Shown here: piece by piece, positions 1-64,000 of the stretch
How the letters are laid out: every line of letters starts with the position of its first letter
How positions within the stretch are numbered: position 1 is the first letter of the stretch
Origin: Escherichia phage vB_Eco_BCPEco_001
Strand: one strand, 5' to 3'
Length of the DNA: 64,000 bases
Sequence record: PV295200.1
Program-made: the position numbers and the translations under genes
The notes under the pieces: model-generated
What the model was told of the DNA's origin: nothing
Databases searched by the model: none
The model's input: only the letters and a program-made list of their open reading frames with translations

Positions 1-94
1 GACCACTCCCAATTGAATTATAAAAATTCAACATTTTTTCTGTTCTAAATTTTGAAGTAACTATCGCACGATAGATAACACTTGAATCATTCAT
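1..94 (-). CDS. 8: baseplate wedge protein gp8, N-terminal fragment (gene runs off the window edge)
   Basis: Minus-strand ATG at 94..92; translation MNDSSVIYRAIVTSKFRTEKMLNFYNSIGSG continues past position 1; lies immediately downstream of gene 7 as in T4; overlaps the gene 7 stop by 8 nt. Not in the ORF track because truncated. Confidence 0.6.
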   Translation of the reverse strand, partial: MNDSSVIYRAIVTSKFRTEKMLNFYNSIGSG

Positions 95-3000
95 CTATTT
101 TAACCTGTGTTGGATTTTCAGGGTCTCTTGGATTTCCTATATTGTCTTTTAGACGTTTATTAACTAAATCTCTAAATTGTGCAAATGTTGTTCCAGAAGC
201 ATCAAATAGAGGACTCATTAATTTACGTCGTTCAGACGGCAATTGACCTTGAAACATTGAATTATTATTTTCAGCATTATAGTCATCAGGAAGAGGATAT
301 TCTACACCAGCCATTGGGCCAGGTTCATAAATTGCTTCTCCTGTTACTGAATCATGTTCAATTTCGCCAGTTGGAGTTAATTTAGCTACTCTATCAGCAT
401 ATTCAGTAGGCAATCCAGAATCCCATTTGTAGTTTTTGTATTTATTAATTATAGTCTCTGTGTGTTTAAGAGTTAAACCAACATTAATAAACATCGTTAA
501 AAGGGTAATTGCTATAAATCCAAATCCTACTGGATGAACAAAACGAATAACGTCAGATTTCCAGCGAGAAGAAGGTAAATTGGATTTAATTTTCATTACA
601 TAATATGATCGGCTTCTATTAATATAGTCTATATTATTTTGAAGCAAATCCTTTCCTTTAACCCCACGAATAATTTCGCCTTCAAAACTAGGAAGTCTTT
701 CTGCTTTAACTTCTTGACCAGCAATTAATCTTCCCAAAAGATTATGAATAGTTACGGTCCATTGCAATTTACCATTAGAATAACTTCTTTCTATATAAGT
801 AACATTACATCTTCCTGTGGATGTATAAATCGTTTGTCCTACTAAATCTTCAGTCAAAGAATCAGATTGAACGATTATGTCATATTCAGTACCAGCCCCA
901 GATTCAATTTCAATTTCAACTTCTTCATTATAAAGAACTTTAAAAAGAAACTTGTATGATGCTTCAATTCCTTTAGTAGAATAAAAATCATAGCTACGTG
1001 ATTCAAAAAATCTTGCAACAGCATCTCGCTTATCCGCGTTCAAATAAATGTTTCTTTTATATATCTCTGACCACAAATATTCCCATGCATGCTCTTCTCG
1101 TGGATACTGATTACGAATTAAATTTCGTAAATTGTTATACTGAGTTCCATATCCATCAGAAAGATACTGAATATATGCTTCGCAAAATGCCTCAAAATTC
1201 GAATCCTGCAACAAATAAGAATCAGGCATCATTGTGCCAATTAATGGTCTTAAATCAGGATCAGCTAATCCATGCTCTTCTTCTGGTGACCAAGGAGTCT
1301 CATGCTCTTGGTTTTGTAAAAATGCTTTTAAAAATACTCCAGTCGGCTTCCAAATAATTTCTACTGTATCTCTCACACGATAGTTAAAATCATAGTAAGA
1401 AATTATTTCACCAGAGGCTTTATAGAAAAGCATTCCTGATGCATATTTTTTAAATCCAGTGAATTTAACATTTGGCATTACTATAGTGCAATCACCATCA
1501 TCCCAGTATTCATGAACTAATCTATCTGGTGATGTTTCCGGAATATTTTCTATAACTTTAGTGTATTTTAAATCAGCATAAACTACTACAGCTCTATCAG
1601 AATTGTTTATCCAACAGCGTGTGTTAGATTTTTTAGACCAGTTAAAGAACGGTTCTGCGTAGTATTTCATTGGTTGAGGAGTAAAAGTCTCCCAATCAGA
1701 TTTTTCATCCGCTATAAATGCCATCATATGATAATGCTTATCAGCTAACCATTCACGAGGAAATTCATATTTAACAGCACCGATTAACTGATATTTTGCT
1801 GCAGTTTCAGGGTCATTAACAATGTTATCACTTAAAAATTTAAAATTACTCGAAGATAGAGAAACTAATTTACCGTCAGTTGACATATTCGCATATCCGG
1901 GTTGAATACGTCTTCTTTCTTCTTCGGTATTACCGAAAACTCTTTTCCATGTTTTTTCGTCATGATTTAAAACATATATTCCTTTATCAGCAGAATCAAT
2001 TATTTTTGAAGTTCTCGGATTGGCATTTAATGTTTCAACTTCACCAATAATAAGAGCAAAAACTTTATCACCGATAGAATCCATTTTATAGCATACTGCT
2101 TTAGGATTTCCAGTTATAGTCATTGTATCAGGTTCAAAAAGTCTTTCCGAATATGTTGGAGATAATGGATCAGAATCTATAGGTGCATTACTCGTTTTTA
2201 TGTATCTAACTTTATCTCTGGCGACAACGTAAATGTAATCATCGGTGCAAGTAATAGCTTCTGCAATGCGGTATACATTCGCTGGTAAAGTCGCGTAAGT
2301 GGCAAAAATTTCTACATCAAACCCTAGATGCAATTGGTCACCAAGTTTAGCAAATGTTATATCATGCGAACTAAATCTGACATCATCGGCTGACCATCTA
2401 ACATCAGTAGATTTACGGCCGTAGAAAATCTTGTCGTATCCTAGAACGTATGTCGTGTTTGCAGATTGGTAATATACTGTCTTAGATAAAGGATATCCTA
2501 CACGGTCATTGAAGAGCTTTACAGCTTTCCAGGTTTGTCCTTTATCATTAGATACTTTAACCACGGGTTGATAACGCTCAAAAAGATATAGAATCCCTTC
2601 TGATTCCATCAAATAAACTCGGTTAATATCCTTACATACTTGCTGAATGGAACCTTGTATTTCATGATACTCATTTTCACCAATAATAAAATTACTGATT
2701 GATGAAACATCAACATATGATGGGCTGAATTGGAACGATTCATTCATCAATGCAGCCATTATAGTGTCATTATTAAAATTGACATAATTAGAATTGTTAA
2801 GAGTAAATTTTTCCTGAATGAATTTATTGGCTAATTGCATTTCAATCATGTTTTGAAATGTGTAAGCATTCGTAGCAAAAGTTTCAAACTCTTCCGTATA
2901 AACCCAATCAGATTGCTCAAAATCTTGTGCAGCTGTAGCTACTCTAATGATGTATGATGTTAGTGGATCAGCATCATCAAAAAAGAAACTATTGTTTGCT

Positions 3001-3185
3001 GTATATCCTAAATTAATCCAACGATATTGATCACTCGGGAGATTTTCCCCCGAGTCTGTTTTTGTCTCAGCGATTTCTACAAAATAGTAGAAATTAGCAC
3101 CAACGTCATCCCAGCGTACTTGCACCTGATTTGCGGATAACTTGGAAATTCTGAGACTAGTGACTGAAGGTGCTTTTACTGTCAT
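87..3185 (-). CDS. 7: baseplate wedge protein gp7
   Basis: 1032 aa ORF, same length as T4 gp7; synteny 5-6-7-8; stop overlaps gp8 start. Confidence 0.85.
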   Translation of the reverse strand: MTVKAPSVTSLRISKLSANQVQVRWDDVGANFYYFVEIAETKTDSGENLPSDQYRWINLGYTANNSFFFDDADPLTSYIIRVATAAQDFEQSDWVYTEEFETFATNAYTFQNMIEMQLANKFIQEKFTLNNSNYVNFNNDTIMAALMNESFQFSPSYVDVSSISNFIIGENEYHEIQGSIQQVCKDINRVYLMESEGILYLFERYQPVVKVSNDKGQTWKAVKLFNDRVGYPLSKTVYYQSANTTYVLGYDKIFYGRKSTDVRWSADDVRFSSHDITFAKLGDQLHLGFDVEIFATYATLPANVYRIAEAITCTDDYIYVVARDKVRYIKTSNAPIDSDPLSPTYSERLFEPDTMTITGNPKAVCYKMDSIGDKVFALIIGEVETLNANPRTSKIIDSADKGIYVLNHDEKTWKRVFGNTEEERRRIQPGYANMSTDGKLVSLSSSNFKFLSDNIVNDPETAAKYQLIGAVKYEFPREWLADKHYHMMAFIADEKSDWETFTPQPMKYYAEPFFNWSKKSNTRCWINNSDRAVVVYADLKYTKVIENIPETSPDRLVHEYWDDGDCTIVMPNVKFTGFKKYASGMLFYKASGEIISYYDFNYRVRDTVEIIWKPTGVFLKAFLQNQEHETPWSPEEEHGLADPDLRPLIGTMMPDSYLLQDSNFEAFCEAYIQYLSDGYGTQYNNLRNLIRNQYPREEHAWEYLWSEIYKRNIYLNADKRDAVARFFESRSYDFYSTKGIEASYKFLFKVLYNEEVEIEIESGAGTEYDIIVQSDSLTEDLVGQTIYTSTGRCNVTYIERSYSNGKLQWTVTIHNLLGRLIAGQEVKAERLPSFEGEIIRGVKGKDLLQNNIDYINRSRSYYVMKIKSNLPSSRWKSDVIRFVHPVGFGFIAITLLTMFINVGLTLKHTETIINKYKNYKWDSGLPTEYADRVAKLTPTGEIEHDSVTGEAIYEPGPMAGVEYPLPDDYNAENNNSMFQGQLPSERRKLMSPLFDASGTTFAQFRDLVNKRLKDNIGNPRDPENPTQVKIDE

Positions 3186-5164
3186 TGTGATATAGGCTCC
3201 AAATCGATAGTTAAGTATTGCGGACGTAAATCATTTTCAAATACAATCAGTGAACCATCACGGGTAAAGATAACATCATCGGTTGGGTCAGAATATAATT
3301 CAATAGTCTGAACCTCAAATTTTTCAGATGTTAAATTAATTTTAGCGATATTCCAATAAATCATGTCAGTCGGATAATTTATTTCACCGATAACATAGTA
3401 TTTGTCGCGTCCATCAGAATTTGCTAATTTATTAAAATCATTGCCTGTATATGGCTGAATGTTTTCATTTTCTGTAACATCGCCAGAAGCAAATGGACCA
3501 ATAATAACTTTACCAATTCCTTTAGAATCTCGGTCTGTTGATACTATACGAACATCATATAATACATCTTCTTCTAAACCAGTATCAGGATTTACAACCT
3601 TTCGTCCAGAATTAAATGAAAACGTATTAGATTCCATAGAACGATCTTTTATTTGATTATTATATTTAATACCCGCTTCAGGCGTTTTATAGAAGTTTTG
3701 TACTTCACGAACCATTTGAATAGTCGCTGATGAACCAATGACAGAATGATCTGCATCATCTACATATGTCAACATCTTAGATTTAGCGAAAGACGAGTTA
3801 AAAATTTCTACATCTTCGGTATAATAGCGATCAATTTTATCAATTATTTGACCTTCAAGCCACTGTTCGGATTCTTGCAGCTTATTTAAAGCATATGTGA
3901 CTTTTAAATTAGTCTTAATAAAAAGGTAATTAGGAGAAATAATTGATGGTGTAATAGGAGCTAAATTATAGTCTTTGAGATAATTTTTAATATCTTCACG
4001 CTGTACGGTAGTTAAATACAGACCTGATTTAGGTTTAGCAGCAATAAATGCATACCCAGGTTTAGTAGAATCAGTGAAAGTTTGAACAGCTTGAATAATA
4101 GAACCAAATCTCTCTGAAACGAATGTATCATAGTCAGTCGCAGTTACGCATCGTTGCTGGGTTTCGCGTTTAATAGTACCCAATTCGCGAATACGCTCAA
4201 TATCTTCTGGATCACCGCCTCCATCTGCCCCAACAAAATCTGGGTCACCGTTTGGATTTTCATTAATATTGATGACAGTTATATTTGTTAATGTGTCTGC
4301 GTATGAAAATCCGACTGCTCCGTTCGCGTCAGCACCATTAGTACTAATGTACTCAATAACAATCGTAGAGTTCTGAGTAGGTTTAAGACCTCCAATATAA
4401 TTAGCAGTCAAAGCTCCTTCAGAAGCATTAACAGAAATTTCACCTTCACCAAAATAGAATTCAGTGTTTCCATCAATAGTTTCACGCATATAGTAAATCG
4501 TTGATGTTGAACCAGCATGAACCATTGACTTTCTCGTCCAGTTAATCCATTCCGCTCCATCAACATATAATTTAACCTGGTTTCTATCAATATTTTTATC
4601 ATAAATGATAATAGGTGTTAATTTATCATAAATGATTTCAGTTCTTACTATACGTCCCTGGGCCAATTTTAAACGTGGAAAATATTGGTTATTTTTATCA
4701 CGAATAGCAATAACGTCTTCGGTAGAAACGAAGTTATATGGATTAACAGAAGTATCTTTTGCATATGCTAAAAAGCGAGTTCCGCGAGGAATTGTAATGT
4801 AATTCCTATTCAATGCGTCGGTGCATGTTAACATAATTTCGGTTTGCGCAGCGGATTTTGAAGTAGGTAAATATCCGTTATCTTGTGCAGCTTGAACAAC
4901 TGAGCTTCGTAAGTTAGCAGTACGCATAAAGCTTTCATATACAGCAGCATTACCAAACTGCTGAATGTACAGCGTATTATAAGCCAAAAGGTCACACAGA
5001 ACGTTTAATCTTGAGCCTTCAAAATCATAATCCAAAAATTCATTTTGGCCATTAAGCCATTCAATGAGGTTTTGTTTTATTTCAGCAAACGTACCCCCGA
5101 CGAATATCTCGGGAATAGCATTTGCTGTTCTTGTTAATTGATAATTTACAGGGGTATTTGCCAT
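3182..5164 (-). CDS. 6: baseplate wedge protein gp6
   Basis: 660 aa ORF, same length as T4 gp6; ATGA overlap with gene 7. Confidence 0.85.
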   Translation of the reverse strand: MANTPVNYQLTRTANAIPEIFVGGTFAEIKQNLIEWLNGQNEFLDYDFEGSRLNVLCDLLAYNTLYIQQFGNAAVYESFMRTANLRSSVVQAAQDNGYLPTSKSAAQTEIMLTCTDALNRNYITIPRGTRFLAYAKDTSVNPYNFVSTEDVIAIRDKNNQYFPRLKLAQGRIVRTEIIYDKLTPIIIYDKNIDRNQVKLYVDGAEWINWTRKSMVHAGSTSTIYYMRETIDGNTEFYFGEGEISVNASEGALTANYIGGLKPTQNSTIVIEYISTNGADANGAVGFSYADTLTNITVININENPNGDPDFVGADGGGDPEDIERIRELGTIKRETQQRCVTATDYDTFVSERFGSIIQAVQTFTDSTKPGYAFIAAKPKSGLYLTTVQREDIKNYLKDYNLAPITPSIISPNYLFIKTNLKVTYALNKLQESEQWLEGQIIDKIDRYYTEDVEIFNSSFAKSKMLTYVDDADHSVIGSSATIQMVREVQNFYKTPEAGIKYNNQIKDRSMESNTFSFNSGRKVVNPDTGLEEDVLYDVRIVSTDRDSKGIGKVIIGPFASGDVTENENIQPYTGNDFNKLANSDGRDKYYVIGEINYPTDMIYWNIAKINLTSEKFEVQTIELYSDPTDDVIFTRDGSLIVFENDLRPQYLTIDLEPISQ

Positions 5165-5172
5165 TTTAAATC

Positions 5173-5466
5173 CTATTTAATGAATACTTTAGATGATGCC
5201 TGAGCCACAGTATCACCACATGATATTGGATCAGCCATTTGAACAGCTTTCTTTCCAGTGACATATACCTTAGAAGTTCTGGGTTGTGTCACTCCGCCAT
5301 GTGTTTCATATGGCTTTTTAATTTCTGTATGTTCTGTAATTGGATCGCCTTCTACTAGAACAGCAATTCCTCCAGTGAATACTTTACTTTGCGTAGCATT
5401 CACAACTGTTGGAGGCCACGCTTCATGGCCAGCAGTAACACACTTATCATAACTCAATCCTGACAT
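5173..5466 (-). CDS. 5.4: gp5.4 PAAR-repeat spike tip protein
   Basis: 97 aa, same size as T4 gp5.4; Gly/Val/Thr-rich PAAR-like composition; sits between gene 5 and gene 6. Confidence 0.7.
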
Positions 5467-6050
5467 TTATAATACCCCGCTTTAACTCGCCCCTTTAAGG
5501 TACTATAATTTATATTAAGAGCTTTAGCTGCGATTTTAATACTTTTATATAAAACGCCGTTGATAATAACAGATTTAGCATTAGGGGCTATTTTGCCATA
5601 CCTTGGGTTATTGGCGCCACACATCTTCAGAGTTTTACCTCTAGGCCCTCTAGGCCCTCTTTTTCTAGACGATTTAATGCTAATTTTCAATCTAGTTTCA
5701 CGCGAATGAGATTTACCGTAAAATCCATTTTTAGCACCCGCTGTGTTATGTTTTGGGAAGCCACCGATACCGCCTAGTTTCATATTATAAGTTTTCTTAG
5801 ATTTAACAAATTCCTCTGTGACTATTTCTGCCTCTGCGTCATACATAGCTTTTTCAGATTCAAAGAATTTTATAATATGCTTATAAAAATTATCTATGCC
5901 ATATTTTTTAATGGCATTTTTAATGGCAACGCCAGAACCCATATACCCATCATCCAAATTTGAAGTTTTGTGGACGCCTACATAAATTTTTCCTGTTGTT
6001 TTATTAGTTATTGAATACAAATAAAAATATTTATGGTCTTGCATAGGCAT
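5454..6050 (-). CDS. GIY-YIG homing endonuclease (Seg-like), free-standing
   Basis: 198 aa; N-terminal motif [20 protein letters not shown] (GIY-YIG core); basic C-terminal region; overlaps both flanking genes. Confidence 0.7.
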
Positions 6051-6588
6051 ATTCTCTCAATTTATTAGCCCAACGACTCCAATTTCCAACTATAGTTTTT
6101 GTGTAATTTTTAACAAGAGTTTTTCTTATTGGAGCTGGAGGATCAGTTGGTTCAGTGGTATCAGAAGATGACCTAGAATTACTACCAGAACCTCCAGATT
6201 CACTTTGTTCTTGGTAGTCATATATTAATGTTACTTCGTAAGTGAATGTCTTCTGGAGGTTCTGAGGAGCTTTCCATAAATACAATTGGGTATTAGAATC
6301 AGTTGGAAGGTCTTCCCATGAAGCAGCAGTTTTAAATTCATTATCTAAACGATATTTCAACGCATCATTTCCAAATCCAAATACAGATTCATACGTTCCA
6401 TATAAACGATTTTCTTCTACTAAAACTCCAGGAGTTTCTTCGTAACTAGTTATATTTATAGATACTAACGTTTCACCTGTTTCTAATTGAGCGGTAAAGG
6501 TGACGTCGATAGAAGAACCTTCCATGGATTCTCCTAAATCAGCGCTCATTGGAAGTATATTAGCCAATGTCAATCCTCGATCCATCAA
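6031..6588 (-). CDS. gp5.1-like hypothetical protein
   Basis: 185 aa ORF immediately downstream of gene 5 on the minus strand; Ser/Gly-rich linker; an alternative start 13 codons in would remove the overlap with gene 5. Confidence 0.5.
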   Translation of the reverse strand: MMDRGLTLANILPMSADLGESMEGSSIDVTFTAQLETGETLVSINITSYEETPGVLVEENRLYGTYESVFGFGNDALKYRLDNEFKTAASWEDLPTDSNTQLYLWKAPQNLQKTFTYEVTLIYDYQEQSESGGSGSNSRSSSDTTEPTDPPAPIRKTLVKNYTKTIVGNWSRWANKLREYAYARP

Positions 6589-8287
6589 TTGTGTATTGAC
6601 CAGATGAAATAGAACTCATAGATGCCATTTTTTCCGTCCAATCACCACCAACGTCCCAATCAACTGTCCCAGCAACTTTCCAAGAAAGATTTCCATTTAC
6701 TGTATTAGTCTGATTTCCTTCAACTAAAGTGGTAGCATCTCCTTTAACTGTAATGTCAGCATTACCTTCAACTACGATAGTAACATTACCTTTGACTAGG
6801 ATAGTTCCATTACCTTCAACCGTCTTAGTTTCATCGCCACGTACAAATATTGTATTGCTTCCATCTATTTGGTGAAGACGATTATCCATGTTGTAATAAA
6901 TTTCTGATCCACCGACGTTAGTCTTTTTATCACCGGCTACCAAAAAATTACCATCAGCGTTGGTTATATCATACAAATTATCAACAGTTTTTCTTGTTCT
7001 TCTTCCTGAGGGTGATACTTCCTCATATGTTCCAGTCGGATGAACTAATCTGTATCGTTCTTGCCCAGGGGTATCATCAAATTCCTGAATATGACCGCTT
7101 TCAGTTTCCATTGTGTGAACATACGGATATTCACCTTTATATGAAGAAACAGGTTCTTTAAATAAAATTCTCGAATCATTCGGAATAGGAGGATCAGCTG
7201 GATCAGAAGACTTTGCTACAGTAGCAGCCATTGCTGACAAAGACCTAGACGGTGTTTTCACTTCAATACCGTATGATTCCAAATTACCTGTAAGAATAAT
7301 CATGGTAACACGAGATGCACGGCCTTTTGTTTGTTGATACCACAATGAATCACGACCAGCTTTATATGCCTTTTCCCAATCTCCGGCTAACATAGCAGTT
7401 AACATTGTGTTAAATTTAGCTACACCACCAACACCCATCTGAAATGCCATATTTTCTAATGCCATTTGACGAGAACGGTTGACAGCTTGCCAGACTGGTC
7501 CTACTTTAGAATGTGATTTAATGTCACGTTGCATATCAGCCAAATCACGCTCAAATAAAGTTACCGCTTCTTCCATTGTAATAGAACCTGGATTTCCGGT
7601 AATTTCACGACCAACTTGTTTTGATAAAACTTTATTAATTTGGGTCATATCACGAACTGGCTGCTTCATGATAAGATGACCAATACCAATTGTCGGATAT
7701 CCTTCAGTATCCCAATAAACTTTTAGTCTTAATCCTTCATCGCGGCGAAGCATTTCAGCCATTGACATATTTGGATTATCATCAGTTGGAATCTCTGATA
7801 GTGGTCTATCATCAGGATTTATCGCAGTGTCTAGATTGCTATCTTGGATAATATTAGAAGACGAATCATATCCTACTTCTCCGCCTTGGTTTAATACGTT
7901 AGTATCATTTCCTAGACGTCTAGGATACTGTCCAGTCGGATCAGAAAATCCTTCGAGTCTATTAGGCTTTTCGCGAACTATTCCACCATACGTGCCAAGG
8001 ACAATTCCGTTAGTTTTCCATTTGTCTAAAAAATGACCATAGACTCTAGTTCCTTCTACCGGACCAGTAACGGAGCCTCCAATTCCAGACATTGCTGCGG
8101 AAGTTATGGGTTGAATAACTGACATCCACGGTAATTTATCAGTTGGAATACCCATTACATCGCCTTGTGCTCTTTGAGGTGGATGCAGACCAACTACACG
8201 AACACGAACACGACCTAATTTTAATGGGTCCATTCTATCTTCAACAACACCAACAAACCAATTAAGGTTATTACTTATCATTTCCAT
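6560..8287 (-). CDS. 5: baseplate hub subunit and tail lysozyme gp5
   Basis: 575 aa as in T4 gp5; internal lysozyme motif LRLKVYWDTEGYPTIGIGHL; C-terminal VxGxxxxx beta-helix repeats. Confidence 0.9.
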   Translation of the reverse strand: MEMISNNLNWFVGVVEDRMDPLKLGRVRVRVVGLHPPQRAQGDVMGIPTDKLPWMSVIQPITSAAMSGIGGSVTGPVEGTRVYGHFLDKWKTNGIVLGTYGGIVREKPNRLEGFSDPTGQYPRRLGNDTNVLNQGGEVGYDSSSNIIQDSNLDTAINPDDRPLSEIPTDDNPNMSMAEMLRRDEGLRLKVYWDTEGYPTIGIGHLIMKQPVRDMTQINKVLSKQVGREITGNPGSITMEEAVTLFERDLADMQRDIKSHSKVGPVWQAVNRSRQMALENMAFQMGVGGVAKFNTMLTAMLAGDWEKAYKAGRDSLWYQQTKGRASRVTMIILTGNLESYGIEVKTPSRSLSAMAATVAKSSDPADPPIPNDSRILFKEPVSSYKGEYPYVHTMETESGHIQEFDDTPGQERYRLVHPTGTYEEVSPSGRRTRKTVDNLYDITNADGNFLVAGDKKTNVGGSEIYYNMDNRLHQIDGSNTIFVRGDETKTVEGNGTILVKGNVTIVVEGNADITVKGDATTLVEGNQTNTVNGNLSWKVAGTVDWDVGGDWTEKMASMSSISSGQYTIDGSRIDIG

Positions 8288-8861
8288 AAGATTTCTCCAT
8301 TATACGTATAAGGTCGTTCATAAATGAATTGATGTCTGATTTTGCTATTATTTTTATTTGACGAAGTTTTTCATTTTCAAGAACAGCAGCTTCATACGTA
8401 TCGACCGCAGCAAGTGCTCCTTCATATTGAGGATATTTTCTAGCTTTATCGCCTTTGTCATACCAAACATATGGATTATCATCGTATGATATTAAATTAT
8501 AAAATTTTTCACCGTTCTCATTCACATGATATACTATTTGGTCTCCACCTACGTTTTTGTATTTTTGTATAGATGCTTGATAAGCAGCTTCTTGCGAAGT
8601 AATCCATCCATAATACGGATCATAATTATCATTACACATCAATAAAACCCAATACAACTGCGGATTTCCATATATAGCATTTGCTAATTCTTCCGGGCGC
8701 GGTGAACCTTTAATATAATAAGTACGTAAGCGGTATCCCGCAAGAGCACGTTTGAAATAGTCTTTATAGTTTCTAAAAATATCTGTCATAGGAATAGTCG
8801 GCGCGTTTTTATTCACCGTTTTGGCCGCATATTCAATCGGATCAAAAAATGTAAAGAGCAT
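8271..8861 (-). CDS. 53: baseplate wedge protein gp53
   Basis: 196 aa as in T4 gp53; directly upstream of gene 5; minus-strand late promoter upstream. Confidence 0.8.
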   Translation of the reverse strand: MLFTFFDPIEYAAKTVNKNAPTIPMTDIFRNYKDYFKRALAGYRLRTYYIKGSPRPEELANAIYGNPQLYWVLLMCNDNYDPYYGWITSQEAAYQASIQKYKNVGGDQIVYHVNENGEKFYNLISYDDNPYVWYDKGDKARKYPQYEGALAAVDTYEAAVLENEKLRQIKIIAKSDINSFMNDLIRIMEKSYGNDK

Positions 8862-8874
8862 GGGCCCTCCTGTT

Positions 8875-8882
8875 TATAAATA
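8875..8882 (+). promoter_or_regulatory. late promoter TATAAATA (gp55-dependent) for gene 4
   Basis: Exact TATAAATA 27 nt upstream of the gene 4 ATG. Confidence 0.6.
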
Positions 8883-8889
8883 TATTATC

Positions 8890-8897
8890 TATTTATA
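8890..8897 (-). promoter_or_regulatory. late promoter TATAAATA on minus strand for gene 53
   Basis: Plus strand reads TATTTATA, i.e. TATAAATA on the minus strand, about 29 nt upstream of the gene 53 start at 8861. Confidence 0.6.
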
Positions 8898-8908
8898 AGG
8901 AGAATCCA

Positions 8909-9361
8909 ATGGCATATTCTGGAAAATGGGTTCCTAAAAATATATCAAAATATAGAGGTGACCCTAAAAAAATTACGTATAGATCAAATTGGGAAAAATT
9001 CTTTTTTGAATGGTTAGATAAAAATCCAGAAATTATTGCATGGGGTAGTGAAACAGCAGTAATTCCTTATTTTTGTAATGCAGAAGGGAAAAAACGTAGA
9101 TACTTCATGGATATTTGGATGAAAGATTCTTCTGGACAAGAATTTTTTATTGAAATAAAACCTAAAAAAGAAACACAACCACCAGTTAAACCAGCACATC
9201 TAACAACTGCAGCGAAGAAAAGATTTATGAATGAAATTTATACATATTCCGTTAATACTGACAAATGGAAAGCAGCGCAATCTTTAGCTGAAAAGCGTGG
9301 AATAAAATTTAGAATTTTAACAGAAGATGGATTACGAGCTCTTGGCTTTAAGGGGGCATAA
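8909..9361 (+). CDS. 4: head completion protein gp4
   Basis: 150 aa as in T4 gp4; SD AAGGAG upstream; synteny 53 | 4-2-3-1. Confidence 0.8.
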
Positions 9362-10185
9362 TGGCTATTTTTCAAATAATTAATGAAAGCACTCCCCAAG
9401 TTCCAAAGGTTAAGCAATCATTAAACGAAAAGAAATGGATTCAGATAGGTCTTGAATACAGAAAGGCCAAAGCAAAAGGAATGACAGGAAAGCAATTTGC
9501 CGAAGAAAGAGGAATCAAATACTCTACGTTTACTTCAGCAATGTCAAAATATGCTTCAGGAATTAAAACAGCTGAAAAGATTCAAAAGCTTGAATCAAAA
9601 CCAATGAATAAACTCAATAAGCAAGAAAGACAACTGCTTATGATAAATTCATTCAGACAAACATTGCGCGATAAAATTCGTAATGAAGGCGCAGCAATTA
9701 ATAATAAAACCAGAAAGTGGTTTGCTGAAACTATTAAGCAAGTAAAAGGACATAAAGTTGTTCGCCCGCAGCCGGGACGAATATATGCTTTTGCTTATGA
9801 TGCTAAACACAAGGAAACTCTTCCTTACTGGGATAAATTTCCTTTGATAATTTACCTTGGTTTAGGTAAGCATAACTTAATGTACGGATTGAACTTGCAC
9901 TATATTCCACCTAAAGCTCGTCAGCAATTCCTAGAAGAGCTTTTAAAGCAATATGCAAATACACCTACTATTACTAATAAAACGAAATTAAAAATTGATT
10001 GGAGTCAAGTGAAAGGATTTAGGGGCGCAGACCAAATGATTAAGGCATATATACCTGGTAATATTATGGGTAGCCTTGTTGAAATCGCCCCGAAAGACTG
10101 GGCGAACGTTGTGTTAATGCCACTTCAGCAGTTCGTTTCAAAAGGAAAACGTTTCTCTGCAAACAAAGTCTGGTCAAATATCTAA
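9361..10185 (+). CDS. 2: DNA end protector protein gp2
   Basis: 274 aa as in T4 gp2; start overlaps the gene 4 stop. Confidence 0.8.
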
Positions 10186-10291
10186 TTCTATTATCTTCCA
10201 TTCTTTTCTGTTGTTTGTTCTAAATGGAATTGAATGGAAGGGACTTAGACCCATTATACCACCAACAGTTATAAAGCATTATGAGGAATAT

Positions 10292-10822
10292 ATGTCGCAA
10301 GCTCTGCAACAAATTTTTAACCAAGCAAATACAACTAACTTTGTAGTATCAATACCACATAGTAATACTACGTCTGCTTTTACTTTAAATGCTCAGTCAG
10401 TTCCTATTCCAGGAATTAGAATACCTGTTACTGATACCGTGACTGGGCCGTTTGGACTGGGCCGAGCACAACGTCCAGGTGTTACATTCGAGTATGATCC
10501 ACTCATTGTGAGATTTATAGTTGATGAAGAACTTAAGTCGTGGATAGGAATGTATGAATGGATGCTAGGAACTAGCAACTATCTTACAGGTGAAAATACT
10601 GCCCAAAAAACAGGTCCTGAGTACATTACGCTTTACATCTTAGATAATAGCAAAACTGAAATCGTGATGTCAATAAATTTTTATAAGCCTTGGGTTTCTG
10701 ACCTGTCTGAAGTAGAATTTAGCTACACGGAAGATTCAGACCCGGCTTTAGTATGTACAGCAACGATTCCTTACACCTATTTTCAAGTAGAAAAAGATGG
10801 AAAAATTATAGCAGAAGTTTAA
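10292..10822 (+). CDS. 3: tail completion and sheath stabiliser gp3
   Basis: 176 aa from the internal ATG (MSQALQQIFNQ...) with SD GAGGA; track ORF 10211 has an upstream extension without a good RBS. Confidence 0.8.
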   Translation: MSQALQQIFNQANTTNFVVSIPHSNTTSAFTLNAQSVPIPGIRIPVTDTVTGPFGLGRAQRPGVTFEYDPLIVRFIVDEELKSWIGMYEWMLGTSNYLTGENTAQKTGPEYITLYILDNSKTEIVMSINFYKPWVSDLSEVEFSYTEDSDPALVCTATIPYTYFQVEKDGKIIAEV

Positions 10823-10871
10823 TGCTTCAGTTTTGTGTGTTATAATCTTAATTAAATTTGAGGAGAAACAC

Positions 10872-11596
10872 ATGAAACTAATCTTTTTAAGCGGTGTAAA
10901 GCGTAGTGGAAAAGATACTACTGCTGATTTTATCATGAGCAATTATTCTGCAGTTAAATACCAACTTGCTGGTCCTATTAAGGATGCATTGGCTTATGCA
11001 TGGGGAGTATTTGCTGCAAATACCGACTATCCTTGCTTAACTCGTAAAGAGTTTGAAGGAATTGACTATGATCGTGAGACTAATTTAAATCTGACTAAAT
11101 TAGAAGTAATCACGATTATGGAACAAGCATTTTGCTATCTTAATGGTAAAAGCCCAATTAAAGGTGTGTTTGTTTTTGATGACGAAGGAAAAGAATCAGT
11201 TAATTTCGTAGCATTTAATAAGATTGCTGACGTTATAAATAATATTGAAGATCAATGGTCAGTCCGTCGTCTGATGCAAGCCCTAGGTACGGATTTGATT
11301 GTTAATAACTTCGACCGCATGTACTGGGTAAAATTATTTGCTTTAGATTATCTTGATAAATTTAACTCAGGTTATGATTATTATATCGTTCCTGATACCC
11401 GTCAAGATCATGAAATGGATGCGGCTAGGGCGATGGGTGCTACAGTAATTCATGTAGTTCGTCCTGGTCAAAAATCCAATGATACACATATTACAGAAGC
11501 TGGATTGCCAATTCGTGATGGCGATTTAGTAATTACAAACGATGGTTCTCTTGAAGAACTTTTTTCTAAAATTAAAAATACACTAAAGGTACTATA

Positions 11597-11597
<1 letters not shown>
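10872..11597 (+). CDS. 1: deoxynucleoside monophosphate kinase gp1
   Basis: 241 aa from MKLIFLSGVKRSGKDTTADFIM (P-loop); SD GAGGAG upstream; matches T4 gp1 from memory. Confidence 0.85.
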
Positions 11598-12281
<684 letters not shown>

Positions 12282-12282
<1 letters not shown>

Positions 12283-12324
12283 TTTCACAAAGTTGTTTAC
12301 ATACTGATGAGGTAGTGATACTAT
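12282..12324 (+). promoter_or_regulatory. early sigma70-type promoter (UP element TTTCACAAA, -35 GTTTACA, -10 TACTAT) with the -10 inside an inverted repeat
   Basis: aatttcacaaagttgtttacata...gaggtagtgatactattacctc; 17-nt spacer. Confidence 0.6.
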
Positions 12325-12355
12325 TACCTCATCAAAATTAATTAGGAAAATAAAA

Positions 12356-12613
12356 ATGAAAACTTTCAAAGAGTTTGCTACAAAAACTACTATCACTGAA
12401 TCTTCCCACGGTATGGAAGTAAAGCTTGGAATGGCTTTAGCTGAAGCTGAGCGTCTTTTCTCTCGTATTAAAGAACTTGCTGCTGCGGTCGATCCTTCAT
12501 CTTTTAAAGGAGACCAAACTAAAGTTAAAGCACTTTTAGCATTATGCTCCGATGCAGGAGAAATTGCTAAAAATGGTTCTAAGATGAAGAAACGATTAGA
12601 AGATTTAAAATAA
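12356..12613 (+). CDS. internal protein (ipI-like) with capsid targeting sequence
   Basis: 85 aa; N-terminal MKTFKEFATKTTITE resembles the T4 internal-protein capsid targeting sequence MKTYQEFIAE with an LxE-type cleavage site; own early promoter. Confidence 0.65.
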   Translation: MKTFKEFATKTTITESSHGMEVKLGMALAEAERLFSRIKELAAAVDPSSFKGDQTKVKALLALCSDAGEIAKNGSKMKKRLEDLK

Positions 12614-12655
12614 TTTCACAAAGTTGTTTACATAGGGTTTTAGTTGTGATACTAT
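12612..12655 (+). promoter_or_regulatory. early promoter, near-identical repeat of the 12282 promoter
   Basis: taatttcacaaagttgtttacatagggttttagttgtgatactattaccct; -35 and -10 spaced 17 nt. Confidence 0.6.
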
Positions 12656-12689
12656 TACCCTATCAAAACAAAACCAAATGGAAATCAAA

Positions 12690-12923
12690 ATGAAAACTTT
12701 CAAAGAGTTTATCGCTGAAACTGCTGATGTAAAAGTTGAGTTTATTTACACTGGCAAGAAAGATAAAATGGGTGAAATGCCTCATGGAGTTCTTCGTGAT
12801 GCATTAGATAATTTCGGTCAACTCGCCGCAGAAGATTACGGTGATAAAATTGTTGTTACTGGTCCTGCTGCAGTTATTGAAAAATGGGCAGCAGAAAATA
12901 AATCAATTTTTCGTAAAAAATAA
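12690..12923 (+). CDS. internal protein (ip-like) with capsid targeting sequence
   Basis: 77 aa from MKTFKEFIAE TADVKVE...; a possible 4-codon extension (MEIKM) would start at 12678. Confidence 0.65.
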   Translation: MKTFKEFIAETADVKVEFIYTGKKDKMGEMPHGVLRDALDNFGQLAAEDYGDKIVVTGPAAVIEKWAAENKSIFRKK

Positions 12924-12953
12924 GTTTACTTTTAGATGGGGTAGTGATACTAT
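12910..12953 (+). promoter_or_regulatory. early promoter, third copy of the hairpin-embedded -10 module
   Basis: gtttacttttagatggggtagtgatactattaccctatc. Confidence 0.5.
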
Positions 12954-12981
12954 TACCCTATCAACTATTGAGGAGAATAAA

Positions 12982-13167
12982 ATGAAACGTTGTGAATTAA
13001 TTCGAAATGTTGCTATTGCAATTTCTGCTTCTGCTTTCAGTTTTTCAATGTTTGTTGGATTTATATGCGGATTATTAACTACAGCAGAAAATGTGTTTTC
13101 ACTTGTAGTAGCATTTTTAATTGGTTTAATCGCTATTGTTACGGATAAAATTTCTAAAGGTGAATAA
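12982..13167 (+). CDS. small membrane protein
   Basis: 61 aa from MKRCELIRN with SD GAGGAG; one long hydrophobic stretch; no capsid targeting sequence. Confidence 0.4.
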   Translation: MKRCELIRNVAIAISASAFSFSMFVGFICGLLTTAENVFSLVVAFLIGLIAIVTDKISKGE

Positions 13168-13565
13168 TGAACGTTGAATATTATGTATATGCGGATTACG
13201 AAAATAATCCGTCTAAAGATGAAGATAATCGTTTAGGTGTAGATGCTTTCGATTGCCCTGCAGCGGCATGGCAATGGGTTGAAAGAACCGATATTCCTTA
13301 CCGTTATATTGAAGTGGTTGACCACGCAGGAAACAAGTATCCTAAGGAAGCATATGTTCCTTCCGTGAAGGTAAATTTCCTTTTGTTTGCAGGTGATAAT
13401 TATTATCCACGTGGTGGGTATACCGATTTAATCGCTAAAGCATTCTCTGAAGATGAACTCCGTGACATTATCAAAGAAAATGAAAACAAACCGATGGGTT
13501 CTAATCGCTTTGACTGGTGGCAAATCGTAAATGCTCATACTCATGCTATTGTTGATAGAGGTTGA
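13167..13565 (+). CDS. hypothetical protein
   Basis: 132 aa ORF, ATGA-coupled to the previous gene. Confidence 0.5.
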   Translation: MNVEYYVYADYENNPSKDEDNRLGVDAFDCPAAAWQWVERTDIPYRYIEVVDHAGNKYPKEAYVPSVKVNFLLFAGDNYYPRGGYTDLIAKAFSEDELRDIIKENENKPMGSNRFDWWQIVNAHTHAIVDRG

Positions 13566-13855
13566 TAATGATTCTTTATGCTAAAGTATCATCCATTGAA
13601 AATGGATATAAATATGATCAAGAAGCAGCTAAAGCCTTGATTGATGATTATGGCATTTTAACCTGTTTTGAAGTTGAAAAGGTTTACATTGACCGTTCAT
13701 CTTCTCAAGTTAAATTAGTGAAGGAAGACCGTAAATTTAATACAGTAAATTTTGATTTCTTTATTGAAACGGAAAAAGGTCCTCTTGAATATAATATTTT
13801 CAAGAATCCTTTGGGTCTTGAATGTATCGTAAATACGTATTATCATAAATGGTAA
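13562..13855 (+). CDS. hypothetical protein
   Basis: 97 aa ORF overlapping the previous stop. Confidence 0.45.
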   Translation: MIMILYAKVSSIENGYKYDQEAAKALIDDYGILTCFEVEKVYIDRSSSQVKLVKEDRKFNTVNFDFFIETEKGPLEYNIFKNPLGLECIVNTYYHKW

Positions 13856-13951
13856 ATATGCTTTAAGAATTATTTGTTATTATTAACTCATACCGCACTG
13901 ATTAATACCCTCTATCATCAAGGGTTCTTGTTAGAGAGCCTTTGTTAATAA

Positions 13952-14024
13952 TTGGGAATTAGCCAAGTTGGTAAGGCATAGCACTTTGACTGCTAGATGC
14001 AAAGGTTCGAGTCCTTTATTCCCA
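13952..14024 (+). tRNA. tRNA-Gln (anticodon UUG)
   Basis: Cloverleaf folded by hand: acceptor tgggaat/attccca, anticodon loop ctTTGac, T-loop ggttcgagtcc; CCA not encoded. Confidence 0.85.
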
Positions 14025-14025
14025 G

Positions 14026-14112
14026 CGCGAGAATGGTCAAATTGGTAAAGACACAGCACTTAAAATGCTGCGGAATGATTTCCTTGTGGGTTCGAGTCCC
14101 ACTTCTCGTACC
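14026..14112 (+). tRNA. tRNA-Leu (anticodon UAA), long variable arm, CCA encoded
   Basis: Acceptor gcgagaa/ttctcgt; anticodon loop ctTAAaa; T-loop ggttcgagtcc; 3' acca. Confidence 0.85.
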
Positions 14113-14118
14113 AAAGTT

Positions 14119-14191
<73 letters not shown>

Positions 14192-14202
14192 AAATTTAAT
14201 TT

Positions 14203-14276
14203 ACTTCGTGTAGCTCAGTTTGGTAGAGCGTCTGCTTTGGGAGCAGAATGTCGCAGGTTCAAATCCTGCCGCGGAG
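14203..14276 (+). tRNA. tRNA-Pro (anticodon UGG)
   Basis: Acceptor cttcgtg/cgcggag with G-U pairs; anticodon stem tctgc/gcaga, loop ttTGGga; T-loop ggttcaaatcc. Confidence 0.8.
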
Positions 14277-14278
14277 AC

Positions 14279-14366
14279 TGGAGGCGTGGCAGAGTGGTTT
14301 AATGCACCGGTCTTGAAAACCGGCAGTCGCTCCGGCGACTCATAGGTTCAAATCCTATCGCCTCCG
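14279..14366 (+). tRNA. tRNA-Ser (anticodon UGA), long variable arm
   Basis: Acceptor ggaggcg/cgcctcc; anticodon loop ctTGAaa; T-loop ggttcaaatcc. Confidence 0.85.
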
Positions 14367-14373
14367 TAATTTC

Positions 14374-14446
14374 GCTGATTTAGCTCAGTAGGTAGAGCAA
14401 CTCACTTGTAATGAGAAGGTCGGCGGTTCGATTCCGTCAATCAGCA
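14374..14446 (+). tRNA. tRNA-Thr (anticodon UGU)
   Basis: Acceptor gctgatt/aatcagc; anticodon loop ctTGTaa; T-loop ggttcgattcc. Confidence 0.85.
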
Positions 14447-14452
14447 TATCAA

Positions 14453-14524
14453 GGCCCTGTAGCTGGAAGGTTCAAGCAAGCGACTCATAATCGCCAGATG
14501 GTGGTTCAATTCCACCCAGGGCCA
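14453..14524 (+). tRNA. tRNA with CAU anticodon (Ile by homology to the T4 lysidine-modified tRNA-Ile; Met by anticodon alone)
   Basis: Acceptor ggccctg/cagggcc; anticodon loop ctCATaa; T-loop ggttcaattcc. Confidence 0.75.
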
Positions 14525-14565
14525 TATTTTGAGAACATAAATACTCTTAGAAATAGGAGATATTT

Positions 14566-15231
14566 ATGTTCTATTACATTTATAAAATAACAAATAAAAT
14601 TAATAATAAAATCTATATAGGCGCTCATTCTACCGAAAATTTAGATGATGGATATATGGGTTCTGGTAAATTATTAAAAAGAGCCCAAGATAAGTATGGT
14701 ATAGAAAATTTTTCTAAAGAAATATTAGAGTATTTTGACGATAAAACCTCTATGTTTGAGTCAGAAAAGAATATTGTGGCTGAAGAGTTTTTAAAGCGCC
14801 CTGATGTTTATAATTTGAAATTAGGTGGTGAAGGTGGTTGGGACCATTTAAACACTAAAGAATATTTGGATAAAAAGAAAGAAGCTTCCTTAAAAGGAGC
14901 TGCCGCTTTTAAAACCAGATTTGAGAACGACCCAGACCTTAAAGAAAAATATCGTAAAATGGGTTCAGAAAGGTTTAAACAGCTTTGGGATAATCCTAAG
15001 TATAGAGAGAAATTTTTAAATACTAAATCTTTCTTGGGTAAGACCCATACTCCTGAAACTATTAATAAAATGAAAGAATCTCACGCCAGAAATAAACACC
15101 AACAAGGTGAAAAGAATTCCCAATTTGGTATGATGTGGATTCATTCATTAGATGAAAAAGTTTCTAAACGTATTAAGAAAACTGACCCAATTCCAGAAGG
15201 ATGGTTTAAAGGTCGAAAAATGAAATTTTAA
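14566..15231 (+). CDS. segB: GIY-YIG homing endonuclease SegB, embedded in the tRNA cluster
   Basis: 221 aa, same size and position as T4 segB (between the tRNA subclusters); GIY-YIG motif [20 protein letters not shown]. Confidence 0.8.
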   Translation: MFYYIYKITNKINNKIYIGAHSTENLDDGYMGSGKLLKRAQDKYGIENFSKEILEYFDDKTSMFESEKNIVAEEFLKRPDVYNLKLGGEGGWDHLNTKEYLDKKKEASLKGAAAFKTRFENDPDLKEKYRKMGSERFKQLWDNPKYREKFLNTKSFLGKTHTPETINKMKESHARNKHQQGEKNSQFGMMWIHSLDEKVSKRIKKTDPIPEGWFKGRKMKF

Positions 15232-15233
15232 TT

Positions 15234-15310
<77 letters not shown>

Positions 15311-15629
15311 AAACAAGAAGCCGGGTCGCTACCGGCAAGTCGTCGGACTGATGTTCCCTGAGTAAGGACTGGCATTAATAAATCTTTATGTTTTGTTAAT
15401 GCCCCCTTATATCACAGCAGAAACGGCGCACCGAATTATCGATTCGAGGAAATATCTTTGCCGTAAGCCGAGTAGCGTTTTTGACGGAACGTTCGGATAT
15501 GGTCAAGATATGGCCTTTTAAAAATATTGAGTAGCGTCAACTGCTTAATAACCGGGTTCGAATCCCGGCGTTTCGTACAAACACTTGCCTTAGCAGGTGG
15601 AACCCCGACAAGGTTGCCGCAAGGCTCAG
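15311..15629 (+). ncRNA. stable small RNA region (T4 species 1/2, rnaC/rnaD-like) downstream of tRNA-Arg, with a tRNA-like T-arm
   Basis: No ORF; GC-rich structured sequence; tRNA-like arm ccgggttcgaatcccgg at about 15560-15576; position matches T4 stable RNAs C/D; boundaries approximate. Confidence 0.45.
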
Positions 15630-15656
15630 TCCCGACCGAAAGGTTGGGGCTTTTTA
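15630..15656 (+). terminator. rho-independent terminator (GNRA-loop hairpin plus T-run)
   Basis: tcccgacc gaaa ggttgggg followed by cttttt. Confidence 0.6.
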
Positions 15657-15769
15657 GTATCTAGGCCTTTCCGGGCCTCTCTAGGCATCATTTAGTTTAT
15701 ACCCTTTATAATATATTATCCTACCTTTTAATTGCCCCTCCTGACCCTAGAATTCCCTAAAACTTTTTA

Positions 15770-15818
15770 AAAATTTTTTCACAAAACTGTTTACAAGACT
15801 GTTCTTCTATGGTACTAT
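15770..15818 (+). promoter_or_regulatory. early promoter (UP element, -35 GTTTACA, -10 TACTAT) with conserved leader
   Basis: aaaattttttcacaaaactgtttacaagactgttcttctatggtactatacaactatcaact; same module as at 30772, 32925 and 59026. Confidence 0.6.
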
Positions 15819-15861
15819 ACAACTATCAACTACTGATACAGAAAACAACTTGGAGAACGAA

Positions 15862-16125
15862 ATGGATAATTACGGCGAACTGTTCAACTTCTTTATGAAA
15901 TGTGTTTCAGAAGATTTCGGTCGTACAGTGAATGATATTAAAGTTATCGGTCCTGACCATCCGATGTTTGAAACTTACGCAGTAATGGGGAATGAAGATG
16001 GTCAGTGGTATACTGTAAAGGTTGTGATTAACATGTTCACTGCTGAAAGTTATGTTAAACTGTCTTCTAAAGTTTACCATGATAACGACGAAATCGCAGA
16101 AGAATATTTCAATAATATGAAATAA
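15862..16125 (+). CDS. hypothetical protein (e.x region)
   Basis: 87 aa from the ATG with SD GGAGA; track ORF 15850 starts 4 codons earlier. Confidence 0.5.
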   Translation: MDNYGELFNFFMKCVSEDFGRTVNDIKVIGPDHPMFETYAVMGNEDGQWYTVKVVINMFTAESYVKLSSKVYHDNDEIAEEYFNNMK

Positions 16126-16180
16126 GTTTACATAGGCTCATGATTGAGATATTATGAGCCCATAATTTGAGGAGAACATT

Positions 16181-16516
16181 ATGAAACGTAACTTTAGTAA
16201 AGCTTTTTGTAATCGAAATTATTATCCTGAAGAGCTTTTTGAATCTAAGGAATTTAAAGAGTTTAACGAACGTTCTCAAAACATGCCTGTACAATGGGTA
16301 TTGGATTATGCTAACCGTATCTTTGAAGGCGTGCGGGATATTTGTCCTGATGATGAAGCTCCTTATTTTAAAAAGGCTTGGGAACTTGCTAACCAAGCAT
16401 ATATCAATGCTTTAGAATCTTCTAAAGGCACTGACGATGATTTTACTTTATTGGCTATCAATGATGCCGTTATCGAGGCCATCGACGTCTTTATCGATGA
16501 GCTAGATGAAGAATAA
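16181..16516 (+). CDS. hypothetical acidic protein
   Basis: 111 aa; SD GAGGAG; upstream promoter with -10 inside the inverted repeat ggctcat...atgagcc. Confidence 0.5.
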   Translation: MKRNFSKAFCNRNYYPEELFESKEFKEFNERSQNMPVQWVLDYANRIFEGVRDICPDDEAPYFKKAWELANQAYINALESSKGTDDDFTLLAINDAVIEAIDVFIDELDEE

Positions 16517-16562
16517 GTTTACAATCTATTAAAATCTAATTGTATCAACCTAAGGAAATACT

Positions 16563-17156
16563 ATGAACACACTGAAGAAAATTGTTGAGTTTATTCGCAC
16601 TAAACTTGGTTCTGCAATGGCTAAAAATCTATCTGTTGAAGAACAGTATACTGCTGCAGCAGCAAAACTGCTTGATAAAATTAAAGACCTAAAAACTGCT
16701 TCTGTTAAATCTATTAATGAAGAAAAACGTATTCGTGAACTTATTGTTGAAAAGAATAAGCAGGCCGAATCAAAAGAGCGTGAAATTCGCAAGCTTCTTT
16801 CTGAAGGTCAAGATGTAACAATGCATGCTAAACTCGGTTTACTATATCGTCGAACAGCTGAGCAGTTGACTACTAAAGCTGATGGTTATGCTGAAATGCG
16901 AATTGAAATCGCCAAGAAAGTAGTTGAGTTAGATGATGCTCGCCAAGAACTTGCAGTTAAATTGGAATATATCCGTGAAACTCGTGCTGCGAATGCCCTT
17001 GGAATTAGTACTGCTGATGATGTAGTTGAAATTGCAGCACTGACTAAAGTTGATATTGAAGATACTCTCGCCCGAGTTGAAACCTTTAATGGCAATATTT
17101 CTGGGGTTGAAACTACCTCTGCCGATGTTCAGGAATATATTAATTCTCTGAAATAA
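16563..17156 (+). CDS. hypothetical alpha-helical coiled-coil protein
   Basis: 197 aa, Ala/Glu/Lys-rich with heptad periodicity; followed by the hairpin aggggcttcggcccct. Confidence 0.5.
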
Positions 17157-17197
17157 TGATAAGGGGCTTCGGCCCCTATTACTTGGAGTAAGTAGGA

Positions 17198-17806
17198 ATG
17201 AAAATGCAAAGTGATTTCAATTCAATGTTTGAAGAGTTCCAAAGGCAGGTTGATGTTCCAGACCAATTGCTAAATGCTCTTAAACGTATGGCAGAAGGAC
17301 GTAATTATTATTGGGGTTCTTCATATGAAACTGATGAAAGTCTTTCTGGAAGATTTTCCAGAGGTAAAAAGTCTTTAATACGTCCTGGAATACTTATTAA
17401 CAGTATTGAATCAATTTATTCATTGACATGCGATTTTGATGTTGAATTTACTGATTTCATTTCTCCTGAATGGACAGTTTGTTATTTAAACGACGATTTT
17501 GATTATCTCGGTGTTTATAGTTTAAGTGACGCATGGTTTAAACGTAACTTACAAAAGTCAAATTTATTCTATATTGATACTACAGTAAAATTTCAGGGAA
17601 AGAAATATTTCTTTACTCTTATAGTTGATTCTGAAACGAAGCATGAAAATAAACGTATTCTTAGTAAAAAGAATATCTTAACTATTGTTGATGATCTTTT
17701 TGATAAATTCGTGGAAAATCCCAGTTTTGAAAGCGATTTATTACTAGAAAAATTTGTGAAGGAATGCAGAGAATATGTCAAAGCCATCAATGTATCTTCC
17801 AAGTAA
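17198..17806 (+). CDS. hypothetical protein, first member of a C-terminal FVKECR-motif family
   Basis: 202 aa; C-terminus KFVKECREYV shared with the next three genes. Confidence 0.5.
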   Translation: MKMQSDFNSMFEEFQRQVDVPDQLLNALKRMAEGRNYYWGSSYETDESLSGRFSRGKKSLIRPGILINSIESIYSLTCDFDVEFTDFISPEWTVCYLNDDFDYLGVYSLSDAWFKRNLQKSNLFYIDTTVKFQGKKYFFTLIVDSETKHENKRILSKKNILTIVDDLFDKFVENPSFESDLLLEKFVKECREYVKAINVSSK

Positions 17807-18167
17807 ACCGTTGAAGTATGAATTAAAGCGCCAGCTAATTTCTACTGATGTATTAATAGGTCCTGTGGTAGCTGTATCATTTGTAATTCTACTGGGGGTT
17901 GGAATAATTATAGATGTTATGACTAATATTGAATCTAATGTAATATTTGCGTCAACACTAATTCTTCCAATGATAGTTCCATTTTTATTAGTACCTGTAA
18001 ATTGGATAGGATACTGGTATCAAGGAAGGCATTATCGTAAACGCGTACGTGATTGGAAAGCACAGTGTAAAAAGATTAAAAAGGAACATCAGCTTAAACT
18101 TGCTGCGTATGAATTTGATGAAATTATGAAATTTGTTAAGGAATCACGATGCAAAAGCCAAAACTAA
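17775..18167 (+). CDS. small membrane protein (2 predicted TM helices), FVxExRCK family
   Basis: 130 aa; two hydrophobic helices then a basic tail ending KFVKESRCKSQN; start lies inside the upstream gene. Confidence 0.5.
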   Translation: MSKPSMYLPSKPLKYELKRQLISTDVLIGPVVAVSFVILLGVGIIIDVMTNIESNVIFASTLILPMIVPFLLVPVNWIGYWYQGRHYRKRVRDWKAQCKKIKKEHQLKLAAYEFDEIMKFVKESRCKSQN

Positions 18168-18511
18168 ATAAAGTCAAATATTCGCTTCCTGAGTCATTTT
18201 TAATTTTTGCTGTGGCGTTGGCTGCAGCTCTTGCGGGTAGTCTTTTTGGATTGTTAATTGACTGTCTTATTTTAAACATTGACGGCACAGTAAATATAAT
18301 AGAAGTTTGGAGTGAACTTTGTTATACTAAAATTATTTCATTATTTTCATTCTTTGGTACCATGTTATATTTTCATTATGATAATTTTAAAATAAATTGG
18401 CAAAGAAAAAAAGATTACAAAATACAATTAAAAGAATATAATAGCTACATGTCTTATATTGAAAATGAGTCAATGAAAGAGTTTGTGAGTGATTGTAGGA
18501 AAATTAAATGA
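18149..18511 (+). CDS. small membrane protein (2 predicted TM helices), same family
   Basis: 120 aa; ends EFVSDCRKIK; start overlaps the upstream gene. Confidence 0.5.
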   Translation: MQKPKLNKVKYSLPESFLIFAVALAAALAGSLFGLLIDCLILNIDGTVNIIEVWSELCYTKIISLFSFFGTMLYFHYDNFKINWQRKKDYKIQLKEYNSYMSYIENESMKEFVSDCRKIK

Positions 18512-18996
18512 TTTTAAAAACTCGCTGGTATGATTTAGATGATGGGGATGATGGCATTTCAGTTGATAGAGTTGACTGGAATGGTTGTTCCGAAGATATG
18601 AAAAATTTGTTGATTAGGGAGTTTAGAATGGGATATCAAGCAGCTAAGCCATTTACTGTAACAGATGATAAGTTCGTATGTATTCAAAACGGTCGCGCTA
18701 AGTTAACGAACGCTGATTGGTTCACAGATAAAATTATGATTCTGTGGTATATTATTAGTCTTCCTGTGACATCATTCGTATTTTACTTTTTTATAAAAAA
18801 TCCAATGGACAGAATAGGAGATTGGATTCTTTTAACCATACTTGTTAATATTTTTACAGCAGCAATATTATCTGGGATATGGTACACGTTCATTGAAATG
18901 CCATGGCGGCTACGCAGACAACAAAAGATTTTTGATGAAAAGAAATACGTTCAAAATTTAAATAACTTTATCACTGAATGCAGGAAATTAAAATGA
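18508..18996 (+). CDS. small membrane protein (2 predicted TM helices), same family
   Basis: 162 aa; ends NFITECRKLK; ATGA overlap upstream; its last codons contain the nudE ribosome-binding site. Confidence 0.5.
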   Translation: MILKTRWYDLDDGDDGISVDRVDWNGCSEDMKNLLIREFRMGYQAAKPFTVTDDKFVCIQNGRAKLTNADWFTDKIMILWYIISLPVTSFVFYFFIKNPMDRIGDWILLTILVNIFTAAILSGIWYTFIEMPWRLRRQQKIFDEKKYVQNLNNFITECRKLK

Positions 18997-19433
18997 AAAC
19001 ACTATCAGCTGGTATTATCTTTATGACAGAAGATAGAGATTTATTTATGGGTCGGGTTACTGGTTCTCGTAAGCCTGGAATGATGGCACATCGCTGGGAT
19101 ATTCCAAAGGGCCGCGTAGAAAATTCTGATTTGAATGCACTGGAAGCTGCAAAAAGAGAATGCTTAGAAGAGACTGGCTTTAGCAATTATAATCCAGACC
19201 TTCTAGAAGACCTAGGTGTATTTAAATATTCTAGTAATAAAGACTTACAGTTATTTTATTATACGATTCCAGTAGAGCATGAGATGTTTAGAAATTGTCG
19301 TTGCGAGTCTTATTTTGAAAATAAAGATGGTGTTATGATTCCAGAGATGGATGCTTTTGCTCTTATTCCTCGTATTCAGTGGCAATATGTGATGGGTCCT
19401 TCACTTTACCGAATAATGAACAACCTCTTTTAA
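18978..19433 (+). CDS. nudE: Nudix hydrolase NudE (e.1)
   Basis: 151 aa; Nudix box GRVENSDLNALEAAKRECLEETGF; directly upstream of e as in T4; alternative start at 18993 (MKTLSAG). Confidence 0.8.
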   Translation: MQEIKMKTLSAGIIFMTEDRDLFMGRVTGSRKPGMMAHRWDIPKGRVENSDLNALEAAKRECLEETGFSNYNPDLLEDLGVFKYSSNKDLQLFYYTIPVEHEMFRNCRCESYFENKDGVMIPEMDAFALIPRIQWQYVMGPSLYRIMNNLF

Positions 19434-19964
<531 letters not shown>

Positions 19965-20023
19965 AGTTGTTTACTTTCTCCTAGAATTGTGATAGTATAT
20001 TCACAGTTACTTGGAGGGATAAA

Positions 20024-20440
20024 ATGACTCGTATTAATTTGACTTTAGTATCTGAACTTGCTGATCAACATTTAATCGCAGAATACCGTGAATTGCCGCG
20101 TGTTTTTGGTATAGTTCGTAAGCATGTGGCAAACGGTAAGCGCGTTAAAGATTTTAAAATATCTTCTAAATTTATTTTAGGTTCTGGTCATGTTACTTTC
20201 TTTTACGATAAGTTAGAATTTTTGCGAAAGCGTCAATCGGACATTATAACGGAATGCTTAAAACGCGGGTTCAGTATAAAAGATACTGAAGTTCCTGACA
20301 TCAGCGATATTCCAGCAGAATGGAAAAATGATTATAACCCATGCAAATCGGCTATTAAATTGAGTCAACAACGACTCGATGAAAAAATTTTAATGAAGCC
20401 ACACTGGTATAAATACTACGGCAAAAATATTTACATTTAA
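20024..20440 (+). CDS. denV: endonuclease V (pyrimidine dimer DNA glycosylase)
   Basis: 138 aa; [17 protein letters not shown]...[11 protein letters not shown] matches T4 DenV from memory. Confidence 0.9.
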
Positions 20441-20586
20441 ATAACATGGGAATAACCTGGACCTCATGATTCTGTGAGGGATTCCCGCCAACCTGTAATA
20501 AGGTCGAGCCCAAGTGCGGTAATGGGTAAATACAGAAATGGACAATTCATGCGCCATGGAATGGCCCAAACCTAGAGAGAACAAAA

Positions 20587-21126
20587 ATGAGAACATTTTT
20601 AACTGGTCCTTATCTATCCCTGATGAATGCTTTTACACACCATTCTGATGCTAGAGTAGAAGAAATTTGTAAAAACGATTATATCCTATCATTTGAAGAC
20701 TTACTTAAACAGTATTGCACACTTCGACTAGATGGTGGACGTCAATCCGGTAAATCAATTGCTGTGACTAACTTTGCTGCTAATTGGTTGTATGATGGCG
20801 GAACAGTTATTGTTCTTTCTAATACTTCAGCTTACGCTAAAATTTCTGCAAATAACATCAAAAAGGAATTTTCGCGTTATTCTAATGATGATATACGTTT
20901 TCGTTTATTTACTGATTCTGTACGCAGTTTTATTGGTAATAAAGGAAGCAAGTTCAGAGGTTTATCGCTTTCGCGAATTTTGTATATAATTGATGAGCCT
21001 GTCAAATCTCCTGATATGGATAAGATTTATGATGCTCATATTGACACTGTACAGTACTGCTGCAATAGTAAATGCTGCATTGGCGGTATTACTCGTCCGC
21101 AGTTTTTCGTAATTGGAATGCAATGA
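20587..21126 (+). CDS. hypothetical protein with a P-loop-like motif
   Basis: 179 aa; GGRQSGKS Walker-A-like motif; C-terminal Cys cluster. Confidence 0.5.
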   Translation: MRTFLTGPYLSLMNAFTHHSDARVEEICKNDYILSFEDLLKQYCTLRLDGGRQSGKSIAVTNFAANWLYDGGTVIVLSNTSAYAKISANNIKKEFSRYSNDDIRFRLFTDSVRSFIGNKGSKFRGLSLSRILYIIDEPVKSPDMDKIYDAHIDTVQYCCNSKCCIGGITRPQFFVIGMQ

Positions 21127-21452
21127 TGACAGATACGCAACTTTTCGAATATCTTTATTTTTCGCCAAAAACTATTAAAAATAAATTGGTGAATCATTTT
21201 GAAATTTTGGCAAATAACAACGTCTTGAGCGAATTTTATCCCAAGCAATACAAATTACAAAAAGGTGTATTCAAAGGATGCAGAGTTTTGTGCACTGCTC
21301 CTAATGCAAGATTAATGAATAAAATTCCATATTTTACCATGGAATTTATTGATGGACCATTTAAAGGATTAATTACTCAAAGTTTAATGGCATATGATTC
21401 TGAGCCATTTTTAATTAAAGAACAATCTTGGATAAAATTATTTTCTAATTGA
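21123..21452 (+). CDS. hypothetical protein
   Basis: 109 aa from an ATG overlapping the upstream stop; track ORF 21072 starts earlier inside the upstream gene. Confidence 0.45.
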   Translation: MMTDTQLFEYLYFSPKTIKNKLVNHFEILANNNVLSEFYPKQYKLQKGVFKGCRVLCTAPNARLMNKIPYFTMEFIDGPFKGLITQSLMAYDSEPFLIKEQSWIKLFSN

Positions 21453-21458
21453 GGTTAT

Positions 21459-21821
21459 ATGAAAGCATATCAAATTCTTGAAGGCACACATAAAGGTACT
21501 ATTTATTTTGAAGATGGTATTCAAGCACGAATTATTGTCTCTAAAACCTTTAAAGAGGACTCTTTTGTAGACCCAGAAATTTTCTATGGTTTGCATGCCC
21601 GTGAAATTGAAATTGAGCAACAGCCTACAGTTAAAATTGAAGGTGGTCAACACCTGAACGTTAACGTTCTGCGTCGTGAAACTCTGGAAGATGCAGTTAA
21701 GCATCCGGAAAAATATCCGCAGCTGACCATCCGTGTATCCGGTTATGCAGTTCGCTTTAACTCTCTGACTCCGGAACAGCAGCGCGACGTTATCGCTCGT
21801 ACCTTTACCGAGAGTTTGTAA
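21459..21821 (+). CDS. autonomous glycyl radical cofactor (GrcA/YfiD-like)
   Basis: 120 aa; C-terminal half [63 protein letters not shown] recalled as identical to E. coli GrcA, including the glycyl-radical motif RVSGY. Confidence 0.85.
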
Positions 21822-22042
21822 TGGCAAAGATAATTATTGAAGGTTCTGAAGATGTGCTAAATGCTTTCGCCGAGTGGTTTAGTAATTCAGGCGAACAGCA
21901 ATTTAATGAAGCCTGGAATATGGGTGATATTGATGGAATTTATCCTACGACAGAAATTTCTGTTCAGGGATATGGCATTCATGAACCTATTCGTTTAGTT
22001 GAATACGATTTATGCACTGGTGAGGAAGTCAAATATGATTGA
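21821..22042 (+). CDS. hypothetical protein
   Basis: 73 aa acidic ORF, ATG overlapping the upstream stop. Confidence 0.45.
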   Translation: MAKIIIEGSEDVLNAFAEWFSNSGEQQFNEAWNMGDIDGIYPTTEISVQGYGIHEPIRLVEYDLCTGEEVKYD

Positions 22043-22301
22043 AGATATTAAGGGTTATAAGCCACATACTGAAGAGAAAATCGGTAAAGTGAATGCTATC
22101 AAAGATGCTGAAGTTCGTTTAGGACTTATCTTTGACGCTTTATATGACGAATTCTGGGAAGCACTAGATAATTGTGAAGACTATGAATTCGCGAAGAATT
22201 ATGCTGAAAGCCTCGATCAGTTAGCTATTGCTAAAACGAAACTCAAAGAAGCCAGTATGTGGGCTTGTCGTGCTGTGTTCCAACCAGAGGAAAAATACTA
22301 A
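22035..22301 (+). CDS. hypothetical protein
   Basis: 88 aa from an ATG overlapping the upstream stop (MIEDIKGY...); track start 21999 is less likely. Confidence 0.4.
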
Positions 22302-22579
22302 TGGCTCAATTAAGCGCAGGGTTTGGTTATGAGTATTATACTGCCCCTCGTCGTGTGTCTGCTGCTCCTAAGAAAATTCAAAGTCTTGATGATTTCCAGG
22401 AAGTAGTCCGTAAAGCTTTCCAGGACTATGCACGTTATCTTAAAGAAGATTCACAGGACTGTCTCGAAGAAGATGAAATTGCTTATTATGAGCAGCGTCT
22501 TGAACAGCTTAAAAACTTACATGAGGTCCGTGCAGAAGTTTCAAAGTCTATGAATAAATTGATTAGATTTAAAGAATAA
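22301..22579 (+). CDS. hypothetical protein
   Basis: 92 aa from [10 protein letters not shown]; ATG overlaps the upstream stop. Confidence 0.45.
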
Positions 22580-22582
22580 CTG

Positions 22583-22611
22583 TTTACTTTTCCTCTTGAC
22601 TGTGGTATAAT
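22583..22611 (+). promoter_or_regulatory. early promoter (-35 GTTTAC, extended -10 TGTGGTATAAT) upstream of regB
   Basis: tgtttacttttcctcttgactgtggtataat. Confidence 0.55.
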
Positions 22612-22638
22612 TTTTCTATCAGTTAAGAGGAGAATAAC

Positions 22639-23100
22639 ATGACTATCAATACAGAAGTTTTTATCCGTCGAAATAAGCTTCGTCGTCACTTTGAGTCGGA
22701 GTTTCGTCAAATTAACAATGAGATTCGTGAGGCATCAAAAGCAGCAGGGGTCTCATCGTTTCATCTAAAATATTCTCAGCATCTTCTTGATCGTGCAATT
22801 CAACGGGAGATTGATGAGACATATGTTTTTGAATTATTCCACAAAATAAAAGACCATGTTTTAGAAGTTAATGAATTCCTGAGTATGCCTCCGCGTCCTG
22901 ACATTGATGAGGATTTTATTGATGGGGTTGAATACCGTCCTGGACGTTTAGAAATCACAGATGGAAATCTTTGGCTTGGATTTACAGTTTGTAAACCTAA
23001 TGCGAAGTTCAAAGACCCGTCGCTTCAATGCAGGATGGCAATTATCAATAGTCGTCGTTTACCAGGAAAGGCTTCTAAAGCAGTAATTAAAACTCAATGA
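22639..23100 (+). CDS. regB: RegB site-specific endoribonuclease
   Basis: 153 aa as in T4 RegB; MTINTEVFIRRNKLRRHFESEFRQINNEIREA recognised from memory. Confidence 0.75.
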   Translation: MTINTEVFIRRNKLRRHFESEFRQINNEIREASKAAGVSSFHLKYSQHLLDRAIQREIDETYVFELFHKIKDHVLEVNEFLSMPPRPDIDEDFIDGVEYRPGRLEITDGNLWLGFTVCKPNAKFKDPSLQCRMAIINSRRLPGKASKAVIKTQ

Positions 23101-23107
23101 GGTAAGC

Positions 23108-23653
23108 ATGAGAAAAGCACTACTCGCTGGTCTATTGGCCATTTCAATGATGGCACATAGCTCCGAGCATACTTTCAGTAATGTCCAACTCGATAACATG
23201 CGTTACGCGTATCAATTCGGGGAACAATTTTCTAAGGATGGAAAATATAAAACACACAAAAACATCCACAAGAGTGGATTAGGTCATATAATGGCAGCCA
23301 TTTTATGGCAAGAAAGCTCTGGCGGAGTTAATTTAAAATCTAAACCAAAGCATCACGCCTACGGAATGTTCCAAAATTATTTGCCTACTATGCGAGCGAG
23401 AGTTAAGGAACTTGGTTATAATATGACCGATGCTGAAATAAAAAGAATGTTGAATAAACGATCCAATTCAGCTTCCTGGGCGTACATTGAACTTTCTTAT
23501 TGGTTAAATATACATAAGGGCGATATAAGAAAAGCAATATCCTCTTATAATTCGGGATGGAATGTTAAAGCAGGTTCTAAATATGCTTCTGAAGTCCTAG
23601 AAAAGGCTAATTACCTTAAAAATAATAAACTTTTGGAAATAGTAAATGACTAA
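23108..23653 (+). CDS. secreted protein, possibly lytic transglycosylase-like
   Basis: 181 aa; N-terminal signal peptide MRKALLAGLLAISMMAHS; motif ILWQESSGG is weakly suggestive of a transglycosylase catalytic Glu. Confidence 0.45.
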   Translation: MRKALLAGLLAISMMAHSSEHTFSNVQLDNMRYAYQFGEQFSKDGKYKTHKNIHKSGLGHIMAAILWQESSGGVNLKSKPKHHAYGMFQNYLPTMRARVKELGYNMTDAEIKRMLNKRSNSASWAYIELSYWLNIHKGDIRKAISSYNSGWNVKAGSKYASEVLEKANYLKNNKLLEIVND

Positions 23654-23987
23654 AATTTTGGTTTTATGTATAGGATTAATTTCATTTTCTGCGTTAGCAG
23701 ATACATCATATACTGAAATTAGAGAGTATGTAAACCGTACTGCAGCGGATTATTGCGGGAAAAATAAAGCATGCCAAGCTGAATTTGCGCAGAAATTAAT
23801 ATATGCATATAAAGACGGAGAAAGAGATAAATCAAGCAGATACAAAAATGATACATTGTTAAAACGATATGCTAAAAAGTGGAATACCTTAGAATGTTCA
23901 GTTGCGGAGGAGAAAGATAAAGCCGCTTGTCATTCAATGGTTGACCGTTTAGTAGATTCTTATAATCGAGGATTGAGTACTAGATGA
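23646..23987 (+). CDS. secreted hypothetical protein (position of T4 vs)
   Basis: 113 aa with signal peptide; 4 Cys. Confidence 0.45.
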   Translation: MTKILVLCIGLISFSALADTSYTEIREYVNRTAADYCGKNKACQAEFAQKLIYAYKDGERDKSSRYKNDTLLKRYAKKWNTLECSVAEEKDKAACHSMVDRLVDSYNRGLSTR

Positions 23988-24463
23988 TTGTAAAATATAT
24001 CAAGGGCGATATTGTCGCCCTATTTCTTCAAGGTAATATTATTGCGCACGGGTGCAATTGCTTCCACACAATGGGCTCTGGCGTAGCAGGTCAATTAGCA
24101 AGAGCCTATCCCAAAATTTTAGAAATAGATAAAACCACTACCGAGTACGGTTCTCGTGATAAATTAGGCGATATGTCTATTGTTTTTAAACATAGTCCTA
24201 CGGGATTTGGTATATGCTATAACCTGTATACACAATACGAACCGGGTCCTAATCTTGATTATGGTGCTTTAGTAAACTGCATGATAGAATTAAATCTACA
24301 GGCAGAAACCCTTTTGTTTAAACCAGTAATTTACATTCCACGCATAGGTTGCGGTATTGCTGGCGGCGATTGGGATAAGGTTTCTAAATTAATCGACATG
24401 TTTACTCCTGATATTGATTTAATAGTGGTGGATTATGAAAGTACATTACCCGCATCCGTTTGA
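23984..24463 (+). CDS. macro-domain protein (predicted ADP-ribose binding/hydrolysing)
   Basis: 159 aa; KGDIVALFLQGNIIAHGCNCFHTMGSGVAGQLARAYP fits the macro-domain pattern (GDI...h-h-N-x-N...G-x-GV-A). Confidence 0.55.
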   Translation: MIVKYIKGDIVALFLQGNIIAHGCNCFHTMGSGVAGQLARAYPKILEIDKTTTEYGSRDKLGDMSIVFKHSPTGFGICYNLYTQYEPGPNLDYGALVNCMIELNLQAETLLFKPVIYIPRIGCGIAGGDWDKVSKLIDMFTPDIDLIVVDYESTLPASV

Positions 24464-24647
24464 TCCTAAAAACAAAGTGGAAATTATTCGTCAATGGGAA
24501 CGCATTTGCCGTACTAAATGCCCAATTAATAGTCCACATGATGTAGATAAAGACTATATTGGAACATTCGTTGAATATACCTTTATTGATAGGAAAGGTC
24601 GTAAACAACATGTAGAAGAATATTGTTTAAAGGTTACATGGTTATGA
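24435..24647 (+). CDS. hypothetical protein
   Basis: 70 aa ORF overlapping the upstream gene end. Confidence 0.4.
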   Translation: MKVHYPHPFDPKNKVEIIRQWERICRTKCPINSPHDVDKDYIGTFVEYTFIDRKGRKQHVEEYCLKVTWL

Positions 24648-24850
24648 GCCAAACTAGTATTCTTAAAAATGCCCACTGCGAAAAGTGTGAATGGCCAGTT
24701 GTTTTTGCTTTATGTAATGATGAAATGGCTTGTGATTTCGATTATTGGTGCTATTGTTCTAATAAAGGATGCATCAATCATAAAGGTGAAGGATTTTATT
24801 CAGGATTTTATCCTTATCCTGATTTCGTTAAAGAAGGTAAACCGAAATGA
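24644..24850 (+). CDS. small Cys-rich protein (putative zinc-binding)
   Basis: 68 aa from MSQTSILK; 8 Cys incl. CEKCEW and CYCSNKGC; ATGA-coupled. Confidence 0.4.
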   Translation: MSQTSILKNAHCEKCEWPVVFALCNDEMACDFDYWCYCSNKGCINHKGEGFYSGFYPYPDFVKEGKPK

Positions 24851-25020
24851 ATAGTTTTGAGTTACAATATGAAGTGTTACGTGAGCTTGATAATTTAATT
24901 GAACTCGCTGTCAATAAAGGTTTTGCCATTGGAATCGGTCAAAAAGATACTGGTCATTTAACTATGGAAATATTTAAGCAAAAGCGAATTATTTTAAAAC
25001 TCCTGGAAATTAATATATGA
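24847..25020 (+). CDS. hypothetical small protein
   Basis: 57 aa ORF MNSFELQYEVLRELDNL..., ATGA-coupled on both sides; below the track length cutoff. Confidence 0.35.
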   Translation: MNSFELQYEVLRELDNLIELAVNKGFAIGIGQKDTGHLTMEIFKQKRIILKLLEINI

Positions 25021-25202
25021 GTCTGAGTAAAGAACAAAAAGATAAATTGTTTGAGCTTATCCATGAACTTCTAGATGAGCATACAGAAGCAAACACCTTT
25101 TATGATGAATACGGCCCGCTATCTCCCGAACAGCAAGAAGAATTTGCTGATCGGTTTGATAAGAAAGAAAACGAATTAATAGCTTATGTGAATATGCTTT
25201 AA
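25017..25202 (+). CDS. hypothetical acidic protein
   Basis: 61 aa. Confidence 0.4.
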   Translation: MSLSKEQKDKLFELIHELLDEHTEANTFYDEYGPLSPEQQEEFADRFDKKENELIAYVNML

Positions 25203-25211
25203 GAAGGTGAT

Positions 25212-25793
25212 ATGGCGAGTTTAATTTTTACTTACGCAGCAATGAATGCTGGAAAATCTGCTTCTCTTTTGACTGCTGCACATAATTATAAAGAACGCGG
25301 AATGGGTGTATTAGTTCTTAAGCCTGCTATTGATACTCGCGATTCTGTCTGTGAAGTCGTTTCTCGCATTGGAATTAAGCAGGAAGCGAATATTATTACG
25401 GATGATATGGATATTTTTGAGTTCTATAAATGGGCTGAAGCACAAAAAGATATTCATTGTGTATTTGTAGATGAAGCCCAGTTTTTAAAAACTAAACAGG
25501 TGCATCAATTAAGCCGAATTGTTGATACATATAATGTTCCTGTTATGGCTTATGGACTAAGGACTGATTTCGCTGGAAAATTATTTGAAGGTTCTAAAGA
25601 ACTTTTGGCGATTGCAGATAAACTTATTGAACTAAAGGCAGTTTGTCATTGTGGTAAAAAGGCTATTATGACAGCTCGATTAATGGAAGATGGAACACCG
25701 GTTAAAGAAGGTAATCAAATCTGTATTGGTGATGAAATTTATGTTTCTTTGTGTAGAAAACATTGGAATGAATTAACTAAAAAGCTCGGTTAG
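25212..25793 (+). CDS. tk: thymidine kinase
   Basis: 193 aa; P-loop AMNAGKS; C-terminal zinc ribbon CHCGKK...C; matches T4 Tk size. Confidence 0.9.
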   Translation: MASLIFTYAAMNAGKSASLLTAAHNYKERGMGVLVLKPAIDTRDSVCEVVSRIGIKQEANIITDDMDIFEFYKWAEAQKDIHCVFVDEAQFLKTKQVHQLSRIVDTYNVPVMAYGLRTDFAGKLFEGSKELLAIADKLIELKAVCHCGKKAIMTARLMEDGTPVKEGNQICIGDEIYVSLCRKHWNELTKKLG

Positions 25794-25802
25794 TGCAAAA
25801 GT

Positions 25803-25810
25803 TATAAATA
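25803..25810 (+). promoter_or_regulatory. late promoter TATAAATA
   Basis: Exact TATAAATA 26 nt upstream of the 25836 ATG. Confidence 0.5.
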
Positions 25811-25835
25811 GGTTTATCTAACTAAAGGGGTATAT

Positions 25836-26048
25836 ATGCTACAATTAACTGAAAAGCAACTTCGCAATCTTACTGTGCTTCAATTAGATGAAATTCGTAG
25901 GGAAGTTGGAAATATCATTTCAGCTTTGCGTCGAGAAGTATCACTCAACCAATCTCCGGCAGACTATACTAGATTGCGAAATTTTGAAAAATACCTTGAT
26001 AAAGTTAAGGCCGTGCATCGGCATAAAGTAAATACAGGACAAAAATGA
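25836..26048 (+). CDS. hypothetical protein (position of T4 rI.1)
   Basis: 70 aa; SD AAGGGG. Confidence 0.45.
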
Positions 26049-26060
26049 TAGGAGGCCTTT

Positions 26061-26354
26061 ATGGCCTTAAAAGCAACGGCACTATTTGCCATGCTAGGAT
26101 TAGCGTTTGCTTTATCTCCATCGATTGAAGCGAATGTCGATCCTCATTTTGATAAATTTATGGAATCTGGTATTAGACACGTTTATATGCTTTTTGAAAA
26201 TAAAAGCGTAGAATCATCTGAACAGTTCTATAGTTTTATGCGAACGACTTATAAAAATGACCCGTGCTCTTCCGATTTTGAATGTATAGAGCGAGGCGCG
26301 GAGATGGCACAATCATACGCTAGAATTATGAACATTAAATTGGAGACTGAATGA
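26061..26354 (+). CDS. rI: lysis inhibition regulator RI (periplasmic antiholin)
   Basis: 97 aa as in T4 RI; N-terminal signal-anchor MALKATALFAMLGLAFA; adjacent to tk. Confidence 0.7.
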   Translation: MALKATALFAMLGLAFALSPSIEANVDPHFDKFMESGIRHVYMLFENKSVESSEQFYSFMRTTYKNDPCSSDFECIERGAEMAQSYARIMNIKLETE

Positions 26355-26737
26355 AATTCAGCGACTTTTCACAAAGTGGAAAACCTTCAAAGGCAGATGA
26401 ATACTTAGGTTTATTAATGGCTGCACAAGCTTATTTTCATTCTGCACATTTTGAAACTAAAAGTTATGCTAGACACAAAGCATACGATTTTATTTTCTCT
26501 GAATTGCCAGATTTGATTGATAAATTTGGTGAGCAATATTTAGGGTATTCTGGTAGAAAATACACGCCTTCTATTCCAGACGCCAGTAAACTTCCTACCG
26601 ATACAATTAAAATGATTGATCACATACTAGATCAATCTAACAGCATTTATAAAGAAATGCCTCCAGCCATTCAAAGCACGATAGATGATATCACTGGGAT
26701 GTTTTACCAGAGTAAATATCTTCTTTCCCTCGAATAA
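26351..26737 (+). CDS. hypothetical protein
   Basis: 128 aa, ATGA-coupled to rI. Confidence 0.5.
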
Positions 26738-26741
26738 CATT

Positions 26742-26765
26742 AGTCTCCTTCGGGAGACTTTTTTC
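26742..26765 (+). terminator. rho-independent terminator
   Basis: agtctcc ttcg ggagact followed by tttttt. Confidence 0.65.
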
Positions 26766-26774
26766 ATTTTACCG

Positions 26775-26804
26775 GTTTACTTTCCATTTGAGCTGTGATA
26801 CTAT
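26775..26804 (+). promoter_or_regulatory. early promoter (-35 GTTTAC, -10 TACTAT)
   Basis: ggtttactttccatttgagctgtgatactatac. Confidence 0.5.
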
Positions 26805-26832
26805 ACAAATATCGGATAAAGAGGAGAACATC

Positions 26833-27021
26833 ATGAAAATTGAAGCACTTAATCAAGAAGGAAATATCTACGTCATCATTAATGGTGATTTTTTCGTCGA
26901 CATGGATGAAGTTACTAGTGAAGAACTTGTAGAACTTCTTAAGAAACGTTATGATATGTGTGATGAAGCTGCAACTCATATGGCGTGTGCAATATTCTCT
27001 CTTTCATATGTGGTGGAATAA
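26833..27021 (+). CDS. hypothetical protein
   Basis: 62 aa from MKIEALNQ with SD GAGGAG; the track extension 26788 starts inside the promoter. Confidence 0.45.
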
Positions 27022-27224
27022 TGACTAGAATTGAACAAGCAGATAAAATTAAAGAATTGGTAGCTTTAATTCGCAAAGCAGATGAGGAACTTAGTGACTT
27101 TGCTTGGTTTTCGGCAGGCATTGCAAATAAAGGTATTGAAAAATTTGAAGCTAAAGTTGATAATGCTGTAGAAGCTTTAGATATGTTTCTTGATGAAATT
27201 ATCGATCATAATACGAGAGTTTAA
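27021..27224 (+). CDS. hypothetical protein
   Basis: 67 aa from [11 protein letters not shown]; TAATG overlap with the upstream stop. Confidence 0.45.
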   Translation: MTRIEQADKIKELVALIRKADEELSDFAWFSAGIANKGIEKFEAKVDNAVEALDMFLDEIIDHNTRV

Positions 27225-27226
27225 GT

Positions 27227-27421
27227 ATGCTAACACGTAAACAGTTTGAAAAAATCATTAAATTAGCACGTGATATTGAAATAGATTCATACCAATTGGC
27301 AGTTGAGCATTGTGAAGGATACTCATACGATGGTATAGAAGCAGCTAAAAAGGATTTGGATAAATCCAAAGCTAAGTTAGTTCAATATCTTGAAATGATT
27401 AGGTGGAATAATGAAAACTGA
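27227..27421 (+). CDS. hypothetical protein
   Basis: 64 aa. Confidence 0.45.
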   Translation: MLTRKQFEKIIKLARDIEIDSYQLAVEHCEGYSYDGIEAAKKDLDKSKAKLVQYLEMIRWNNEN

Positions 27422-27584
27422 AAAGCAGATGTTTTTAATGAAGCTAATTGAAGAATATGCTAATGCAGTTTCTGACTATGAATGTTCTTCTCGTGAAAGA
27501 GGTACAGCTTTCGCTAAAGAAGAATTGAAAATCATGGTTGATGCTCATACAAAGCTTCAGAATTTTATTGAAAACGTCATTTAA
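27411..27584 (+). CDS. hypothetical small protein
   Basis: 57 aa ORF MKTEKQMFLMKLIEEY..., overlaps the upstream gene end; below the track cutoff. Confidence 0.35.
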   Translation: MKTEKQMFLMKLIEEYANAVSDYECSSRERGTAFAKEELKIMVDAHTKLQNFIENVI

Positions 27585-27748
27585 TGGTTTACAAGTTGGC
27601 AAGGTTATGGTATAGTAATCTTGTCAACTGTCAAGGAGAAGAGAATGAAAATTTTGTTTGTTGTGTATGTGATGATTCAATATAATTACCCAATGTTTAC
27701 TTATAATCTGGTGAACAACATTATTGATATTATTCAAAGGAGTATGTA

Positions 27749-27934
27749 ATGACAAGTGAGCAGGCTTTTAAATTAAGAGAATTAATTGAGACGTATAGTA
27801 AAGCTGTTCATACATCAACAATTATTGATGAATCAGCTTTCTCCGGACATGCCAACAAGATTAAATACAAAACTCTTATGGAAGAAGCTAAAGTAAATCT
27901 TGATTCTTATATTGAAACTTTAATTGGTGAATAA
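27749..27934 (+). CDS. hypothetical protein
   Basis: 61 aa; SD AAGGAG; upstream promoter-like ggtttacaagttggcaaggttatggtatagtaat. Confidence 0.45.
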   Translation: MTSEQAFKLRELIETYSKAVHTSTIIDESAFSGHANKIKYKTLMEEAKVNLDSYIETLIGE

Positions 27935-27935
27935 C

Positions 27936-28202
27936 ATGGGCTTTCCTAAATTAGAAGTAGGTGATTTGGTCTTAACAAAATTATGGAATGATGTTCAATC
28001 AGTAGAAATCTGTCAATATCGTGGAGCAACAGGTAATTTGATGTACACGATTTATAATCCAGAAATTTTATTAGAGTGTCATTTGGAACGCTTTATAAAA
28101 GACACCGATAGTATGCCGTATAGTGTATCGATTGTACGTAAATCTGATACAAAGGAATACTCTAAAATTTTAGAACAAATCAGCGCAAATAAAAAGGATT
28201 AA
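27936..28202 (+). CDS. hypothetical protein
   Basis: 88 aa from the ATG (MGFPKLEV) just after the upstream stop; the track start at 27924 is a TTG. Confidence 0.45.
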   Translation: MGFPKLEVGDLVLTKLWNDVQSVEICQYRGATGNLMYTIYNPEILLECHLERFIKDTDSMPYSVSIVRKSDTKEYSKILEQISANKKD

Positions 28203-28203
28203 T

Positions 28204-28737
28204 ATGAAACGATTAGTATTAGAAGTTAGTCCACTTTTTGGTGAATTGGCTATAGAAAAAGTAAATAATATGTATCGTTTGACGCAAGAAGACGATATGC
28301 TGTATTTTACACCTAGTGAAATTATTCATTTAACCCAAATTGAATATCCTTATACTGATAAAATAGTAAGCATCAATGATGAGCACAAAATTCATTTTTA
28401 TTCTTCATGCCCAGGATTTAATATTAAAAGTGAGTCAATGTGTTTATCAGTTATCCATTGGGATAGTTTTATAGATAAGATTAAATATTTTTATTATTCT
28501 AATGAAAGAAAACATAGTTTAAAATGGCTCAAAAATTGCAATGCTATTATTACTAACGCTTGCAATCAGAATGATGAAACTGTTTTAAACGTATCAAAAT
28601 GCTATGAAGATGGTGATGTCTTAACTATTCGTCAAATTGATGATTTTCGATCGCATATTGTCACATTTACCAAAGACGAAGCTATTGCGCTAAAGACTTA
28701 TCTCGATTCTGTCATTCCAACTATGATTTCAAAGTGA
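28204..28737 (+). CDS. hypothetical protein, paralog A of a tandem pair
   Basis: 177 aa; C-terminus TFTKDEAIALKTYLDSVIPTMISK is homologous to the C-terminus of the next gene. Confidence 0.5.
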   Translation: MKRLVLEVSPLFGELAIEKVNNMYRLTQEDDMLYFTPSEIIHLTQIEYPYTDKIVSINDEHKIHFYSSCPGFNIKSESMCLSVIHWDSFIDKIKYFYYSNERKHSLKWLKNCNAIITNACNQNDETVLNVSKCYEDGDVLTIRQIDDFRSHIVTFTKDEAIALKTYLDSVIPTMISK

Positions 28738-28743
28738 GGAAAT

Positions 28744-29265
28744 ATGTTTATTTCAAGTGGAAGTGGTTTAATTCGTGTTGAATTTAAAAATGACATCTTC
28801 CTTATTCAAGGAGATGATATTATTAAAATGAGTTATGATGAAATTAAGAAAATTTGTAATGCTCTTGAAAGTCATGGAAAAGTGAACGCTGTTATTGATA
28901 TTGGTGATTTATGGGTGACACTTTATGAAGTATCCGAAGGATTTAATATTGAAGATGAAAACAACATCTTAGCTATTGATAAAAGAAGCGATTTGTTTGA
29001 TGTGTTAAAAGTTTATGAACAGTCAAACGGTGGAAGAAAAGCTGTATTGATTTATCAAAAACCACATTCATGTGGAACTGCTTCAATCATTTCAGATATT
29101 GAAGATGAAACTGATACTTATATGTGTGTTTTAAAAGCTGGTGGTGACCGTCATCCGGATTTTATTTCTATTCGTCAAAACAATGGAGAAATTTCATTGT
29201 CAAAATCAGAAGCTGAAGCTATGATTAAGTATTTAACAACCGTTACGCCTTCAATGAAAGGATAA
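28744..29265 (+). CDS. hypothetical protein, paralog B of a tandem pair
   Basis: 173 aa; C-terminus SLSKSEAEAMIKYLTTVTPSMKG. Confidence 0.5.
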   Translation: MFISSGSGLIRVEFKNDIFLIQGDDIIKMSYDEIKKICNALESHGKVNAVIDIGDLWVTLYEVSEGFNIEDENNILAIDKRSDLFDVLKVYEQSNGGRKAVLIYQKPHSCGTASIISDIEDETDTYMCVLKAGGDRHPDFISIRQNNGEISLSKSEAEAMIKYLTTVTPSMKG

Positions 29266-29267
29266 TT

Positions 29268-29729
29268 ATGATTATTAATGAAAACTCTTGGCACTATAAA
29301 TTATTCAAATTGTTTAACGATGAATGGCAACGACCTAAGACACTATGCGCATATTTTTGGTCTATTGTTATCCCTACATTTTTCGTTTCTATTTTTGGGT
29401 GTGCTATACTCGTAGGGCTAACAATTATTTGTGCAGAAAGCTTACAACGATGGCTTATTTTCGGTAGTTTATGGACTTTGCTTCCATCAGCATTTATACT
29501 TGCCATTTTGCTTGTTTTACTTATTATTGGTTCATTTGTTATTCCTGTACATTTGCGTGAAAAATATAAAGATTATAAATGGAAAAAGGATTATGCTTTA
29601 CACGTAGAAAACATTGATAGGAAAAATAAAGGTTTACCTCCTATTCAACCCAAGAAATCGATTATCGTTGAATTTTTAAAAGCTCGTAAAGCTAAAGTAT
29701 GTCCTGTTATTGAATATAAGGCTGAATGA
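29268..29729 (+). CDS. membrane protein (2 predicted TM helices)
   Basis: 153 aa; two long hydrophobic segments followed by a basic cytoplasmic tail. Confidence 0.5.
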   Translation: MIINENSWHYKLFKLFNDEWQRPKTLCAYFWSIVIPTFFVSIFGCAILVGLTIICAESLQRWLIFGSLWTLLPSAFILAILLVLLIIGSFVIPVHLREKYKDYKWKKDYALHVENIDRKNKGLPPIQPKKSIIVEFLKARKAKVCPVIEYKAE

Positions 29730-30739
29730 TGAAAACAGTAATGAAAAGCTATTTTGGTAGCCATCTTTATGGAACTTCTACCCCAGAATCTGATGTAGAT
29801 TTTAAAGAAATCTTTGTTCCTCCTGCTCGCGATATTCTTATCGGAAATGTCAAAGAGCATATGAGTAAAAACACTAACAATACATCATCTAAAAACACTA
29901 AAGATGATATTGACCATGAACTATACAGTCTTAAATATTTCTTTAAATTAGCAGCAGATGGTGAAACTGTAGCATTAGATATGCTTCACACTCCACCTGA
30001 ACTAGTGGTTAAATCTGATTTGCCTGATGTGTGGAAGTTTATTCAAGACAACCGTTCTCGTTTTTATACGACTAACATGAAATCATATTTAGGATATGTC
30101 CGCAAGCAAGCTTCTAAATACGGTGTCAAGGGTTCTCGTTTGGCCGCATTACGTGATGTATTGAAAGTAGTTAATCAAATCCCTGAGCAATGGGTTGATT
30201 ACCAAGAAGACGGTTCCATTAAGCAGCGTCGAACTAAAGTTGAAGATATTAAGCATCGTCTTCCAGAGAACGAATTCTGTGAATGGGTATTCCATAATCA
30301 TGAGAAAACAGGCCCACAAACGTTCTACACTGTGTTGGGTCGTAAATATCAAACAACACTTTCTCTTATTGAGCTTAAGCAATCTTTGAATAAACTTGAT
30401 GCTGAATACGGCGAACGTGCTCGTAAGGCTGAAGCGAATGAGGGCATTGACTGGAAAGCTCTGAGTCATGCTTGCCGTGGTGGACTCCAACTATTGGAAA
30501 TTTACAAAACTGGCGACTTGGTTTACCCACTTCAAGACGCTCCATTTATTCTCGACGTGAAGTTGGGTAAACATCCATTTAAAACCGTTCAAGAGTTTTT
30601 GGAAGATGTGGTCGATCAAGTAGAAGCAGCATCTACTGAAGCTTCTAAGAACGGTATGCAGCAAAAAGTAGACATGGGTTTCTGGGATGACTTCCTTGAG
30701 AAGGTCTATCTTGAAAACCACCGAAGTTATTATAAATGA
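29726..30739 (+). CDS. predicted nucleotidyltransferase (pol-beta superfamily-like)
   Basis: 337 aa; N-terminal FGSHLYGTSTPESDVDF fits the hG[GS]x9-13 Dh[DE] nucleotidyltransferase signature; candidate third acidic residue in VALDMLH. Confidence 0.5.
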   Translation: MMKTVMKSYFGSHLYGTSTPESDVDFKEIFVPPARDILIGNVKEHMSKNTNNTSSKNTKDDIDHELYSLKYFFKLAADGETVALDMLHTPPELVVKSDLPDVWKFIQDNRSRFYTTNMKSYLGYVRKQASKYGVKGSRLAALRDVLKVVNQIPEQWVDYQEDGSIKQRRTKVEDIKHRLPENEFCEWVFHNHEKTGPQTFYTVLGRKYQTTLSLIELKQSLNKLDAEYGERARKAEANEGIDWKALSHACRGGLQLLEIYKTGDLVYPLQDAPFILDVKLGKHPFKTVQEFLEDVVDQVEAASTEASKNGMQQKVDMGFWDDFLEKVYLENHRSYYK

Positions 30740-30741
30740 TA

Positions 30742-30767
30742 GGGAGCCTTCGGGCTCCCTTTTTTTA
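30742..30767 (+). terminator. rho-independent terminator
   Basis: gggagcc ttcg ggctccc followed by ttttttt. Confidence 0.65.
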
Positions 30768-30771
30768 TTTC

Positions 30772-30819
30772 AAAAATTTTTCACAAAACGGTTTACAAGC
30801 ATAAAGCTTTATGGTACTA
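30772..30819 (+). promoter_or_regulatory. early promoter with conserved leader (promoter-plus-stem-loop type cassette)
   Basis: tttttcacaaaacggtttacaagcataaagctttatggtactatacaactatcaactgatacggatttggagaataaaATG; leader near-identical to 59026-59107. Confidence 0.6.
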
Positions 30820-30854
30820 TACAACTATCAACTGATACGGATTTGGAGAATAAA

Positions 30855-31823
30855 ATGAAAACTGTAACTATCAATAAGGGTATCTACTTTGGTAAAGAAA
30901 TCTCTGGAACTTTTGAGCTCTTAGGCGAATGGTTCCCAGATAATGCTCCGGTGGATGCACAAGGAGATGGTAAAGTTTTTGTTGAAATTGACGGTAAGCG
31001 TCGCGGTGTTTGGGTTTACAAATCAGACATTTCATATGATGGTGTAAAAGTTGAAGAAGTTAAAGAATCATATGAAGATATGAAAACCCGCATTAATAAA
31101 AGATTTAATGTTATGGGAATGATGACGAATGGTATTATTAACGGAAACATTCGTTCATTAATTATCTCTGGTGCGGCGGGTATTGGTAAAACGTATTCTT
31201 TAGATAAAGCTTTAAATAAAGCAAATGATATTGGATACATTGAGTATAAAAGCATTAATGGTAAAATCTCAGGTATCGGTCTTTATGAGCAGCTCTGGAA
31301 TAATCGTGAAGAGAATTCTGTCCTTTTGATTGATGATGTGGATGTTTTCTCTGATATGGACATTCTTAATCTTCTGAAAGCTGCTCTGGACACTGGAGAG
31401 ACCCGTAAAGTCTGCTGGAGCACTGCATCTTCTTACTTAGAAGAAAAAGGCATTGACCGTGAGTTTGAATTTAAAGGAACAATTGTTTTTATCACAAACG
31501 TTGATATTGACCGCGAATTAGACCGTGGTACTAAACTTGCTCCACATTTACAAGCATTAGTGTCCCGCTCAGTTTATTTAGATTTGGGTGTTCACACTAA
31601 TGAAGAAATTATGGTCAGGGTTGAAGATGTTATTCTTTCAACCGACATGATGCAAAAGCGCGGTCTTTCTGATGAAGAAACTTATAAAGCATTATCATGG
31701 ATGAAAGTCAATGTTAACCGTTTACGTAATGTTTCACTGCGTACTGCACTTTATCTTGCTGACTTTATTATGACCGACAAAAACGGTTGGGAAGAAATCG
31801 CTGAAACGGTATTGTTAAAATGA
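30855..31823 (+). CDS. P-loop ATPase (AAA-like)
   Basis: 322 aa from MKTVTINKG; Walker A GAAGIGKT, Walker B VLLIDDVD; track ORF 30687 is an upstream extension through the promoter. Confidence 0.6.
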   Translation: MKTVTINKGIYFGKEISGTFELLGEWFPDNAPVDAQGDGKVFVEIDGKRRGVWVYKSDISYDGVKVEEVKESYEDMKTRINKRFNVMGMMTNGIINGNIRSLIISGAAGIGKTYSLDKALNKANDIGYIEYKSINGKISGIGLYEQLWNNREENSVLLIDDVDVFSDMDILNLLKAALDTGETRKVCWSTASSYLEEKGIDREFEFKGTIVFITNVDIDRELDRGTKLAPHLQALVSRSVYLDLGVHTNEEIMVRVEDVILSTDMMQKRGLSDEETYKALSWMKVNVNRLRNVSLRTALYLADFIMTDKNGWEEIAETVLLK

Positions 31824-32539
31824 AAAAATATTTTACTATCTATAAAACTGAAATATTAAATTTAAAGACTGGCGTTAAGAAATATTATTATGGTCGACAT
31901 ATAACTAATAATATCAATGATTCGTATGTTGGTAGTGGAAATTATATAGAACGTGTAAAAGTGTCAAATGACCACATATTATCAAAAACGGTTTTAGAAG
32001 TTTTTGATAATTATGATAAAATGGTACAAGCTGAAATATTATATATCATGGCAGGTAAATTGAAATATGGAAAAAACTGTGTTAACCTGTCATACGGGGG
32101 TGAAGGAGGAAAGGTTGCAGATGAAACTAGAATAAAATGCAAAAAGCATTCTATAAATTTATGGAAAAATCCTAATCATATACAGCATATGAAGAAAAAG
32201 ATGAAAGAGGTCACATCCACGCCGGAAGCTAAATTAAACACTTCAATAAAAACTTCGCAACGATATAAGGACCCGGTTTTTGTTAGAAAAGTTAGTAATA
32301 TTATTAAAAAGAAACTAAGCAATCCTGCAGTAAAAGAAAAGCATATTAATGGAATTAAAGCTGCAAAGCGTTCTCATTTAACTATATGGCAGTATGAAGA
32401 TGAATTATTCGAGCTTTGGAAAGAAACTAAATGTGGATGGAGAAAATTTACAAAGGAAGCTATAAAACACGGATATCCAAATGAACCGTATCGTAGTATG
32501 GTATCAACTTTTCAGAAAAGACATTTAGAAGAATCCTAA
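31820..32539 (+). CDS. GIY-YIG homing endonuclease (Seg-like)
   Basis: 239 aa; KKYYYGRHITNNINDSYVGSG GIY-YIG-type N-terminus; basic C-terminal DNA-binding-like region; ATGA-coupled to the upstream ATPase. Confidence 0.6.
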   Translation: MKKYFTIYKTEILNLKTGVKKYYYGRHITNNINDSYVGSGNYIERVKVSNDHILSKTVLEVFDNYDKMVQAEILYIMAGKLKYGKNCVNLSYGGEGGKVADETRIKCKKHSINLWKNPNHIQHMKKKMKEVTSTPEAKLNTSIKTSQRYKDPVFVRKVSNIIKKKLSNPAVKEKHINGIKAAKRSHLTIWQYEDELFELWKETKCGWRKFTKEAIKHGYPNEPYRSMVSTFQKRHLEES

Positions 32540-32621
32540 GACAAAAAGGCAGTTCAGAAATAGATTATATGGACTGCCATCAAAAAGATGACTAGAATTA
32601 AACTGGTAAATGGAGGTAGTG

Positions 32622-32924
32622 ATGTTATACTCAAAGGCTCGTGAAATTTACGAAACTAAAATTAAAGAAGCTGTACTTCAATTCGCAACAACGATGCGAT
32701 GGACAAATGATTGGGAATATTCAAAAAATCATAAGAAGCCCCTGGTGACAAGAAAGGCTCATATGTTAGTGTTAATAGACCGTGAGCAGATTAAAGCCCG
32801 AGAAGCCCTCCAGAATCATAAAAAGGCTGCCTTTGAATGGTTTATGGATAACACTGCTCCTGAGACTAAGAAAGCAGTGAGCGCGTGGTTCAGTGGAAAA
32901 AATTGTGAAAGAAGTTTCTTTTAG
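32622..32924 (+). CDS. hypothetical protein
   Basis: 100 aa from the ATG with SD GGAGG. Confidence 0.45.
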   Translation: MLYSKAREIYETKIKEAVLQFATTMRWTNDWEYSKNHKKPLVTRKAHMLVLIDREQIKAREALQNHKKAAFEWFMDNTAPETKKAVSAWFSGKNCERSFF

Positions 32925-32955
32925 TGGTTTACAAGACTGTTCCTCTGTGGTACTA
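32925..32955 (+). promoter_or_regulatory. early promoter with conserved leader
   Basis: tggtttacaagactgttcctctgtggtactatacaactatcaactacggagga. Confidence 0.55.
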
Positions 32956-32984
32956 TACAACTATCAACTACGGAGGAATACAAA

Positions 32985-33512
32985 ATGAACGCTAAAGATA
33001 TTTTCAACCTGGTAAATTACAACGATGGTAAATTTAAATCAGAAGCACAAAGCAAGTTCTTTAATGACATCTCAATTGGAGGTGAAATCACGGTTGATGG
33101 AGGACAAATTTACAAATCCCGTTGGAATTGGATCGTTATTATTGATGAGATTGGTATTGTAGAAATTTACAAGAATACGAATAAAAATCGTACATTACAC
33201 TGGTCTCGTGATACTAACGAACAGTACAAAAAGGATAAAGCATCTAAATTATCTCGTGTAACTCAAGAAGATATTGAGTTCATCAAGAAAGATATTTTGA
33301 TGTATGATAACTTAATTGCTGAAGAGCAAGCTGTTATTGATAAATTTGATGAGATTAAAGCTTCTCGTGAAATTCCTGATTTTATGAAAGAATCAGTAAA
33401 TGAACGATACACTCTCATTTCAGAGCGTATTGAAACTTACAAAAAGCAAAGAGCTGAACGCCAGAATACTCTTCGGAAATTTGAAGAACGGTTAAAGACG
33501 GTACTCGCATAA
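32985..33512 (+). CDS. hypothetical protein
   Basis: 175 aa; charged helical C-terminal half. Confidence 0.5.
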   Translation: MNAKDIFNLVNYNDGKFKSEAQSKFFNDISIGGEITVDGGQIYKSRWNWIVIIDEIGIVEIYKNTNKNRTLHWSRDTNEQYKKDKASKLSRVTQEDIEFIKKDILMYDNLIAEEQAVIDKFDEIKASREIPDFMKESVNERYTLISERIETYKKQRAERQNTLRKFEERLKTVLA

Positions 33513-33567
33513 CCGCTTTATACCAAGGATGGTATAATGGTTCTAAGCCCTTTTAATTGAGATTATT

Positions 33568-33969
33568 ATGAAACAGTTGATAATTAAAAGATTGAATTTA
33601 TTGATATGTTGTTTATGTATAGTAATTGCATATGGTTATTACGCAATTAATGATTATATGCATTATAAAGATTATGATGTTACTGTAGTTAATACCCTTA
33701 CAGGAACTCAAGGAAAGGGGTCTAGTTTATCGTTTATTGCCGTATATGAACTCAAAGACGGTTATAGATTTAGCGAATATATTTCCCCAGAGATGTATTC
33801 ATCAATAGAAAAAGGCGATAATATTACTGTAAGTTTACGTCCTTTCGACGTAAAACAGACATGGTTTGATAATATTGTTTGGTTCTTTGGAATGGCATTA
33901 GTTCAATCTATATGTGGTACTTATATAGTTTGTTCAATCTTATTCCGCGTAATTGGTAAAATTGAGTGA
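33568..33969 (+). CDS. membrane protein
   Basis: 133 aa; hydrophobic segments at the N- and C-termini. Confidence 0.5.
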   Translation: MKQLIIKRLNLLICCLCIVIAYGYYAINDYMHYKDYDVTVVNTLTGTQGKGSSLSFIAVYELKDGYRFSEYISPEMYSSIEKGDNITVSLRPFDVKQTWFDNIVWFFGMALVQSICGTYIVCSILFRVIGKIE

Positions 33970-33976
33970 GGAAAAT

Positions 33977-34864
33977 ATGTCAGTAGTAATTAATAATATC
34001 AATGCAGTAATTAAATCTTTAGTTAATAAAAAATTAAATGAATGGACTGTACTTCGTCGTGGAGAGCCAGATAAATTTTTTCATAGATTTAACCCAACTT
34101 TGGATTTGAATGCTATTGACAGAGATGTTCATGCTGAAATTTTAGATAAATTTAAAGTTGATATTGGGTTTGGATTAGAAAAACATTTACAGCGAACAAA
34201 TGGGTCTGGAATGAGTTTATCTAATCGCATCATGAAAGCCCTTAATAAAATTGGAGCGTTGTCTCGTATTAACGCGAGTGAAATCCTTCGTAATTATAAT
34301 AAAGGATATGACCTTTATGGTCGACTAATGCCGAAATTGTCATTCGATCAAATGATTGCGGATTTGTGGGAAAATCAACGACGATTATTAGCATTAGGCG
34401 CTCGATTGGCTAAAGGTCTAGATAAACAAATGATTTTTAAAACTAATAATACAGAAGACCTTAAATGCTTTAAATTTAGTACTCGTGGAGATGATTATTA
34501 CGTCAGAGCTCACTCTACAGATTATGTCAATATGGGTCATCATCTCTGTTTAGCTTTTGAAATTTTAAAAGAAGCTGGAACATTAGAATATGTGTCTGGT
34601 GCTAAATGCCCGATTGGTTCAAGTTGTATTTTAATTTATCGCCCGGATGAATCCAGTTCAACTAAATTGTCTACAAAACCTGCGCCAGTTCGTAGTAACG
34701 AAAAACATTCTGAGCAAATTGATTATTTTAATAAGCAAATTGAAGAGCTGAATATTTCTATTCAACAGTATGACGATGAAATTTTCAGACTATCTGGACT
34801 GAGTAGTAAAGCTAAATCTGAGCGTGAAAAGTTAATTAAAATTGTTGATTTACTTAAATCTTAA
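33977..34864 (+). CDS. hypothetical protein with C-terminal coiled coil (tandem family member 1)
   Basis: 295 aa from MSVVINNINAV with SD GAGGAAAAT; C-terminal 45 aa heptad-repeat tail. Confidence 0.5.
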   Translation: MSVVINNINAVIKSLVNKKLNEWTVLRRGEPDKFFHRFNPTLDLNAIDRDVHAEILDKFKVDIGFGLEKHLQRTNGSGMSLSNRIMKALNKIGALSRINASEILRNYNKGYDLYGRLMPKLSFDQMIADLWENQRRLLALGARLAKGLDKQMIFKTNNTEDLKCFKFSTRGDDYYVRAHSTDYVNMGHHLCLAFEILKEAGTLEYVSGAKCPIGSSCILIYRPDESSSTKLSTKPAPVRSNEKHSEQIDYFNKQIEELNISIQQYDDEIFRLSGLSSKAKSEREKLIKIVDLLKS

Positions 34865-34872
34865 GGAACACC

Positions 34873-35895
34873 ATGAAAACTCGTTCTCAAATTGAAGATA
34901 TGGTTCGTAATGCCAGCTATAATCGTGATGTTATGACATTTTTGTGTGAAAATAATTTAGACCTTAATAAAGTTAATTGTTCCATTCACGCCTTTAAACA
35001 TCTAAACAGCAGTGAATGGGTGCGTAATTTTAATGAAGCGGGGTATATTACACAAATGACTGCTCGCGAGCAGCTCACCGATTTCTGTAAAACTATTGAT
35101 TATAAAAATCCTCTATTTGTTCAAGGCGTTGGTCAAAGTAAGGTCGATTTATCATCTGGATTTTTCAATCCAAATCATTATCGTCTTGAATGGAGATTTA
35201 TTGCTCTATTCCGTAAACAATTAAAGCAAATTTTGTCGACGGCTAGTCGATTAAAAGGTTCTGACATTAACTTAAAGAACCTGAAATTTGATGGTTATAC
35301 TCTTCAGATGGAAGTAAGACCATTAAAAGAAAATAATAGAACTGCACGAATTAGCTTTAAACCTAATACAAAAAATTCTCTTTCAATTTGCGAATGCCTT
35401 AAATCGCAGTTGACAGAAGCATTTAAGTATATGGATGTTGTTGCTGCAGTTCAGTCTAAGATTTTACCTCATTTTGAGCGAAATTGGGAACATACAACAA
35501 CGTATGAACTTGATATGATCGTTTCATTTAAATATGATTTTTTGAGAAAGGATGAAGTCCCGCAAGAGAAAAAGCAGGAAGTGCAAGATAACTTAAATTT
35601 ATCTAATTGCTCATCAAACGATCCTAAATTTTGGATGTATAGCTCAGGTAATAAAGATGCATGGAAATTCAATAAAGTGAATTTTCTTCCTATTGAAAAT
35701 CCGAGTCTTAAACCTGTTGAAAAATGGCACGCGGATGCGATTGAGAAGTCTATCAAGGCAGTAGATGATGAACTCGTTAAAGCGACCAATGAAGTGCTAG
35801 AAGCTGAAAAGATGCTAGAAAAAGCTCAAGAAAAAGTCAAAAATCTCACGAAGCAACGTTCTAAACTGAACAACGCACTAAATGCACTAAACTAG
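34873..35895 (+). CDS. hypothetical protein with C-terminal coiled coil (family member 2)
   Basis: 340 aa; C-terminal tail LEAEKMLEKAQEKVKNLTKQRSKLNNALNALN. Confidence 0.5.
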   Translation: MKTRSQIEDMVRNASYNRDVMTFLCENNLDLNKVNCSIHAFKHLNSSEWVRNFNEAGYITQMTAREQLTDFCKTIDYKNPLFVQGVGQSKVDLSSGFFNPNHYRLEWRFIALFRKQLKQILSTASRLKGSDINLKNLKFDGYTLQMEVRPLKENNRTARISFKPNTKNSLSICECLKSQLTEAFKYMDVVAAVQSKILPHFERNWEHTTTYELDMIVSFKYDFLRKDEVPQEKKQEVQDNLNLSNCSSNDPKFWMYSSGNKDAWKFNKVNFLPIENPSLKPVEKWHADAIEKSIKAVDDELVKATNEVLEAEKMLEKAQEKVKNLTKQRSKLNNALNALN

Positions 35896-35952
35896 TTTAC
35901 TTCGCCACAAGGATGTGGTATAATGTTCTTACTTTCTACTGAGGAGATTAAT

Positions 35953-36954
35953 ATGACTCGTAACGAATATATCAAATCATTCAATAGCGTTATTGATGAT
36001 AAAGTTAAACCTATGTCTAGTCAGAATAGTGTTCTTTCTATTATCAATCAGTGGCTCAACAATACTGATGCAAGTATTGTTTCTTCCAGCAAATTTATTC
36101 ATGAAGTTCATAAAATTTCTAGTCGTGTAGATAAAGATGATATTAAGGAAACCTTTAAAGGGTCTCGTCTTCTTTCATATTTAGTTAATCAAGATATTCT
36201 TAGTAAATTTGGGAAAGAAATTAAACGAACTAAAGATGTAGTAGGATACAATTGGTTCGGAGATGTTAATTCTTATCATCTTAATAATAAAGAAGACCCT
36301 GAGAATATTTTTACTCGTCGTTGGGTTAGTAATTTCAGGCTTTTCAAGAAGCAACTTCTAAAATCAGCTTCTAAATTATGTTATGGCGATTATCGTCAAA
36401 TTCATCCTTTGGCTTCTGATATGATTATCATAAAAGAATATGAACTTGATAAAAATAAAGCAGCTATTTTTGTGAATTATGAATTTTTTACACCAGAAGC
36501 TAATCAAAAGAACATTAATAAATTTTTCTCAATTGCTAGTGATATAACTCGTCAGTTAGAGACTGCATTACTTTGTATGGAAACAGTAGAAAATATTCAT
36601 ACTTATCCTTTTAAGAATATATGCGGTTGGGAAGGATATAAAATTGTAGTTAGTCTTCGTGAAGTAAAGTGTGCGTACTCACCGACTGATAAAGAAATTT
36701 ACCAACAAAAATGTGATGAAATTGTGAATACTCCTAAAGAAGAAACTACCCTTGAGGAACTAATGGAATGTCTTGACGATTCACCTGAACCGATAGAAAT
36801 TCGTCCAGAAGTTATTGCATTAGAAAAAGCTTATAAAGAAGTTCTAGAAATTTCTAATAAAGCACAGAAAGAATATGAGCAGGCTAAAAGGATTTGGGAA
36901 GAATCTGTTAATCGCCTGGATCGTCTTGAACAAGCTTTACAGTTAATTAAGTAA
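35953..36954 (+). CDS. hypothetical protein with C-terminal coiled coil (family member 3)
   Basis: 333 aa from MTRNEY with SD GAGGAG; own early promoter (gtttac...tggtataat) at 35894-35922; the track start 35923 lies in the promoter. Confidence 0.5.
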   Translation: MTRNEYIKSFNSVIDDKVKPMSSQNSVLSIINQWLNNTDASIVSSSKFIHEVHKISSRVDKDDIKETFKGSRLLSYLVNQDILSKFGKEIKRTKDVVGYNWFGDVNSYHLNNKEDPENIFTRRWVSNFRLFKKQLLKSASKLCYGDYRQIHPLASDMIIIKEYELDKNKAAIFVNYEFFTPEANQKNINKFFSIASDITRQLETALLCMETVENIHTYPFKNICGWEGYKIVVSLREVKCAYSPTDKEIYQQKCDEIVNTPKEETTLEELMECLDDSPEPIEIRPEVIALEKAYKEVLEISNKAQKEYEQAKRIWEESVNRLDRLEQALQLIK

Positions 36955-37008
36955 AATTTAAAGCCAAGGATGGCTCGGAGTATAAACCATTAACCAAGTG
37001 AGAAGAAC

Positions 37009-37938
37009 ATGAAAACTCGTAAACATTATATTGATTATTTTGACAGTCTTATTACTAAACATCGTGATTATCAGATAGGACACAGAGCAGTAATCAATAA
37101 TATTCTTCGTGATTTCCTTCAGTATGTTGGCCAGGAAAATCATATCTGTAAAGATACTCAGAACGCTTATTCTCATTCGTTAGGCAATTTACTTGAATGG
37201 TTTAAACGTTCTCGTATGTTATCTTCTACTGTAGCTCGTGATAACATTGAAAACTTTATGAAGCCGAGCTTCATTAAATCTGCGACATCTATAACCGATT
37301 TGGTTGAATTTACTATTGTTAACGATGTTAAAAAGACCCATTTGGCTGATTGGTTATCTACCATTCCCGAAACTAAATTTGCTGATAAATTCGCTTGTCA
37401 ATTCAATGACCAAGTGAATATGCTTTTTAAGCATGCTCGTAAACTATTTACCGCGGGCGATGACCGTACAAATACAGTTCATGTTAAGGATTGGGTTATT
37501 GCTGATGAAGTAACACACAAGCCAGGTGGTTCATCAGTATTAATTAATATCCAGGTTCCTTATTATTACTCACGTAATCTCGGCACCATGACAGCTAGAG
37601 AAATTAATAAGCACAACAAAATTATTCGTTCGTTGTCTTATAAACTCTGCACGATGGTGGAGATGATGGACGTAGTGGAAATGTATGACGAAACCGAAGA
37701 TAATGGTTCAATGCTGTACAGTTCACGCATTCTAATTAAACTGAAGAACCCTAATACATATAAGCAAGTTGTAAAAGAACCTAAAGCAGAAAAGGCTGAT
37801 AATCTGAGTGAAGAACGCGAATATCTCAATGCTCGTTTGATTGAAGTTGAAGCCCAAATTGCAGAACACACCAAATTGTTAAAAGCTCTTAATGCAAAAG
37901 CAAATGGTTTACGCAATGCTATTGAGGTATTGAAATGA
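37009..37938 (+). CDS. hypothetical protein with C-terminal coiled coil (family member 4)
   Basis: 309 aa; C-terminal tail [42 protein letters not shown]. Confidence 0.5.
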   Translation: MKTRKHYIDYFDSLITKHRDYQIGHRAVINNILRDFLQYVGQENHICKDTQNAYSHSLGNLLEWFKRSRMLSSTVARDNIENFMKPSFIKSATSITDLVEFTIVNDVKKTHLADWLSTIPETKFADKFACQFNDQVNMLFKHARKLFTAGDDRTNTVHVKDWVIADEVTHKPGGSSVLINIQVPYYYSRNLGTMTAREINKHNKIIRSLSYKLCTMVEMMDVVEMYDETEDNGSMLYSSRILIKLKNPNTYKQVVKEPKAEKADNLSEEREYLNARLIEVEAQIAEHTKLLKALNAKANGLRNAIEVLK

Positions 37939-38249
37939 AAAAGCGTCTATTAGAAGACATTGCAGCTTCAAGTAATTCTAGTCTAATTAAAATTATTATG
38001 GCTGGTGAAGAAGACAATCTGGAAATGCGTGGAAAGATTTATGGTTGTGATGATTATAGCCCTCCTGTTAATTGGGATTCTGTAATGGTCATGGTTGAAC
38101 GTCGTGAAAGGGCTTCTAAAAACGTTCTTAATTGCCCTGAATGTGGAACTGAACAGGTTCAATTGATTCATTGGCAGACTAGTATTCTTCGTTATAAATG
38201 TCGCCATTGTAAACACCGATTTGACCGAGAAGAAAATGACAAAGCGTAA
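37935..38249 (+). CDS. small zinc-ribbon protein
   Basis: 104 aa; CPECG...CRHCKH pattern. Confidence 0.5.
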
Positions 38250-38478
38250 AGAATATATGGAGACTGCTGAAAAGGCAGTCCGTGAATTAGCAATAGCTTA
38301 TTATAATGAACATGGTAAATTTCCTGATAGATACAGCGTGCTTAAATCTGCTTTAACTCGTTCATATAAAAATATGCTATCAGAAGTAAGTGATATTATA
38401 TACAAACATAAAGAACAAACGGGCCAAAGTCTTGATTACGACGAGACTTTTAAACAAGTACTAGGAATTAAGGAATAA
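38236..38478 (+). CDS. hypothetical protein
   Basis: 80 aa from an ATG ([15 protein letters not shown]); the track start at 38221 is a TTG. Confidence 0.45.
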
Positions 38479-38479
38479 T

Positions 38480-38743
38480 ATGTTTAAAGTATATGGTTAT
38501 GATAGCAACATCCATAAATGTGTGTATTGCGATAATGCAAAACGTCTTTTGACCGTGAAGAAACAGCCGTTTGAATTTATCAATATTATGCCGGAAAAAG
38601 GTGTTTTTGATGATGAGAAAATCGCTGAGCTTCTGACTAAACTAGGTCGTGATACTCAAATCGGCTTAACAATGCCTCAGGTATTTGCTCCTGATGGAAG
38701 TCATATTGGTGGATTTGACCAATTGCGGGAATACTTTAAATGA
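38480..38743 (+). CDS. nrdC: thioredoxin/glutaredoxin NrdC
   Basis: 87 aa; MFKVYGYDSNIHKCVYCDNAKRLL with CVYC redox motif, matches T4 NrdC from memory. Confidence 0.85.
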   Translation: MFKVYGYDSNIHKCVYCDNAKRLLTVKKQPFEFINIMPEKGVFDDEKIAELLTKLGRDTQIGLTMPQVFAPDGSHIGGFDQLREYFK

Positions 38744-38955
38744 TTCTCGAAGGAACTGATTATATTCATGATTACCGCGGAAGCGCGGTATATGTAGGTG
38801 ATGAAGTTGCAGTTTATTATGGGTATGGAACTTTGATGACAGCCAAGGTTATTCAAATTAAAAATAATCGTGCTAAACTCGAAGTTTATTATTCTAATGG
38901 TGAAAAGTCTATTTCTAAGTGGAAATACGGTGATTGCATGGTCAAACTGGGGTAA
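38740..38955 (+). CDS. hypothetical protein
   Basis: 71 aa, ATGA-coupled to nrdC. Confidence 0.45.
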   Translation: MILEGTDYIHDYRGSAVYVGDEVAVYYGYGTLMTAKVIQIKNNRAKLEVYYSNGEKSISKWKYGDCMVKLG

Positions 38956-38957
38956 AT

Positions 38958-39128
38958 ATGATTTACGATATTAGTGTATCAAGAACTCCATCAATGGTTA
39001 CTATTCCAGCTGAAGAATTAGATCGTCTTCATAAAATTGAAGAACTTCTTTGGGAAATTGAATGTGACCTGCCATCAGGATTAGAATCCTGGGTTGATTA
39101 TGAAGAACTTAATAAGCTTCGGGGTTAA
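38958..39128 (+). CDS. hypothetical small protein
   Basis: 56 aa from the ATG (MIYDISVSRTP...); the track start at 38934 is a TTG. Confidence 0.4.
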   Translation: MIYDISVSRTPSMVTIPAEELDRLHKIEELLWEIECDLPSGLESWVDYEELNKLRG

Positions 39129-39250
39129 ACCTTGGTGGGCGGCTAGATGGGAAACTGTAGAGCCAGAGCCGGAAGAACCGGTTTACACTGATGAAGAAAC
39201 AGTATATAATGAACCAACGATAAATGACTTAATTGATATGGAGATGGGAC

Positions 39251-39736
39251 ATGATTACAGTAGATAAGTGGTTTAGAATTAATCGTGCTGATACAGGGCT
39301 GTGTAATTACTGGCCGGAACTTAGTGCAGGTACTGTCTTTAAAGTTCGTGAACTTGCAAAAGAATGCGAAGATGATATAGAACCTGATACTGGAATTATT
39401 GAAATTGAACTTTCCGACGGAAAGATTATTAACATCTATGATAAGCCAATTACATACTGGTGTTTGTGGAATACTGAATCCGTTGAAAATGGCGAAATCG
39501 AGGAAGTTGTAGAGCGAACTAATCAAGTTGTTCAGAAGCCTAAAGCCGCTTTTCAAGGTGAACGTATTTCATACGCATTAGCTAAATTAGCTGCGCAAGA
39601 AAATAACGATGGCTATGAAGGTAACCTGATGCAAGCTGCCGCAGAGTACATTGAATGGCTTGAAACTCAAATTTCTTTTTCTGACCAAATGATTCGGCAA
39701 TATAAGCGATTGCATCAAATGTTTTACAATACTTGA
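39251..39736 (+). CDS. pin: Pin-like protein (position and size of T4 pin, Lon protease inhibitor)
   Basis: 161 aa from the first in-frame ATG; sits between nrdC and 49 as pin does in T4; no motif-level confirmation. Confidence 0.45.
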   Translation: MITVDKWFRINRADTGLCNYWPELSAGTVFKVRELAKECEDDIEPDTGIIEIELSDGKIINIYDKPITYWCLWNTESVENGEIEEVVERTNQVVQKPKAAFQGERISYALAKLAAQENNDGYEGNLMQAAAEYIEWLETQISFSDQMIRQYKRLHQMFYNT

Positions 39737-39771
39737 AAAAACTCAAAATTCTTTTTCTGACAGGACATTTT

Positions 39772-39948
39772 AATGAAAACCGAATTGGTTTATACTGAAA
39801 AGTTAAATGGCGGTAAGGTTTGGAAACTTTTTATTAAAGGACATTCTACGGACCCTCATATGACCACTTGCGTAGGAACCTATTCTCGTCCTACTAAAAA
39901 GATGATTCGACAGTATAAACGATTGAATCAAATGTTTTACAATACTTA
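39772..39948 (+). CDS. hypothetical small protein sharing its C-terminal 15 aa with the upstream Pin-like protein
   Basis: 58 aa; C-terminus MIRQYKRLNQMFYNT versus Pin-like MIRQYKRLHQMFYNT; lies between an about 43-bp direct repeat. Confidence 0.35.
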
Positions 39949-39988
39949 AATAATAAATACCCTTATCTATTTAAGGTAAGGGTTTATT

Positions 39989-40462
39989 ATGTTATTGACT
40001 GGCAAATTATATAAAGAAGAAAAACAGAAATTTTATGATGCACAAAACGGTAAATGCTTAATTTGCCAACGTGAATTAAATCCTGATGTTCAAGCTAATC
40101 ACCTCGATCATGACCATGAATTAAATGGACCAAAAGCAGGAAAGGTACGTGGATTGCTTTGTAATCTCTGCAATGCTGCAGAAGGTCAAATGAAGCACAA
40201 ATTTAATCGTTCTGGCTTAAAGGGACAAGGTGTTGATTATCTTGAATGGTTAGAAAATTTACTTACTTACTTAAAATCCGATTACACCCAAAATAATATT
40301 CACCCTAACTTTGTTGGAGATAAATCAAAGGAATTTTCTCGTTTAGGAAAAGAGGAAATGATGGCTGAGATGCTTCAAAGAGGATTTGAATATAATGAAT
40401 CTGACACTAAAACACAATTAATAGCTTCATTTAAGAAGCAGCTTAGAAAGAGTTTAAAATGA
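39989..40462 (+). CDS. 49: recombination endonuclease VII (Holliday junction resolvase)
   Basis: 157 aa; MLLTGKLYKEEKQKFYDAQNGKCLICQRELNPDVQANHLDHDHE matches T4 gp49 from memory; zinc-binding Cys. Confidence 0.9.
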   Translation: MLLTGKLYKEEKQKFYDAQNGKCLICQRELNPDVQANHLDHDHELNGPKAGKVRGLLCNLCNAAEGQMKHKFNRSGLKGQGVDYLEWLENLLTYLKSDYTQNNIHPNFVGDKSKEFSRLGKEEMMAEMLQRGFEYNESDTKTQLIASFKKQLRKSLK

Positions 40463-42276
40463 CAATTGAAAAAGAAATTGAAGGATTGATTCATAAAACT
40501 AATAAAGACCTTTTGAACGAGAATGCTAATAAAGATTCTCGTGTTTTTCCAACTCAACGGGACCTTATGGCTGGTATTGTGTCTAAGCACATTGCCAAAA
40601 ATATGGTCCCGTCTTTTATTATGAAAGCGCATGAAAGCGGAATTATTCATTTCCATGATATTGATTATTCCCCTGCTCTTCCATTTACTAATTGCTGTTT
40701 AGTAGATTTAAAAGGAATGCTTGAGAACGGATTTAAGCTCGGTAATGCACAGATTGAAACTCCTAAATCAATCGGTGTTGCTACTGCAATTATGGCACAA
40801 ATTACTGCGCAAGTTGCTTCCCATCAATATGGCGGAACGACTTTTGCGAATGTAGATAAAGTACTTTCTCCTTATGTTAAACGCACCTATGCAAAACATA
40901 TCGAGGACGCAGAAAAATGGCAAATCGCTGATGCACTGAATTATGCTCAATCTAAAACAGAAAAAGATGTATACGATGCATTCCAAGCTTATGAATATGA
41001 AGTAAATACTCTCTTTAGTTCAAACGGACAAACGCCTTTTGTAACAATTACATTTGGTACGGGAACTGACTGGACTGAACGAATGATTCAGAAAGCAATT
41101 CTGAAAAATCGTATTAAAGGTCTTGGTCGTGATGGGATAACTCCTATTTTCCCTAAGCTTGTTATGTTTGTTGAAGAAGGTGTTAATCTTTATAAAGACG
41201 ATCCGAACTATGATATTAAGCAGCTTGCTCTAGAGTGTGCAAGCAAAAGAATGTATCCTGATATTATTTCAGCTAAGAACAATAAAGCTATCACTGGTTC
41301 ATCTATTCCTGTTTCTCCAATGGGTTGCCGTAGTTTCTTGAGCGTATGGAAAGATTCGACCGGTAATGAAATTCTTGATGGACGTAATAATCTTGGTGTT
41401 GTAACACTGAATCTTCCTCGCATCGCGTTAGATTCTTATATTGGAACACAGTTCAATGAACAGAAATTTGTTGAATTATTCAATGAACGAATGGATTTAT
41501 GTTTTGAAGCTTTGATGTGTAGAATTAGTTCCTTAAAAGGAGTTAAAGCGACTGTTGCTCCTATTCTTTACCAAGAAGGTGCATTCGGGGTTCGTCTTAA
41601 ACCTGATGACGATATAATTGAGTTATTTAAAAATGGTAGAAGTTCAGTGTCCCTAGGATACATTGGTATTCACGAATTGAATATTCTTGTCGGTCGTGAT
41701 ATTGGACGAGAAATTTTAACTAAAATGAATGCTCATCTTAAACAGTGGACTGAAAGAACCGGATTTGCTTTTAGTTTATATTCGACTCCTGCTGAAAACC
41801 TTTGTTATCGCTTCTGTAAACTCGATACAGAAAAATATGGAAGTGTAAAAGATGTTACCGATAAAGGTTGGTACACTAACAGTTTCCATGTTTCAGTAGA
41901 AGAAAATATTACTCCGTTTGAAAAGATTTCCCGCGAAGCACCATATCATTTCATTGCGACAGGTGGTCACATTTCTTATGTTGAACTTCCTGATATGAAA
42001 AATAACTTAAAAGGTCTTGAGGCCGTGTGGGATTATGCTGCACAACATTTAGATTATTTTGGTGTTAATATGCCAGTAGATAAATGTTTTACATGCGGAA
42101 GTACCCATGAAATGACTCCTACTGAAAACGGATTTGTTTGTTCTATTTGTGGAGAAACTGATCCTAAAAAGATGAATACCATAAGAAGAACATGCGGCTA
42201 TCTTGGAACTCCTAGCGTTGTTCCATGGAATTTAGGTAAAATGAAAGAAATGGTAAAACGAGTAAAACATGCATAG
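40459..42276 (+). CDS. nrdD: anaerobic ribonucleoside-triphosphate reductase NrdD (intronless)
   Basis: 605 aa continuous ORF; C-terminal glycyl-radical region RRTCGYLG and zinc ribbon CFTCGS...CSICG. Confidence 0.9.
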   Translation: MTIEKEIEGLIHKTNKDLLNENANKDSRVFPTQRDLMAGIVSKHIAKNMVPSFIMKAHESGIIHFHDIDYSPALPFTNCCLVDLKGMLENGFKLGNAQIETPKSIGVATAIMAQITAQVASHQYGGTTFANVDKVLSPYVKRTYAKHIEDAEKWQIADALNYAQSKTEKDVYDAFQAYEYEVNTLFSSNGQTPFVTITFGTGTDWTERMIQKAILKNRIKGLGRDGITPIFPKLVMFVEEGVNLYKDDPNYDIKQLALECASKRMYPDIISAKNNKAITGSSIPVSPMGCRSFLSVWKDSTGNEILDGRNNLGVVTLNLPRIALDSYIGTQFNEQKFVELFNERMDLCFEALMCRISSLKGVKATVAPILYQEGAFGVRLKPDDDIIELFKNGRSSVSLGYIGIHELNILVGRDIGREILTKMNAHLKQWTERTGFAFSLYSTPAENLCYRFCKLDTEKYGSVKDVTDKGWYTNSFHVSVEENITPFEKISREAPYHFIATGGHISYVELPDMKNNLKGLEAVWDYAAQHLDYFGVNMPVDKCFTCGSTHEMTPTENGFVCSICGETDPKKMNTIRRTCGYLGTPSVVPWNLGKMKEMVKRVKHA

Positions 42277-42288
42277 GGTTAAACACCA

Positions 42289-42921
42289 ATGAATTATGAC
42301 AGAATCTATTCAAATCTAGTTAATTCTGCTGAACACCCATCTAAGCCCCGTCAAACTAAAGCCGGGTATGAACTTCATCATATAATTCCAAGAAGCATGG
42401 GTGGTCCAGATGATTTAGACAACTTAGTATTTTTAACTTATAAGGCCCACTATACTGCTCATCATTTATTGGCTAAAATATATGGTGGAAAGATGTATGA
42501 TGCATATTGGATAATGAGTAATAGTAAGCATAGAAAAGTTACTTCTTCACAATACGCGTATGCAAAAGCTAAGAAATTTGAAAATCAGCGTGGCGCAAAA
42601 AGAAGCGATAAAACTAAGAAGCTAATGAGCATAGCTAGGTCTAAAGTAACTCTTCCTGATGATTTTGGAAAAAGGATATCTGATGGGCTAACAGGAAGAA
42701 CTTTGTCTACTAGTCATAAAGAGCATATCAAAAATAGTTCTAGAAATCGCTTTAACACCAAAACGGTTATTGGCTATTCACCAGACGGAAATACAATAGA
42801 ACTAACTGGAGCAACTGAAATAAGAAATGCAGGATTTTTTCATTCTGCTGTTTATAAATGTTGCAAAGGAATTCAATCTATTCATAAGGGATATACTTGG
42901 AAATATAAAGATGAATTATGA
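42289..42921 (+). CDS. HNH homing endonuclease, free-standing between nrdD and nrdG
   Basis: 210 aa; HNH core GYELHHIIPRSMGGPDDLDNLVFLTYKAHYTAHH; first 7 residues MNYDRIY identical to the NrdG N-terminus; 3' end overlaps the nrdG start by 11 nt. Confidence 0.65.
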   Translation: MNYDRIYSNLVNSAEHPSKPRQTKAGYELHHIIPRSMGGPDDLDNLVFLTYKAHYTAHHLLAKIYGGKMYDAYWIMSNSKHRKVTSSQYAYAKAKKFENQRGAKRSDKTKKLMSIARSKVTLPDDFGKRISDGLTGRTLSTSHKEHIKNSSRNRFNTKTVIGYSPDGNTIELTGATEIRNAGFFHSAVYKCCKGIQSIHKGYTWKYKDEL

Positions 42922-43381
42922 TAGAATATACCCGTGCTGCTTTGTTAATGGTCCTGGATGCAGGGTCGTTCTCTTCGTCACTGGATGTTTGCATAAATGC
43001 GAAGGTTGTTATAATCGTAGTACTTGGAATGCTCGTAACGGACAGTTATTCACTATGAATACCGTTAAAGAACTTGCGTCCCATTTAAGCAAATCGTATA
43101 TCCAAGGCCTTACCTTAACCGGTGGTGACCCACTTTATCCACAGAACCGAGAAGAGATTTCAAATTTAGTTTCTTGGGTTAAAGCAAGATTTCCGGAGAA
43201 AGATATCTGGTTGTGGACAGGATATAAGTTTGAAGATATTAAACAGCTAGAAATGCTTAAATATGTTGATGTTATTATTGATGGGAAGTATGAGAAAAAT
43301 CTTCCGACTAAAAAGCTGTGGCGAGGATCAGATAATCAGCGACTTTGGTCAAATACCGATGGGGTGTGGAAACATGATTAA
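42911..43381 (+). CDS. nrdG: anaerobic ribonucleotide reductase activating protein NrdG (radical SAM)
   Basis: 156 aa from MNYDRIYPCCFVNGPGCRVVLFVTGCLHKCEGCYN (radical-SAM Cys cluster); the track ORF 42827 starts earlier inside the HNH gene. Confidence 0.85.
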   Translation: MNYDRIYPCCFVNGPGCRVVLFVTGCLHKCEGCYNRSTWNARNGQLFTMNTVKELASHLSKSYIQGLTLTGGDPLYPQNREEISNLVSWVKARFPEKDIWLWTGYKFEDIKQLEMLKYVDVIIDGKYEKNLPTKKLWRGSDNQRLWSNTDGVWKHD

Positions 43382-43496
43382 ATTGAATTACATTATGGAT
43401 ACTATAAATGATATGATTTTTCATTTTGGTCCAGAATTTTATTCGCAGTATAGTTTAGTGCTTATCAATGCTTGGTTAATTAATTAAGGGTAAAAT

Positions 43497-43709
43497 ATGT
43501 ATAAATTTCGTAAAGGTTTAGCTGATTTTCTTACAACTGTAACATTCTTTCTGTTTATGGCAGTTGGAGCTATTTTCCTTATTCCTTTTATTGCTATATT
43601 TTTCGTGATTAGTTTAATTTCTCCAGAAAAGGGCTTATCTTCCAGTGAGTTCAATGAGCGCCTGGATAAAATTACTAACAAGCTGAATGCTGCTCTTAGT
43701 AAGGAATAG
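43497..43709 (+). CDS. small membrane protein
   Basis: 70 aa; one long TM segment. Confidence 0.45.
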   Translation: MYKFRKGLADFLTTVTFFLFMAVGAIFLIPFIAIFFVISLISPEKGLSSSEFNERLDKITNKLNAALSKE

Positions 43710-43711
43710 TT

Positions 43712-44020
43712 GTGAAACAAAATAAGATTGAAGTCTATGGAATTCCAGATGAAGTAGGTCGTTGTCCTGGATGTCAATCAGTTACAAAACTTCTAAAGGA
43801 GCTCAATGCTCCTTTTACTTTCTATAAAGTTCTTACAAATAATGGTAAGATTGAGTATGATCGTCCACTGATTGTATCTCTTGCTAAACGTGCTGGATTC
43901 ACATCTCTTAACATTCGTTACCCAGTCATTTTCATTAATGATTCTAGACAAAAGAACATTAAACACTTCAAAGAAACTCTCATTTCACTTGGATATGATA
44001 GAGATATCATAGAAGACTAA
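43712..44020 (+). CDS. nrdH: glutaredoxin-like protein (NrdH-like)
   Basis: 102 aa; CPGC redox motif near the N-terminus; apparent GTG start at 43712; adjacent to nrdG. Confidence 0.6.
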   Translation: MKQNKIEVYGIPDEVGRCPGCQSVTKLLKELNAPFTFYKVLTNNGKIEYDRPLIVSLAKRAGFTSLNIRYPVIFINDSRQKNIKHFKETLISLGYDRDIIED

Positions 44021-44101
44021 GACGGGCCCTCTGGGCCTTTCTTTCTTACATTCTGTATATTACCATTCTAAGCTATCGTTCCTTTCTTATCATTCCCTAA
44101 A

Positions 44102-44148
44102 ATATTTTTCACAAAGTTGTTTACAACAAGTTCAAACCATGGTATTAT
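44102..44148 (+). promoter_or_regulatory. early promoter (UP element, -35 GTTTACA, -10 TATTAT)
   Basis: aatatttttcacaaagttgtttacaacaagttcaaaccatggtattat. Confidence 0.6.
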
Positions 44149-44178
44149 TAACATATGAATTACCTTTGAGGAATTGAT

Positions 44179-44361
44179 ATGGTTGTGGTTGATAAAGAAA
44201 TTAAAAAGGGACAGTATTATCTCGTGAATGGTAATGTTGTTCGTGTTACTTATGTAAATGGTTTTGATGTTTACTATCTTATACTCAAGTTACATAAACG
44301 CATGATTTGTGATCGTGCTGTATTTAGTTCAGTTGCTAAGGAAATTAAACTCCATGGGTAA
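44179..44361 (+). CDS. hypothetical protein
   Basis: 60 aa; SD GAGGAA. Confidence 0.45.
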   Translation: MVVVDKEIKKGQYYLVNGNVVRVTYVNGFDVYYLILKLHKRMICDRAVFSSVAKEIKLHG

Positions 44362-44647
44362 AACGTATCGTCGTAAAGACTTAAAAGTGCGTGATTATGA
44401 CTATTTCGGAAAGCGTAAAGCTCCTGCTGGGGTAAGTCATAAAGATATGGTTGAAAACATTTTTCGCTCAGATAAATGGCGTAGAATGAAAGGTATTGAT
44501 TCAGAAGTTAAAGATGAGCTAAATCGCCAATTACGTGGTGAAGTAAGAAAGTTGAAAAAATCAGTTTACATTGACGATGATTTTGATTATAATACTTCTC
44601 AACGAGTTGCTAAACGTAAATCAAACGAGTGTTATCGTTACAGCTGA
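44354..44647 (+). CDS. hypothetical basic protein
   Basis: 97 aa from MGKTYRRKDLK; the track start 44309 is upstream inside the previous gene. Confidence 0.45.
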   Translation: MGKTYRRKDLKVRDYDYFGKRKAPAGVSHKDMVENIFRSDKWRRMKGIDSEVKDELNRQLRGEVRKLKKSVYIDDDFDYNTSQRVAKRKSNECYRYS

Positions 44648-44654
44648 GGAAAAT

Positions 44655-44789
44655 ATGAATATCAAACGAATGCTTTTTAAACAAGGGTTATACACTTTAA
44701 ATGTTACTCCAAAAGGCGATACAACTAAGTGGTCAGTAAATGACTGGATTAAATTTATTGATGAAAATGGTAATTGGTGGGAAATTTAA
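44655..44789 (+). CDS. hypothetical small protein
   Basis: 44 aa from an ATG with SD GAGGAAAAT; Trp-rich. Confidence 0.35.
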   Translation: MNIKRMLFKQGLYTLNVTPKGDTTKWSVNDWIKFIDENGNWWEI

Positions 44790-44990
44790 ATGAATCCTGA
44801 ATCTAAATTATCGCAGCGAATTGCCGAAGCTCGTCGTCAGTTCTTTGAAAATATGATAGCCCAAGGTATTGATGACGAAGTTTTTCTGAACTGGTTTTGG
44901 AATCACAAATATTCAAGTTGCTCAGGAGCAATATTAATATCAGCCGCAATGATGTATGAAGGCTGGAAGGGTGCCAAAAAGTTTAGCTAA
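44790..44990 (+). CDS. hypothetical protein
   Basis: 66 aa; followed by a terminator. Confidence 0.45.
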   Translation: MNPESKLSQRIAEARRQFFENMIAQGIDDEVFLNWFWNHKYSSCSGAILISAAMMYEGWKGAKKFS

Positions 44991-45007
44991 GGGCTTCGGC
45001 CCTTTTT
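44990..45007 (+). terminator. rho-independent terminator
   Basis: agggc ttcg gccct followed by ttttt. Confidence 0.6.
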
Positions 45008-45042
45008 GGATAATAAAATTTTAACGTAATTGAGGATAATAT

Positions 45043-45369
45043 ATGACTATTCAAATTAAAAACGCCATCAATTCTTACGCATATGATAAAGTAGTTTCTT
45101 TGTTAGAAAAAGGCGATATTGTAACTCCTCAAATTTTGGATAAATGGGAAAAAGAGCTTCATCAGACGATGAAACAGAATGATCAGAAGATTGGACGCAA
45201 TACTGTCCGTGAATTGCTGGTTCAATATATCTTGTCAGAATTTGATGTTAAAGCTTTTGGTGTAGAATCTAAAGCTTATCAAAAGCATGAAATTTCCGAT
45301 AAAACTATTCGTCGCATGAAAAATCAACGCAAGAAAAAATTTGCAGACCTGAAAATTACTAAGGTATAA
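45043..45369 (+). CDS. hypothetical protein
   Basis: 108 aa; SD GAGGA. Confidence 0.5.
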   Translation: MTIQIKNAINSYAYDKVVSLLEKGDIVTPQILDKWEKELHQTMKQNDQKIGRNTVRELLVQYILSEFDVKAFGVESKAYQKHEISDKTIRRMKNQRKKKFADLKITKV

Positions 45370-45371
45370 TT

Positions 45372-45587
45372 ATGAACGAAGCTCTTATTAACGATTTACG
45401 TCTTGCTGGATATGAAGTAAATACAAATGGCATTGGTTTAACTCAAATTGAAGGAAACGGATTCATCCTTGAGTATGAATTTAGCCAATGGTGGTTATAC
45501 GCTAATTACGGCGAATTAATTGAATATGTTGACCAATTCGATTCACTAGATGCAGCTCTTGAAGCGGCTAAGTTGATGAATGTATGA
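45372..45587 (+). CDS. hypothetical protein
   Basis: 71 aa acidic. Confidence 0.45.
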   Translation: MNEALINDLRLAGYEVNTNGIGLTQIEGNGFILEYEFSQWWLYANYGELIEYVDQFDSLDAALEAAKLMNV

Positions 45588-45853
45588 AATTTATTAATAT
45601 TTCTATTACTATTGAAAATTATGGCATTTTCTATGTTGATCAATGCATGAAAATTTCATTTTTCCCAAATAAGACTGGTGTTGGATATTGGGAAAGCCAT
45701 GTTTCTGAATTAAATGAAAGTGAATATGTTAGTACACATGAAAAGTTTTTAGACTTTTTATATCATGCTGATCTAACTAGTCATTATATAGATATTCATG
45801 AATTTAAAAAGATGATGGAGAAAGTGTTCCAAGCATACTGTTTACTTAGATAA
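45584..45853 (+). CDS. hypothetical protein
   Basis: 89 aa, ATGA-coupled. Confidence 0.45.
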   Translation: MKFINISITIENYGIFYVDQCMKISFFPNKTGVGYWESHVSELNESEYVSTHEKFLDFLYHADLTSHYIDIHEFKKMMEKVFQAYCLLR

Positions 45854-45931
45854 CTGATATCCTCTATGCTTTAAGATAGATCTTCAAATATTATGATATA
45901 ATAGATCTATGAATTGAGCTAAGAGGTGAAA

Positions 45932-46489
45932 ATGTCAGAAACTAAGCCTAAATATAATTACGTAAACAATAAAGAGCTTTTACAAGCTATTATTGATTGG
46001 AAAACAGAATTAGCAAATAATAAAGACCCAAATAAAGTAGTTCGTCAGAATGATACTATCGGATTAGCCATTATGCTTATTGCAGAAGGCTTATCTAAAC
46101 GTTTCAACTTTTCAGGATACACCCAGTCTTGGAAACAAGAAATGATTGCAGATGGTATAGAAGCTTCTATTAAAGGGCTTCATAATTTTGATGAAACGAA
46201 ATATAAAAACCCACATGCGTATATAACTCAAGCTTGTTTTAATGCATTCGTCCAACGTATTAAAAAAGAACGTAAGGAAGTTGCAAAGAAATATAGTTAC
46301 TTCGTTCACAATGTCTATGACAGTCGTGACGACGATATGGTTGCGTTAGTAGATGAAACTTTTATTCAAGACATCTACGATAAAATGACGCATTACGAAG
46401 AATCAACCTATAGAACACCGGGGGCTGAAAAGAAAAGTGTTGTAGACGATTCTCCTAGTTTGGATTTTTTATATGAGGCTAACGATTAA
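45932..46489 (+). CDS. 55: late-transcription sigma factor gp55
   Basis: 185 aa from [24 protein letters not shown], matches T4 gp55 from memory; SD AGAGGTG. Confidence 0.85.
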
Positions 46490-46691
46490 CCTCTCCGGAT
46501 TCTTGGAAGAAATACCTGAAGTTGAAGCTATTCCCTATTTACTTAAAATGTATCTCAGGGAAGTTTTAGCTTTTGACATTGATATTGATCCAGAAAATCC
46601 GTATGATACCGCTTTTAAATCTAATGGTGTAGAATTAAACTATCGGTATCATTTAACAGATGATGATTTTTATTTTATATTAGAGAAATAA
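46473..46691 (+). CDS. hypothetical protein
   Basis: 72 aa overlapping the gene 55 end. Confidence 0.4.
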
Positions 46692-46692
46692 T

Positions 46693-47010
46693 ATGACTGA
46701 TAAACCCGAAATTAACGATGAAGTGGAAAAGCTTATTTTTTCTATTGAAGAAAAGAACCGTCTTGAAGCAGAAAGAAAAGCAAATAAGTTATTGTCTAAA
46801 AACAAACGCGAACTGAATCGTCTTTATAAGCACGCTCAGATCGCAGCTGAAAATAATAATTTTGCTCAATACGAATATGCTATCAAGAAAAGTCGGGATA
46901 TTCTAAAACAGCCATATAACGATGAACTCATCAGTATTCTTTGGAAGACTACTAGATCGCAAATTGAGGATATGATTGATGCTTACACACATAAAATTCA
47001 AGCGTCTTAA
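46693..47010 (+). CDS. hypothetical helical protein
   Basis: 105 aa. Confidence 0.5.
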   Translation: MTDKPEINDEVEKLIFSIEEKNRLEAERKANKLLSKNKRELNRLYKHAQIAAENNNFAQYEYAIKKSRDILKQPYNDELISILWKTTRSQIEDMIDAYTHKIQAS

Positions 47011-47376
47011 AATTAATGCAGGATTTACTGAATCTTTGAATGGTCATCTTTGTGTGAAAATTTCTGAAAAAGAATACCATGATAGTTCAATTAAAGAAGT
47101 TAATCCTCCTATTGTAAGAGCAGACCCTAATATGAAAGTGTGGGTTGATTCTTATCAAGTCAAAAAATGGTGGCAGTTATGAAAGATGAACACCCAGACT
47201 TCTGAAATGGATTATAATAAAAGTCGTTCCTCTAAAGTAGAAATGATGAGACGCTCTAAAGAGTCTTATGATAAAGCTAAAGCAGAAGGAACTATAACAT
47301 ATAAGCGCAGAAAATTTAGAAGCTCTAATGAGCCTCTATACGGTGTATTATGCGGATAGGAGCTTCGGCTCCTATA

Positions 47377-47401
47377 TTGCTTTACAAAATTTTGGTAAAA
47401 T
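47377..47401 (+). promoter_or_regulatory. candidate MotA-dependent middle promoter (MotA box TTGCTTTA plus -10) upstream of a-gt
   Basis: attgctttacaaaattttggtaaaataaac; the box sits about 11 nt upstream of a TAAAAT -10-like hexamer. Confidence 0.4.
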
Positions 47402-47425
47402 AAACCAAAACAAAGAGGATATTAA

Positions 47426-48628
47426 ATGAAAGTATGTATTTTTATGGCTCGAGGTCTTGAAGGTTGCGGTGTAACTAAATTTTCTCTTGAGCAACGTGAT
47501 TGGTTCATTAAAAATGGCCATGAAGTAACTCTAGTTTATGCTAAAGATAAATCATTTACTCGTACAAGTTCTCATGACCACAAATCATTTTCAATTCCAG
47601 TTATTTTAGCTAAAGAATACGATAAAGCACTTAAACTGATTAATGATTGTGATATTTTAATTATTAATTCTGTTCCTGCTACTTCCGTTCAAGAAGCCAC
47701 GATTAATAACTATAAAAAAATTATTGATAACATTAAACCTTCAGTTCGTGTTGTAGTTTATCAACATGACCATTCTTCTCTTTCTTTGCGCCGAAATTTG
47801 GGATTAGAAGAAACTGTTCGTCGAGCTGATGTTATTTTTAGTCATTCTGATAATGGTGATTTTAATAAAGTTCTGATGAAAGAATGGTATCCAGAAACTG
47901 TTTCTTTGTTTGATGATATTGAAGAAGCACCGACTGTATACAACTTTCAGCCTCCTATGGATATTGCGAAGGTTCGATCAACCTACTGGAAAGATGTTTC
48001 TGAAATTAACATGAATGTCAACCGCTGGATTGGTCGTACGACTACATGGAAAGGTTTTTATCAGATGTTTGATTTTCACGAAAAACATCTTAAACCTGCT
48101 GGGCTAAGTACTATTATGGAAGGTCTGGAACGTTCTCCAGCGTTCATTCCTATTAAAGAAAAAGGAATTCCATATGAGTATTATCGTCTTCATCAAGTAG
48201 ACCAAATTAAAATTGCTCCTAATTTGCCAACGCAAATTCTTGACCGTTATGTAAATAGCGAAATGCTTGAACGCATGAGTAAATCTGGATTTGGTTATCA
48301 GCTGAGTAAGTTGGACAAAAAATATCTACAACGTTCTTTAGAATATACTCATCTCGAGCTTGGTGCATGTGGAACAATTCCAGTATTTTGGAAATCTACT
48401 GGCGAAAATTTAAAATTCCGTGTTGATAATACTCCGTTAATTTCTCATGATAGTGGTATCGTTTGGTTTGATGAAAATGACATGGAATCAGCATTTGAGC
48501 GTATTAAAGAACTGTCATCTGACCGAACTCTTTATGACCGTGAACGCGAAAAAGCTTATGAATTTTTGTATCAGCATCAAGATTCAAGCTTCTGCTTTAA
48601 AGAACAGTTTGACATTATTACAAAATAA
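47426..48628 (+). CDS. a-gt: DNA alpha-glucosyltransferase
   Basis: 400 aa; MKVCIFMARGLEGCGVTKFSLEQRDWFIKNGHEVTLVYAKDKSFTR is near-identical to T4 a-gt from memory; followed by the hairpin agggcttcggccct. Confidence 0.9.
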   Translation: MKVCIFMARGLEGCGVTKFSLEQRDWFIKNGHEVTLVYAKDKSFTRTSSHDHKSFSIPVILAKEYDKALKLINDCDILIINSVPATSVQEATINNYKKIIDNIKPSVRVVVYQHDHSSLSLRRNLGLEETVRRADVIFSHSDNGDFNKVLMKEWYPETVSLFDDIEEAPTVYNFQPPMDIAKVRSTYWKDVSEINMNVNRWIGRTTTWKGFYQMFDFHEKHLKPAGLSTIMEGLERSPAFIPIKEKGIPYEYYRLHQVDQIKIAPNLPTQILDRYVNSEMLERMSKSGFGYQLSKLDKKYLQRSLEYTHLELGACGTIPVFWKSTGENLKFRVDNTPLISHDSGIVWFDENDMESAFERIKELSSDRTLYDREREKAYEFLYQHQDSSFCFKEQFDIITK

Positions 48629-48804
48629 AGGGCTTCGGCCCTTTAGCTTTATACGGAGTTTGATATAATGATATTTCTTGGATATGTGATACTTTTTCTC
48701 GCATTTTATCTATTCACTAGAGCATGTTGGATTGGGTTCTTTAGCACTCCAGATGGATTTATTTCAATAATTTTATTTTGCATTTCAATGACGGTTCTTG
48801 ATAT

Positions 48805-49824
48805 ATGAAAATACTAAACTTGGGTGATTGGCATTTAGGCGTTAAAGCTGATGATGAGTGGATTCGCGGTATTCAAATTGATGGAATTAAGCAAGCGATA
48901 GAATATTCTAAGAAAAATGGAATTACGGTATGGATTCAATACGGTGATATTTTTGATGTACGAAAAGCGATCACGCATAAAACTATGGAGTTTGCCCGTG
49001 AAATAGTTCAAATGCTTGATGGTGCTGGAATCACATTACATACTATTGTAGGAAATCACGATCTCCACTACAAAAATGTAATGCATCCAAATGCTTCTAC
49101 TGAGCTTTTGGCTAAATATCCTAATGTTAAAGTATATGATAAGCCTACTACAGTAGATTTTGACGGGTGTTTGATTGATTTAATTCCTTGGATGTGTGAA
49201 GAAAATACTGGTGAAATTCTTGAGCATATCAAAACTTCATCTGCTTCTTTTTGTGTTGGTCACTGGGAACTGAATGGATTTTATTTTTATAAAGGAATGA
49301 AATCTCACGGTCTTGAACCTGATTTCCTTAAGACTTATAAAGAAGTGTGGTCTGGTCACTTCCATACTATCTCTGAGGCTGCTAACGTTAGATATATTGG
49401 GACACCATGGACACTAACTGCAGGTGACGAGAATGACCCTCGTGGGTTCTGGATGTTTGATACAGAAACAGAACGAATGGAATTTATTCCAAACAATACT
49501 ACCTGGCATCGTAGAATTCATTATCCATTTAAAGGAAAAATTGACTATAAAGATTTTACAAATCTATCAGTACGTGTTATAGTAACTGAAGTAGACAAAA
49601 ATCTGACGAAGTTCGAATCTGAACTAGAAAAAGTTGTGCATTCATTACGAGTTGTGTCAAAGATTGATAACTCTGTCGAGTCAGATGACAGTGAAGAAGT
49701 TGAAGTTCAATCGCTTCAGACATTAATGGAAGAGTATATTAATGCAATTCCAGACATCACCGATTCTGACCGTGAAGCACTTATTCAATATGCAAATCAG
49801 CTATATGTAGAGGCAACACAATGA
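48805..49824 (+). CDS. 47: recombination endonuclease subunit gp47 (Mre11-like)
   Basis: 339 aa as in T4 gp47; phosphoesterase motifs LGDWHLG and GNHD. Confidence 0.9.
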   Translation: MKILNLGDWHLGVKADDEWIRGIQIDGIKQAIEYSKKNGITVWIQYGDIFDVRKAITHKTMEFAREIVQMLDGAGITLHTIVGNHDLHYKNVMHPNASTELLAKYPNVKVYDKPTTVDFDGCLIDLIPWMCEENTGEILEHIKTSSASFCVGHWELNGFYFYKGMKSHGLEPDFLKTYKEVWSGHFHTISEAANVRYIGTPWTLTAGDENDPRGFWMFDTETERMEFIPNNTTWHRRIHYPFKGKIDYKDFTNLSVRVIVTEVDKNLTKFESELEKVVHSLRVVSKIDNSVESDDSEEVEVQSLQTLMEEYINAIPDITDSDREALIQYANQLYVEATQ

Positions 49825-50084
49825 CTTTTGATGAATTTAAAAATGTTATGATGAGTCAGCATTTTGAATGCGAAGTAAAAGATGATATTGGGCATAAAGA
49901 AATTATTGAATATTGGTTTGAACCACTAGAGGTTGAAGATAATTGTATTAAAAAGGTTACGGTCTGCACTGACTGGGCTGTATCTTTTAACTTCAACATT
50001 TTAGATAATGACACACCTAAATCATTACAAGATATGGCTGTATCTTGTATTAAGGATGCATACTGTGAAGTTTTCGACATTTGA
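49821..50084 (+). CDS. hypothetical protein
   Basis: 87 aa, ATGA-coupled to gene 47. Confidence 0.5.
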   Translation: MTFDEFKNVMMSQHFECEVKDDIGHKEIIEYWFEPLEVEDNCIKKVTVCTDWAVSFNFNILDNDTPKSLQDMAVSCIKDAYCEVFDI

Positions 50085-50271
50085 CATTAATGATGAATTC
50101 ATAGCAAACATTGATTATACCGAAGAAGATTCTAGATATGTTGGAATAATTTATATTACATCAAAAACAGCACAAGGTGTTGTTTGCATGGCTGAATTTG
50201 ATGAATACTTTTTAGATTATGATGATATGATAGAATGGTCTAAAAGATACATTAAAAGGAATCTTTTGTGA
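50056..50271 (+). CDS. hypothetical protein whose 5' end is repeated at the start of the downstream HNH gene
   Basis: 71 aa from an ATG (MHTVKFSTFDINDEF...); the track start 50008 is further upstream; 19-nt sequence ttgacattaatgatgaatt is repeated at 50284. Confidence 0.4.
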   Translation: MHTVKFSTFDINDEFIANIDYTEEDSRYVGIIYITSKTAQGVVCMAEFDEYFLDYDDMIEWSKRYIKRNLL

Positions 50272-51122
50272 AGAATTTTAAACTTGACATTAATGATGAA
50301 TTTTTAATAAAGGAATTAGTTGAAAAATTAGCGTTGAGTGAAGAAGACGCCAAGTCTTACATTAATTTTATTTCTATGAATTCAACTGTTAAAACTCCAG
50401 GTAAAACGGAAGCACACCACGTGCTTCCTAAATCAATATTTCCTGAATATTTAAAATCTACATGGAATTTAGTTAATTTAAGTCATTTTAATCATTTTAA
50501 AGCACACTTCTTATTAGCAAAAGGTAAAAATGGAAAAATGCTAAATGCTTTAAATAGAATGATGTCAGGGAAAACATATAAAAATTTATCTTTAGCCGAA
50601 GTTGATTTAATAGCTGCTGAATATAGTTTTATAAAACAAGATGTAAGTGACACAATATCAAAAAGGCTTCAACAGTATTATTCAAATCCGCAAAATAGAA
50701 ATGCTGCTAGAGAAAGGGCATTAAAATATTTTTCAGTAGCAAAAAATAGGAAAGATAACAAAGAAAGATTAAATAATTTTAAAACAAAACAAAAAATTTC
50801 AATGGCTTCAAGGGAATGGTTTAATAACGAAGAAAACAAAATTAAACACCAAAAGGCTGTTCGTGCTGCTTTATCAAAACCTGAATATAAAATAGCTATA
50901 TCAAATTCAGTAGCTGCTAGTTGGAAAAATCCGGAGATTAGAAAAGCTCATATAGCATCTAGACGAAAAGGCTATCATTGGGATAATAAAGATAAATTGT
51001 ATGAATTGTGGATATCATATAATCGTCCTAAACATGTGATGTTTAGGAAAATGTTAGTTAAGAATGGATATCCAATAGAGGCTTCATTACAGGCTTTAGT
51101 TAAAGAATTTTCTTCATTGTGA
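50268..51122 (+). CDS. HNH homing endonuclease, free-standing between genes 47 and 46
   Basis: 284 aa; HNH-like core KTEAHHVLPKS...NLVNLSHFNHFKAHF; basic C-terminal half; apparent GTG start; N-terminus KNFKLDINDEF repeats the upstream gene N-terminus. Confidence 0.6.
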   Translation: MKNFKLDINDEFLIKELVEKLALSEEDAKSYINFISMNSTVKTPGKTEAHHVLPKSIFPEYLKSTWNLVNLSHFNHFKAHFLLAKGKNGKMLNALNRMMSGKTYKNLSLAEVDLIAAEYSFIKQDVSDTISKRLQQYYSNPQNRNAARERALKYFSVAKNRKDNKERLNNFKTKQKISMASREWFNNEENKIKHQKAVRAALSKPEYKIAISNSVAASWKNPEIRKAHIASRRKGYHWDNKDKLYELWISYNRPKHVMFRKMLVKNGYPIEASLQALVKEFSSL

Positions 51123-51137
51123 ACAATTGGATACAAA

Positions 51138-52820
51138 ATGAAATCATTTAAACTTAATAGAGTAAAATATAAAAATATAATGTCAGTTGGTCAAAATGGA
51201 GTTGACATTCAATTAGATAAGGTTCAAAAAACTCTTATTACTGGACGAAATGGCGGTGGTAAGTCTACTATGCTAGAAGCCATCACATTTGGGCTTTTTG
51301 GCAAGCCATTTCGTGATGTAAAGAAAGGCCAATTAATAAACAGCACAAATAAGAAAGAACTTTTAGTTGAACTGTGGATGGAATATGATGAGAAAAAGTA
51401 CTATATCAAAAGAGGACAAAAACCAAACGTTTTCGAAATCACCGTTAACGGTACACGTCTTAATGAATCTGCCAGCAGTAAAGATTTCCAAGCAGAATTT
51501 GAACAGCTTATCGGAATGTCATATTCCAGTTTCAAGCAGATTGTTGTCCTTGGTACAGCAGGGTATACCCCTTTCATGGGTTTGTCGACCCCTGCGCGAA
51601 GAAAGCTTGTGGAAGACCTGCTTGAGGTAGGAACATTAGCTGAAATGGATAAGCTTAATAAAGCACTAATACGTGAATTAAATTCGCAGAACCAAGTGCT
51701 TGATGTTAAAAAAGATAGTATTATCCAACAAATTAAAATATATAATGATAATGTTGAACGCCAGAAAAAATTAACTGGCGACAACCTTACTCGTCTACAA
51801 AATATGTATGATGATTTGGCAAAAGAAGCTAGAACGCTAAAATCGGAAATAGAAGAAGCTAATGAAAGATTAGTTAATATTGTTTTAGATGAAGACCCAA
51901 CTGATGCATTTAATAAAATCGGTCAAGAAGCAGTTTTAATTAAATCAAAAATTGACTCGTATAATAAAGTCATTAATATGTATCACGAAGGTGGATTATG
52001 TCCAACCTGCTTGTCACAATTAAGTTCCGGTGATAAAGTTGTTTCTAAAATTAAAGATAAAGTTTCTGAATGTACGCATTCGTTTGAACAGCTTTCAACA
52101 CACCGTGATAATTTAAAAGTTCTTGTTGATGAATACCGAGATAATATTAAAACCCAACAGTCGTTGGCAAATGATATTCGCAATAAAAAGCAATCTCTAA
52201 TCACGACAGTAGATAAAGCTAAAAAAGTTAAAGCGGCTATAGAAAAAGCATCTTCTGAGTTTATTGACCATGCTGATGAAATAGCACTGCTTCAAGAAGA
52301 ACTTGATAAAATTGTTAAGACAAAAACTAATTTAGTAATGGAAAAATACCACCGAGGAATTTTGACTGATATGCTCAAAGATTCTGGTATTAAAGGTGCT
52401 ATTATTAAAAAGTACATTCCATTATTTAATAAGCAGATTAACCATTATCTTAAAATAATGGAAGCGGATTATGTGTTTACATTAGATGAAGAATTTAATG
52501 AGACAATTAAATCCCGCGGTCGTGAAGATTTTAGTTATGCTTCATTTAGTGAAGGTGAAAAAGCACGAATTGATATTGCTCTTTTATTTACTTGGCGTGA
52601 TATTGCTTCTATTGTATCTGGTGTTAGTATTAGTACATTAATACTCGATGAAGTGTTTGATGGGTCATTTGATGCCGAAGGTATTAAAGGTGTAGCTAAT
52701 ATTATAAATTCAATGAAAAACACTAATGTTTTTATAATTTCACATAAAGACCATGACCCGCAAGAATATGGTCAGCATCTTCAAATGAAGAAAGTTGGTC
52801 GATTTACTGTAATGGTTTAA
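51138..52820 (+). CDS. 46: recombination endonuclease subunit gp46 (Rad50/SbcC-like ATPase)
   Basis: 560 aa as in T4 gp46; Walker A GRNGGGKST; central coiled coil with CPTC zinc hook; C-terminal D-loop LILDEVFD. Confidence 0.9.
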   Translation: MKSFKLNRVKYKNIMSVGQNGVDIQLDKVQKTLITGRNGGGKSTMLEAITFGLFGKPFRDVKKGQLINSTNKKELLVELWMEYDEKKYYIKRGQKPNVFEITVNGTRLNESASSKDFQAEFEQLIGMSYSSFKQIVVLGTAGYTPFMGLSTPARRKLVEDLLEVGTLAEMDKLNKALIRELNSQNQVLDVKKDSIIQQIKIYNDNVERQKKLTGDNLTRLQNMYDDLAKEARTLKSEIEEANERLVNIVLDEDPTDAFNKIGQEAVLIKSKIDSYNKVINMYHEGGLCPTCLSQLSSGDKVVSKIKDKVSECTHSFEQLSTHRDNLKVLVDEYRDNIKTQQSLANDIRNKKQSLITTVDKAKKVKAAIEKASSEFIDHADEIALLQEELDKIVKTKTNLVMEKYHRGILTDMLKDSGIKGAIIKKYIPLFNKQINHYLKIMEADYVFTLDEEFNETIKSRGREDFSYASFSEGEKARIDIALLFTWRDIASIVSGVSISTLILDEVFDGSFDAEGIKGVANIINSMKNTNVFIISHKDHDPQEYGQHLQMKKVGRFTVMV

Positions 52821-52875
52821 TTTATAAGAGATTATGCTTTAATTTATTAGAGTATAATCTCTATGGAGGAAAAAC

Positions 52876-53064
52876 ATGGAATATTCAACTGGACAACATC
52901 TATTAACTATTCCTGAAATAAAACGATATATTCTGAGAAATAATTTTTCTAATGAAGAGCATATAGTTACTGAATCTATGCTTAGGAATGCATTTAAAGC
53001 AGAATATACAAAAATAATGTCCAATAGAAATGAAGCTTGGACTGTTACTGATTATTATGACTAA
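52876..53064 (+). CDS. hypothetical protein
   Basis: 62 aa; SD GGAGGA. Confidence 0.45.
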   Translation: MEYSTGQHLLTIPEIKRYILRNNFSNEEHIVTESMLRNAFKAEYTKIMSNRNEAWTVTDYYD

Positions 53065-53073
53065 AGGTGTATT

Positions 53074-53463
53074 ATGACTAAAATTACTGTGAATTATAAC
53101 GTTGATGTAAAAGATATTCAGCCAAAACACGTGCGTTCTGAATCAAATCCACAAAACCAAAATAAAATTCGTCGAGCTTGGGTTTTGTCTCTTTCTGATA
53201 ACGCAATGGAAGTTATTCAGAATAAAATTAAATCTGCACCTGCTCGTCATGCGTATTATGAAGCTATCGATCGTGAAGTAAGTAATAAATGGATTGAACT
53301 AATGCGCAAACATACTACAGAATCCCTAAACGCCGGTGCTAAATTTATTATGACTTCATGTGGTGAACGCCTTGAAGATGATTATTGCGGTAATGCAGAT
53401 GAACGTCTAATTGTTGCTGCTCAAATTGTTGCGGAAACAATTGCGGCTGATTTTAATCGTTAA
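53074..53463 (+). CDS. rpbA: RNA polymerase-binding protein RpbA
   Basis: 129 aa as in T4 RpbA; immediately upstream of gene 45. Confidence 0.65.
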
Positions 53464-53487
53464 TTGCTTTATTAAATTAGTTATAAA
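53464..53487 (+). promoter_or_regulatory. candidate MotA-dependent middle promoter (MotA box TTGCTTTA plus -10 TATAAA) upstream of gene 45
   Basis: ttgctttattaaattagttataaaatt; T4 gene 45 is known to have a middle promoter. Confidence 0.45.
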
Positions 53488-53518
53488 ATTAAATCTCATT
53501 TGAATTGAAGGAAATTAC

Positions 53519-54205
53519 ATGAAACTGTCTAAAGATACTACTGCTCTGCTTAAAAATTTCGCTACTATTAACTCTGGTATTATGCTTAAATCCGGTCAAT
53601 TTATTATGACTCGCGCAGTTAATGGTACAACTTATGCGGAAGCAAATATTTCTGACGTTATTGACTTTGATGTAGCAATTTACGATTTGAACGGTTTTCT
53701 CGGTATTCTGTCTCTAGTTAATGATGATGCAGAAATTTCCCAGTCAGAAGATGGAAATATTAAAATTGCTGATGCCCGCTCAACAATTTTTTGGCCAGCA
53801 GCCGATCCGAGTACAGTAGTTGCTCCTAATAAACCAATTCCATTCCCGGTAGCATCTGTTGTTACTGAAATTAAAGCTGAAGACCTTCAACAACTGTTGC
53901 GTGTATCTCGTGGTCTGCAAATTGATACAATTGCTATCACGGTAAAAGAAGGTAAAATCGTAATTAACGGTTTTAATAAAGTAGAAGATTCTGCTCTGAC
54001 CCGTGTTAAATATTCTTTGACTCTTGGTGATTATGATGGTGAAAATACATTTAATTTCATTATCAATATGGCAAATATGAAAATGCAACCAGGAAATTAT
54101 AAACTTCTGCTTTGGGCAAAAGGTAAACAAGGCGCTGCTAAATTTGAAGGTGAACATGCGAATTATGTAGTAGCTCTTGAAGCTGATTCTACCCACGATT
54201 TTTAA
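53519..54205 (+). CDS. 45: sliding clamp gp45
   Basis: 228 aa; MKLSKDTTALLKNFATINSGIMLKSGQFIMTRAVNGTTYAEANISDVIDFDVAIYDLNGFLGILSLV matches T4 gp45 from memory; followed by the hairpin agggcttcggccct. Confidence 0.9.
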   Translation: MKLSKDTTALLKNFATINSGIMLKSGQFIMTRAVNGTTYAEANISDVIDFDVAIYDLNGFLGILSLVNDDAEISQSEDGNIKIADARSTIFWPAADPSTVVAPNKPIPFPVASVVTEIKAEDLQQLLRVSRGLQIDTIAITVKEGKIVINGFNKVEDSALTRVKYSLTLGDYDGENTFNFIINMANMKMQPGNYKLLLWAKGKQGAAKFEGEHANYVVALEADSTHDF

Positions 54206-54256
54206 TAAAGGGCTTCGGCCCTTTATAATTTACACTAAAACTTGAATGAGGAAATT

Positions 54257-55216
54257 ATGATTACCGTAAATGAAAAAGAACACATTCTTGAACAGAAATA
54301 TCGTCCATCTACTATCGATGAATGTATTCTTCCCGCCTTTGATAAAGAAACCTTTAAATCTATTACAAGTAAAGGTAAGATTCCACATATTATTCTTCAT
54401 TCTCCTTCTCCAGGAACAGGTAAAACAACTGTAGCAAAAGCATTGTGTCATGATGTAAATGCTGATATGATGTTTGTGAATGGATCAGACTGTAAAATTG
54501 ATTTCGTTCGTGGTCCTTTGACTAATTTTGCCAGCGCCGCTTCATTTGATGGTCGTCAAAAAGTAATCGTTATTGATGAATTTGACCGCTCAGGGTTAGC
54601 AGAGTCTCAGCGACATCTTCGTTCCTTTATGGAAGCTTATAGTTCAAACTGTAGTATTATTATTACTGCTAACAATATTGATGGTATTATTAAACCGCTT
54701 CAGTCACGCTGCCGAGTTATTACATTCGGTCAACCAACTGATGAAGATAAAATTGAAATGATGAAGCAGATGATTCGTCGATTGACTGAAATCTGCAAGC
54801 ATGAAGGAATTGCTATAGCTGATATGAAAGTTGTAGCAGCTTTGGTTAAAAAGAATTTTCCTGATTTTCGTAAAACTATTGGCGAGCTCGATAGTTATTC
54901 ATCTAAAGGTGTTTTGGATGCTGGTATTTTATCACTGGTTACTAACGATCGTGGTGCTATTGATGATGTTCTTGAGTCTCTCAAAAATAAAGATGTTAAA
55001 CAACTCAGAGCTTTAGCACCAAAATATGCAGCTGATTATTCGTGGTTCGTTGGTAAACTTGCCGAAGAAATCTATTCACGTGTAACTCCACAAAGTATTA
55101 TTCGTATGTACGAAATTGTCGGCGAAAATAATCAGTATCATGGTATTGCAGCTAACACTGAATTACATTTAGCTTATCTTTTCATTCAATTAGCATGCGA
55201 AATGCAGTGGAAGTAA
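54257..55216 (+). CDS. 44: clamp loader large subunit gp44
   Basis: 319 aa from [17 protein letters not shown]; Walker [11 protein letters not shown]; the track start at 54242 is a TTG. Confidence 0.9.
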
Positions 55217-55217
55217 T

Positions 55218-55781
55218 ATGAGCTTATTTGAAGATGATATTCAATTAAACGAGCATCAAATTGCTTGGTATTCAAAAGATTGGACAGCTGTCCAATCCGC
55301 TGCTGATTCTTTTAAAGAAAAAGCTGAAAATGAGTTTTTTGAAATAATTGGAGCTATTAATAATAAAACTAAATGCTCTATTGCTCAAAAAGATTATTCA
55401 AAATTCATGGTTGAGAATGCATTATCACAATTTCCTGAATGCATGCCAGCTGTATATGCTATGAATTTAATTGGATCAGGCTTAAGCGATGAAGCTCATT
55501 TTAATTATCTAATGGCTGCAGTTCCTCGTGGTAAAAGATATGGTAAATGGGCAAAACTGGTTGAAGATTCCACCGAAGTATTGATTATTAAGTTACTTGC
55601 TAAGCGGTATCAAGTTAATACAAATGATGCAATTAACTATAAATCAATTCTTACTAAAAATGGAAAACTTCCTTTAGTATTAAAAGAACTAAAAGGTTTA
55701 GTCACGGATGATTTTTTGAAAGAAGTGACTAAGAACGTAAAAGAACAGAAACAACTCAAAAAACTAGCATTGGAATGGTAA
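55218..55781 (+). CDS. 62: clamp loader small subunit gp62
   Basis: 187 aa as in T4 gp62; tightly coupled to gene 44. Confidence 0.85.
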
Positions 55782-55782
55782 A

Positions 55783-56151
55783 ATGATTGAAATTACTCTT
55801 AAAAAACCTGAAGATTTTCTGAAAGTAAAAGAAACTTTGACTCGTATGGGAATTGCTAATAATAAAGATAAAGTTCTGTATCAGTCCTGTCATATTCTTC
55901 AGAAAAAAGGACTATACTATATCGTTCATTTTAAAGAAATGCTTCGTATGGATGGTCGCCAAGTTGAAATGACAGAAGAAGATGAAGTTCGTCGTGATTC
56001 GATTGCATGGTTGTTAGAAGATTGGGGACTGATTGAAATCGTCCCTGGTCAAAGAACTTTTATGAAAGATTTAACTAATAACTTCCGAGTTATTTCTTTT
56101 AAACAAAAACATGAATGGAAACTCGTTCCTAAATATACGATTGGTAATTAA
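55783..56151 (+). CDS. regA: translational repressor RegA
   Basis: 122 aa; MIEITLKKPEDFLKVKETLTRMGIANNKDKVLYQSCHILQKKGLYYIVHFKEM matches T4 RegA from memory. Confidence 0.9.
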   Translation: MIEITLKKPEDFLKVKETLTRMGIANNKDKVLYQSCHILQKKGLYYIVHFKEMLRMDGRQVEMTEEDEVRRDSIAWLLEDWGLIEIVPGQRTFMKDLTNNFRVISFKQKHEWKLVPKYTIGN

Positions 56152-56229
56152 GCAAGGGGCTTCGGCCCCTTATTTGGAGTATAATATATCAAGAGCCTAA
56201 TAATTCGGGCTATAAACTAAGGAATATCT

Positions 56230-58926
56230 ATGAAAGAATTTTATATCTCTATTGAAACAGTCGGAAATAACATTGTTGAACGTTATATTGATGAAAACGG
56301 AAAGGAACGTACTCGTGAAGTAGAATATCTTCCGACTATGTTTAGGCATTGTAAGGAAGAGTCAAAATACAAAGACATCTATGGTAAAAACTGCGCTCCT
56401 CAAAAATTTCCATCAATGAAAGATGCTCGAGATTGGATGAAGCGAATGGAAGACATCGGTCTCGAAGCTCTCGGTATGAACGATTTTAAACTCGCTTATA
56501 TCAGTGATACGTATGGTTCAGAAATTGTTTATGACCGAAAATTTGTTCGTGTAGCTAACTGCGACATTGAGGTTACTGGTGATAAATTTCCTGACCCAAT
56601 GAAAGCTGAATATGAAATTGATGCTATCACTCATTACGATTCAATTGACGATCGTTTTTATGTTTTCGACCTTTTGAATTCAATGTACGGTTCAGTATCA
56701 AAATGGGATGCAAAGTTAGCTGCTAAGCTTGACTGTGAAGGCGGTGATGAAGTTCCTCAAGAAATTCTTGACAGAGTAATTTATATGCCATTCGATAATG
56801 AGCGTGATATGCTCATGGAATATATCAATCTCTGGGAACAGAAACGACCTGCTATTTTTACCGGTTGGAATATTGAGGGGTTTGACGTTCCGTATATCAT
56901 GAATCGCGTTAAAATGATTCTGGGCGAACGTAGTATGAAACGCTTCTCTCCAATCGGTCGAGTAAAATCTAAACTAATTCAAAATATGTACGGTAGCAAA
57001 GAAATTTATTCTATTGATGGCGTATCTATTCTTGATTATTTAGATTTGTACAAGAAATTCGCATTTACTAATTTGCCGTCATTCTCTTTGGAATCAGTTG
57101 CTCAACATGAAACCAAAAAAGGTAAATTACCATACGACGGTCCTATTAATAAACTTCGTGAGACTAATCATCAACGATACATTAGTTATAACATCATTGA
57201 CGTAGAATCAGTTCAAGCAATTGATAAAATTCGTGGGTTTATCGATCTAGTTTTAAGTATGTCTTATTACGCTAAAATGCCTTTTTCTGGTGTAATGAGT
57301 CCTATTAAAACTTGGGATGCTATTATTTTTAACTCATTGAAAGGTGAACACAAGGTTATTCCTCAGCAAGGTTCGCACGTTAAACAAAGTTTTCCGGGTG
57401 CATTTGTATTTGAACCTAAACCAATTGCTCGTCGATATATTATGAGTTTTGACTTGACGTCTCTGTATCCTAGCATTATTCGTCAGGTTAACATTAGTCC
57501 TGAAACTATTCGTGGTCAGTTCAAAGTTCATCCAATTCATGAATATATCGCAGGAACAGCTCCTAAACCGAGTGATGAATATTCTTGTTCTCCGAATGGA
57601 TGGATGTATGATAAGCATCAAGAAGGTATCATTCCAAAGGAAATCGCTAAAGTATTTTTCCAGCGTAAAGACTGGAAAAAGAAAATGTTCGCTGAAGAAA
57701 TGAATGCCGAAGCTATTAAAAAGATTATTATGAAAGGCGCAGGGTCTTGTTCAACTAAACCAGAAGTTGAACGATATGTTAAGTTCAGTGATGATTTCTT
57801 AAATGAACTATCGAATTATACTGAATCTGTTCTCAATAGTCTGATTGAAGAATGTGAAAAAGCGGCTACACTTGCTAATACAAATCAGCTAAACCGTAAA
57901 ATTCTTATTAACAGTCTTTATGGTGCTCTTGGTAATATTCATTTCCGTTACTATGATTTGCGAAATGCTACTGCTATCACAATTTTTGGCCAAGTCGGTA
58001 TTCAGTGGATTGCTCGTAAAATTAATGAATATCTGAATAAAGTATGCGGAACTAATGGTGAAGATTTCATCGCAGCAGGTGATACTGATTCGGTATATGT
58101 TTGTGTAGATAAAGTTATTGAAAAAGTTGGTCTTGACCGATTCAAAGAGCAGAACGATTTGGTTGAATTTATGAATCAGTTCGGTAAGAAAAAGATGGAA
58201 CCTATGATTGATGTTGCATATCGTGAGTTATGTGATTATATGAATAACCGCGAGCATCTGATGCATATGGACCGTGAAGCTATTTCTTGCCCTCCACTTG
58301 GTTCAAAGGGCGTTGGTGGATTTTGGAAAGCGAAAAAGCGTTATGCTCTGAACGTTTATGATATGGAAGATAAGCGATTTGCTGAACCACATCTAAAAAT
58401 CATGGGTATGGAAACTCAGCAGAGTTCAACACCAAAAGCAGTGCAAGAAGCTCTCGAAGAAAGTATTCGTCGTATTCTTCAGGAAGGTGAAGAGTCTGTC
58501 CAAGAATATTACAAGAGCTTCGAGAAAGAATATCGTCAACTTGACTATAAAGTTATTGCTGAAGTAAAAACTGCGAACGATATAGCGAAATATGATGATA
58601 AAGGTTGGCCAGGATTTAAATGCCCGTTCCATATTCGTGGTGTGCTAACTTATCGTCGAGCTGTTAGTGGTCTGGGTGTAGCTCCAATTTTGGATGGAAA
58701 TAAGGTAATGGTTCTTCCATTGCGTGAAGGAAATCCGTTTGGTGACAAGTGCATTGCTTGGCCGTCAGGCACAGAACTTCCAAAAGAAATTCGTTCTGAC
58801 GTACTGTCGTGGATTGACTACTCAACTTTGTTCCAAAAATCGTTTGTTAAACCGCTTGCGGGTATGTGTGAATCGGCTGGTATGGACTATGAGGAAAAAG
58901 CTTCGTTAGACTTCCTGTTTGGCTGA
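56230..58926 (+). CDS. 43: DNA polymerase gp43 (family B)
   Basis: 898 aa; MKEFYISIETVGNNIVERYIDENGKERTREVEYLP matches T4 gp43 from memory; polymerase motifs DLTSLYPSII and AAGDTDS. Confidence 0.95.
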   Translation: MKEFYISIETVGNNIVERYIDENGKERTREVEYLPTMFRHCKEESKYKDIYGKNCAPQKFPSMKDARDWMKRMEDIGLEALGMNDFKLAYISDTYGSEIVYDRKFVRVANCDIEVTGDKFPDPMKAEYEIDAITHYDSIDDRFYVFDLLNSMYGSVSKWDAKLAAKLDCEGGDEVPQEILDRVIYMPFDNERDMLMEYINLWEQKRPAIFTGWNIEGFDVPYIMNRVKMILGERSMKRFSPIGRVKSKLIQNMYGSKEIYSIDGVSILDYLDLYKKFAFTNLPSFSLESVAQHETKKGKLPYDGPINKLRETNHQRYISYNIIDVESVQAIDKIRGFIDLVLSMSYYAKMPFSGVMSPIKTWDAIIFNSLKGEHKVIPQQGSHVKQSFPGAFVFEPKPIARRYIMSFDLTSLYPSIIRQVNISPETIRGQFKVHPIHEYIAGTAPKPSDEYSCSPNGWMYDKHQEGIIPKEIAKVFFQRKDWKKKMFAEEMNAEAIKKIIMKGAGSCSTKPEVERYVKFSDDFLNELSNYTESVLNSLIEECEKAATLANTNQLNRKILINSLYGALGNIHFRYYDLRNATAITIFGQVGIQWIARKINEYLNKVCGTNGEDFIAAGDTDSVYVCVDKVIEKVGLDRFKEQNDLVEFMNQFGKKKMEPMIDVAYRELCDYMNNREHLMHMDREAISCPPLGSKGVGGFWKAKKRYALNVYDMEDKRFAEPHLKIMGMETQQSSTPKAVQEALEESIRRILQEGEESVQEYYKSFEKEYRQLDYKVIAEVKTANDIAKYDDKGWPGFKCPFHIRGVLTYRRAVSGLGVAPILDGNKVMVLPLREGNPFGDKCIAWPSGTELPKEIRSDVLSWIDYSTLFQKSFVKPLAGMCESAGMDYEEKASLDFLFG

Positions 58927-58939
58927 TAGAATAAATCTA

Positions 58940-58960
58940 GGGACCTCCGGGTCCCTTTTT
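58940..58960 (+). terminator. rho-independent terminator after gene 43
   Basis: gggacc tccg ggtccc followed by ttttt. Confidence 0.65.
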
Positions 58961-59025
58961 CATACAAGTAATATAAATCTATACTTATGAAAAACAGATG
59001 ATTCTGGACCTTTAGAATTCCCTAA

Positions 59026-59073
59026 AAATTTTTTCACAAAGTTGTTTACATCCCTGTTCTTCCATGGTACTAT
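59026..59073 (+). promoter_or_regulatory. early promoter with conserved leader (near-identical to 30772-30854)
   Basis: aaaaattttttcacaaagttgtttacatccctgttcttccatggtactatacaactatcaactgatacggatttggagaatgaaATG. Confidence 0.6.
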
Positions 59074-59107
59074 ACAACTATCAACTGATACGGATTTGGA
59101 GAATGAA

Positions 59108-59488
59108 ATGAAAATCGCTATTTTGGTTATTGCATTAGGTCTTACTGGTTGTGTAGCTCAAGGACCGGTAGTAAATCAGTCTGATGCAGGAAAAATTGTA
59201 AACTGTTCAAGCAAATTTTATAATCCTAATGTCAAGTGTTATAAAGAAGCTCCAAAGCAAACAGTAGAACAAATGCAGGCGAATTTTGACGAAGCTATTC
59301 GTCCAGATGAATCTGCTCAAGCATATCGTAATTCAGATGTAATTACACGCGAAGAAAAAATTGAAAACTACTGCGCTGAACTTTGGGCAAATTGGGCTAA
59401 TAATTACCAGTGGCGTACAGGTAAAAATGCTCCGATGGAGTATGTAGTGAATTCTTATAATTCATGTGTAAAAAATTTGACTAAGTGA
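59108..59488 (+). CDS. putative lipoprotein
   Basis: 126 aa from MKIAILVIALGLTGC (lipobox LTGC); the track ORF 59042 is an extension through the promoter. Confidence 0.5.
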   Translation: MKIAILVIALGLTGCVAQGPVVNQSDAGKIVNCSSKFYNPNVKCYKEAPKQTVEQMQANFDEAIRPDESAQAYRNSDVITREEKIENYCAELWANWANNYQWRTGKNAPMEYVVNSYNSCVKNLTK

Positions 59489-59495
59489 GGAAAAC

Positions 59496-59747
59496 ATGGA
59501 AACTTTAGTAGCAGGTTCAATTTTTATGGTTTTAGTTTCAGGTGTGTTGGCTATTATTATATACATGCTTCCATGGTTTATCGCCTTGATGCGTGGGTCA
59601 AAATCGACAGTAGGAATCTTTTTCACATCTTTACTGTTTAACTGGTCAATTATTGGTTGGTTTATTACATTTATTTGGTCAATTGCGGGTGAAACTAAAA
59701 AGTCTGTACAGCCAAATCAAGTAATTATCATCAGAGAGAAGGAATGA
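59496..59747 (+). CDS. imm: immunity to superinfection membrane protein Imm
   Basis: 83 aa, two TM helices; METLVAGSIFMVLVSGVLAIIIYMLPWFIALMRG matches T4 Imm from memory. Confidence 0.85.
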   Translation: METLVAGSIFMVLVSGVLAIIIYMLPWFIALMRGSKSTVGIFFTSLLFNWSIIGWFITFIWSIAGETKKSVQPNQVIIIREKE

Positions 59748-59893
59748 AAAGCAAAATTATAGCAGCATTGCTTTTAATCTTGATGGTTATAATAAGTATA
59801 TACTATAGCGTAACAGTTCCTGCTATGATTCCAACTCTTATCATAGGGTGGGGTTTATTACTGTTACAATTTAAATATGAATGCATCAATTGA
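59744..59893 (+). CDS. small hydrophobic membrane peptide
   Basis: 49 aa ORF MKSKIIAALLLILMVIISIYYSV..., ATGA-coupled to imm; below the track cutoff. Confidence 0.4.
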   Translation: MKSKIIAALLLILMVIISIYYSVTVPAMIPTLIIGWGLLLLQFKYECIN

Positions 59894-59900
59894 GGTTTAA

Positions 59901-60641
59901 ATGATTAATGACTCTATGACAGTTGAAGAAATCCGTCTTCATTTGGGGCTTGCATTAAAAGAAAAAGATTTCGTAGTTGATAAAACTGGCGTTAAAACTA
60001 TTGAAATTATTGGCGCATCATTTGTAGCAGATGAACCGTTTATTTTTGGCGCTCTTAATGATGAATACATTCAGCGTGAACTTGAATGGTATAAATCTAA
60101 GAGCTTGTTCGTTAAAGATATTCCGGGTGAAACACCGAAGATTTGGCAACAAGTAGCATCTTCTAAAGGTGAAATTAACTCGAATTATGGCTGGGCTATC
60201 TGGTCAGAAGATAACTATGCCCAGTATGATATGTGTTTAGCTGAACTTGGTCAAAATCCTGATTCTCGACGTGGTATCATGATTTATACTCGTCCATCTA
60301 TGCAGTTTGACTACAATAAAGATGGTATGTCAGATTTCATGTGTACTAATACAGTACAGTACCTGATTCGTGATAAGAAAGTCAATGCAGTTGTTAATAT
60401 GAGAAGCAATGACTGCTGGGCAGGCTATCGTAATGATTATGCATGGCAAAAATACGTACTAGATAAATTAGTATCTGATTTGAATGCAGGCGACCCATCG
60501 CGGCAATATAAAGCAGGTTCTATTATATGGAACGTTGGAAGTCTTCATGTGTACGAAAATCAGTTTTATTTAGTTGACCATTGGTGGAACACTGGTGAAA
60601 CTCATATTGCTAAAAAGGATTATACTGGAAAATGGAAGTAA
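59901..60641 (+). CDS. 42: dCMP hydroxymethylase gp42
   Basis: 246 aa as in T4 gp42; thymidylate-synthase-like fold motifs; SD GAGG. Confidence 0.9.
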   Translation: MINDSMTVEEIRLHLGLALKEKDFVVDKTGVKTIEIIGASFVADEPFIFGALNDEYIQRELEWYKSKSLFVKDIPGETPKIWQQVASSKGEINSNYGWAIWSEDNYAQYDMCLAELGQNPDSRRGIMIYTRPSMQFDYNKDGMSDFMCTNTVQYLIRDKKVNAVVNMRSNDCWAGYRNDYAWQKYVLDKLVSDLNAGDPSRQYKAGSIIWNVGSLHVYENQFYLVDHWWNTGETHIAKKDYTGKWK

Positions 60642-61273
60642 ATGTGCCACATGTTTATAAGTATAAACATCCTAAAACTAAAAAGTGGTATATAGGAAGT
60701 CATGATGGTCACAACCCAAATTATGATGGTTCGGGTGTAGTTTGGCAACATGCTAAAAAGAAATATGGAATAAAATCCTTTAATAAAGAAATATTATATG
60801 AAGGACCAATGTTTAGACAGGTTGAAGAAATTATTTTAACTTGTTTAGATGCTGCTAATTGTCCGGATTCATATAATTTAAAGAATGAAGCATGGGGAGG
60901 AAGTTTTCCAGGCAAATTAAATGGAATGTACGGTAAAAAACTATCTCCAGAAGAAAGATATAAGTGCGGAAATGCCTTTCGTGGAATCAAGCGTCCTGAT
61001 CATTCTAAAAGAATGAAAGGCGAAGGTAATCCAATGTATGGTAAAAATGAGCAGGCATATGGAATTATAAATCGAGCAAAGGAAAATTCTGGTAAAACTT
61101 ATGAAGAAATTTTTGGCGCAGAAAAAGCTAAAATAATTAAAGAAACGATGTCTAAAAATCGTAAAGGAAAACCTCATAATTTGATAGAAAAAATATGTCC
61201 GCATTGCGGACTAAAAGGACGTGGGCCAAATATGACAAGATACCATTTTGACAAATGTAAGGCACTTAAATGA
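60632..61273 (+). CDS. GIY-YIG homing endonuclease (Seg-like)
   Basis: 213 aa; KKWYIGSHDGHNPNYDGSG GIY-YIG-type N-terminus; basic C-terminus with CPHCG zinc-finger-like motif; overlaps the gene 42 end by 10 nt. Confidence 0.6.
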   Translation: MEVNVPHVYKYKHPKTKKWYIGSHDGHNPNYDGSGVVWQHAKKKYGIKSFNKEILYEGPMFRQVEEIILTCLDAANCPDSYNLKNEAWGGSFPGKLNGMYGKKLSPEERYKCGNAFRGIKRPDHSKRMKGEGNPMYGKNEQAYGIINRAKENSGKTYEEIFGAEKAKIIKETMSKNRKGKPHNLIEKICPHCGLKGRGPNMTRYHFDKCKALK

Positions 61274-62112
61274 TTCAATTCGTAATTCCAAGTTATCAGC
61301 GTGTCGGGGCAGTTTCTGCCCTTGATATGTTTCCGACTGATTATGAACCCCATATTGTAGTGCGTGAACATGAAGAAAAAGCTTATTATGATGCCTATGG
61401 GTCTAGAGCTAAAATTATAACTATTCCTGATGATGTAAACGGAATTGCCGGTACTCGTAAAGCAATTACTGATATGTATGCAGGTCAACGAATCTGGATG
61501 ATTGACGACGATACTACTATTCGTATGAGTTCAATGCGAAAAAGAGATGACCGTCGTTGCGTGGATAAAGTCAATCAATTGACTCATGAACAGTTCTATG
61601 AATTGATTCAATACGTCGAAGATGCCATGGATTGCGGGTATTATCACGGTCATGCTCGCCTACCAATTTTTAAAATTACTTCATCTTGGGGTAATTATCG
61701 TGAAAATTCATATGGATTCACGAATACATGGTATGACCTTGGAAAACTTACGACAGAACAAATTGGGTATGGAAAAATTGATTTATGCGAAGATATGTAT
61801 GCATTTCTCAATTTAATTAATCAAGGTTATCCGCATTTGGCCTTGTTCAAATATCTAGTTGTATCTGGAAAATCACACGCTCCCGGTGGATGTAGTTCAA
61901 TTCGTAGTAATTCTAAACATAATAGAGCGCTTGAGCAAATCAATAGAGAGTTTCCAGAGCAAGCTCGTTGGAAAACATCGAATATTGAAAAACGAAAATC
62001 GTTGGGTGAAGAAGACGAGCCATTAAAGGTTCTTCGCATGTGTGTTTCGCGTAAAGAAAAATCAGAAGCATTTCATAAGTTTAATGCTATTCATCCAATA
62101 GCAGTTGATTAA
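61270..62112 (+). CDS. putative DNA glycosyltransferase (GT-A fold, DxD) at the beta-gt locus
   Basis: 280 aa; IWMIDDDTTIR DxD motif; does not resemble T4 beta-gt as recalled (351 aa); sits between 42 and uvsX where T-even phages carry a DNA glucosyltransferase. Confidence 0.55.
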   Translation: MIQFVIPSYQRVGAVSALDMFPTDYEPHIVVREHEEKAYYDAYGSRAKIITIPDDVNGIAGTRKAITDMYAGQRIWMIDDDTTIRMSSMRKRDDRRCVDKVNQLTHEQFYELIQYVEDAMDCGYYHGHARLPIFKITSSWGNYRENSYGFTNTWYDLGKLTTEQIGYGKIDLCEDMYAFLNLINQGYPHLALFKYLVVSGKSHAPGGCSSIRSNSKHNRALEQINREFPEQARWKTSNIEKRKSLGEEDEPLKVLRMCVSRKEKSEAFHKFNAIHPIAVD

Positions 62113-62189
62113 TGCCTAAATTTATTGTGTTATAATTACTCTATCTTTAACCAGTGAGGAAAATATAATGATGCCTATGGAAAAAATGA

Positions 62190-63371
62190 ATGTCTATTGC
62201 AGATTTAAAATCCCGTTTGATTAAAGCTTCCACTTCTAAAATGACTGCTGAACTGACTACATCTAAATTCTTTAATGAAAAGGATGTAATCCGTACAAAA
62301 ATCCCAATGCTTAATATTGCTATTTCTGGTGCGATTGATGGCGGTATGCAGTCTGGTTTAACTATTTTCGCAGGTCCTTCTAAACACTTTAAATCAAATA
62401 TGTCTTTGACTATGGTTGCGGCATATTTGAACAAATATCCTGATGCAGTTTGTCTATTCTATGATAGCGAATTTGGTATTACTCCAGCTTATTTGCGATC
62501 CATGGGAGTTGACCCGGAACGAGTAATTCATACGCCAATTCAGTCAGTTGAACAGCTGAAAATTGATATGGTGAATCAGCTTGAAGCTATTGAGCGTGGT
62601 GAAAAGGTTATTGTATTCATCGACTCAATTGGTAATATGGCTTCTAAGAAAGAAACGGAAGATGCCTTGAATGAAAAATCTGTGGCAGATATGACTCGTG
62701 CTAAATCACTGAAGTCATTATTCCGTATTGTTACTCCTTATTTTAGCATTAAAAATATTCCATGTGTTGCGGTTAACCATACAATTGAAACCATTGAAAT
62801 GTTTAGTAAAACCGTGATGACAGGTGGTACAGGCGTAATGTATTCAGCTGATACTGTATTCATTATCGGTAAGCGTCAGATTAAAGATGGTTCTGATCTT
62901 CAGGGGTATCAATTTGTTCTAAATGTAGAAAAATCTCGTACCGTTAAAGAAAAAAGTAAATTCTTTATTGATGTTAAATTTGACGGTGGTATCGATCCTT
63001 ATTCTGGATTGTTAGATATGGCTCTAGAATTAGGATTTGTAGTAAAACCTAAAAATGGCTGGTATGCTCGTGAATTTCTTGACGAAGAAACTGGCGAGAT
63101 GATTCGCGAAGAAAAATCTTGGCGTGCAAAAGATACTAACTGCACTACATTCTGGGGTCCTTTATTTAAGCATCAACCATTCCGAGATGCTATTAAACGT
63201 GCTTATCAGTTAGGTGCTATTGATAGTAATGAAATTGTTGAAGCTGAAGTTGATGAATTGATTAACTCAAAGGTTGAAAAATTTAAATCTCCAGAAAGTA
63301 AAAGTAAATCAGCAGCTGATTTAGAAACTGACCTCGAGCAGTTAAGTGATATGGAAGAATTTAATGAATAA
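62190..63371 (+). CDS. uvsX: recombinase UvsX (RecA-like)
   Basis: 393 aa; MSIADLKSRLIKASTSKMTAELTTSKFFNEKDVIRTKIPMLNIAISG matches T4 UvsX from memory; Walker A GPSKHFKS. Confidence 0.9.
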   Translation: MSIADLKSRLIKASTSKMTAELTTSKFFNEKDVIRTKIPMLNIAISGAIDGGMQSGLTIFAGPSKHFKSNMSLTMVAAYLNKYPDAVCLFYDSEFGITPAYLRSMGVDPERVIHTPIQSVEQLKIDMVNQLEAIERGEKVIVFIDSIGNMASKKETEDALNEKSVADMTRAKSLKSLFRIVTPYFSIKNIPCVAVNHTIETIEMFSKTVMTGGTGVMYSADTVFIIGKRQIKDGSDLQGYQFVLNVEKSRTVKEKSKFFIDVKFDGGIDPYSGLLDMALELGFVVKPKNGWYAREFLDEETGEMIREEKSWRAKDTNCTTFWGPLFKHQPFRDAIKRAYQLGAIDSNEIVEAEVDELINSKVEKFKSPESKSKSAADLETDLEQLSDMEEFNE

Positions 63372-63708
63372 AGATGATTTAGATTTAGATCTAGAAATTA
63401 TCGATGAATCCCCCTCTTCGGAGGGGGAAGAAGAAAGAAAAGAACGTCTTTTTAACGAGTCTCTTAAGATAATTAAATCTGCCATGGAAAATGTTATCCA
63501 GGAGATTGTCATTAAACTAGAAGACGGTTCTACACACATTGTGTATGTGACAAAATTAGATTGGGTTGATGGAAAAGTCGTAATGGACTTTGCTGTTCTT
63601 GACCAAGAAAGAAAAGCTGAGTTAGCTCCTCATGTAGAAAAATGTATTACAATGCAACTACAAGATGCATTTAATAAAAGGTCAAAGAAAAAATTTAAAT
63701 TCTTTTAA
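63364..63708 (+). CDS. 40: gp40-like protein (head vertex assembly chaperone position)
   Basis: 114 aa from an ATG overlapping the uvsX stop (MNKDDLD...); the track ORF 63346 starts 6 codons earlier inside uvsX. Confidence 0.5.
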   Translation: MNKDDLDLDLEIIDESPSSEGEEERKERLFNESLKIIKSAMENVIQEIVIKLEDGSTHIVYVTKLDWVDGKVVMDFAVLDQERKAELAPHVEKCITMQLQDAFNKRSKKKFKFF

Positions 63709-63718
63709 GGAGTAAGTG

Positions 63719-64000
63719 TGGTAGAAATTATTCTTTCTCATCTCATATTTGATCAAGCTTATTTTTCAAAAGTTTGGCCATATATGGATTCAGAATATTT
63801 TGAAAGTGGTCCAGCTAAAAATACATTCAAATTAATTAAATCTCATGTTAATGAGTATCATAGCGTTCCATCTATTAATGCGTTAAATGTTGCATTAGAA
63901 AATAGTTCATTTACTGAAACAGAATATTCTGGTGTAAAAACACTTATTTCAAAACTGACTGATTCTCCGGAAGATCACAGTTGGTTAATAAAAGAAACAG
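63719..64000 (+). CDS. 41: replicative DNA helicase gp41, N-terminal fragment (runs off window)
   Basis: Apparent GTG start at 63719 after SD AAGGAG; translation VEIILSHLIFDQAYFSKVWPYMDSEYFESGPAKNTFKLIKSHV matches the T4 gp41 N-terminus from memory. Confidence 0.7.

Follow-up and report, generated by a model that had tools for sequence, protein, structure and literature searches.

The nrdC.6-nrdC.5-nrdC.4-nrdC.3 array of a Tequatrovirus: related heads, a common C-terminal helix and a probable role against host defence

Bacteriophage T4 is the best-studied phage and roughly half of its genes are without an assigned function. A run of four adjacent genes in Escherichia phage vB_Eco_BCPEco_001 (sequence record PV295200.1, of which a stretch of 64,000 nucleotides, hereafter the window, was analysed) raises the question of what these genes are, whether their products are related and what they may do in the infected cell. 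An initial annotation, made from the sequence, had described a diversifying paralogue family with divergent N-terminal domains and a common heptad-repeat tail, lying among unnamed ORFs between rI and nrdC and having no recognisable function.

Identity and expression of the array

The ORF listing of the window showed four ORFs, all on the plus strand, with lengths along the array of 295, 340, 343 and 309 aa and intergenic gaps of 8-54 nt. Together with the shuffle tests given below, this confirmed the description of four co-oriented, adjacent ORFs of similar size with heptad C-terminal tails, and the endings ALNALN, ALQLIK, AIEVLK and VDLLKS were all found in the translations. The window DNA is 98.9% identical to a Tequatrovirus across 5 kb and the array is orthologous, gene by gene, to T4 nrdC.6, nrdC.5, nrdC.4 and nrdC.3; judged from its sequence, it is the nrdC.6-nrdC.5-nrdC.4-nrdC.3 array of a Tequatrovirus. 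These genes were wrongly called unnamed in T4, where they are known as nrdC.3 to nrdC.6, and rI does not bound the array, since the ORF immediately upstream is that of NrdC.7, a 133-aa membrane ORF (33568-33969).

The first gene (33977..34864, +), with the RBS GAGG before its ATG at 33977, is the nrdC.6 orthologue and codes for a protein of 295 aa comprising a head (about 1-225), a linker and a tail (about 251-295). Its product is 95% identical to T4 NrdC.6 and is covered in full (1-295) by the phrog_2257 profile (E 3e-151), which places it in the NrdC.6 family. The second (34873..35895, +) is the orthologue of nrdC.5, whose T4 counterpart counteracts Dsr1; the 340-aa product is 91% identical to T4 NrdC.5, occupies the same place in the same array and belongs to the Pfam family DUF7235 (PF23882, 416.8 bits where the gathering cut-off is 30, spanning 1-340). 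The third and fourth genes, the nrdC.4 orthologue and the 309-aa nrdC.3 orthologue (37009..37938, +), gave full-length matches to phrog_1435 with E values of 1.7e-166 and 1.3e-115, respectively. nrdC.3 is a paralogue of nrdC.4 that is specific to Tequatrovirus and occurs as several alleles.

The nrdC.4 ORF opens at 35923 (343 aa), and its start is most likely the ATG at 35953, giving a protein of 333 aa (35953..36954, +), because a putative promoter lies at 35895-35924, a GAGGAG RBS stands in front of that ATG and conservation across genera begins at MTRNEY in the alignment. The promoter (35895..35924, +; GTTTACTTCGCCACAAGGATGTGGTATAAT) is of the T4 early type, fitting the consensus GTTTAC-N14-GTGGTATAAT with a 10/12 sigma-70 match and a TG extension, while the promoter scan taken whole was not above chance. 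In phage ASO78A the equivalent site carries an early-promoter annotation, and PMC9391042 describes nrdC.5 as an early gene.

Several other identities were considered and rejected. No thioredoxin or glutaredoxin Pfam match was obtained at E <= 1, and the predicted fold differs from these proteins. Resemblances to tail terminator or tail completion proteins (6tba_4A, 8q01_M and gpU, 3fz2) had low scores, and the genes are probably early and lie outside the structural module. An acidic DNA mimic of the Ocr type does not agree with the basic heads (pI 8.3-9.2), and a mention of nrdC.8 in a DRT1 paper is irrelevant to the array. Hundreds of GenBank records give a thioredoxin product name to these ORFs. 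This label is unsupported and is an annotation artefact, only the gene-name prefix being shared, from the neighbouring nrdC; it should be corrected.

Relationship of the tails and heads

Heptad periodicity was tested on each 42-aa tail against shuffles of the same residues. Significant values were obtained for the last 45 aa of NrdC.6 (34727..34861, +; ending EREKLIKIVDLLKS; P = 0.002), a tail kept across genera, for the C-terminal helix of NrdC.5 (aa 281-340; 35713..35892, +; ending QRSKLNNALNALN; P < 5e-5), for that of NrdC.4 (36805..36951, +; ending NRLDRLEQALQLIK; P = 0.0037) and for the last 43 aa of NrdC.3 (37807..37935, +; P = 0.0015). The AlphaFold2 model of NrdC.4 (pLDDT 80.7) contains one unbroken helix at 295-342, and that of NrdC.5 a helix at 281-339. 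The NrdC.5 model is of low confidence (pLDDT 54.8) and was built from homologues of at least 81% identity, so that its Foldseek result serves as corroboration only.

Each of the four proteins is closed by a heptad helix of 43-60 aa, and alignment of the tails revealed an a/d register that is identical at the C-terminal end of all four together with a common end motif, [QK]R..L..A[LI]..LK. The coiled-coil registers are thus not unrelated, and the claim of a shared C-terminal helical module was upheld. At several core positions the NrdC.4 tail carries Y, W, S or A, which are non-canonical for a coiled coil. The last 13 aa of NrdC.4 are nearly invariant between genera, whereas identity in the heads is only about 45%.

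The relationship among the heads is clear for one pair and indirect for the others. NrdC.4 and NrdC.3 are clear paralogues at the level of sequence; they were the sole significant pair among the four in BLASTP (E 3e-7), and hhalign on tail-less alignments gave 97.9% (E 3.6e-13). Iterative HMM searches of 1161 ORFs from 25 loci, seeded with tail-less NrdC.3 or NrdC.4, converged on all NrdC.3, NrdC.4, NrdC.5 and NrdC.6 proteins and on single-copy homologues from other Straboviridae genera, and recruited no other ORF. When these single-copy homologues were used as a bridging family, hhalign gave colinear matches to NrdC.4 (95.7%, E 9e-9), NrdC.6 (88.8%, E 2.5e-6), NrdC.5 (61.9%, E 7.6e-5) and NrdC.3 (50%, E 1.6e-4), and three colinear conserved motifs are common to the heads. 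Foldseek searches of BFVD with the NrdC.4 model returned a 308-aa protein of phage fPS-65, which we read as NrdC.3-like (E 5e-8), and JS10 NrdC.6 (E 1.9e-5, prob 1.0). Matches from CBH8 and Cronus were common to the NrdC.4 model and the low-confidence NrdC.5 model.

It is very improbable that the four proteins are not paralogues, with unrelated heads and with tails gained independently or similar in composition only. In favour of such independence, no BLASTP pair other than NrdC.4 and NrdC.3 was significant, and NrdC.6 gave no significant direct hhalign match to NrdC.3, NrdC.4 or NrdC.5; NrdC.5 against NrdC.4 reached only 13-47%. Against it, the tail-less searches picked out the tailed proteins, all of them and no others, the matches to the bridging family are colinear, the three motifs are shared, and Foldseek ties NrdC.4 to an NrdC.3-like protein as well as to NrdC.6. 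The four heads are one fold and not unrelated domains, NrdC.5 and NrdC.6 joining the family indirectly, through the bridging homologues, on the evidence of tail-less HMM, hhalign and Foldseek. All four proteins therefore have both a homologous head and a tail with the common register and end motif, and form a single superfamily. The profile-profile comparison proposed as a check detected the similarity among the heads that a paralogue family with a variable head calls for, while the N-terminal domains proved divergent only within one fold.

Wider searches added little. A search of 1.84 billion proteins with the NrdC.4 alignment profile gave seven clusters, none of them NrdC.5 or NrdC.6, and no cellular relatives. 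PDB sequence searches with each of the four proteins found nothing, and DUF7235 was the sole informative match in Pfam, NCBIfam and PADLOC. Comparison of DNA repeats among the paralogues revealed none except the ATGAAAACTCGT start common to nrdC.5 and nrdC.3, and no sign of recent gene conversion.

Distribution and evolution of the array

The family was seen only in T4-like phages (Straboviridae). The comparison of relatives that had been suggested showed 1-4 copies per genome among genera, with gains and losses: nrdC.3 is absent from the Gaprivervirus and Dhakavirus loci, and no array was found beside nrdC.10 in the Aeromonas and Vibrio T4-like loci. Natural variants include deletions, one chimera and split genes or pseudogenes; natural phages without an intact nrdC.5, nrdC.4 or nrdC.3 exist, and the nrdC.6 of the T4 reference has lost its tail through an apparent frameshift. 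The NrdC.3 alleles fall into several classes, in which the ends are conserved and the centre is swapped.

Within Tequatrovirus the members of the array are 59-98% identical, whereas most neighbours reach 98-100%, and between genera NrdC.5 is 22-29% identical while NrdC is 84% identical. The dN/dS values are 0.14-0.29 in the array and 0.01-0.09 for most neighbours, being equally high in NrdC.7 (0.28) and NrdC.2 (0.27); positive selection is not demonstrated, because gene-wide dN/dS is <1 in the array genes. The array evolves much faster than most of its neighbours, in a mosaic manner and with turnover of copy number. Its genes are dispensable, variably present and fast-evolving, as anti-defence accessory genes are. 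That natural T-even phages carry swapped alleles, deletions and pseudogenes suggests that the array helps to set host range, which, if true, would bear on choosing and engineering therapeutic T4-like phages.

Proposed function and comparison with known systems

A function has been published for one member, contrary to the statement that none is recognisable. According to Srikant, Guegler & Laub 2022 (PMC9391042), T4 NrdC.5 is an anti-Dsr1 factor, Dsr1 being a SIR2 defence protein, and when supplied in trans it allows a deletion phage to form plaques again on cells that carry Dsr1. The activity is established there for the T4 allele, to which the window allele is 91% identical, and from one complementation experiment. 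The same text, as far as available, reports no direct NrdC.5-Dsr1 binding, draws no relation of NrdC.5 to NrdC.3, NrdC.4 or NrdC.6 and does not mention a shared tail; in the literature found, it is the only source that gives a function to any nrdC.3-.6 gene. A preprint (PMC12803255) describes EcDsr1 as having a TPR sensor triggered by the major capsid protein.

We consider it probable that the array is a tandem family of early, dispensable anti-defence paralogues in which the head sets the target and the tail is a common oligomerisation or docking module. Each protein has a basic alpha+beta head, about 225-245 aa long, which a floppy linker of 25-60 aa joins to the heptad helix of 43-60 aa. 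The proteins would be made right after infection and each head would bind and block a different host anti-phage protein, which for NrdC.5 would be the SIR2/TPR sensor Dsr1. The tail may bring the heads together as multimers with avidity for oligomeric defence complexes, or may dock them to a shared partner. We infer the direct binding, the oligomerisation through the tail and any anti-defence role of NrdC.3, NrdC.4 and NrdC.6. Through paralogy to nrdC.5, the three T4 genes nrdC.3, nrdC.4 and nrdC.6 become concrete counter-defence candidates.

Two other explanations were considered. The proteins could be early host-takeover or nucleic-acid-binding regulators, NrdC.5 escaping Dsr1 indirectly, for example via the timing or amount of the trigger; the basic heads (pI 8.3-9.2), the probably early genes and the lack of reported direct binding to Dsr1 are consistent with this, and we regard it as unlikely. 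Slightly less likely still is a single hetero-oligomeric early complex joined by the common tails and having one function, of which the anti-Dsr1 effect is a property or side effect. Such a complex would agree with the same tail register and end motif in all four proteins and with adjacent, co-oriented genes, but it is difficult to reconcile with a copy number of 1 to 4 among genera, with natural phages in which nrdC.5, nrdC.4 or nrdC.3 is missing or broken, with the tail-less nrdC.6 of the T4 reference, and with the report that NrdC.5 alone, from a plasmid, restored infection (PMC9391042).

The family of anti-defence paralogues that we prefer could be extended, as a speculation to which we attach little probability, to mixed oligomers of different heads, formed through the common tails; these would be combinatorial anti-defence particles with several targets, and their composition would shift as paralogues are acquired, lost or exchanged. 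In a related version, the heads might be early decoys of a conserved virion-protein fold, to which the weak tail-terminator-like resemblance would point, pre-occupying the TPR-type sensors of pattern-recognition defence proteins such as Dsr1 and those like Avs.

NrdC.3, NrdC.4 and NrdC.6 of T4, the orthologues of the fourth, third and first ORFs, are catalogued as distinct families with no assigned function (PHROGs 1435 and 2257; precomputed Pfam PF26897 and PF26899), while here they are merged with DUF7235 into one superfamily. Tail terminator proteins have no counterpart of the helical subdomain, linker and tail of the array proteins. DSAD1 of Bacillus phage SPbeta, an inhibitor of DSR2 according to the abstracts of PMC10973363 and PMC10981675, is a phage protein acting against a SIR2-type protein-sensing enzyme, as proposed here for NrdC.5, but the two differ in host, in target (DSR2, not Dsr1) and in architecture, and the likeness is one of analogy only.

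The nrdC.6 to nrdC.3 array and its distribution

Comparison with the annotated T4 genome assigned the four genes of the array, all on the plus strand, as orthologues of nrdC.6 (33977-34864, 295 aa, 95% identity to T4), nrdC.5 (34873-35895, 340 aa, 91%), nrdC.4 (35923-36954, 343 aa as an ORF, 92%) and nrdC.3 (37009-37938, 309 aa, 60%), and by sequence the window is identified as that of a T4-like phage. Region 33500-38500 is 98.9% identical to Shigella phage vB_Shso_BCPShso_001 and is matched by 732 phage records, nearly all from T-even phages of Escherichia, Shigella, Yersinia and Salmonella. The four-gene array reported in the initial annotation is real, but its members are not unnamed ORFs lacking a recognisable function; they are already known as long-standing T4 ORFs, one of which has a published function. 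Nor is the array bounded upstream by rI, since the ORF immediately upstream is NrdC.7, a 133-aa membrane ORF.

Inspection of the gene starts revealed GAGG seven bases 5' of the nrdC.6 ATG (33977). In nrdC.4 the first ATG is overlapped by GTTTACTTCGCCACAAGGATGTGGTATAAT (35895-35924), which fits the early-promoter consensus of T4, a second ATG at 35953 is preceded by GAGGAG, and the homologues of other genera all start with MTRNEY; together these features indicate that NrdC.4 is most likely 333 aa long. An early promoter is annotated at the equivalent nrdC.4 site in the phage ASO78A record. The nrdC.5 and nrdC.3 genes share an identical 12-nt start, ATGAAAACTCGT (MKTR), inside a 19-nt repeat (34866-34884 and 37002-37020) that spans part of the RBS region and is the sole notable DNA repeat between the paralogues.

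A profile from the NrdC.4 alignment, searched exhaustively against 1.84 billion representative proteins, matched seven clusters only. Word-indexed matches with a source name were mostly from T-even phages, the few with bacterial names reside on phage-genome-sized contigs of ~165-172 kb, and the family is phage-only. Against 50,697 phage genomes, tblastn matched 741 records for NrdC.6, 653 for NrdC.3, 555 for NrdC.4 and 548 for NrdC.5. Tequatrovirus carries four copies, Gaprivervirus and Dhakavirus three, without nrdC.3, and Winklervirus, Kanagawavirus, Jiaodavirus, Karamvirus, Tegunavirus and Acinetobacter phages one or two; no family member was found beside nrdC.10 in the fetched Aeromonas and Vibrio loci. 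In single-copy genera a conserved tail-less ORF of ~256-272 aa, ENGATVYGSLPKAVP...FFKRPS, adjoins the sole tailed member upstream (L018 14257-15075, L019 14190-14993, L020 13660-14430, L023 12811-13584 and L024 12630-13421, in the coordinates of these fetched loci), and HMM searches showed no relation of this ORF to the tailed family.

Among the flanking genes, the AAA-type ORF NrdC.10 (30687-31823) begins 56 codons 5' of the start of its homologues (~322-326 aa), gives AAA/STAND-type NTPase Pfam matches that are all sub-threshold, and is conserved in 1311 phage records, jumbo phages included. Its stop is overlapped by the start of a 239-aa ORF (31820-32539) that lies between nrdC.10 and nrdC.9 and matches the PHROG 314 homing endonuclease (E 4e-30); T4 has no gene there. 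NrdC.2 (37935-38249, 104 aa) is a zinc-ribbon protein with two CxxC pairs and a sub-threshold match to the Lar restriction-alleviation family (E 0.007); within Tequatrovirus it is as variable as NrdC.3 (58-97% identity, dN/dS 0.27).

C-terminal tails and N-terminal heads

The four C-terminal endings quoted in the initial annotation are correct. When the residues of each 42-aa tail were shuffled and the best heptad register was scored by a/d hydrophobic load, the observed load was reached in 0.2% of shuffles for NrdC.6, <0.005% for NrdC.5, 0.37% for NrdC.4 and 0.15% for NrdC.3, and all four tails share one register towards their C-terminus. AlphaFold2 modelled the NrdC.4 tail as one unbroken helix (295-342, pLDDT 80.7) and that of NrdC.5, in a poor model, as helix 281-339 (pLDDT 54.8), both preceded by a low-confidence linker. 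Alignment from the C-terminus revealed [QK]R..L..A[LIM]..L[KN] in the tails of all members of all genera. Members of the NrdC.4 family, whose heads are only ~45% identical, have nearly the same last 13 residues (NRLDRLEQALELLK). This conserved stretch includes positions that would face outward on a coiled coil, which suggests a surface for one particular partner and not an all-purpose zipper.

Paralogy of NrdC.3 and NrdC.4 can be regarded as settled: BLASTP gave 25% identity over 226 aa (E 3e-7), both match phrog_1435, and hhalign of tail-less alignments gave 97.9% (E 3.6e-13). Direct hhalign comparison was weak for NrdC.5 with NrdC.4 (13-47%) and gave no significant match of NrdC.6 to the other three; therefore the syntenic region was gathered from 25 loci of several Straboviridae genera (1161 ORFs). 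Iterated HMM searches were run with the last 65 residues cut from queries and database, so that tails could not drive matches. Seeded with NrdC.3 or NrdC.4, they recruited first the single-copy homologues Serratia X20 gp085, Edwardsiella PEi20 gp089, Klebsiella Kp122_0066, the Enterobacter fGh-Ecl04 332-aa protein and Yersinia fHe-Yen9-01 gp94, next all NrdC.5 and NrdC.6 sequences, then Acj61 p120 and Yen9-01 gp111, and no further ORF among the 1161. Every protein recovered carries a heptad tail, which provides an independent check on these searches.

Tail-less hhalign against the bridging family, the single-copy homologues of other genera, gave 88.8% (E 2.5e-6) for NrdC.6, 61.9% (E 7.6e-5) for NrdC.5, 95.7% (E 9e-9) for NrdC.4 and 50% (E 1.6e-4) for NrdC.3, all over colinear head stretches. 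The superfamily alignment contains three shared motifs, in the order R/G..s..l....A...L..FG, F......f..n...iL....rL..Gd.R and l..Al..M..V. In BFVD the NrdC.4 model matched a 308-aa Yersinia phage fPS-65 protein annotated 'thioredoxin, phage-associated' (E 5e-8), which we read as NrdC.3-like, JS10 NrdC.6 (E 1.9e-5, prob 1.0, TM 0.43/0.51) and uncharacterised 280-374-aa proteins of T4-like phages of Acinetobacter, Pectobacterium, Enterobacter, Erwinia, Klebsiella and Serratia, including those of the neighbouring Acj61 genes p120 and p121. The top matches of the poor NrdC.5 model came from the same set, Serratia CBH8 (E 2e-6) and Erwinia Cronus being common to both. Both models have the same predicted order of elements (helical N-subdomain, long helix, beta strands, helix, beta hairpin, linker, long helix), and the structure comparison, as modelled, agrees with the head homology. 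NrdC.5 and NrdC.6 are likely to belong with NrdC.3 and NrdC.4, and the initial annotation was correct in proposing a paralogue family; non-homologous heads, which the weak direct comparisons would favour, are unlikely.

A significant heptad helix, KKQRAERQNTLRKFEERLKTVLA, likewise closes NrdC.8 (32985-33512, 175 aa), two genes upstream of the array. Since the head-domain HMM searches did not recruit NrdC.8, its tail is either an analogue or no more than a remote relative.

Divergence and rearrangement

Within Tequatrovirus most neighbours (NrdC.10,.9,.8,.1, NrdC and gp49) are 98-100% identical; the corresponding values are 95-97% for NrdC.6, 89-97% for NrdC.5, 87-96% for NrdC.4 and 59-98% for NrdC.3. 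Between genera, NrdC.5 retains 22-29% identity compared with ~84% for NrdC. NG86 dN/dS was 0.14-0.29 in the four array genes against 0.01-0.09 in most neighbours, and was likewise raised in NrdC.7 and NrdC.2; for the array these values mean accelerated change of the proteins and do not amount to positive selection across whole genes. NrdC.3, with at least three allele classes, is a mosaic: the window and T4 alleles are 75-100% identical in the first 70 residues and the tail and 30-65% at residues ~80-260.

Several genomes carry rearranged copies. In phage ACG-C40 everything between codon 71 of nrdC.5 and the tail of nrdC.3 is deleted (L026 4805-5216), and a 299-aa protein (P0119) encoded on contigs of ~167 kb is an NrdC.5(146-268)::NrdC.3(127-end) chimera with nrdC.4 lost. 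The nrdC.4 gene is split into ORFs of 193 and 158 aa in one Tequatrovirus, a G8-like phage (L009 7001-8033) and is a 155-aa, apparently split, fragment in T2 (BFVD A0A482N302, A0A2Z5WKJ2), which suggests pseudogenisation. NrdC.6 of Shigella phage Sf25 (P0120, 378 aa) carries an internal tandem duplication of ~83 residues covering the head end and linker. T4 reference nrdC.6 (NC_000866, 12067-12894, minus strand, 275 aa) has lost its tail through a frameshift inside it, while another frame still reads an intact tail ending ISIQQYDDEIFRLSGLSSKAKSEREKLIKIVDLLKS then stop; this is either a genuine laboratory-strain mutation or an old sequencing error.

Putative counter-defence role

A full-text literature search with gene names and Pfam and PHROG identifiers found a function assigned to any of nrdC.3 to nrdC.6 in PMC9391042 only. 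This study (Srikant, Guegler and Laub, eLife 2022) describes a T4 clone, evolved with deletions, that no longer infected ECOR17; infection was restored in ECOR17 without dsr1, cloned dsr1 protected MG1655 from the clone, and NrdC.5 is the array member with demonstrated activity against Dsr1, a SIR2 defence protein. According to a 2026 preprint, the TPR sensor of E. coli Dsr1 is homologous to that of Avs7, and Dsr1 has a phage major capsid protein as its trigger (PMC12803255).

The array most likely encodes tandem paralogues that are made early and counter host defences, because of its probable early expression (as the predicted promoter suggests), dispensability, phage-only range, lineage-specific expansion and rapid mosaic divergence, mostly in the head, and because one member has anti-Dsr1 activity. 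The head would provide target specificity, and the constant tail on its flexible linker would bring heads together as multimers or attach them to a shared partner. A single hetero-oligomeric complex of the four proteins, which their shared tail register might accommodate, fits poorly, since copy number varies among genera and NrdC.5 works alone. An indirect effect, by way of host takeover or of binding to nucleic acids, is possible.

Within the literature searched, the union of four separately filed families (NrdC.5 being Pfam DUF7235) into one head-linker-tail superfamily across Straboviridae appears to be new, and it puts forward NrdC.3, NrdC.4 and NrdC.6 as anti-defence candidates. For the counter-defence reading, direct binding of Dsr1 by NrdC.5 is plausible by analogy with DSAD1 acting against DSR2.

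Follow-up and report, generated by a model that had tools for sequence, protein, structure and literature searches.

Two neighbouring genes of a T4-like phage that end in almost the same fifteen codons raise a simple question: which of them owns the shared end, and how did the other come by it? The case arises in a 64,000-nucleotide stretch of Escherichia phage vB_Eco_BCPEco_001 (sequence record PV295200.1), hereafter the window, whose source phage is T4-like (Tequatrovirus). On its + strand, nrdC is followed by small ORFs of the 49.3-49.1 region, pin, a 58-codon ORF, gene 49, nrdD and an HNH gene (Table 1). An earlier note on this DNA had described a direct repeat that duplicates the 3' end of pin and flanks the 58-codon ORF, and had offered two readings, a small cassette inserted within the pin 3' end or a partial tandem duplication.

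A split duplication between pin and gene 49

The 46-mer ATGATTCGGCAATATAAGCGATTGCATCAAATGTTTTACAATACTT has one exact occurrence in the window, at 39689-39734, and a second copy with exactly 4 mismatches at 39902-39947; in 100 shuffles, no match of the 46-mer with 3 or fewer mismatches was found. The repeat with four mismatches is real and not a product of chance, but its first copy lies 17 nt to the left of where the earlier note had put it (39706-39750), and the second had been placed at 39901-39945. Nor does the repeat flank the small ORF, since its second copy forms the 3' end of the ORF itself. Extended to the stop codons, the two copies (B and B') encode the pin tail MIRQYKRLHQMFYNT and the ORF tail MIRQYKRLNQMFYNT. 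Of the four nucleotide mismatches, one replaces His by Asn and the other three are synonymous (CGG/CGA, CAA/CAG, AAG/AAA); the ORF and its shared tail are confirmed, with 14 rather than all 15 residues identical.

A second direct repeat, absent from the earlier description, links segments A and A' (22/23 nt identical; none in 100 shuffles, 0 expected by chance). The overall layout is pin…A-CAA-B(stop)-AAAA-A'-X-B'(stop), in which the duplicated unit A+B amounts to ~76 nt and its second copy is split by 140 nt (39762-39901) holding the body of the ORF. Two direct copies with their segments in unchanged order, and a single novel join in the carriers, are what a partial tandem duplication or an unequal crossover leaves behind, and the second of the two earlier readings, a partial duplication by recombination, is borne out to this extent by A-B being followed by A'…B'. 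Segment A' aligns to the pin 3' end of phages UFV10 and OE5505, …CTGACCGAGCRTTTTAATG, and in the pin frame still reads …SDRTF(stop).

Table 1. Features of the pin-gene 49 locus, in window coordinates
Feature	Position	Strand	Basis or remark
nrdC	38480-38743	+	
pin (PinA, T4-type 161-aa form)	39251-39736	+	PF10465, phrog_2167; colinear with T4 pin
Repeat A, within pin (codons ...ETQISFSD)	39663-39685	+	23 nt, 1 mismatch to A'
Repeat B, final 15 codons of pin and stop (MIRQYKRLHQMFYNT, stop)	39689-39736	+	Repeat comparison
A-run AAAAAA, novel join of B end and A' start (duplication or unequal-crossover junction)	39736-39741	+	
A' and remnant of ancestral pin 3' end (…TQNSFSDRTF, stop)	39739-39772	+	Now non-coding leader of DUF7279
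Shine-Dalgarno-like AGGA, 7 nt 5' of DUF7279 ATG	39762-39765	+	Putative function
DUF7279 gene (58 aa; RB69ORF087c family)	39773-39949	+	PF23945, phrog_3272, dN/dS
Repeat B', native C-terminal 15 codons and stop of DUF7279 (MIRQYKRLNQMFYNT, stop)	39902-39949	+	
AATAAATA, putative late promoter 5' of gene 49	39952-39959	+	1 mismatch to T4 consensus TATAAATA
Stem-loop enclosing gene 49 Shine-Dalgarno; terminator-like	39959-39983	+	10-pair stem
Gene 49, recombination endonuclease VII; right edge of variable locus	39989-40462	+	PF02945, PF09124, phrog_423
nrdD	40459-42276	+	605 aa

The leader of gene 49 bounds this locus on the right. A late promoter is annotated in phage ASO78A at the place homologous to that of the putative promoter of the window, and the gene 49 hairpin (-16.3 kcal/mol, z -4.5) is annotated as a terminator in OE5505. 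This arrangement of hairpin and late promoter is conserved in all haplotypes described below and in Mosigvirus, and the hairpin fits the classical view of T4 that the ribosome-binding site of gene 49 is masked in long early transcripts. Among known RNA elements, only ohsC was matched in 39500-40100; the match covers the same hairpin, stays below threshold (30.3 bits, gathering score 50) and was taken as chance.

Three observations concern the surroundings. A 56-aa ORF 5' of 49.1 (38958-39125) matches phrog_3402, 'antitoxin from a toxin-antitoxin system' (E 6e-40); nrdD of the window is uninterrupted (no group I intron), whereas T4 nrdD is annotated as two joined pieces; and a 210-aa HNH-type endonuclease ORF lies 3' of nrdD (42289-42921).

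The small gene and the composition of Pin

The 58-codon ORF belongs to the DUF7279 family (56.9 bits against PF23945, cutoff 24.5; E 6.8e-32 against phrog_3272, positions 1-58 of 59). All eight diverged homologues that were compared, from three genera, are intact at 58-61 aa, with dN/dS of 0.09-0.34 (Nei-Gojobori), and 23 columns are invariant across 10 clusters. Four genera, Tequatrovirus, Mosigvirus, Dhakavirus and Gaprivervirus, carry the gene between pin and gene 49: intact homologues are found 5' of gene 49 in the Tequatrovirus phages UFV10, OE5505, KIT03, NiC89 and JK45, in the Mosigvirus RB69 (RB69ORF087c), in the Dhakavirus phages JS10 and UGJNEcP4 and in the Gaprivervirus VR7, and the position is the same in UFV10, OE5505, KIT03, JK45, RB69, UGJNEcP4, JS10 and VR7. 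Judged by the conservation of its sequence, the ORF is a genuine conserved gene and an old resident of the locus. An exhaustive profile search returned only ~3-4 true clusters at 50% identity, so that the family is confined to T-even-like phages. The literature search found no paper that names it.

The most conserved part of the protein is its C-terminal RPTKKMIRQ(Y/F)KR(L/F)HRxFY, and this tail is kept in all members of the family. In the AF2 model (pLDDT 79.5), three strands precede a C-terminal helix spanning residues 42-56 (…MIRQYKRLHRMFYNT); the protein is basic (pI ~10, net charge +8), its model has no Foldseek match in the PDB with E < 0.1, and it has no sequence relative there. The window ORF resembles its relatives (phrog_3272, RB69ORF087c, pVOG VOG5760) in being full-length and of the same length, in lying before gene 49 and in carrying the conserved RPTKKMIRQYKRLHRxFY helix. 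It differs from them in being uncoupled from pin and preceded by a pin remnant.

Pin of the window is a typical member of its own family over most of its length. It matches PF10465 (Inhibitor_I24) with 164.2 bits (cutoff 27, E 2e-48, aa 4-141) and phrog_2167 with E 2e-66 (aa 1-146 of the 146-position profile), and it is 96-98% identical to T4-type Pins. Residues 1-146 make up the Pin family domain and residues 147-161 a tail derived from DUF7279; in profile searches, residues 146-161 match phrog_3272 positions 43-58. Since Pin family profiles end at about residue 146, since the outgroup Pins (JK45, RB69, UGJNEcP4, JS10, VR7 and mar005P1) end in …RRLS(stop) or …SDEAF(stop) (…SDxAF, stop) without any tail, and since the outgroup DUF7279 copies carry the tail that those Pins lack, the tail is native to DUF7279 and foreign to Pin. 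It had been attributed to the 3' end of pin; the ownership runs the other way, pin having gained the tail through a 137-nt deletion.

T4 PinA, the protein of biochemical work on Lon (UniProt P07068, the form used in PMC8835725), has been reported to bind and inhibit the host Lon protease (Hilliard et al., 1998, as cited in PMC8835725), an activity known for the T4 protein only. The comparison shows this protein to be a chimera, its final 14-15 residues being those of another gene. The window gene is its 161-aa orthologue, with the same length, the same C-terminal tail and a place between 49.1 and gene 49. However, T4 pin directly precedes the gene 49 leader, whereas in the window a 213-nt segment made of the pin-end remnant and DUF7279 lies between them. 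The AF2 model of Pin is poor (pLDDT 66.7, and 50-55 in the tail) and displays only a continuous C-terminal helix over residues 122-159. Pin is acidic, with a pI of 4.3-4.5 and a net charge of -12 to -15.

The capture of this tail was not confined to the T4 lineage. In the Mosigvirus RB69, a 137-aa Pin is followed by DUF7279 (locus L021, 543-1145), while in the Mosigvirus ZQ3 (MW630116; locus L020, 552-977) and in a metagenome contig (locus L016, 1501-1926) a 141-aa Pin ends in …LERR/FHRDFYNVY. In this fusion, pin is in frame with the last 9 DUF7279 codons, through a deletion between two ACGTTT hexamers of the RB69-type layout. The Mosigvirus fusion is independent of the T4-type fusion, and pin thus captured the tail at least twice. 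In mar005P1, the downstream DUF7279 is wholly lost.

Other rearrangements surround pin in related phages. A second DUF7279 paralogue (MQVKLLY…RPTKRQLRKAKRSHRNFY), which also has the tail, lies directly 5' of pin in Mosigvirus and in JK45-like phages, at 192-362 of the JK45 locus (L007), ~306-476 of mar005P1 (L008), 425-541 of RB69 (L021) and 1501-2076 of L017 and L018. It is unannotated in mar005P1, is annotated in RB69 from an internal start only, a stop preceding it in that frame, and is fused to the N-terminus of pin in two metagenome contigs (P0037, 191 aa). In the Dhakavirus JS10 (L005, 429-904), the C-terminal half of Pin is a separate 57-aa ORF that precedes a 100-aa ORF resembling the N-terminal half of Pin (hhalign probability 96.5%). 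This arrangement suggests a permuted or split pin and may point to more duplication and deletion at the locus. The ORF in the corresponding place of VR7 (L006, 460-905) looks unrelated.

Four haplotypes and a probable route to the window's layout

The 1.24-kb pin-49 interval matches 690 phage records, nearly all from Tequatrovirus and its relatives, with a best identity of 98.2%, and these records fall into coverage classes of 100%, 96%, 87% and 80%. Base-level alignment and genome annotations define four haplotypes in Tequatrovirus. In haplotype (a), found in UFV10 and OE5505, a 148-aa Pin ends in …SFSDRAF(stop), its stop overlapping the DUF7279 start in TAATG; this is the layout of the other genera, and (a) is therefore taken as ancestral. 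In haplotype (b), that of T4 and T2, a 137-nt deletion joins …CTGACCGA to ATGATTC… and places pin in frame with the last 14 DUF7279 codons, the two genes being offset by 2 nt and 137 being congruent to 2 modulo 3. In haplotype (c), represented by ESh17, DUF7279 is wholly deleted between GTTTTAAT and GTTTTACAAT. Finally, haplotype (d), that of the window, has the fused T4-type pin, AAAA, 37 nt from the very end of an (a)-type pin and an intact DUF7279. As rough estimates from evenly spaced samples of ranked match lists, (d) counts ~115-120 records, (a) 70-90, (b) 200-240 and (c) 50-70; both putative parental alleles, (a) and (b), are common among Tequatrovirus genomes.

Alignment to related phages shows the segment between the repeats as an indel when compared with T4, T2, RB68 and AR1, as the earlier note had envisaged. 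The same note had held that its reading would fall if the arrangement were universal and the small ORF carried a protein-level signal; the signal is clear, but the arrangement is not universal.

Haplotype (d) includes the classical phage RB33, and 115 records are at least 95% identical to A'+X. Its junction was matched as a single piece in RB33, PYPS2T, AV119 and others. The join ACTTGAAAAAACTCAAAATTC is identical in five (d) genomes (the window, ASO78A, AV119, RB33 and SG1) and was absent from haplotypes (a), (b) and (c) in the alignment. These five genomes carry different X alleles, the X segment of SG1 being (a)-like. One junction despite different X alleles indicates that illegitimate recombination took place a single time and that the flanks were later exchanged by ordinary homologous recombination. 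Haplotypes (b) and (d) also share the end-points of the fusion and the Q in …HQMFYNT, so that the fusion happened once in Tequatrovirus. The X allele that the main (d) group carries (…GHSTDPH…) was not found unchanged in any (a)-type genome, the sampled (a) X segments being 89-93% identical to it.

We consider it probable that the repeat is the scar of recombination at the pin-DUF7279-gene 49 locus, through a deletion-fusion and then an unequal crossover. The starting point is the ancestral 148-aa pin (…SDRAF, stop) whose stop overlaps the DUF7279 start, as still seen in (a). As the alignments show, the 137-nt deletion in the T4/T2 lineage took out the pin stop and the first 43 DUF7279 codons, so that pin codon 147 continues in frame into the 14 terminal codons of DUF7279, giving the 161-aa PinA of T4. 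No microhomology is visible at the ends of this Tequatrovirus deletion. Next, an unequal illegitimate crossover within a short A-run, between (b)- and (a)-type genomes, would have joined (b) just past the pin stop (…ACTTGAAAA/TAATAA) to (a) at a point 37 nt before its pin stop (…GGCTTGA/AACTCAAA). The product would be pin(A-B)-AAAA-A'-DUF7279(X-B'), in which an intact DUF7279 is regained and a split duplication of 76 nt is left. Haplotypes (a) and (b) do not differ in the sequence after B, so that either of them may have been the left parent at the junction. The 137-nt deletion and the crossover may have occurred in either order, with crossover after fusion the simplest route.

Freed from its overlap with pin, DUF7279 would then have acquired a leader with a Shine-Dalgarno-like AGGA or AAGG. 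Bases -13 to -8 of its start read CCGAGC in all sampled (a) genomes and CAGGAC or CAAGGC in (d), the other (d) allele having AAGG at the Shine-Dalgarno-like site. With either (d) variant, a Shine-Dalgarno-like purine block stands 7 nt from the ATG, whereas the remaining 23 nt of A' match A at all positions but 1. No (a)-type genome with an AGGACA or AAGGCA leader was found among GenBank phages (best single-piece match 90.7%), nor in IMG/VR, which holds almost no relatives (1 match to (d)). We infer that the leader change may compensate for the lost translational coupling.

The duplicated segments, B/B' (48 nt) and A/A' (23 nt), would in turn be substrates for phage homologous recombination. 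Homology shorter than 50 bp suffices for recombination in T4 (PMC2839356), and the repeats should therefore let (d) revert: exchange between B and B' is predicted to restore the T4 form with loss of 213 nt, and exchange between A and A' an ancestral-like form with loss of 76 nt. Short-patch exchange between repeat copies seems to occur. The window DUF7279 has N52 and Q53 (39923-39931) where the family almost invariably has H and R, and its ending LNQMFYNT is that of the Pin tail of phage SG1. An exact copy of the protein was absent from a collection of 15 billion proteins, and the best DNA match is 97.8%. Conversion of B' in a short patch by a B allele would be the likeliest cause of these two residues.

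An alternative order of events, which we judge unlikely, places a 213-nt tandem duplication of [A-X-B] in (a) first, followed by the 137-nt deletion in copy 1, which would yield (d), and then by recombination between B and B', which would yield (b). Sequence logic allows it, as this last exchange in (d) would give exactly the T4 arrangement and that between A and A' an (a)-like one, and both the single fusion event shared by (b) and (d) and the ambiguity of the left parent are compatible with it. However, it requires a pin-A-X-B-A-X-B intermediate, of which none was seen (1 of 265 records had two X matches), and it takes three steps to T4 instead of one. Moreover, the 3' region of the window pin has T4-specific variants (GCCGCAGAGTACATT) and not those of the (a)/(c) type, although later homologous exchange could explain this.

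The first suggestion of the earlier note, an inserted small cassette, can be spelled out as a mobile or regulatory element (for example of PeSL type or borne by a homing endonuclease) that consists of A'-X-B' and entered the 3' end of a T4-type pin with duplication of its target; it is largely refuted, and we hold it to be very improbable. The segment is indeed an indel relative to T4 bounded by direct repeats, an HNH endonuclease gene lies 2.3 kb downstream, and T4-type phages shuffle small ORFs, present in some relatives and absent from others, between repeated PeSL motifs (PMC2839356, PMC4122927), including in the plastic early region near nrdD, which is listed as PeSL-associated (PMC2839356) and in which the window locus lies. 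However, the repeats of the window are coding sequence (A, B and B' are not intergenic) and contain neither promoter nor stem-loop motifs: the + strand of 39600-39990 shows no sigma-70-like site, in or beside A, B, A' and B', and the only stem-loop, at 39959-39983, is single-copy and outside the repeats. The 213-nt segment encodes DUF7279 and no endonuclease, integrase or transposase, as an autonomous mobile element would. An insertion also reverses the direction of events, since the supposed incomer is an old conserved gene that sits at the same place, next to a tail-less pin, in four genera of the Tevenvirinae, and is thus a resident. Finally, the inserted DNA includes a piece of pin (A'), as unequal crossover between homologous genomes predicts. 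A chimeric assembly from a mixed (a)+(b) population, which the resemblance of the layout to two concatenated alleles might suggest, is hardly credible, and neither is chance similarity, given that 0 of 100 shuffles gave either repeat and that the identical junction recurs in ~115 independently sequenced genomes from many laboratories, RB33 included.

The preferred route, deletion-fusion and then unequal crossover, has familiar counterparts in the microhomology-driven or illegitimate deletions and tandem duplications of T-even phages and in unequal crossovers of Lepore and anti-Lepore type. As in these systems, an in-frame fusion arises by deletion between neighbours and a reciprocal-type product carries a partial duplication, and the junctions lie at very short homologies (the A-run here, AAT/GTTTTA in (c) and ACGTTT in Mosigvirus). 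In contrast to them, the two recombining genes are not paralogues, and the crossover behind (d) would have joined non-allelic positions of two alleles of one locus.

Consequences for Pin and its neighbour

As a scar of recombination, the repeat of the window is nothing unusual: it marks one of the four alleles at a plastic early-gene locus, in phages well known for both illegitimate and homologous recombination. More than 100 public genomes already contain its layout, without comment. As for annotation, some genomes lack an entry for DUF7279 or give it a wrong start, and no gene should be called on the remnant A'.

A physical partnership between Pin and DUF7279 is plausible in view of their contrast in charge, their adjacency and the overlap of stop and start. 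A bolder proposal, to which we give rather little weight, is that the basic C-terminal helix of DUF7279 (RPTKKMIRQYKRLHRxFY) would be a module working with the acidic Pin, perhaps through contact with Pin or with Lon, and that the 148-aa Pin and DUF7279 would form a native two-component Lon inhibitor. If this were true, selection would favour keeping the helix when DUF7279 is lost, which would explain the independent captures in T4 and ZQ3; the T4 PinA that has been studied would be a two-gene chimera, and haplotype (d) would have the module twice.

Studies of PinA-Lon binding are concerned in any case, as the tail of the protein is foreign and missing from many natural Pins. Many relatives make a 148-aa Pin and a separate basic protein of 58 aa, and T4 has otherwise lost DUF7279. 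With the recurrent fusion in RB69-like phages, the role of the tail becomes a testable question.

Follow-up and report, generated by a model that had tools for sequence, protein, structure and literature searches.

Intronless homing by free-standing endonucleases has been described for MobE, SegF and SegG of phage T4 (PMC2988022; for MobE, PMC2790892), which target a neighbouring essential gene, co-convert flanking markers and depend on upstream genes for their expression (PMC2988022). With mobC and segH, the junction between nrdD and nrdG is already known as a hot spot of selfish nucleases (PMC2988022), and phage T6 carries there, in place of mobC, the GIY-YIG homing-endonuclease gene segH (Sandegren et al. 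2005, as cited in PMC2988022). The 2010 review gives the cleavage activity and target of MobC as 'ND' (PMC2988022), and our literature search found no report of MobC cleavage later than that review.

Here we describe this junction in a 64-kb stretch of Escherichia phage vB_Eco_BCPEco_001 (sequence record PV295200.1), the whole of which is referred to below as the window. Based on comparison with related phages, we consider it likely that mobC is a promoterless cassette seated on the nrdG translation start, with the resident start and codons now opening mobC and a replacement start provided for nrdG.

Layout of the nrdD-nrdG junction

The HNH open reading frame of the window is identical to T4 mobC at 629 of 633 nt and 208 of 210 amino acids, and its T4 counterpart (T4p075, NP_049689), which also lies between nrdD and nrdG, is annotated as mobC, a free-standing HNH homing-endonuclease gene. 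Judged by this match, the reading frame is mobC of phage T4, an already known element at a known position. Positions 42100-43100 match Shigella phage SHFML-11 at 100% identity and T4 at 95.2% (the T4 alignment spanning 985 of the 1001 nt queried), and the seven best-matching records are 99.3-100% identical over the full 1001 nt. The locus comprises the following features.

39989-40462, plus strand: endonuclease VII (gene 49), from the ORF list
40459-42276, plus strand: nrdD, large subunit of the anaerobic ribonucleotide reductase, 605 codons (ORF list, Pfam)
42252-42267, plus strand: 16-nt stretch GGTAAAACGAGTAAAA in the nrdD tail, from comparison with T4, T6 and RB51; gap placement approximate
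42276-42292, plus strand: GGGTTAAACACCAATGA, left over from the naive nrdD tail and stop; today non-coding spacer followed by the mobC ATG
42289-42921, plus strand: mobC, free-standing HNH homing-endonuclease gene, 210 codons (T4 match, Pfam, phrog_655)
42289-42309, plus strand: upstream repeat copy, mobC codons 1-7 (MNYDRIY), at the resident nrdG start position
42310-42910, plus strand: mobC-specific insert body, 601 nt, between the repeat copies (from aligned T4-type, window-type and naive junctions)
42911-42921, plus strand: mobC 3' end (..D E L stop) and nrdG start, overlapping by 11 nt
42911-42931, plus strand: downstream repeat copy, functional nrdG codons 1-7
42911-43381, plus strand: nrdG, activating radical-SAM subunit, 156 codons (Pfam Fer4_12, E=2e-50)

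The reductase gene is one uninterrupted reading frame, as a first, sequence-only reading of this DNA had stated: besides the ORF list, residues 21-604 match the full 562-position Pfam NRDD profile (E=1.5e-171), together with Gly_radical. T4 nrdD is annotated as a two-piece join, whereas the gene in the window is intron-less. The nrdG product matches Pfam Fer4_12/Radical_SAM, with Fer4_12 beginning at residue 12 of the 156-residue reading.

MobC matches Pfam PF01844 (HNH) at residues 28-50 with 26.8 bits against a cut-off of 21.4 and falls in phrog_655 'homing endonuclease' (E=2e-42), and residues H30, H31, N45, H54 and H58 are invariant across the family alignment. The AF2 model (mean pLDDT 69.7) has strands at residues 27-31 and 46-50 and a helix at 51-65, a putative beta-beta-alpha core. 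Among PDB entries it matches I-HmuI best (1u3e; E=1.2e-3, probability 1.00), over only 82 columns and with a TM-score of 0.25-0.29. The gene shows presence/absence polymorphism at one site in otherwise collinear genomes, occurring in 31 phage records against approximately 460 with an uninterrupted nrdD-nrdG junction, in agreement with the earlier assignment of the HNH gene to the homing endonucleases. A mis-called mobC start was rejected: before the ATG at 42289 the open frame extends by just 6 nt, and a start at the following in-frame ATG would leave out the first HNH histidines.

In the naive phage RB51, the nrdD stop overlaps the nrdG ATG (CAATGA; ..CACCAATGAATTACGAT.. / ..GGGTTAAACACCAATGAATTACGATAGATTTTATCCC), and in T4 mobC starts at the same position (..CACCAATGAATTATGACAGAATCTATTCA.. 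/ ..GGGTTAAGCACCAATGAATTATGACAGAATCTATTCAAAT), with nrdG reappearing 622 nt downstream behind ..TGGAAATATAAAG. To the nucleotide, the mobC ATG thus stands where naive phages have the nrdG ATG, down to the ATGA overlap with nrdD. Compared with naive phages, the insert measures one repeat period (622 nt), and the 3' end of its body, ..TGGAAATATAAAG, is a putative replacement ribosome-entry region for nrdG. The boundary drawn by comparing T4 with the insert-less RB51 is thus the start of nrdG, the gene at whose very 5' end the insertion had been placed from the sequence.

In the window the nrdD stop (TAG, 42274-42276) lies 12 nt upstream of the mobC ATG and, unlike in T4, does not overlap it, because of a 16-nt T6-type change in the nrdD tail: GGTAAAACGAGTAAAA, a stretch that T6/segH-type phages have and that T4 and naive phages lack, changes the reading frame, and nrdD closes with KEMVKRVKHA* in place of KEIMHRVKHQ*. 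Window-type and T4 arrangements have in common the 21-nt mobC start, the 3' overlap with nrdG and a T4-type nrdG patch (nt 61-300), and differ in the T6-type nrdD tail with its 16 extra nt and in the T6-like 'PCCF' first 60 nt of nrdG. Across the records compared, the junction is occupied by mobC (31 records), by a 279-aa HNH endonuclease (32 records) or, in others, by segH.

Ancestry of the shared start codons

The mobC start ATGAATTATGACAGAATCTAT and the nrdG start ATGAATTATGATAGAATATAC agree at 18 of 21 nt, encode MNYDRIY in both genes and lie 622 nt apart, and the mobC stop TGA (42919-42921) falls within nrdG codons 3-4 to give the 11-nt overlap, all as originally read from the sequence. 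Owing to this arrangement of starts, nrdG starts are mis-called in several deposited genomes. The MNYDRIY identity is not a random-sequence accident. Allowing up to three mismatches, the 21-mer occurs at just these two sites in the 64 kb (0.01 matches expected from shuffles), and in a repeat search the same repeat, 20 nt at 90%, ranked first among the direct repeats of the region. Of the 582 candidate starts in the 64 kb, two pairs lying no more than 1.5 kb apart agree at 7/7 N-terminal residues, where permutations gave 0.11 pairs at 6/7 residues or more. The other of these pairs, MKTFKEF at 12356 and 12690, is unrelated and looks like two small reading frames with a common N-terminal signal.

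Identity over seven residues is by itself no proof of capture, because the MobC family natively begins MNYxxIY. An exhaustive search recovered 12,897 relatives at E<=1e-3 (a word-indexed protein search gave only 7), and N-terminal statistics were compiled for 156 representatives, of which 100 start with M[ND]Y..[IVLHF][YWF] and 59 with exactly MNY..IY. Family positions 4-5 are mostly Q/E/K followed by K/R, with R common at position 5 (44/153), D at position 4 found in 2 of 100 relatives, and F outside the six commonest residues at position 3. In the MobC model, residues 3-13 are predicted to be helical and part of the catalytic domain (residues 1-10 having a mean pLDDT of 79). On the other side, E. 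coli NrdG begins MNY..YY. As aligned, M, N, Y, I and Y are family-intrinsic in both MobC and NrdG; in T4-type mobC the diagnostic part is limited to about codons 3-5, and identity at the amino-acid level makes capture look better supported than it is.

These family-intrinsic N-termini could have met by coincidence, the cassette having landed upstream of nrdG with its own start and with neither capture nor duplication. The frequency of MNY..IY and of R at position 5 among the relatives fits such an origin, as does the predicted structure of the N-terminal helix, and two relatives speak for it directly. P0074, whose neighbours are gp5- and gp6-like baseplate genes and which lies at a distance from any nrdG, starts MNYDRIY, showing that the seven-residue identity can arise without capture; placement of this relative beside nrdG was considered and rejected on account of those neighbours. 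In Klebsiella phage KP27, which represents the lineage closest to MobC, a MobC relative (44% identical) directly upstream of an nrdG that starts MNYIRIY keeps its own leader and starts MNYQKIY. Klebsiella phage Earwig_ER32 was rejected as a naive Slopekvirus, since the final ~60 nt of the KP27-type endonuclease gene are still present in it, which marks it as a deletion derivative. We nevertheless regard coincidence as unlikely, given the nucleotide-exact position of the T4 mobC ATG and the origin of mobC codon 3 in a Klebsiella phage described below.

mobC was found in three Klebsiella phages, one of which (Wolf_ER13, whose record carries no taxonomy) was compared in detail with T4 and with its HEG-less relative Kpn6N, a Jiaodavirus, HEG denoting a homing-endonuclease gene. 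The mobC genes of Wolf_ER13 and T4 are identical at 631 of 633 nt and differ only at nt 8-9 (TAT to TTC in codon 3), which recreates the resident codon: the Wolf_ER13 mobC start equals the nrdG start of Kpn6N, ATGAATTTCGACAGAATCTA / ATGAATTTCGACAGAATCTAC (MNFDRIY). The 230 nt upstream of mobC in Wolf_ER13 are likewise resident-type (217/230 identical to Kpn6N, 118/230 to T4), and the nrdG behind it is 97-100% T4-type over nt 1-120 and Kpn6N-type thereafter; apart from this, T4 and Wolf_ER13 share ~50-65% identity towards the 3' end of nrdG and in the flank upstream. The resident-type codon 3 places the left recombination junction between nt 9 and nt 21 of the shared codons, a span within which GACAGAATCTA is identical in mobC and Kpn6N nrdG; for a T4 donor and a Klebsiella recipient, the junction narrows to 11 nt within these codons.

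Judged by sequence ancestry, these comparisons show that the repeat copy opening mobC comes from the resident and the one opening nrdG from the donor, with mosaic flanks. The earlier proposal that the nrdG start was co-opted and duplicated thus stands on the nucleotide-exact T4 position, on mobC codon 3 of Wolf_ER13, which is the resident nrdG codon, and on the T4-type 5' end of the downstream nrdG; the seven shared residues from which it had been argued are insufficient alone, so many relatives starting with MNY..IY. The seven mobC codons are both captured from nrdG and native to the nuclease family.

A further alternative is that mobC had another native start, such as MNYQKIY, and received D-R (or F) from nrdG by later conversion within the same genome. 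Proximity and similarity of the two starts in a highly recombinogenic phage favour this, and conversion would also explain the family-unusual D4 and R5. However, the copies within one genome are non-identical (three synonymous differences in the window, two in T4, and MNF versus MNY in Wolf_ER13), and the upstream copy of Wolf_ER13 matches nrdG of the HEG-less relative, not the present nrdG of its own genome, a pattern that fits crossover at invasion rather than within-genome conversion and leaves secondary homogenisation very improbable. A transposon-like target-site duplication, in which a staggered cut at integration would have produced the 21-nt direct repeats that flank the insert, is scarcely credible, as two elements at one site have repeats of unequal length (21 nt in mobC, ~40 nt in the 279-aa HEG), the copies differ in sequence, the upstream one is resident-type and the downstream one donor-type and continuous with a co-converted 120-300-nt tract, and there is no transposase, the protein being an HNH homing-type nuclease; a transposable-element class for mobC was rejected on the unlike copies, their different ancestry and this absence of a transposase.

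The proposed capture of the resident nrdG start during invasion is accompanied by signs of horizontal spread with co-converted flanks, namely the 120-nt T4-type tract in Wolf_ER13 nrdG and a 210-nt foreign patch in T4 nrdG. In T4 itself, mobC nt 10-20 match Kpn6N nrdG at 11 of 11 positions and RB51 nrdG at 8 of 11, and nrdG nt 91-300 are 40-80% identical to RB51 and 80-100% identical to Kpn6N in 30-nt bins. This suggests that the fusion may have arisen on a Jiaodavirus-like nrdG before reaching the T4 lineage together with a co-converted patch.

The window is a mosaic of four pieces: a T6-type nrdD tail, a remnant of the naive tail GGGTTAAACACCA, a T4-type mobC, and an nrdG that is first T6-like and then T4-type. 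Within this nrdG, nt 1-60 are T6-like (the 'PCCF' variant), nt 61-300 form a T4-like patch resembling the nrdG of Klebsiella Jiaodavirus, and the remainder beyond nt 300 is common Tequatrovirus sequence. The seven best-matching records appear to share the four-piece arrangement, and the mosaic fits the published view that nuclease genes mark boundaries of genetic exchange (PMC10448857). An immunity allele carried by the cassette would be confined to genomes with an endonuclease; for the 'PCCF' nrdG start we rejected this as an absolute rule, since phage U5 combines an uninterrupted junction with the 'PCCF' variant (98% over a synthetic naive-plus-PCCF query).

Recurrence of host-codon reuse and a candidate route of integration

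The 279-aa HNH HEG found at the nrdD-nrdG site of Escherichia phages 235Ecol030PP and GADU22, Yersinia phage PST and Klebsiella phage SmallBear_ER8 is built like mobC: it lies in frame on the nrdG start, supplies a replacement nrdG start and has first codons that follow the host lineage. Its start in the coliphages, MNYDRFYPCDFVN, equals the first 13 codons of the naive Tequatrovirus nrdG, and its start in SmallBear_ER8, MNFDRIYPSDFVN, equals the first 13 codons of the Kpn6N-type nrdG. In both cases a 'PCCF'-type replacement nrdG start follows, and the HEG ends ..N E L stop inside the new nrdG codons 3-4. The two nucleases are only distantly related (38% identity over 60 aa, in the HNH core), and 13 codons are captured. 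Since these are clearly foreign to the nuclease family, the capture is unambiguous, whereas that of mobC is confounded by the native motif.

A 284-aa homologue (35% identical) lies elsewhere in the window, at 50268-51122. It begins with GTG and the first six codons of the naive gene 46, the overlap with the gene 46.1 stop included (as in RB14), and gene 46 restarts with an ATG at 51138 (MKSFKLN). These two captures, of 13 and 6 host codons, also weigh against a coincidental origin of the mobC start. By alignment, the layout recurs in three HNH homing endonucleases at two loci, each opening with the first 6-13 codons of the gene beneath it. The segH gene, carried by T6, EC121, KAW3E185 and Pu-Krd, resembles mobC in occupying the nrdD/nrdG junction, in reusing host codons and in having a stop that overlaps the nrdG ATG. 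It differs in belonging to another nuclease family and in borrowing the tail of the upstream gene, with a rewritten nrdD C-terminus; its start ATG CAT AGG (MHR) is a string present in the naive nrdD tail.

Based on this layout, we propose that mobC now begins with the initiation site of the resident nrdG and, in effect, with that gene's first seven codons, the two copies of the nrdG start forming imperfect direct repeats on either side of the insert. A seamless fusion was possible because MNYxKIY, the N-terminus of the MobC family, was already similar to that of NrdG (MNYDRIY). Translation of mobC would use the nrdD-coupled nrdG start. As mobC terminates 8 nt after the new nrdG AUG, the geometry suggests that nrdG is probably translated by reinitiation, with the 11-nt overlap as the likely site of termination-reinitiation coupling, and such reinitiation would restore operon coupling. 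When the initiation regions of mobC and nrdG were folded, together with their equivalents in T4 and RB51, stability did not exceed that of shuffles (z = +0.2 to +1.1), which gives no sign of regulation by hairpins, and neither start was supported or regulated by a ribosome-binding site or RNA structure.

For its spread, MobC would nick or cut HEG-less nrdG, and repair of the break would copy the cassette. The right crossover would fall within nrdG, co-converting 120-300 nt, and the left crossover in nrdD; with foreign sequence upstream, the left crossover would instead lie within the 21-nt repeat, which may serve as a homology arm.

Whether start-codon capture is a selected, general integration strategy of free-standing phage homing endonucleases, and not a by-product, is a more speculative matter, and we put it forward as a tentative possibility that we hold to be rather doubtful. 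If it were so, the captured codons would provide a portable left homology arm, so that the cassette is bracketed by target-gene sequence on both sides and the same gene could be invaded in distant genera whatever lies upstream, as in the 11-nt junction between T4 and Klebsiella Jiaodavirus. The fusion would also hijack the translational coupling of the host gene, and the resemblance of the MobC N-terminus to that of NrdG would have predisposed the MobC lineage to nrdG.

Comparison with known systems

The mobC gene and its position are textbook T4 features, and the element itself adds nothing new. More useful is the comparative picture, in which the captured codons follow the resident host lineage. 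The shared mobC and nrdG codons are not mentioned in the reviews and later papers that we surveyed, a survey that did not extend to Sandegren et al. 2005, and within that literature the start-capture layout and its host-tracking are undescribed, a modest novelty. Crossing of genus boundaries by such genes had not yet been convincingly shown according to a 2012 paper (PMC3468402). The capture of resident start codons gives a testable account of how promoterless selfish nuclease genes could gain translation signals without harming a tightly coupled operon, and would also account for such crossings.

Like mobC, the genes for MobE, SegF and SegG are promoterless cassettes between conserved genes, and the mosaic flanks at mobC fit their pattern of co-conversion. 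Their nucleases target the neighbouring gene, and for MobC a corresponding cleavage is predicted. Unlike for mobC, in-frame use of the first codons of the target has not been described for these three in the literature surveyed.

Two other systems are the mobA/gene 60 bypass cassette of T4 and the fungal endonuclease genes that are fused in frame to mitochondrial genes, with the end of the gene duplicated. The bypass cassette is discussed in bioRxiv 10.1101/2022.08.31.505936. As at mobC, a selfish nuclease gene in or on a host gene brings with it sequence that keeps the host gene functional. The form of compensation differs, since at the nrdD-nrdG junction it is the 5' start that is duplicated and the host gene is not split.

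Sequence mosaicism around mobC

The 3' end of nrdD in the window (42252-42288) is of the T6 type linked to segH, the GIY-YIG homing-endonuclease gene that replaces mobC at this junction, with 16 extra nucleotides and the C-terminus KEMVKRVKHA*. A remnant of the naive nrdD tail, GGGTTAAACACCA, stands after this end, and the nrdD stop therefore no longer overlaps the next ATG. From its sequence, the window's nrdD end looks like a recombinant of segH-type and mobC-type genomes, formed within their common 10-mer CATGCATAGG.

On the other side of mobC, nucleotides 91-300 of nrdG in both T4 and the window are 80-100% identical to the endonuclease-free Klebsiella Jiaodavirus Kpn6N, but only 40-80% identical to RB51 and T6 (compared over window 42911-43210 and T4 1396-1695 in our T4 comparison sequence). 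Starting at nucleotide 301 the gene is ordinary Tequatrovirus sequence in both phages, and the first 60 nucleotides of the window's nrdG are instead T6-like (the 'PCCF' variant). The Kpn6N-like patch is likely to be a co-conversion footprint left by the arrival of mobC from another genus.

Separately, the octamer TATAAATG (window 42853-42860) falls within the mobC 3' end, some 50 nt before the nrdG ATG. It agrees at 7 of 8 positions with TATAAATA, the T4 late promoter consensus, and is a candidate late promoter. Start positions of nrdG are also mis-annotated in several deposited genomes, these among them:

Wolf_ER13, L004 2041-2595: nrdG called as 184 aa, with its start inside mobC
RB27, L015 1852-2244: truncated nrdG call starting at LHKCEG, with the MNYDRFY start intact

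A second endonuclease at gene 46

The window carries a second HNH homing-endonuclease gene, placed between genes 46.1 and 46:

50065-50271: gene 46.1
50268-51122: HNH homing-endonuclease gene, 284 aa, phrog_655
51138-52820: gene 46

Its start is the GTG of naive gene 46, overlapping the 46.1 stop, and it opens with the first six codons of gene 46 (MKNFKL), which itself restarts at an ATG (MKSFKLN) 15 nt past the endonuclease stop. This endonuclease gene is carried by 71 phage records, T2 among them, and T4 and RB14 lack it. A 45-nt direct repeat (78% identical) relates the starts of gene 46.1 (window 50064-50108, MKFSTFDINDEF) and of the endonuclease gene (50267-50311, MKNFKLDINDEF), and codons 7-12 of the latter (DINDEF, 17 identical nucleotides) are common to 46.1, not gene 46. 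The sharing of codons 7-12 could reflect either a prior capture event or chance.

Elsewhere, two adjacent small ORFs (window 12356-12613 and 12690-12923) share the start MKTFKEF, which resembles the N-terminal capsid-targeting sequence common to T4 internal proteins and is unrelated to the start shared by mobC and nrdG.

Endonuclease loss and replacement in other phages

In the Slopekvirus Earwig_ER32, a Klebsiella phage, the last ~60 nt of a KP27-type MobC-like gene are fused to an upstream ORF (L016, about 315-373), and the genome otherwise seems to lack this gene. The remnant is a deletion scar and shows that the endonuclease gene was lost after invasion. In most Slopekviruses a 175-aa ORF occupies this place instead.

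At the nrdD/nrdG junction of T6 (L002, 770-1600) and three further carriers (L006, L013 and L014), segH starts with ATG CAT AGG (MHR), a string also found in the naive nrdD tail (..IMHRVKHQ*), and its stop overlaps the nrdG ATG. Host codons are thus reused at this junction by an unrelated endonuclease as well.

Follow-up and report, generated by a model that had tools for sequence, protein, structure and literature searches.

A 19-bp direct repeat upstream of gene 46 in a T2/T6-like phage as a likely recombination scar of a Mob-type HNH homing-endonuclease cassette

In the T2/T6-like Tequatrovirus genome examined here, a stretch of 64 kb that we refer to as the window, an HNH gene repeats near its 5' end a piece of the small ORF that precedes it. 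This raises the question of where the shared sequence came from, and whether it serves as a common start signal, as the initial annotation had suggested, or records how the HNH gene arrived. The 19-mer TTGACATTAATGATGAATT is present in exactly two copies, both on the + strand, at 50081-50099 and 50284-50302. Perfect repetition at these two positions had been claimed from the start and is borne out: when both strands of the 64-kb window were scanned with up to three mismatches allowed, the same two matches were still the only ones, against 0.16 expected in shuffled sequence, showing that the 19-mer is not a generic motif. A TGTGAAG heptamer does precede each copy (50064-50070 and 50267-50273), but it lies 10 nt upstream and not directly next to the copy, and around the 19-mer a more extended repeat of 45 nt is 78% identical. 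Both copies are read in the same frame, giving (F)DINDEF within the ORF at 50008/50065-50271 and (L)DINDEF within the ORF at 50268-51122; the two genes therefore do encode a common in-frame peptide, DINDEF.

Copy 1 lies across the overlap of two short genes. Gene 46.2 (49821..50084, + strand; Pfam T4_Y03C, E 1e-43; annotated as 46.2 in PP01, T2 and T4) overlaps the start of the following gene with its last 20 nt, and its TGA stop codon (50082-50084) falls inside the repeat. From its sequence the small upstream ORF that follows is gene 46.1 (50065..50271, + strand, 68 aa): it matches DUF5487 over profile positions 1-66 of 66 (Pfam E 4.5e-50) as well as PHROG 2327, and is annotated as a 207-nt CDS in PP01, RB14, T2 and T4. 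Its start is most likely the GTG at 50065, which has AAGGA 9 nt upstream, rather than the alternative ATG at 50056. Copy 1 (50081..50099, + strand) is made up of the final 4 nt of 46.2 and 15 nt of 46.1 (codons 6-12, FDINDEF), so that the content of the 19-mer is the 46.2 stop region plus 46.1 codons 7-12.

The downstream ORF (50268..51122, + strand) encodes 284 aa and is, to judge by homology, a homing endonuclease gene of the free-standing, Mob-like type. Its product matches PHROG 655, 'homing endonuclease', over residues 1-282 (E 7.8e-45) and PHROG 12434, 'HNH endonuclease' (E 4.4e-15); it is 30% identical to T4 MobD over 83% of the query (tblastn, E 2e-11) and also finds the window's own MobC (blastp, E 3e-7). 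Residues H50, H51, N67, H76 and H80 (~50415-50507), which form an HH..N..H..H motif, do not vary when the protein is aligned with MobC and other Mob-like proteins, and MobC in turn matches the Pfam HNH family (PF01844, E 5.8e-6). The same gene is annotated as a homing endonuclease in the RefSeq records of T6, T2 and PP01. With the HNH protein itself as query, no match was obtained in Pfam or in a sequence search of solved structures. An AlphaFold (AF2) model had a mean pLDDT of 58, with about 80 for the N-terminal domain, where strands 48-51 and 68-71 and a helix at 73-84 are predicted; Foldseek of this model against the PDB gave no significant match (best E 1.3). Membership of the Mob/HEG family is thus assigned by sequence, and the element is of a known kind, which our analysis leaves unchanged.

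Alignment with the empty sites of T4, RB14 and IME339 shows the HNH gene to be part of an 870-bp insertion (50286..51155, + strand) placed after codon 6 of gene 46, in flanks sharing 98% identity with T4. The boundary may be drawn anywhere within a 9-bp direct repeat, TTTAAACTT, found at 50277-50285 and 51147-51155. The insert is therefore not intergenic but sits past gene 46 codon 6; its intergenic appearance is due solely to the new start that the cassette provides for gene 46. To its left lies what was formerly the gene 46 initiation region (50256..50285, + strand), comprising AAGGA, 7 nt, GTG and codons 1-6, GTGAAGAATTTTAAACTT (MKNFKL). The HNH start region and the sequence upstream of it are identical to those of gene 46 in T4, the GTG and the stop codon of 46.1 overlap as GTGA, and M10160 annotates T4 gene 46 with a GTG start. 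According to these alignments, the HNH ORF uses the original RBS, GTG and first six codons (MKNFKL) of gene 46. Its N-terminus is a mosaic of gp46 residues 1-6 and gp46.1 residues 7-12, followed by the HNH body. Copy 2 of the repeat (50284..50302, + strand) starts at the insertion's left edge, at 50284 against 50286, and covers codons 6-12 of the HNH ORF ((L)DINDEF). The proposal that the 19-mer acts as a shared translation-initiation region thus fails: it is located downstream of the start, and gene 46 is the source of the RBS and GTG.

The right end of the cassette (51123..51155, + strand) carries a 15-nt spacer that includes a weak GGA RBS, and then a replacement gene 46 start, ATGAAATCATTTAAACTT (MKSFKL). 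The new ATG at 51138 opens a diverged copy of the HNH ORF's first 18 nt (13/18 identical, with TTTAAACTT exact). Since the cassette brings in this substitute ATG and six diverged codons, gene 46, which encodes an SbcC/Rad50-like recombination nuclease subunit, is intact at 560 aa (51138..52820, + strand, from the ORF list and annotations). Over their first 21 nt the HNH gene and gene 46 are identical at 14 positions, a value reached by none of 553 in-frame control positions. The HNH gene hence repeats the 5' end of its neighbours as had been noticed, through both the gene 46 start and the 46.1 19-mer; as read from the alignments, the real duplicated start is the six codons of gene 46 on either side of the insert, which the initial annotation overlooked. 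Two stretches of this right end have counterparts in other phages: ATGAAATCATTTAAA is the sequence with which gene 46 starts in Mosigvirus JS09, and the part from GGATACAAAATGAAA to TTTAAACTTAATAGAG has its homolog at the 3' end of the HNH gene of SEA1. A derivation of this end from a Mosigvirus 46.1/46 junction was considered and dropped, as the comparison with SEA1 identifies it as the native 3' end of the HNH family, overlapping the gene 46 start. The junction TGTGAAGAATTTTAAACTT|GAY is identical in the window, PP01, T6, T2, SHFML-11 and SYGD1, and its presence in all six phages indicates a single origin.

Which of the two 19-mers came first could be settled by alignment with T4 and relatives, as had been proposed. 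The HNH-less phages T4 and RB14 have a single copy, in 46.1, and none at the position of copy 2; the 46.1 copy is consequently native, and on this comparison it is the ancestral, resident copy and the HNH copy is derived. Furthermore, the distant 46.1 homologues of JS09 and S16 have, in a by-eye reading, an (H/D)EF close to their N-termini, which the DEF of the 46.1 copy matches. Neither of the two outcomes named at the outset as refuting the observation, a generic motif or HNH-less phages with both copies, has thus been found. The two copies agree perfectly in the window, T6 and PP01, and differ in other carriers (18/19 identical in SHFML-11, 18/19 in T2 and 16/19 in SYGD1), with one nonsynonymous change, D to N, among the differences. 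In T2 (GAT) it is copy 2 that has drifted, as it has in SYGD1, where it matches that phage's own 46.1 copy at 16 of 19 positions. Since each copy changes on its own in other phages, selection does not maintain their identity, which is historical rather than functional.

In the history that we favor, and consider rather likely, recombination left the 19-bp repeat as a scar at the left end of a Mob-type HNH homing-endonuclease cassette that has no promoter of its own. The HNH gene would have stood, in an earlier host, directly after 46.2, replacing the body of 46.1 and beginning with the 46.1 start, so that the predicted ancestor is an HNH gene of this lineage right behind 46.2 with the start MKFSTFDINDEF. 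The cassette may then have been transferred into a genome that still had 46.1. Its right-hand crossover would have been ordinary homologous recombination in gene 46, while the left-hand one would have joined the 46.1-type start of the donor, GTGAAGTTTTCGACATTT, to the gene 46 start of the recipient, GTGAAGAATTTTAAACTT, which are identical at 12 of 18 nt and each preceded by AAGGA. This similarity between the 46.1 and 46 start regions exists in T4 itself (12/18 from the GTG, with AAGGA upstream of each). Such a left crossover would leave 46.1 intact, place the HNH gene six codons into gene 46 and retain 17-19 nt of 46.1 as a fossil. At present the HNH gene is probably translated by coupling to 46.1 through the former initiation region of gene 46; translational coupling and promoter-less cassettes have been described for the free-standing endonucleases of T4 (PMC2988022).

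Phages F2 and SEA1 today carry 44%-identical relatives of the HNH gene in place of 46.1. In F2 the order is 46.2-HNH-46, and the HNH gene and 46.1 of Mosigvirus JS09 open with an identical ATG and 22 nt. In SEA1 the HNH gene starts with an ATG overlapping the stop of gp47, at precisely the point at which S16 has the start of its 46.1-like gene. Only 8 nt of the F2 start are specifically 46.1-derived, because 14 of the 22 common nucleotides belong to the overlapping coding end of 46.2. The F2 residues TDYET also resemble IDAET of SEA1, whose HNH gene has no 46.1 codons in common, and part of the F2 HNH N-terminus could be native to the HNH gene. Exact-pattern scans of viral, metagenome and genome collections gave 0 matches for a donor with a T6-type HNH gene fused to the 46.1 start. 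Megablast with an artificial fused query listed 60 carriers (of ~70), all of which have 46.1 plus HNH and match in two pieces spanning 711 bp.

Several other explanations of the repeat have to be weighed against this history. The cassette could have arrived with other native codons 7-12 that were later overwritten by local gene conversion from the 46.1 start 203 bp upstream, seeded at TGTGAAG. In its favor, very short homologies suffice for recombination in T-even phages, the start regions of 46.1 and 46 are alike, the fused donor was not found in the collections scanned, and the loosely similar D-x-(x)-E that relatives have at this place (F2 TDYETQ, SEA1 IDAET) might have provided homeology. 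We nevertheless regard conversion as unlikely: it does not predict that the tract should end on the left within 2 nt of the left edge of the 870-bp insert, the sequence on the right of the 19-mer offers no homology in which the tract could be resolved, and, with 46.1-type sequence in all carriers examined, conversion must have taken place before the cassette spread. A 19-mer that starts at the edge of the insert is expected of a relic, and under a later conversion tract would be a coincidence. The same start-region homeology could also have acted in unequal crossing-over between 46.1 and 46, producing a second 46.1 with a chimeric start (MKNFKL+DINDEF...) whose body was then replaced by HNH. 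This order of events predicts the observed junctions, but it needs two rare events at one spot and no duplicated 46.1 has been seen (712 matching places in 712 records with a 46.1 match), making it a quite improbable route.

A role for the repeat itself, as a cis-acting site (operator, translational enhancer or promoter element) or through the DINDEF peptide, would account for the perfect match between the copies in the window, T6 and PP01. The 19-mer contains a TTGACA hexamer, and autorepression of the I-TevI type via homing-site-like operators is known in T4 (PMC2988022). Against selection stand the independent drift in SHFML-11, T2 and SYGD1, including the D-to-N change, and the fact that one copy suffices in HNH-less phages; the 19-mer is also unlike anything in the candidate gene 46 target patch described below. 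No promoter-like site was called at either copy (14 found in the region versus 14.1 expected), a terminator and promoter scan of the locus gave no excess over shuffled sequence, and no T4 late promoter, TATAAATA, was present near the locus. Taken together, we hold a maintained function to be very improbable. Finally, chance similarity within coding sequence had to be considered, the window being rich in AT and repeats of 12-14 nt frequent in it, but the shuffles (0.16) effectively refute chance for an exact 19-mer that is in frame in both genes, keeps an equal distance from two TGTGAAG starts and lies at an insert boundary.

Recombination between look-alike starts thus remains our preferred reading, and sequence variation just downstream of the insertion suggests what the enzyme may act on. 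Codons 7-22 of gene 46 (48 nt; 51156..51203, + strand) form a sharply bounded variant patch that travels with the HNH family across genera, as seen from the divergence of T4 from RB14 and of S16 from SEA1. T4 and RB14 differ at 12 of the 48 positions (25%) as against 0.3-1.9% in the flanks, and S16 and SEA1 at 22 of 48 (46%) as against at most 1.5% downstream. The patch of the window has 2 differences from T4 and 13 from RB14. All carriers have the T4-type patch, T4 itself has it without the HNH gene, and the patch of SEA1 is nearer to T4 than to SEA1's own genus. A variant flanking allele is accordingly linked to the endonuclease gene, which is the pattern of co-conversion, and we infer from this linkage that the patch is probably the recognition and immunity site of the HNH enzyme, a candidate target. 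Like SegF, SegG and MobE, the enzyme probably cuts or nicks HNH-less genomes in the conserved stretch of gene 46 next to the insert, at about codons 7-22, and repair after the cut would copy in the cassette together with the resistant version of the patch.

The distribution of the gene is that of a mobile element. Among 518 related phage records, about 71 have the gene and in 447 the site is cleanly empty, T4 being one of the phages without it, so that presence and absence alternate at one fixed site among near-identical genomes. Degenerate copies also occur: T2, RB51, RB68 and Ac3 have frameshifted HNH genes (ORFs of 204-208 aa, or matches in two pieces), a sign of invasion followed by decay, and the decay in T2, RB51 and RB68 fits a selfish element. 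A protein search of a collection of 5.8 billion sequences returned five clusters, in which the full-length members examined with an N-terminus all start with MKNFKLDINDEF.

Two HNH genes of the window had been said to show the same duplicated-start signature. The second, mobC (42289-42921), does share its start with its neighbor nrdG, at 18 of 20 nt (19 of 21 in T4 itself); the mobC/nrdG counterpart, however, is the six-codon duplication of gene 46 and not the 19-mer. Part of this likeness is the conserved native N-terminus of Mob proteins, MNYxx(I/V)Y, with which MobB, MobD and MobE, at other loci, also begin; this weakens the idea that MNYDRIY of MobC was captured wholly from nrdG. Start-sharing with the downstream gene is absent from T4 mobB, mobD, mobE, segA, segF and segG and from a Seg-like gene of the window (31820-32539), and is therefore not universal. 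A broader generalization, to which we incline only tentatively and with more doubt than conviction, is that the Mob-like HNH genes of T4-like phages are often not intergenic but enter the 5' end of their target by look-alike-start recombination, seize its RBS, start and first codons, and carry with them a recoded 5' end and a resistant patch.

If the generalization is true, mosaic N-termini such as gp46 1-6 plus gp46.1 7-12 can be read as fossils of the element's previous addresses. The family would then also have moved between genera (Tequatrovirus, Mosigvirus-like segments and Gelderlandvirus), a movement that a 2010 review considered unproven. The HNH-linked patch suggests that T4 has the footprint of the element, lost or passing, without carrying the element. 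The type of element is ordinary, and its value lies in how such genes move: an odd repeat becomes the readable history of a selfish gene, and the "intergenic" HNH gene carried by T2 and T6, both classical phages, sits in the first codons of the essential recombination gene 46, borrowing its start and repairing the damage. Annotators are thus warned that such endonucleases may have chimeric first codons, and the gene downstream a chimeric start. Since the likely recognition and immunity site is narrowed to 48 nt of gene 46, the specificity of the enzyme becomes directly testable. A full-text literature search found neither the gene nor the duplicated starts described; Sandegren 2005 (mobC/segH) may contain an earlier mention.

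Among known systems, the closest are MobB-E of T4, of which MobE has been characterized: the HNH protein belongs to PHROG 655 together with the window's MobC, is 30% identical to MobD and has the same HH..N..H..H arrangement. Like the T4 Mob genes, the HNH gene is promoter-less, oriented as its neighbors, overlaps the upstream stop with its start, lies beside an essential gene of DNA metabolism and is patchily distributed (PMC2988022). Unlike them, it lacks MNYxx(I/V)Y and has instead an extension of ~30 aa, with its first 12 codons drawn from two host genes; it also differs from the intergenic T4 Mobs in sitting six codons inside gene 46 and in giving no Pfam HNH match. The arrangement further resembles SegF/gene 56, SegG/gene 32 and MobE/nrdB, where an endonuclease gene stands beside a conserved essential gene and a short variant tract is co-inherited. 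The tract in gene 46 is what would be expected of an intronless-homing target with a resistant donor allele, cleavage and marker exclusion being presumed here by analogy, whereas unlike in those three systems it begins right at the insertion point and is also present in T4, which has no such endonuclease gene.

Insertion into coding sequence has precedents as well. The mobA/gene 60 cassette splits the T4 topoisomerase gene 39/60, and mobE splits nrdA in phage Aeh1. As in these two cases, a cassette within a coding sequence supplies a new downstream start and the host function survives. Here, in contrast, the 5' end of gene 46 is duplicated rather than divided and its six codons have become the N-terminus of the endonuclease; because the split is just six codons from the start, gene 46 yields no separate upstream polypeptide. 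Short direct repeats flank the insert as they would in a transposon target-site duplication (TTTAAACTT exact; 13/18 over the six codons), but the flanks agree at only those 13 of 18 positions and the downstream copy is the gene 46 start of another lineage. As the differing positions match other lineages (ATGAAATCA as in JS09), this copy came with the cassette and not from staggered cutting, and no transposase was found in the ORF list or in the Pfam and PHROG results for the region. The same architecture is seen in T4 mobC/nrdG and in the Ozark-type HNH gene at nrdD/nrdG, where the HNH gene begins at the ATG that serves nrdG in phages without the HNH gene (ATGA overlap with the nrdD stop), shares nucleotides with nrdG (19/21 for mobC; 41 nt, or 13 codons, for the Ozark type) and carries a recoded nrdG start at the 3' end of the cassette. 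What sets the window's HNH gene apart from mobC and the Ozark type is the fossil of a second neighbor, the 19-mer.

The window is from a Tequatrovirus, and its locus around gene 46 is 100% identical to that of Salmonella phage vB_Sen_BCPSen_003 and 98.5–99% identical to those of T6, T2, RB51 and PP01. All genes lie on the plus strand, in the order a-gt, 47.1, 47 (48805–49824), 46.2 (49821–50084; Pfam T4_Y03C), 46.1 (GTG start, 50065–50271; DUF5487, E 4.5e-50), the HNH ORF (GTG start, 50268–51122; 284 aa) and gene 46 (ATG start, 51138–52820). The HNH protein found no match in Pfam and matched PHROG 655 'homing endonuclease' (E 7.8e-45). It is 30% identical to T4 MobD, and residues H50, H51, N67, H76 and H80 are invariant among it, MobC and other Mob-like proteins. 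RefSeq labels it a homing endonuclease in T6, T2 and PP01, and it is probably the 'other HNH' putative homing endonuclease gene that a 2010 survey counted once each in T2 and T6 (PMC2993671). No experimental work on the gene was found in the literature searched. To judge by its sequence, it is an uncharacterised, Mob-like, free-standing HNH homing endonuclease gene, and so an element of a known kind. Within the ORF, a perfect 8-bp stem (GGAAGCAC/GTGCTTCC, 5-nt loop, 50408–50428) sits exactly on the codons for the catalytic EAHHV; in our scan it was terminator-like for the minus strand alone. Terminators have been reported in the 5' coding regions of T4 mobE and segF. A Seg-like ORF elsewhere in the window (31820–32539, with a GIY-YIG-type motif recognised by eye) resembles the HNH protein over its C-terminal ~80 aa (29% over 82 aa, E 3.5e-4), and this region may be a DNA-binding module common to GIY-YIG and HNH homing endonucleases.

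The HNH gene is present in 71 of 518 related phage records and absent from the other 447, T4 and RB14 among them. T4 gene 46 starts with a GTG that overlaps the 46.1 stop codon as GTGA, and reads GTGAAGAATTTTAAACTT followed by AATAGAG. In the window, GTGAAGAATTTTAAACTT, preceded as in T4 by AAGGA and a 7-nt spacer, begins the HNH ORF; 870 extra bases relative to T4 follow AAACTT, and AATAGAG then appears again from 51156. The final 33 nt of this insert are a 15-nt spacer and ATGAAATCATTTAAACTT, which supplies gene 46 with an ATG as its new start and repeats its first six codons in diverged form (MKSFKL vs MKNFKL; 13/18 nt identical, TTTAAACTT exact). Because the insert follows the gene 46 start codons and ends in a substitute start, the HNH gene is not intergenic: it lies six codons inside gene 46, on that gene's former initiation region, and the cassette brings a replacement start for its host gene. 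The start that is really duplicated here is that of gene 46, which the initial annotation missed. The HNH ORF and gene 46 share a reading frame, with nothing between them but the stop codon TGA and the five codons of TIGYK (51120–51140), so that stop-codon readthrough would yield an HNH–gp46 fusion. A metagenomic variant (P0019, 290 aa) has its C-terminus shifted at this junction.

The initial annotation had reported a perfect 19-bp direct repeat, and both copies of TTGACATTAATGATGAATT were indeed located, at 50081–50099 in 46.1 and at 50284–50302 in the HNH ORF, each encoding the peptide DINDEF in its own gene's frame, as claimed. With up to 3 mismatches allowed on both strands, the 64-kb window holds only these two matches, against 0.16 in shuffled sequence; the 19-mer is not a generic motif, and chance is not the source of what was a correct observation. 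The TGTGAAG said to precede each copy is present at both, but 10 nt upstream rather than adjacent. An extended 45-nt repeat is 78% identical between the copies. In copy 1, 15 nt of 46.1 follow the final 4 nt of 46.2, stop codon included; copy 2 starts at 50284 and the insert at 50286, so the repeat is the leftmost sequence of the cassette. Alignment of T4 and relatives, which the annotation had suggested as a check, identified the 46.1 copy as native: the HNH-less T4 and RB14 have it, and its DEF matches an (H/D)EF recognised by eye close to the N-terminus in the distant 46.1 homologues of JS09 and S16. The copies drift independently among carriers: the 46.1 copy reads AAC in SHFML-11, the HNH copy reads GAT in T2, and in SYGD1 the two are 16/19 identical, with DINNEF encoded by the HNH copy. 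Their identity is therefore not upheld by selection. The left junction, TGTGAAGAATTTTAAACTT followed by GAY, is the same in 6/6 carriers compared (window, PP01, T6, T2, SHFML-11 and SYGD1); this argues for a single origin.

The closest non-identical homologues of the HNH protein (44% amino-acid identity) occupy the same neighbourhood, with 46.1 replaced. Phage F2 has the order 46.2-HNH-46, and its HNH gene opens with the ATG and 22 nt with which 46.1 of Mosigvirus JS09 begins; 14 of these 22 nt belong to the overlapping end of 46.2. Gelderlandvirus SEA1 has the order 47-HNH-46, with the HNH ATG overlapping the gp47 stop codon exactly at the start point of the S16 46.1-like gene. In both phages the HNH 3' end overlaps the gene 46 start, and the sequence GGATATTAAATGAAAACCTTTAAACTTAATAGAG in SEA1 has clear homology with GGATACAAAATGAAATCATTTAAACTTAATAGAG at the 3' end of the cassette in the window. 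These arrangements indicate that the family's usual position is the 46.1 slot directly upstream of gene 46, from the displaced gene's start codon. F2 is classed as a Tequatrovirus, yet 46.2 and the starts of HNH and gene 46 in it (L007 1200–3774, compared with JS09, L009) are Mosigvirus-like; apparently, the stretch surrounding the endonuclease gene has crossed from one genus to another.

We consider it probable, with some reserve, that the 19-mer is a relic of a 46.1 start left by transfer of the HNH gene. A T6-type HNH would earlier have stood in a T4-type background, in the order 46.2, HNH and gene 46, with HNH joined to the start and the first 12 codons of 46.1. When it passed into a genome keeping 46.1, the right crossover would have been ordinary homologous recombination in gene 46, and the left would have joined the donor's 46.1-type start, GTGAAGTTTTCGACATTT, to the recipient's gene 46 start, GTGAAGAATTTTAAACTT (12/18 identical, with AAGGA before each). 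This single event would thus account for the retained 46.1, the HNH start MKNFKL, the fossil DINDEF and the duplicated gene 46 start. What chiefly weakens the model is that no fused donor, a T6-type HNH on a 46.1 start, was found in the searched data. A short gene conversion from 46.1 after HNH insertion could also have placed the repeat, but the match of the tract's left end with the insert's left edge would then be accidental, and we hold this to be rather unlikely.

The suggestion that two HNH genes of the window bear a common insertion signature holds in part: start-sharing recurs at mobC/nrdG, but the HNH gene considered here had been paired with the wrong neighbour, 46.1 instead of gene 46. 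ORF 42289–42921 is mobC, at 633 nt as long as T4 mobC and near-identical in sequence. Its start, ATGAATTATGACAGAATCTA, is identical at 18/20 positions to the nrdG start, ATGAATTATGATAGAATATA, at 42911 (nrdG, 42911–43381); in T4 (L017 15447–16539) the two agree at 19/21, a score reached by 0/149 in-frame control positions. The first 19–21 nt are common to mobC and nrdG (MNYDRIY), T4 included. In the mobC-less Shfl2 (L010), nrdG begins at mobC's ATG, overlapping the nrdD stop codon. The Mob-like HNH gene of Ozark at the nrdD/nrdG site (L008 1492–2400) differs from mobC; its first 41 nt (13 codons, MNYDRFYPCDFVN) are identical to the Shfl2 nrdG start (L010 674 onwards), and a recoded nrdG start, MNYDRIYPCCFVNG, follows it. 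RefSeq sets the nrdG start in the Ozark record too far downstream. Given the mobC and Ozark-type cases, an architecture in which the old start and first codons are fused to HNH and a substitute host-gene start follows recurs. Because MobB, MobD and MobE, encoded at other loci, likewise start with MNYxx(I/V)Y, the mobC–nrdG resemblance is partly the family's native N-terminus; Mob and NrdG N-termini are similar from the outset, and this may itself have offered the microhomology. No start-sharing was seen for mobB, mobD, mobE, segA, segF, segG or the Seg-like gene at 31820–32539. The window's nrdD 3' end (42230–42290) reads KRVKHA up to a TAG that lies 12 nt upstream of the ATG of mobC; T4 and Shfl2 instead read IMHRVKHQ to the stop, with an ATGA overlap. 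By megablast, the window's nrdG matches most Tequatrovirus records more weakly than nrdD does, and matches Klebsiella Jiaodavirus records (KPN6 and others) at 86–87%, one of them, Wolf_ER13, at 93.7%. The nrdD 3' end and nrdG around mobC suggest a co-converted foreign flank.

No sigma-70-like site was called at either repeat copy, promoter-like sites were not in excess in the region, and no T4 late-promoter motif was found near the locus, which is consistent with a cassette that has no promoter of its own and is transcribed from promoters upstream. The overlap of the HNH start with the 46.1 stop codon, as GTGA, points to translational coupling, as proposed for several T4 endonucleases (PMC2988022). 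Frameshifted copies occur in T2, RB51, RB68 and Ac3 (L016), in keeping with a selfish element in its phase of decay. In T2 (L013 1319–2171) the gene is frameshifted into two ORFs, so this classical phage has a decayed copy only; it is truncated in RB51, RB68 and Ac3.

Directly after the insert lies a patch of gene 46, codons 7–22 (51156–51203; T4 counterpart, L002 887–934). T4 and RB14 differ at 12/48 positions within it and by 0.3–1.9% elsewhere in 1331 nt; SEA1 and S16 differ at 22/48 within it and by ≤1.5% downstream. The SEA1 patch matches T4 at 52/66 positions vs 40/66 for its own genus. HNH-less phages of three genera encode RYQNIMSVGG(N/S)P or KYQNIMSVGGSP there, and three HNH-bearing lineages (K/R)Y(K/S)NIMSVGQ. 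The patch is T4-type in all HNH carriers; among HNH-less records, ~360 have an RB14-type and ~68 a T4-type patch, many of the latter being T4 strains. The patch is thus sharply bounded and hypervariable, and it is linked to HNH-family presence in three genera (compared in T4, L002; RB14, L003; SEA1 and S16, L006 and L012). We suggest that T4 either once had HNH and lost it, for instance through recombination between the TTTAAACTT repeats on its two sides, or took up the patch alone; the HNH-type patch in a phage that lacks HNH could be what a lost or passing endonuclease left behind.

It appears that the placement of HNH inside the first codons of gene 46, its N-terminus built from two host genes and the HNH-linked 48-nt patch, which T4 has too, are undescribed so far. 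We regard the structural facts of the locus as secure; the history of the 19-mer and the endonuclease target we infer. In intronless homing by SegF, SegG and MobE, the endonuclease attacks a conserved site in an essential gene next to its own; the donor's version of the site is resistant and passes to the recipient by co-conversion (PMC2988022, PMC2993671). The HNH-linked patch bears the same signature, and codons 7–22, just before the Walker A motif, are therefore proposed as the predicted target and immunity site of HNH, by analogy with these known intronless homing systems.
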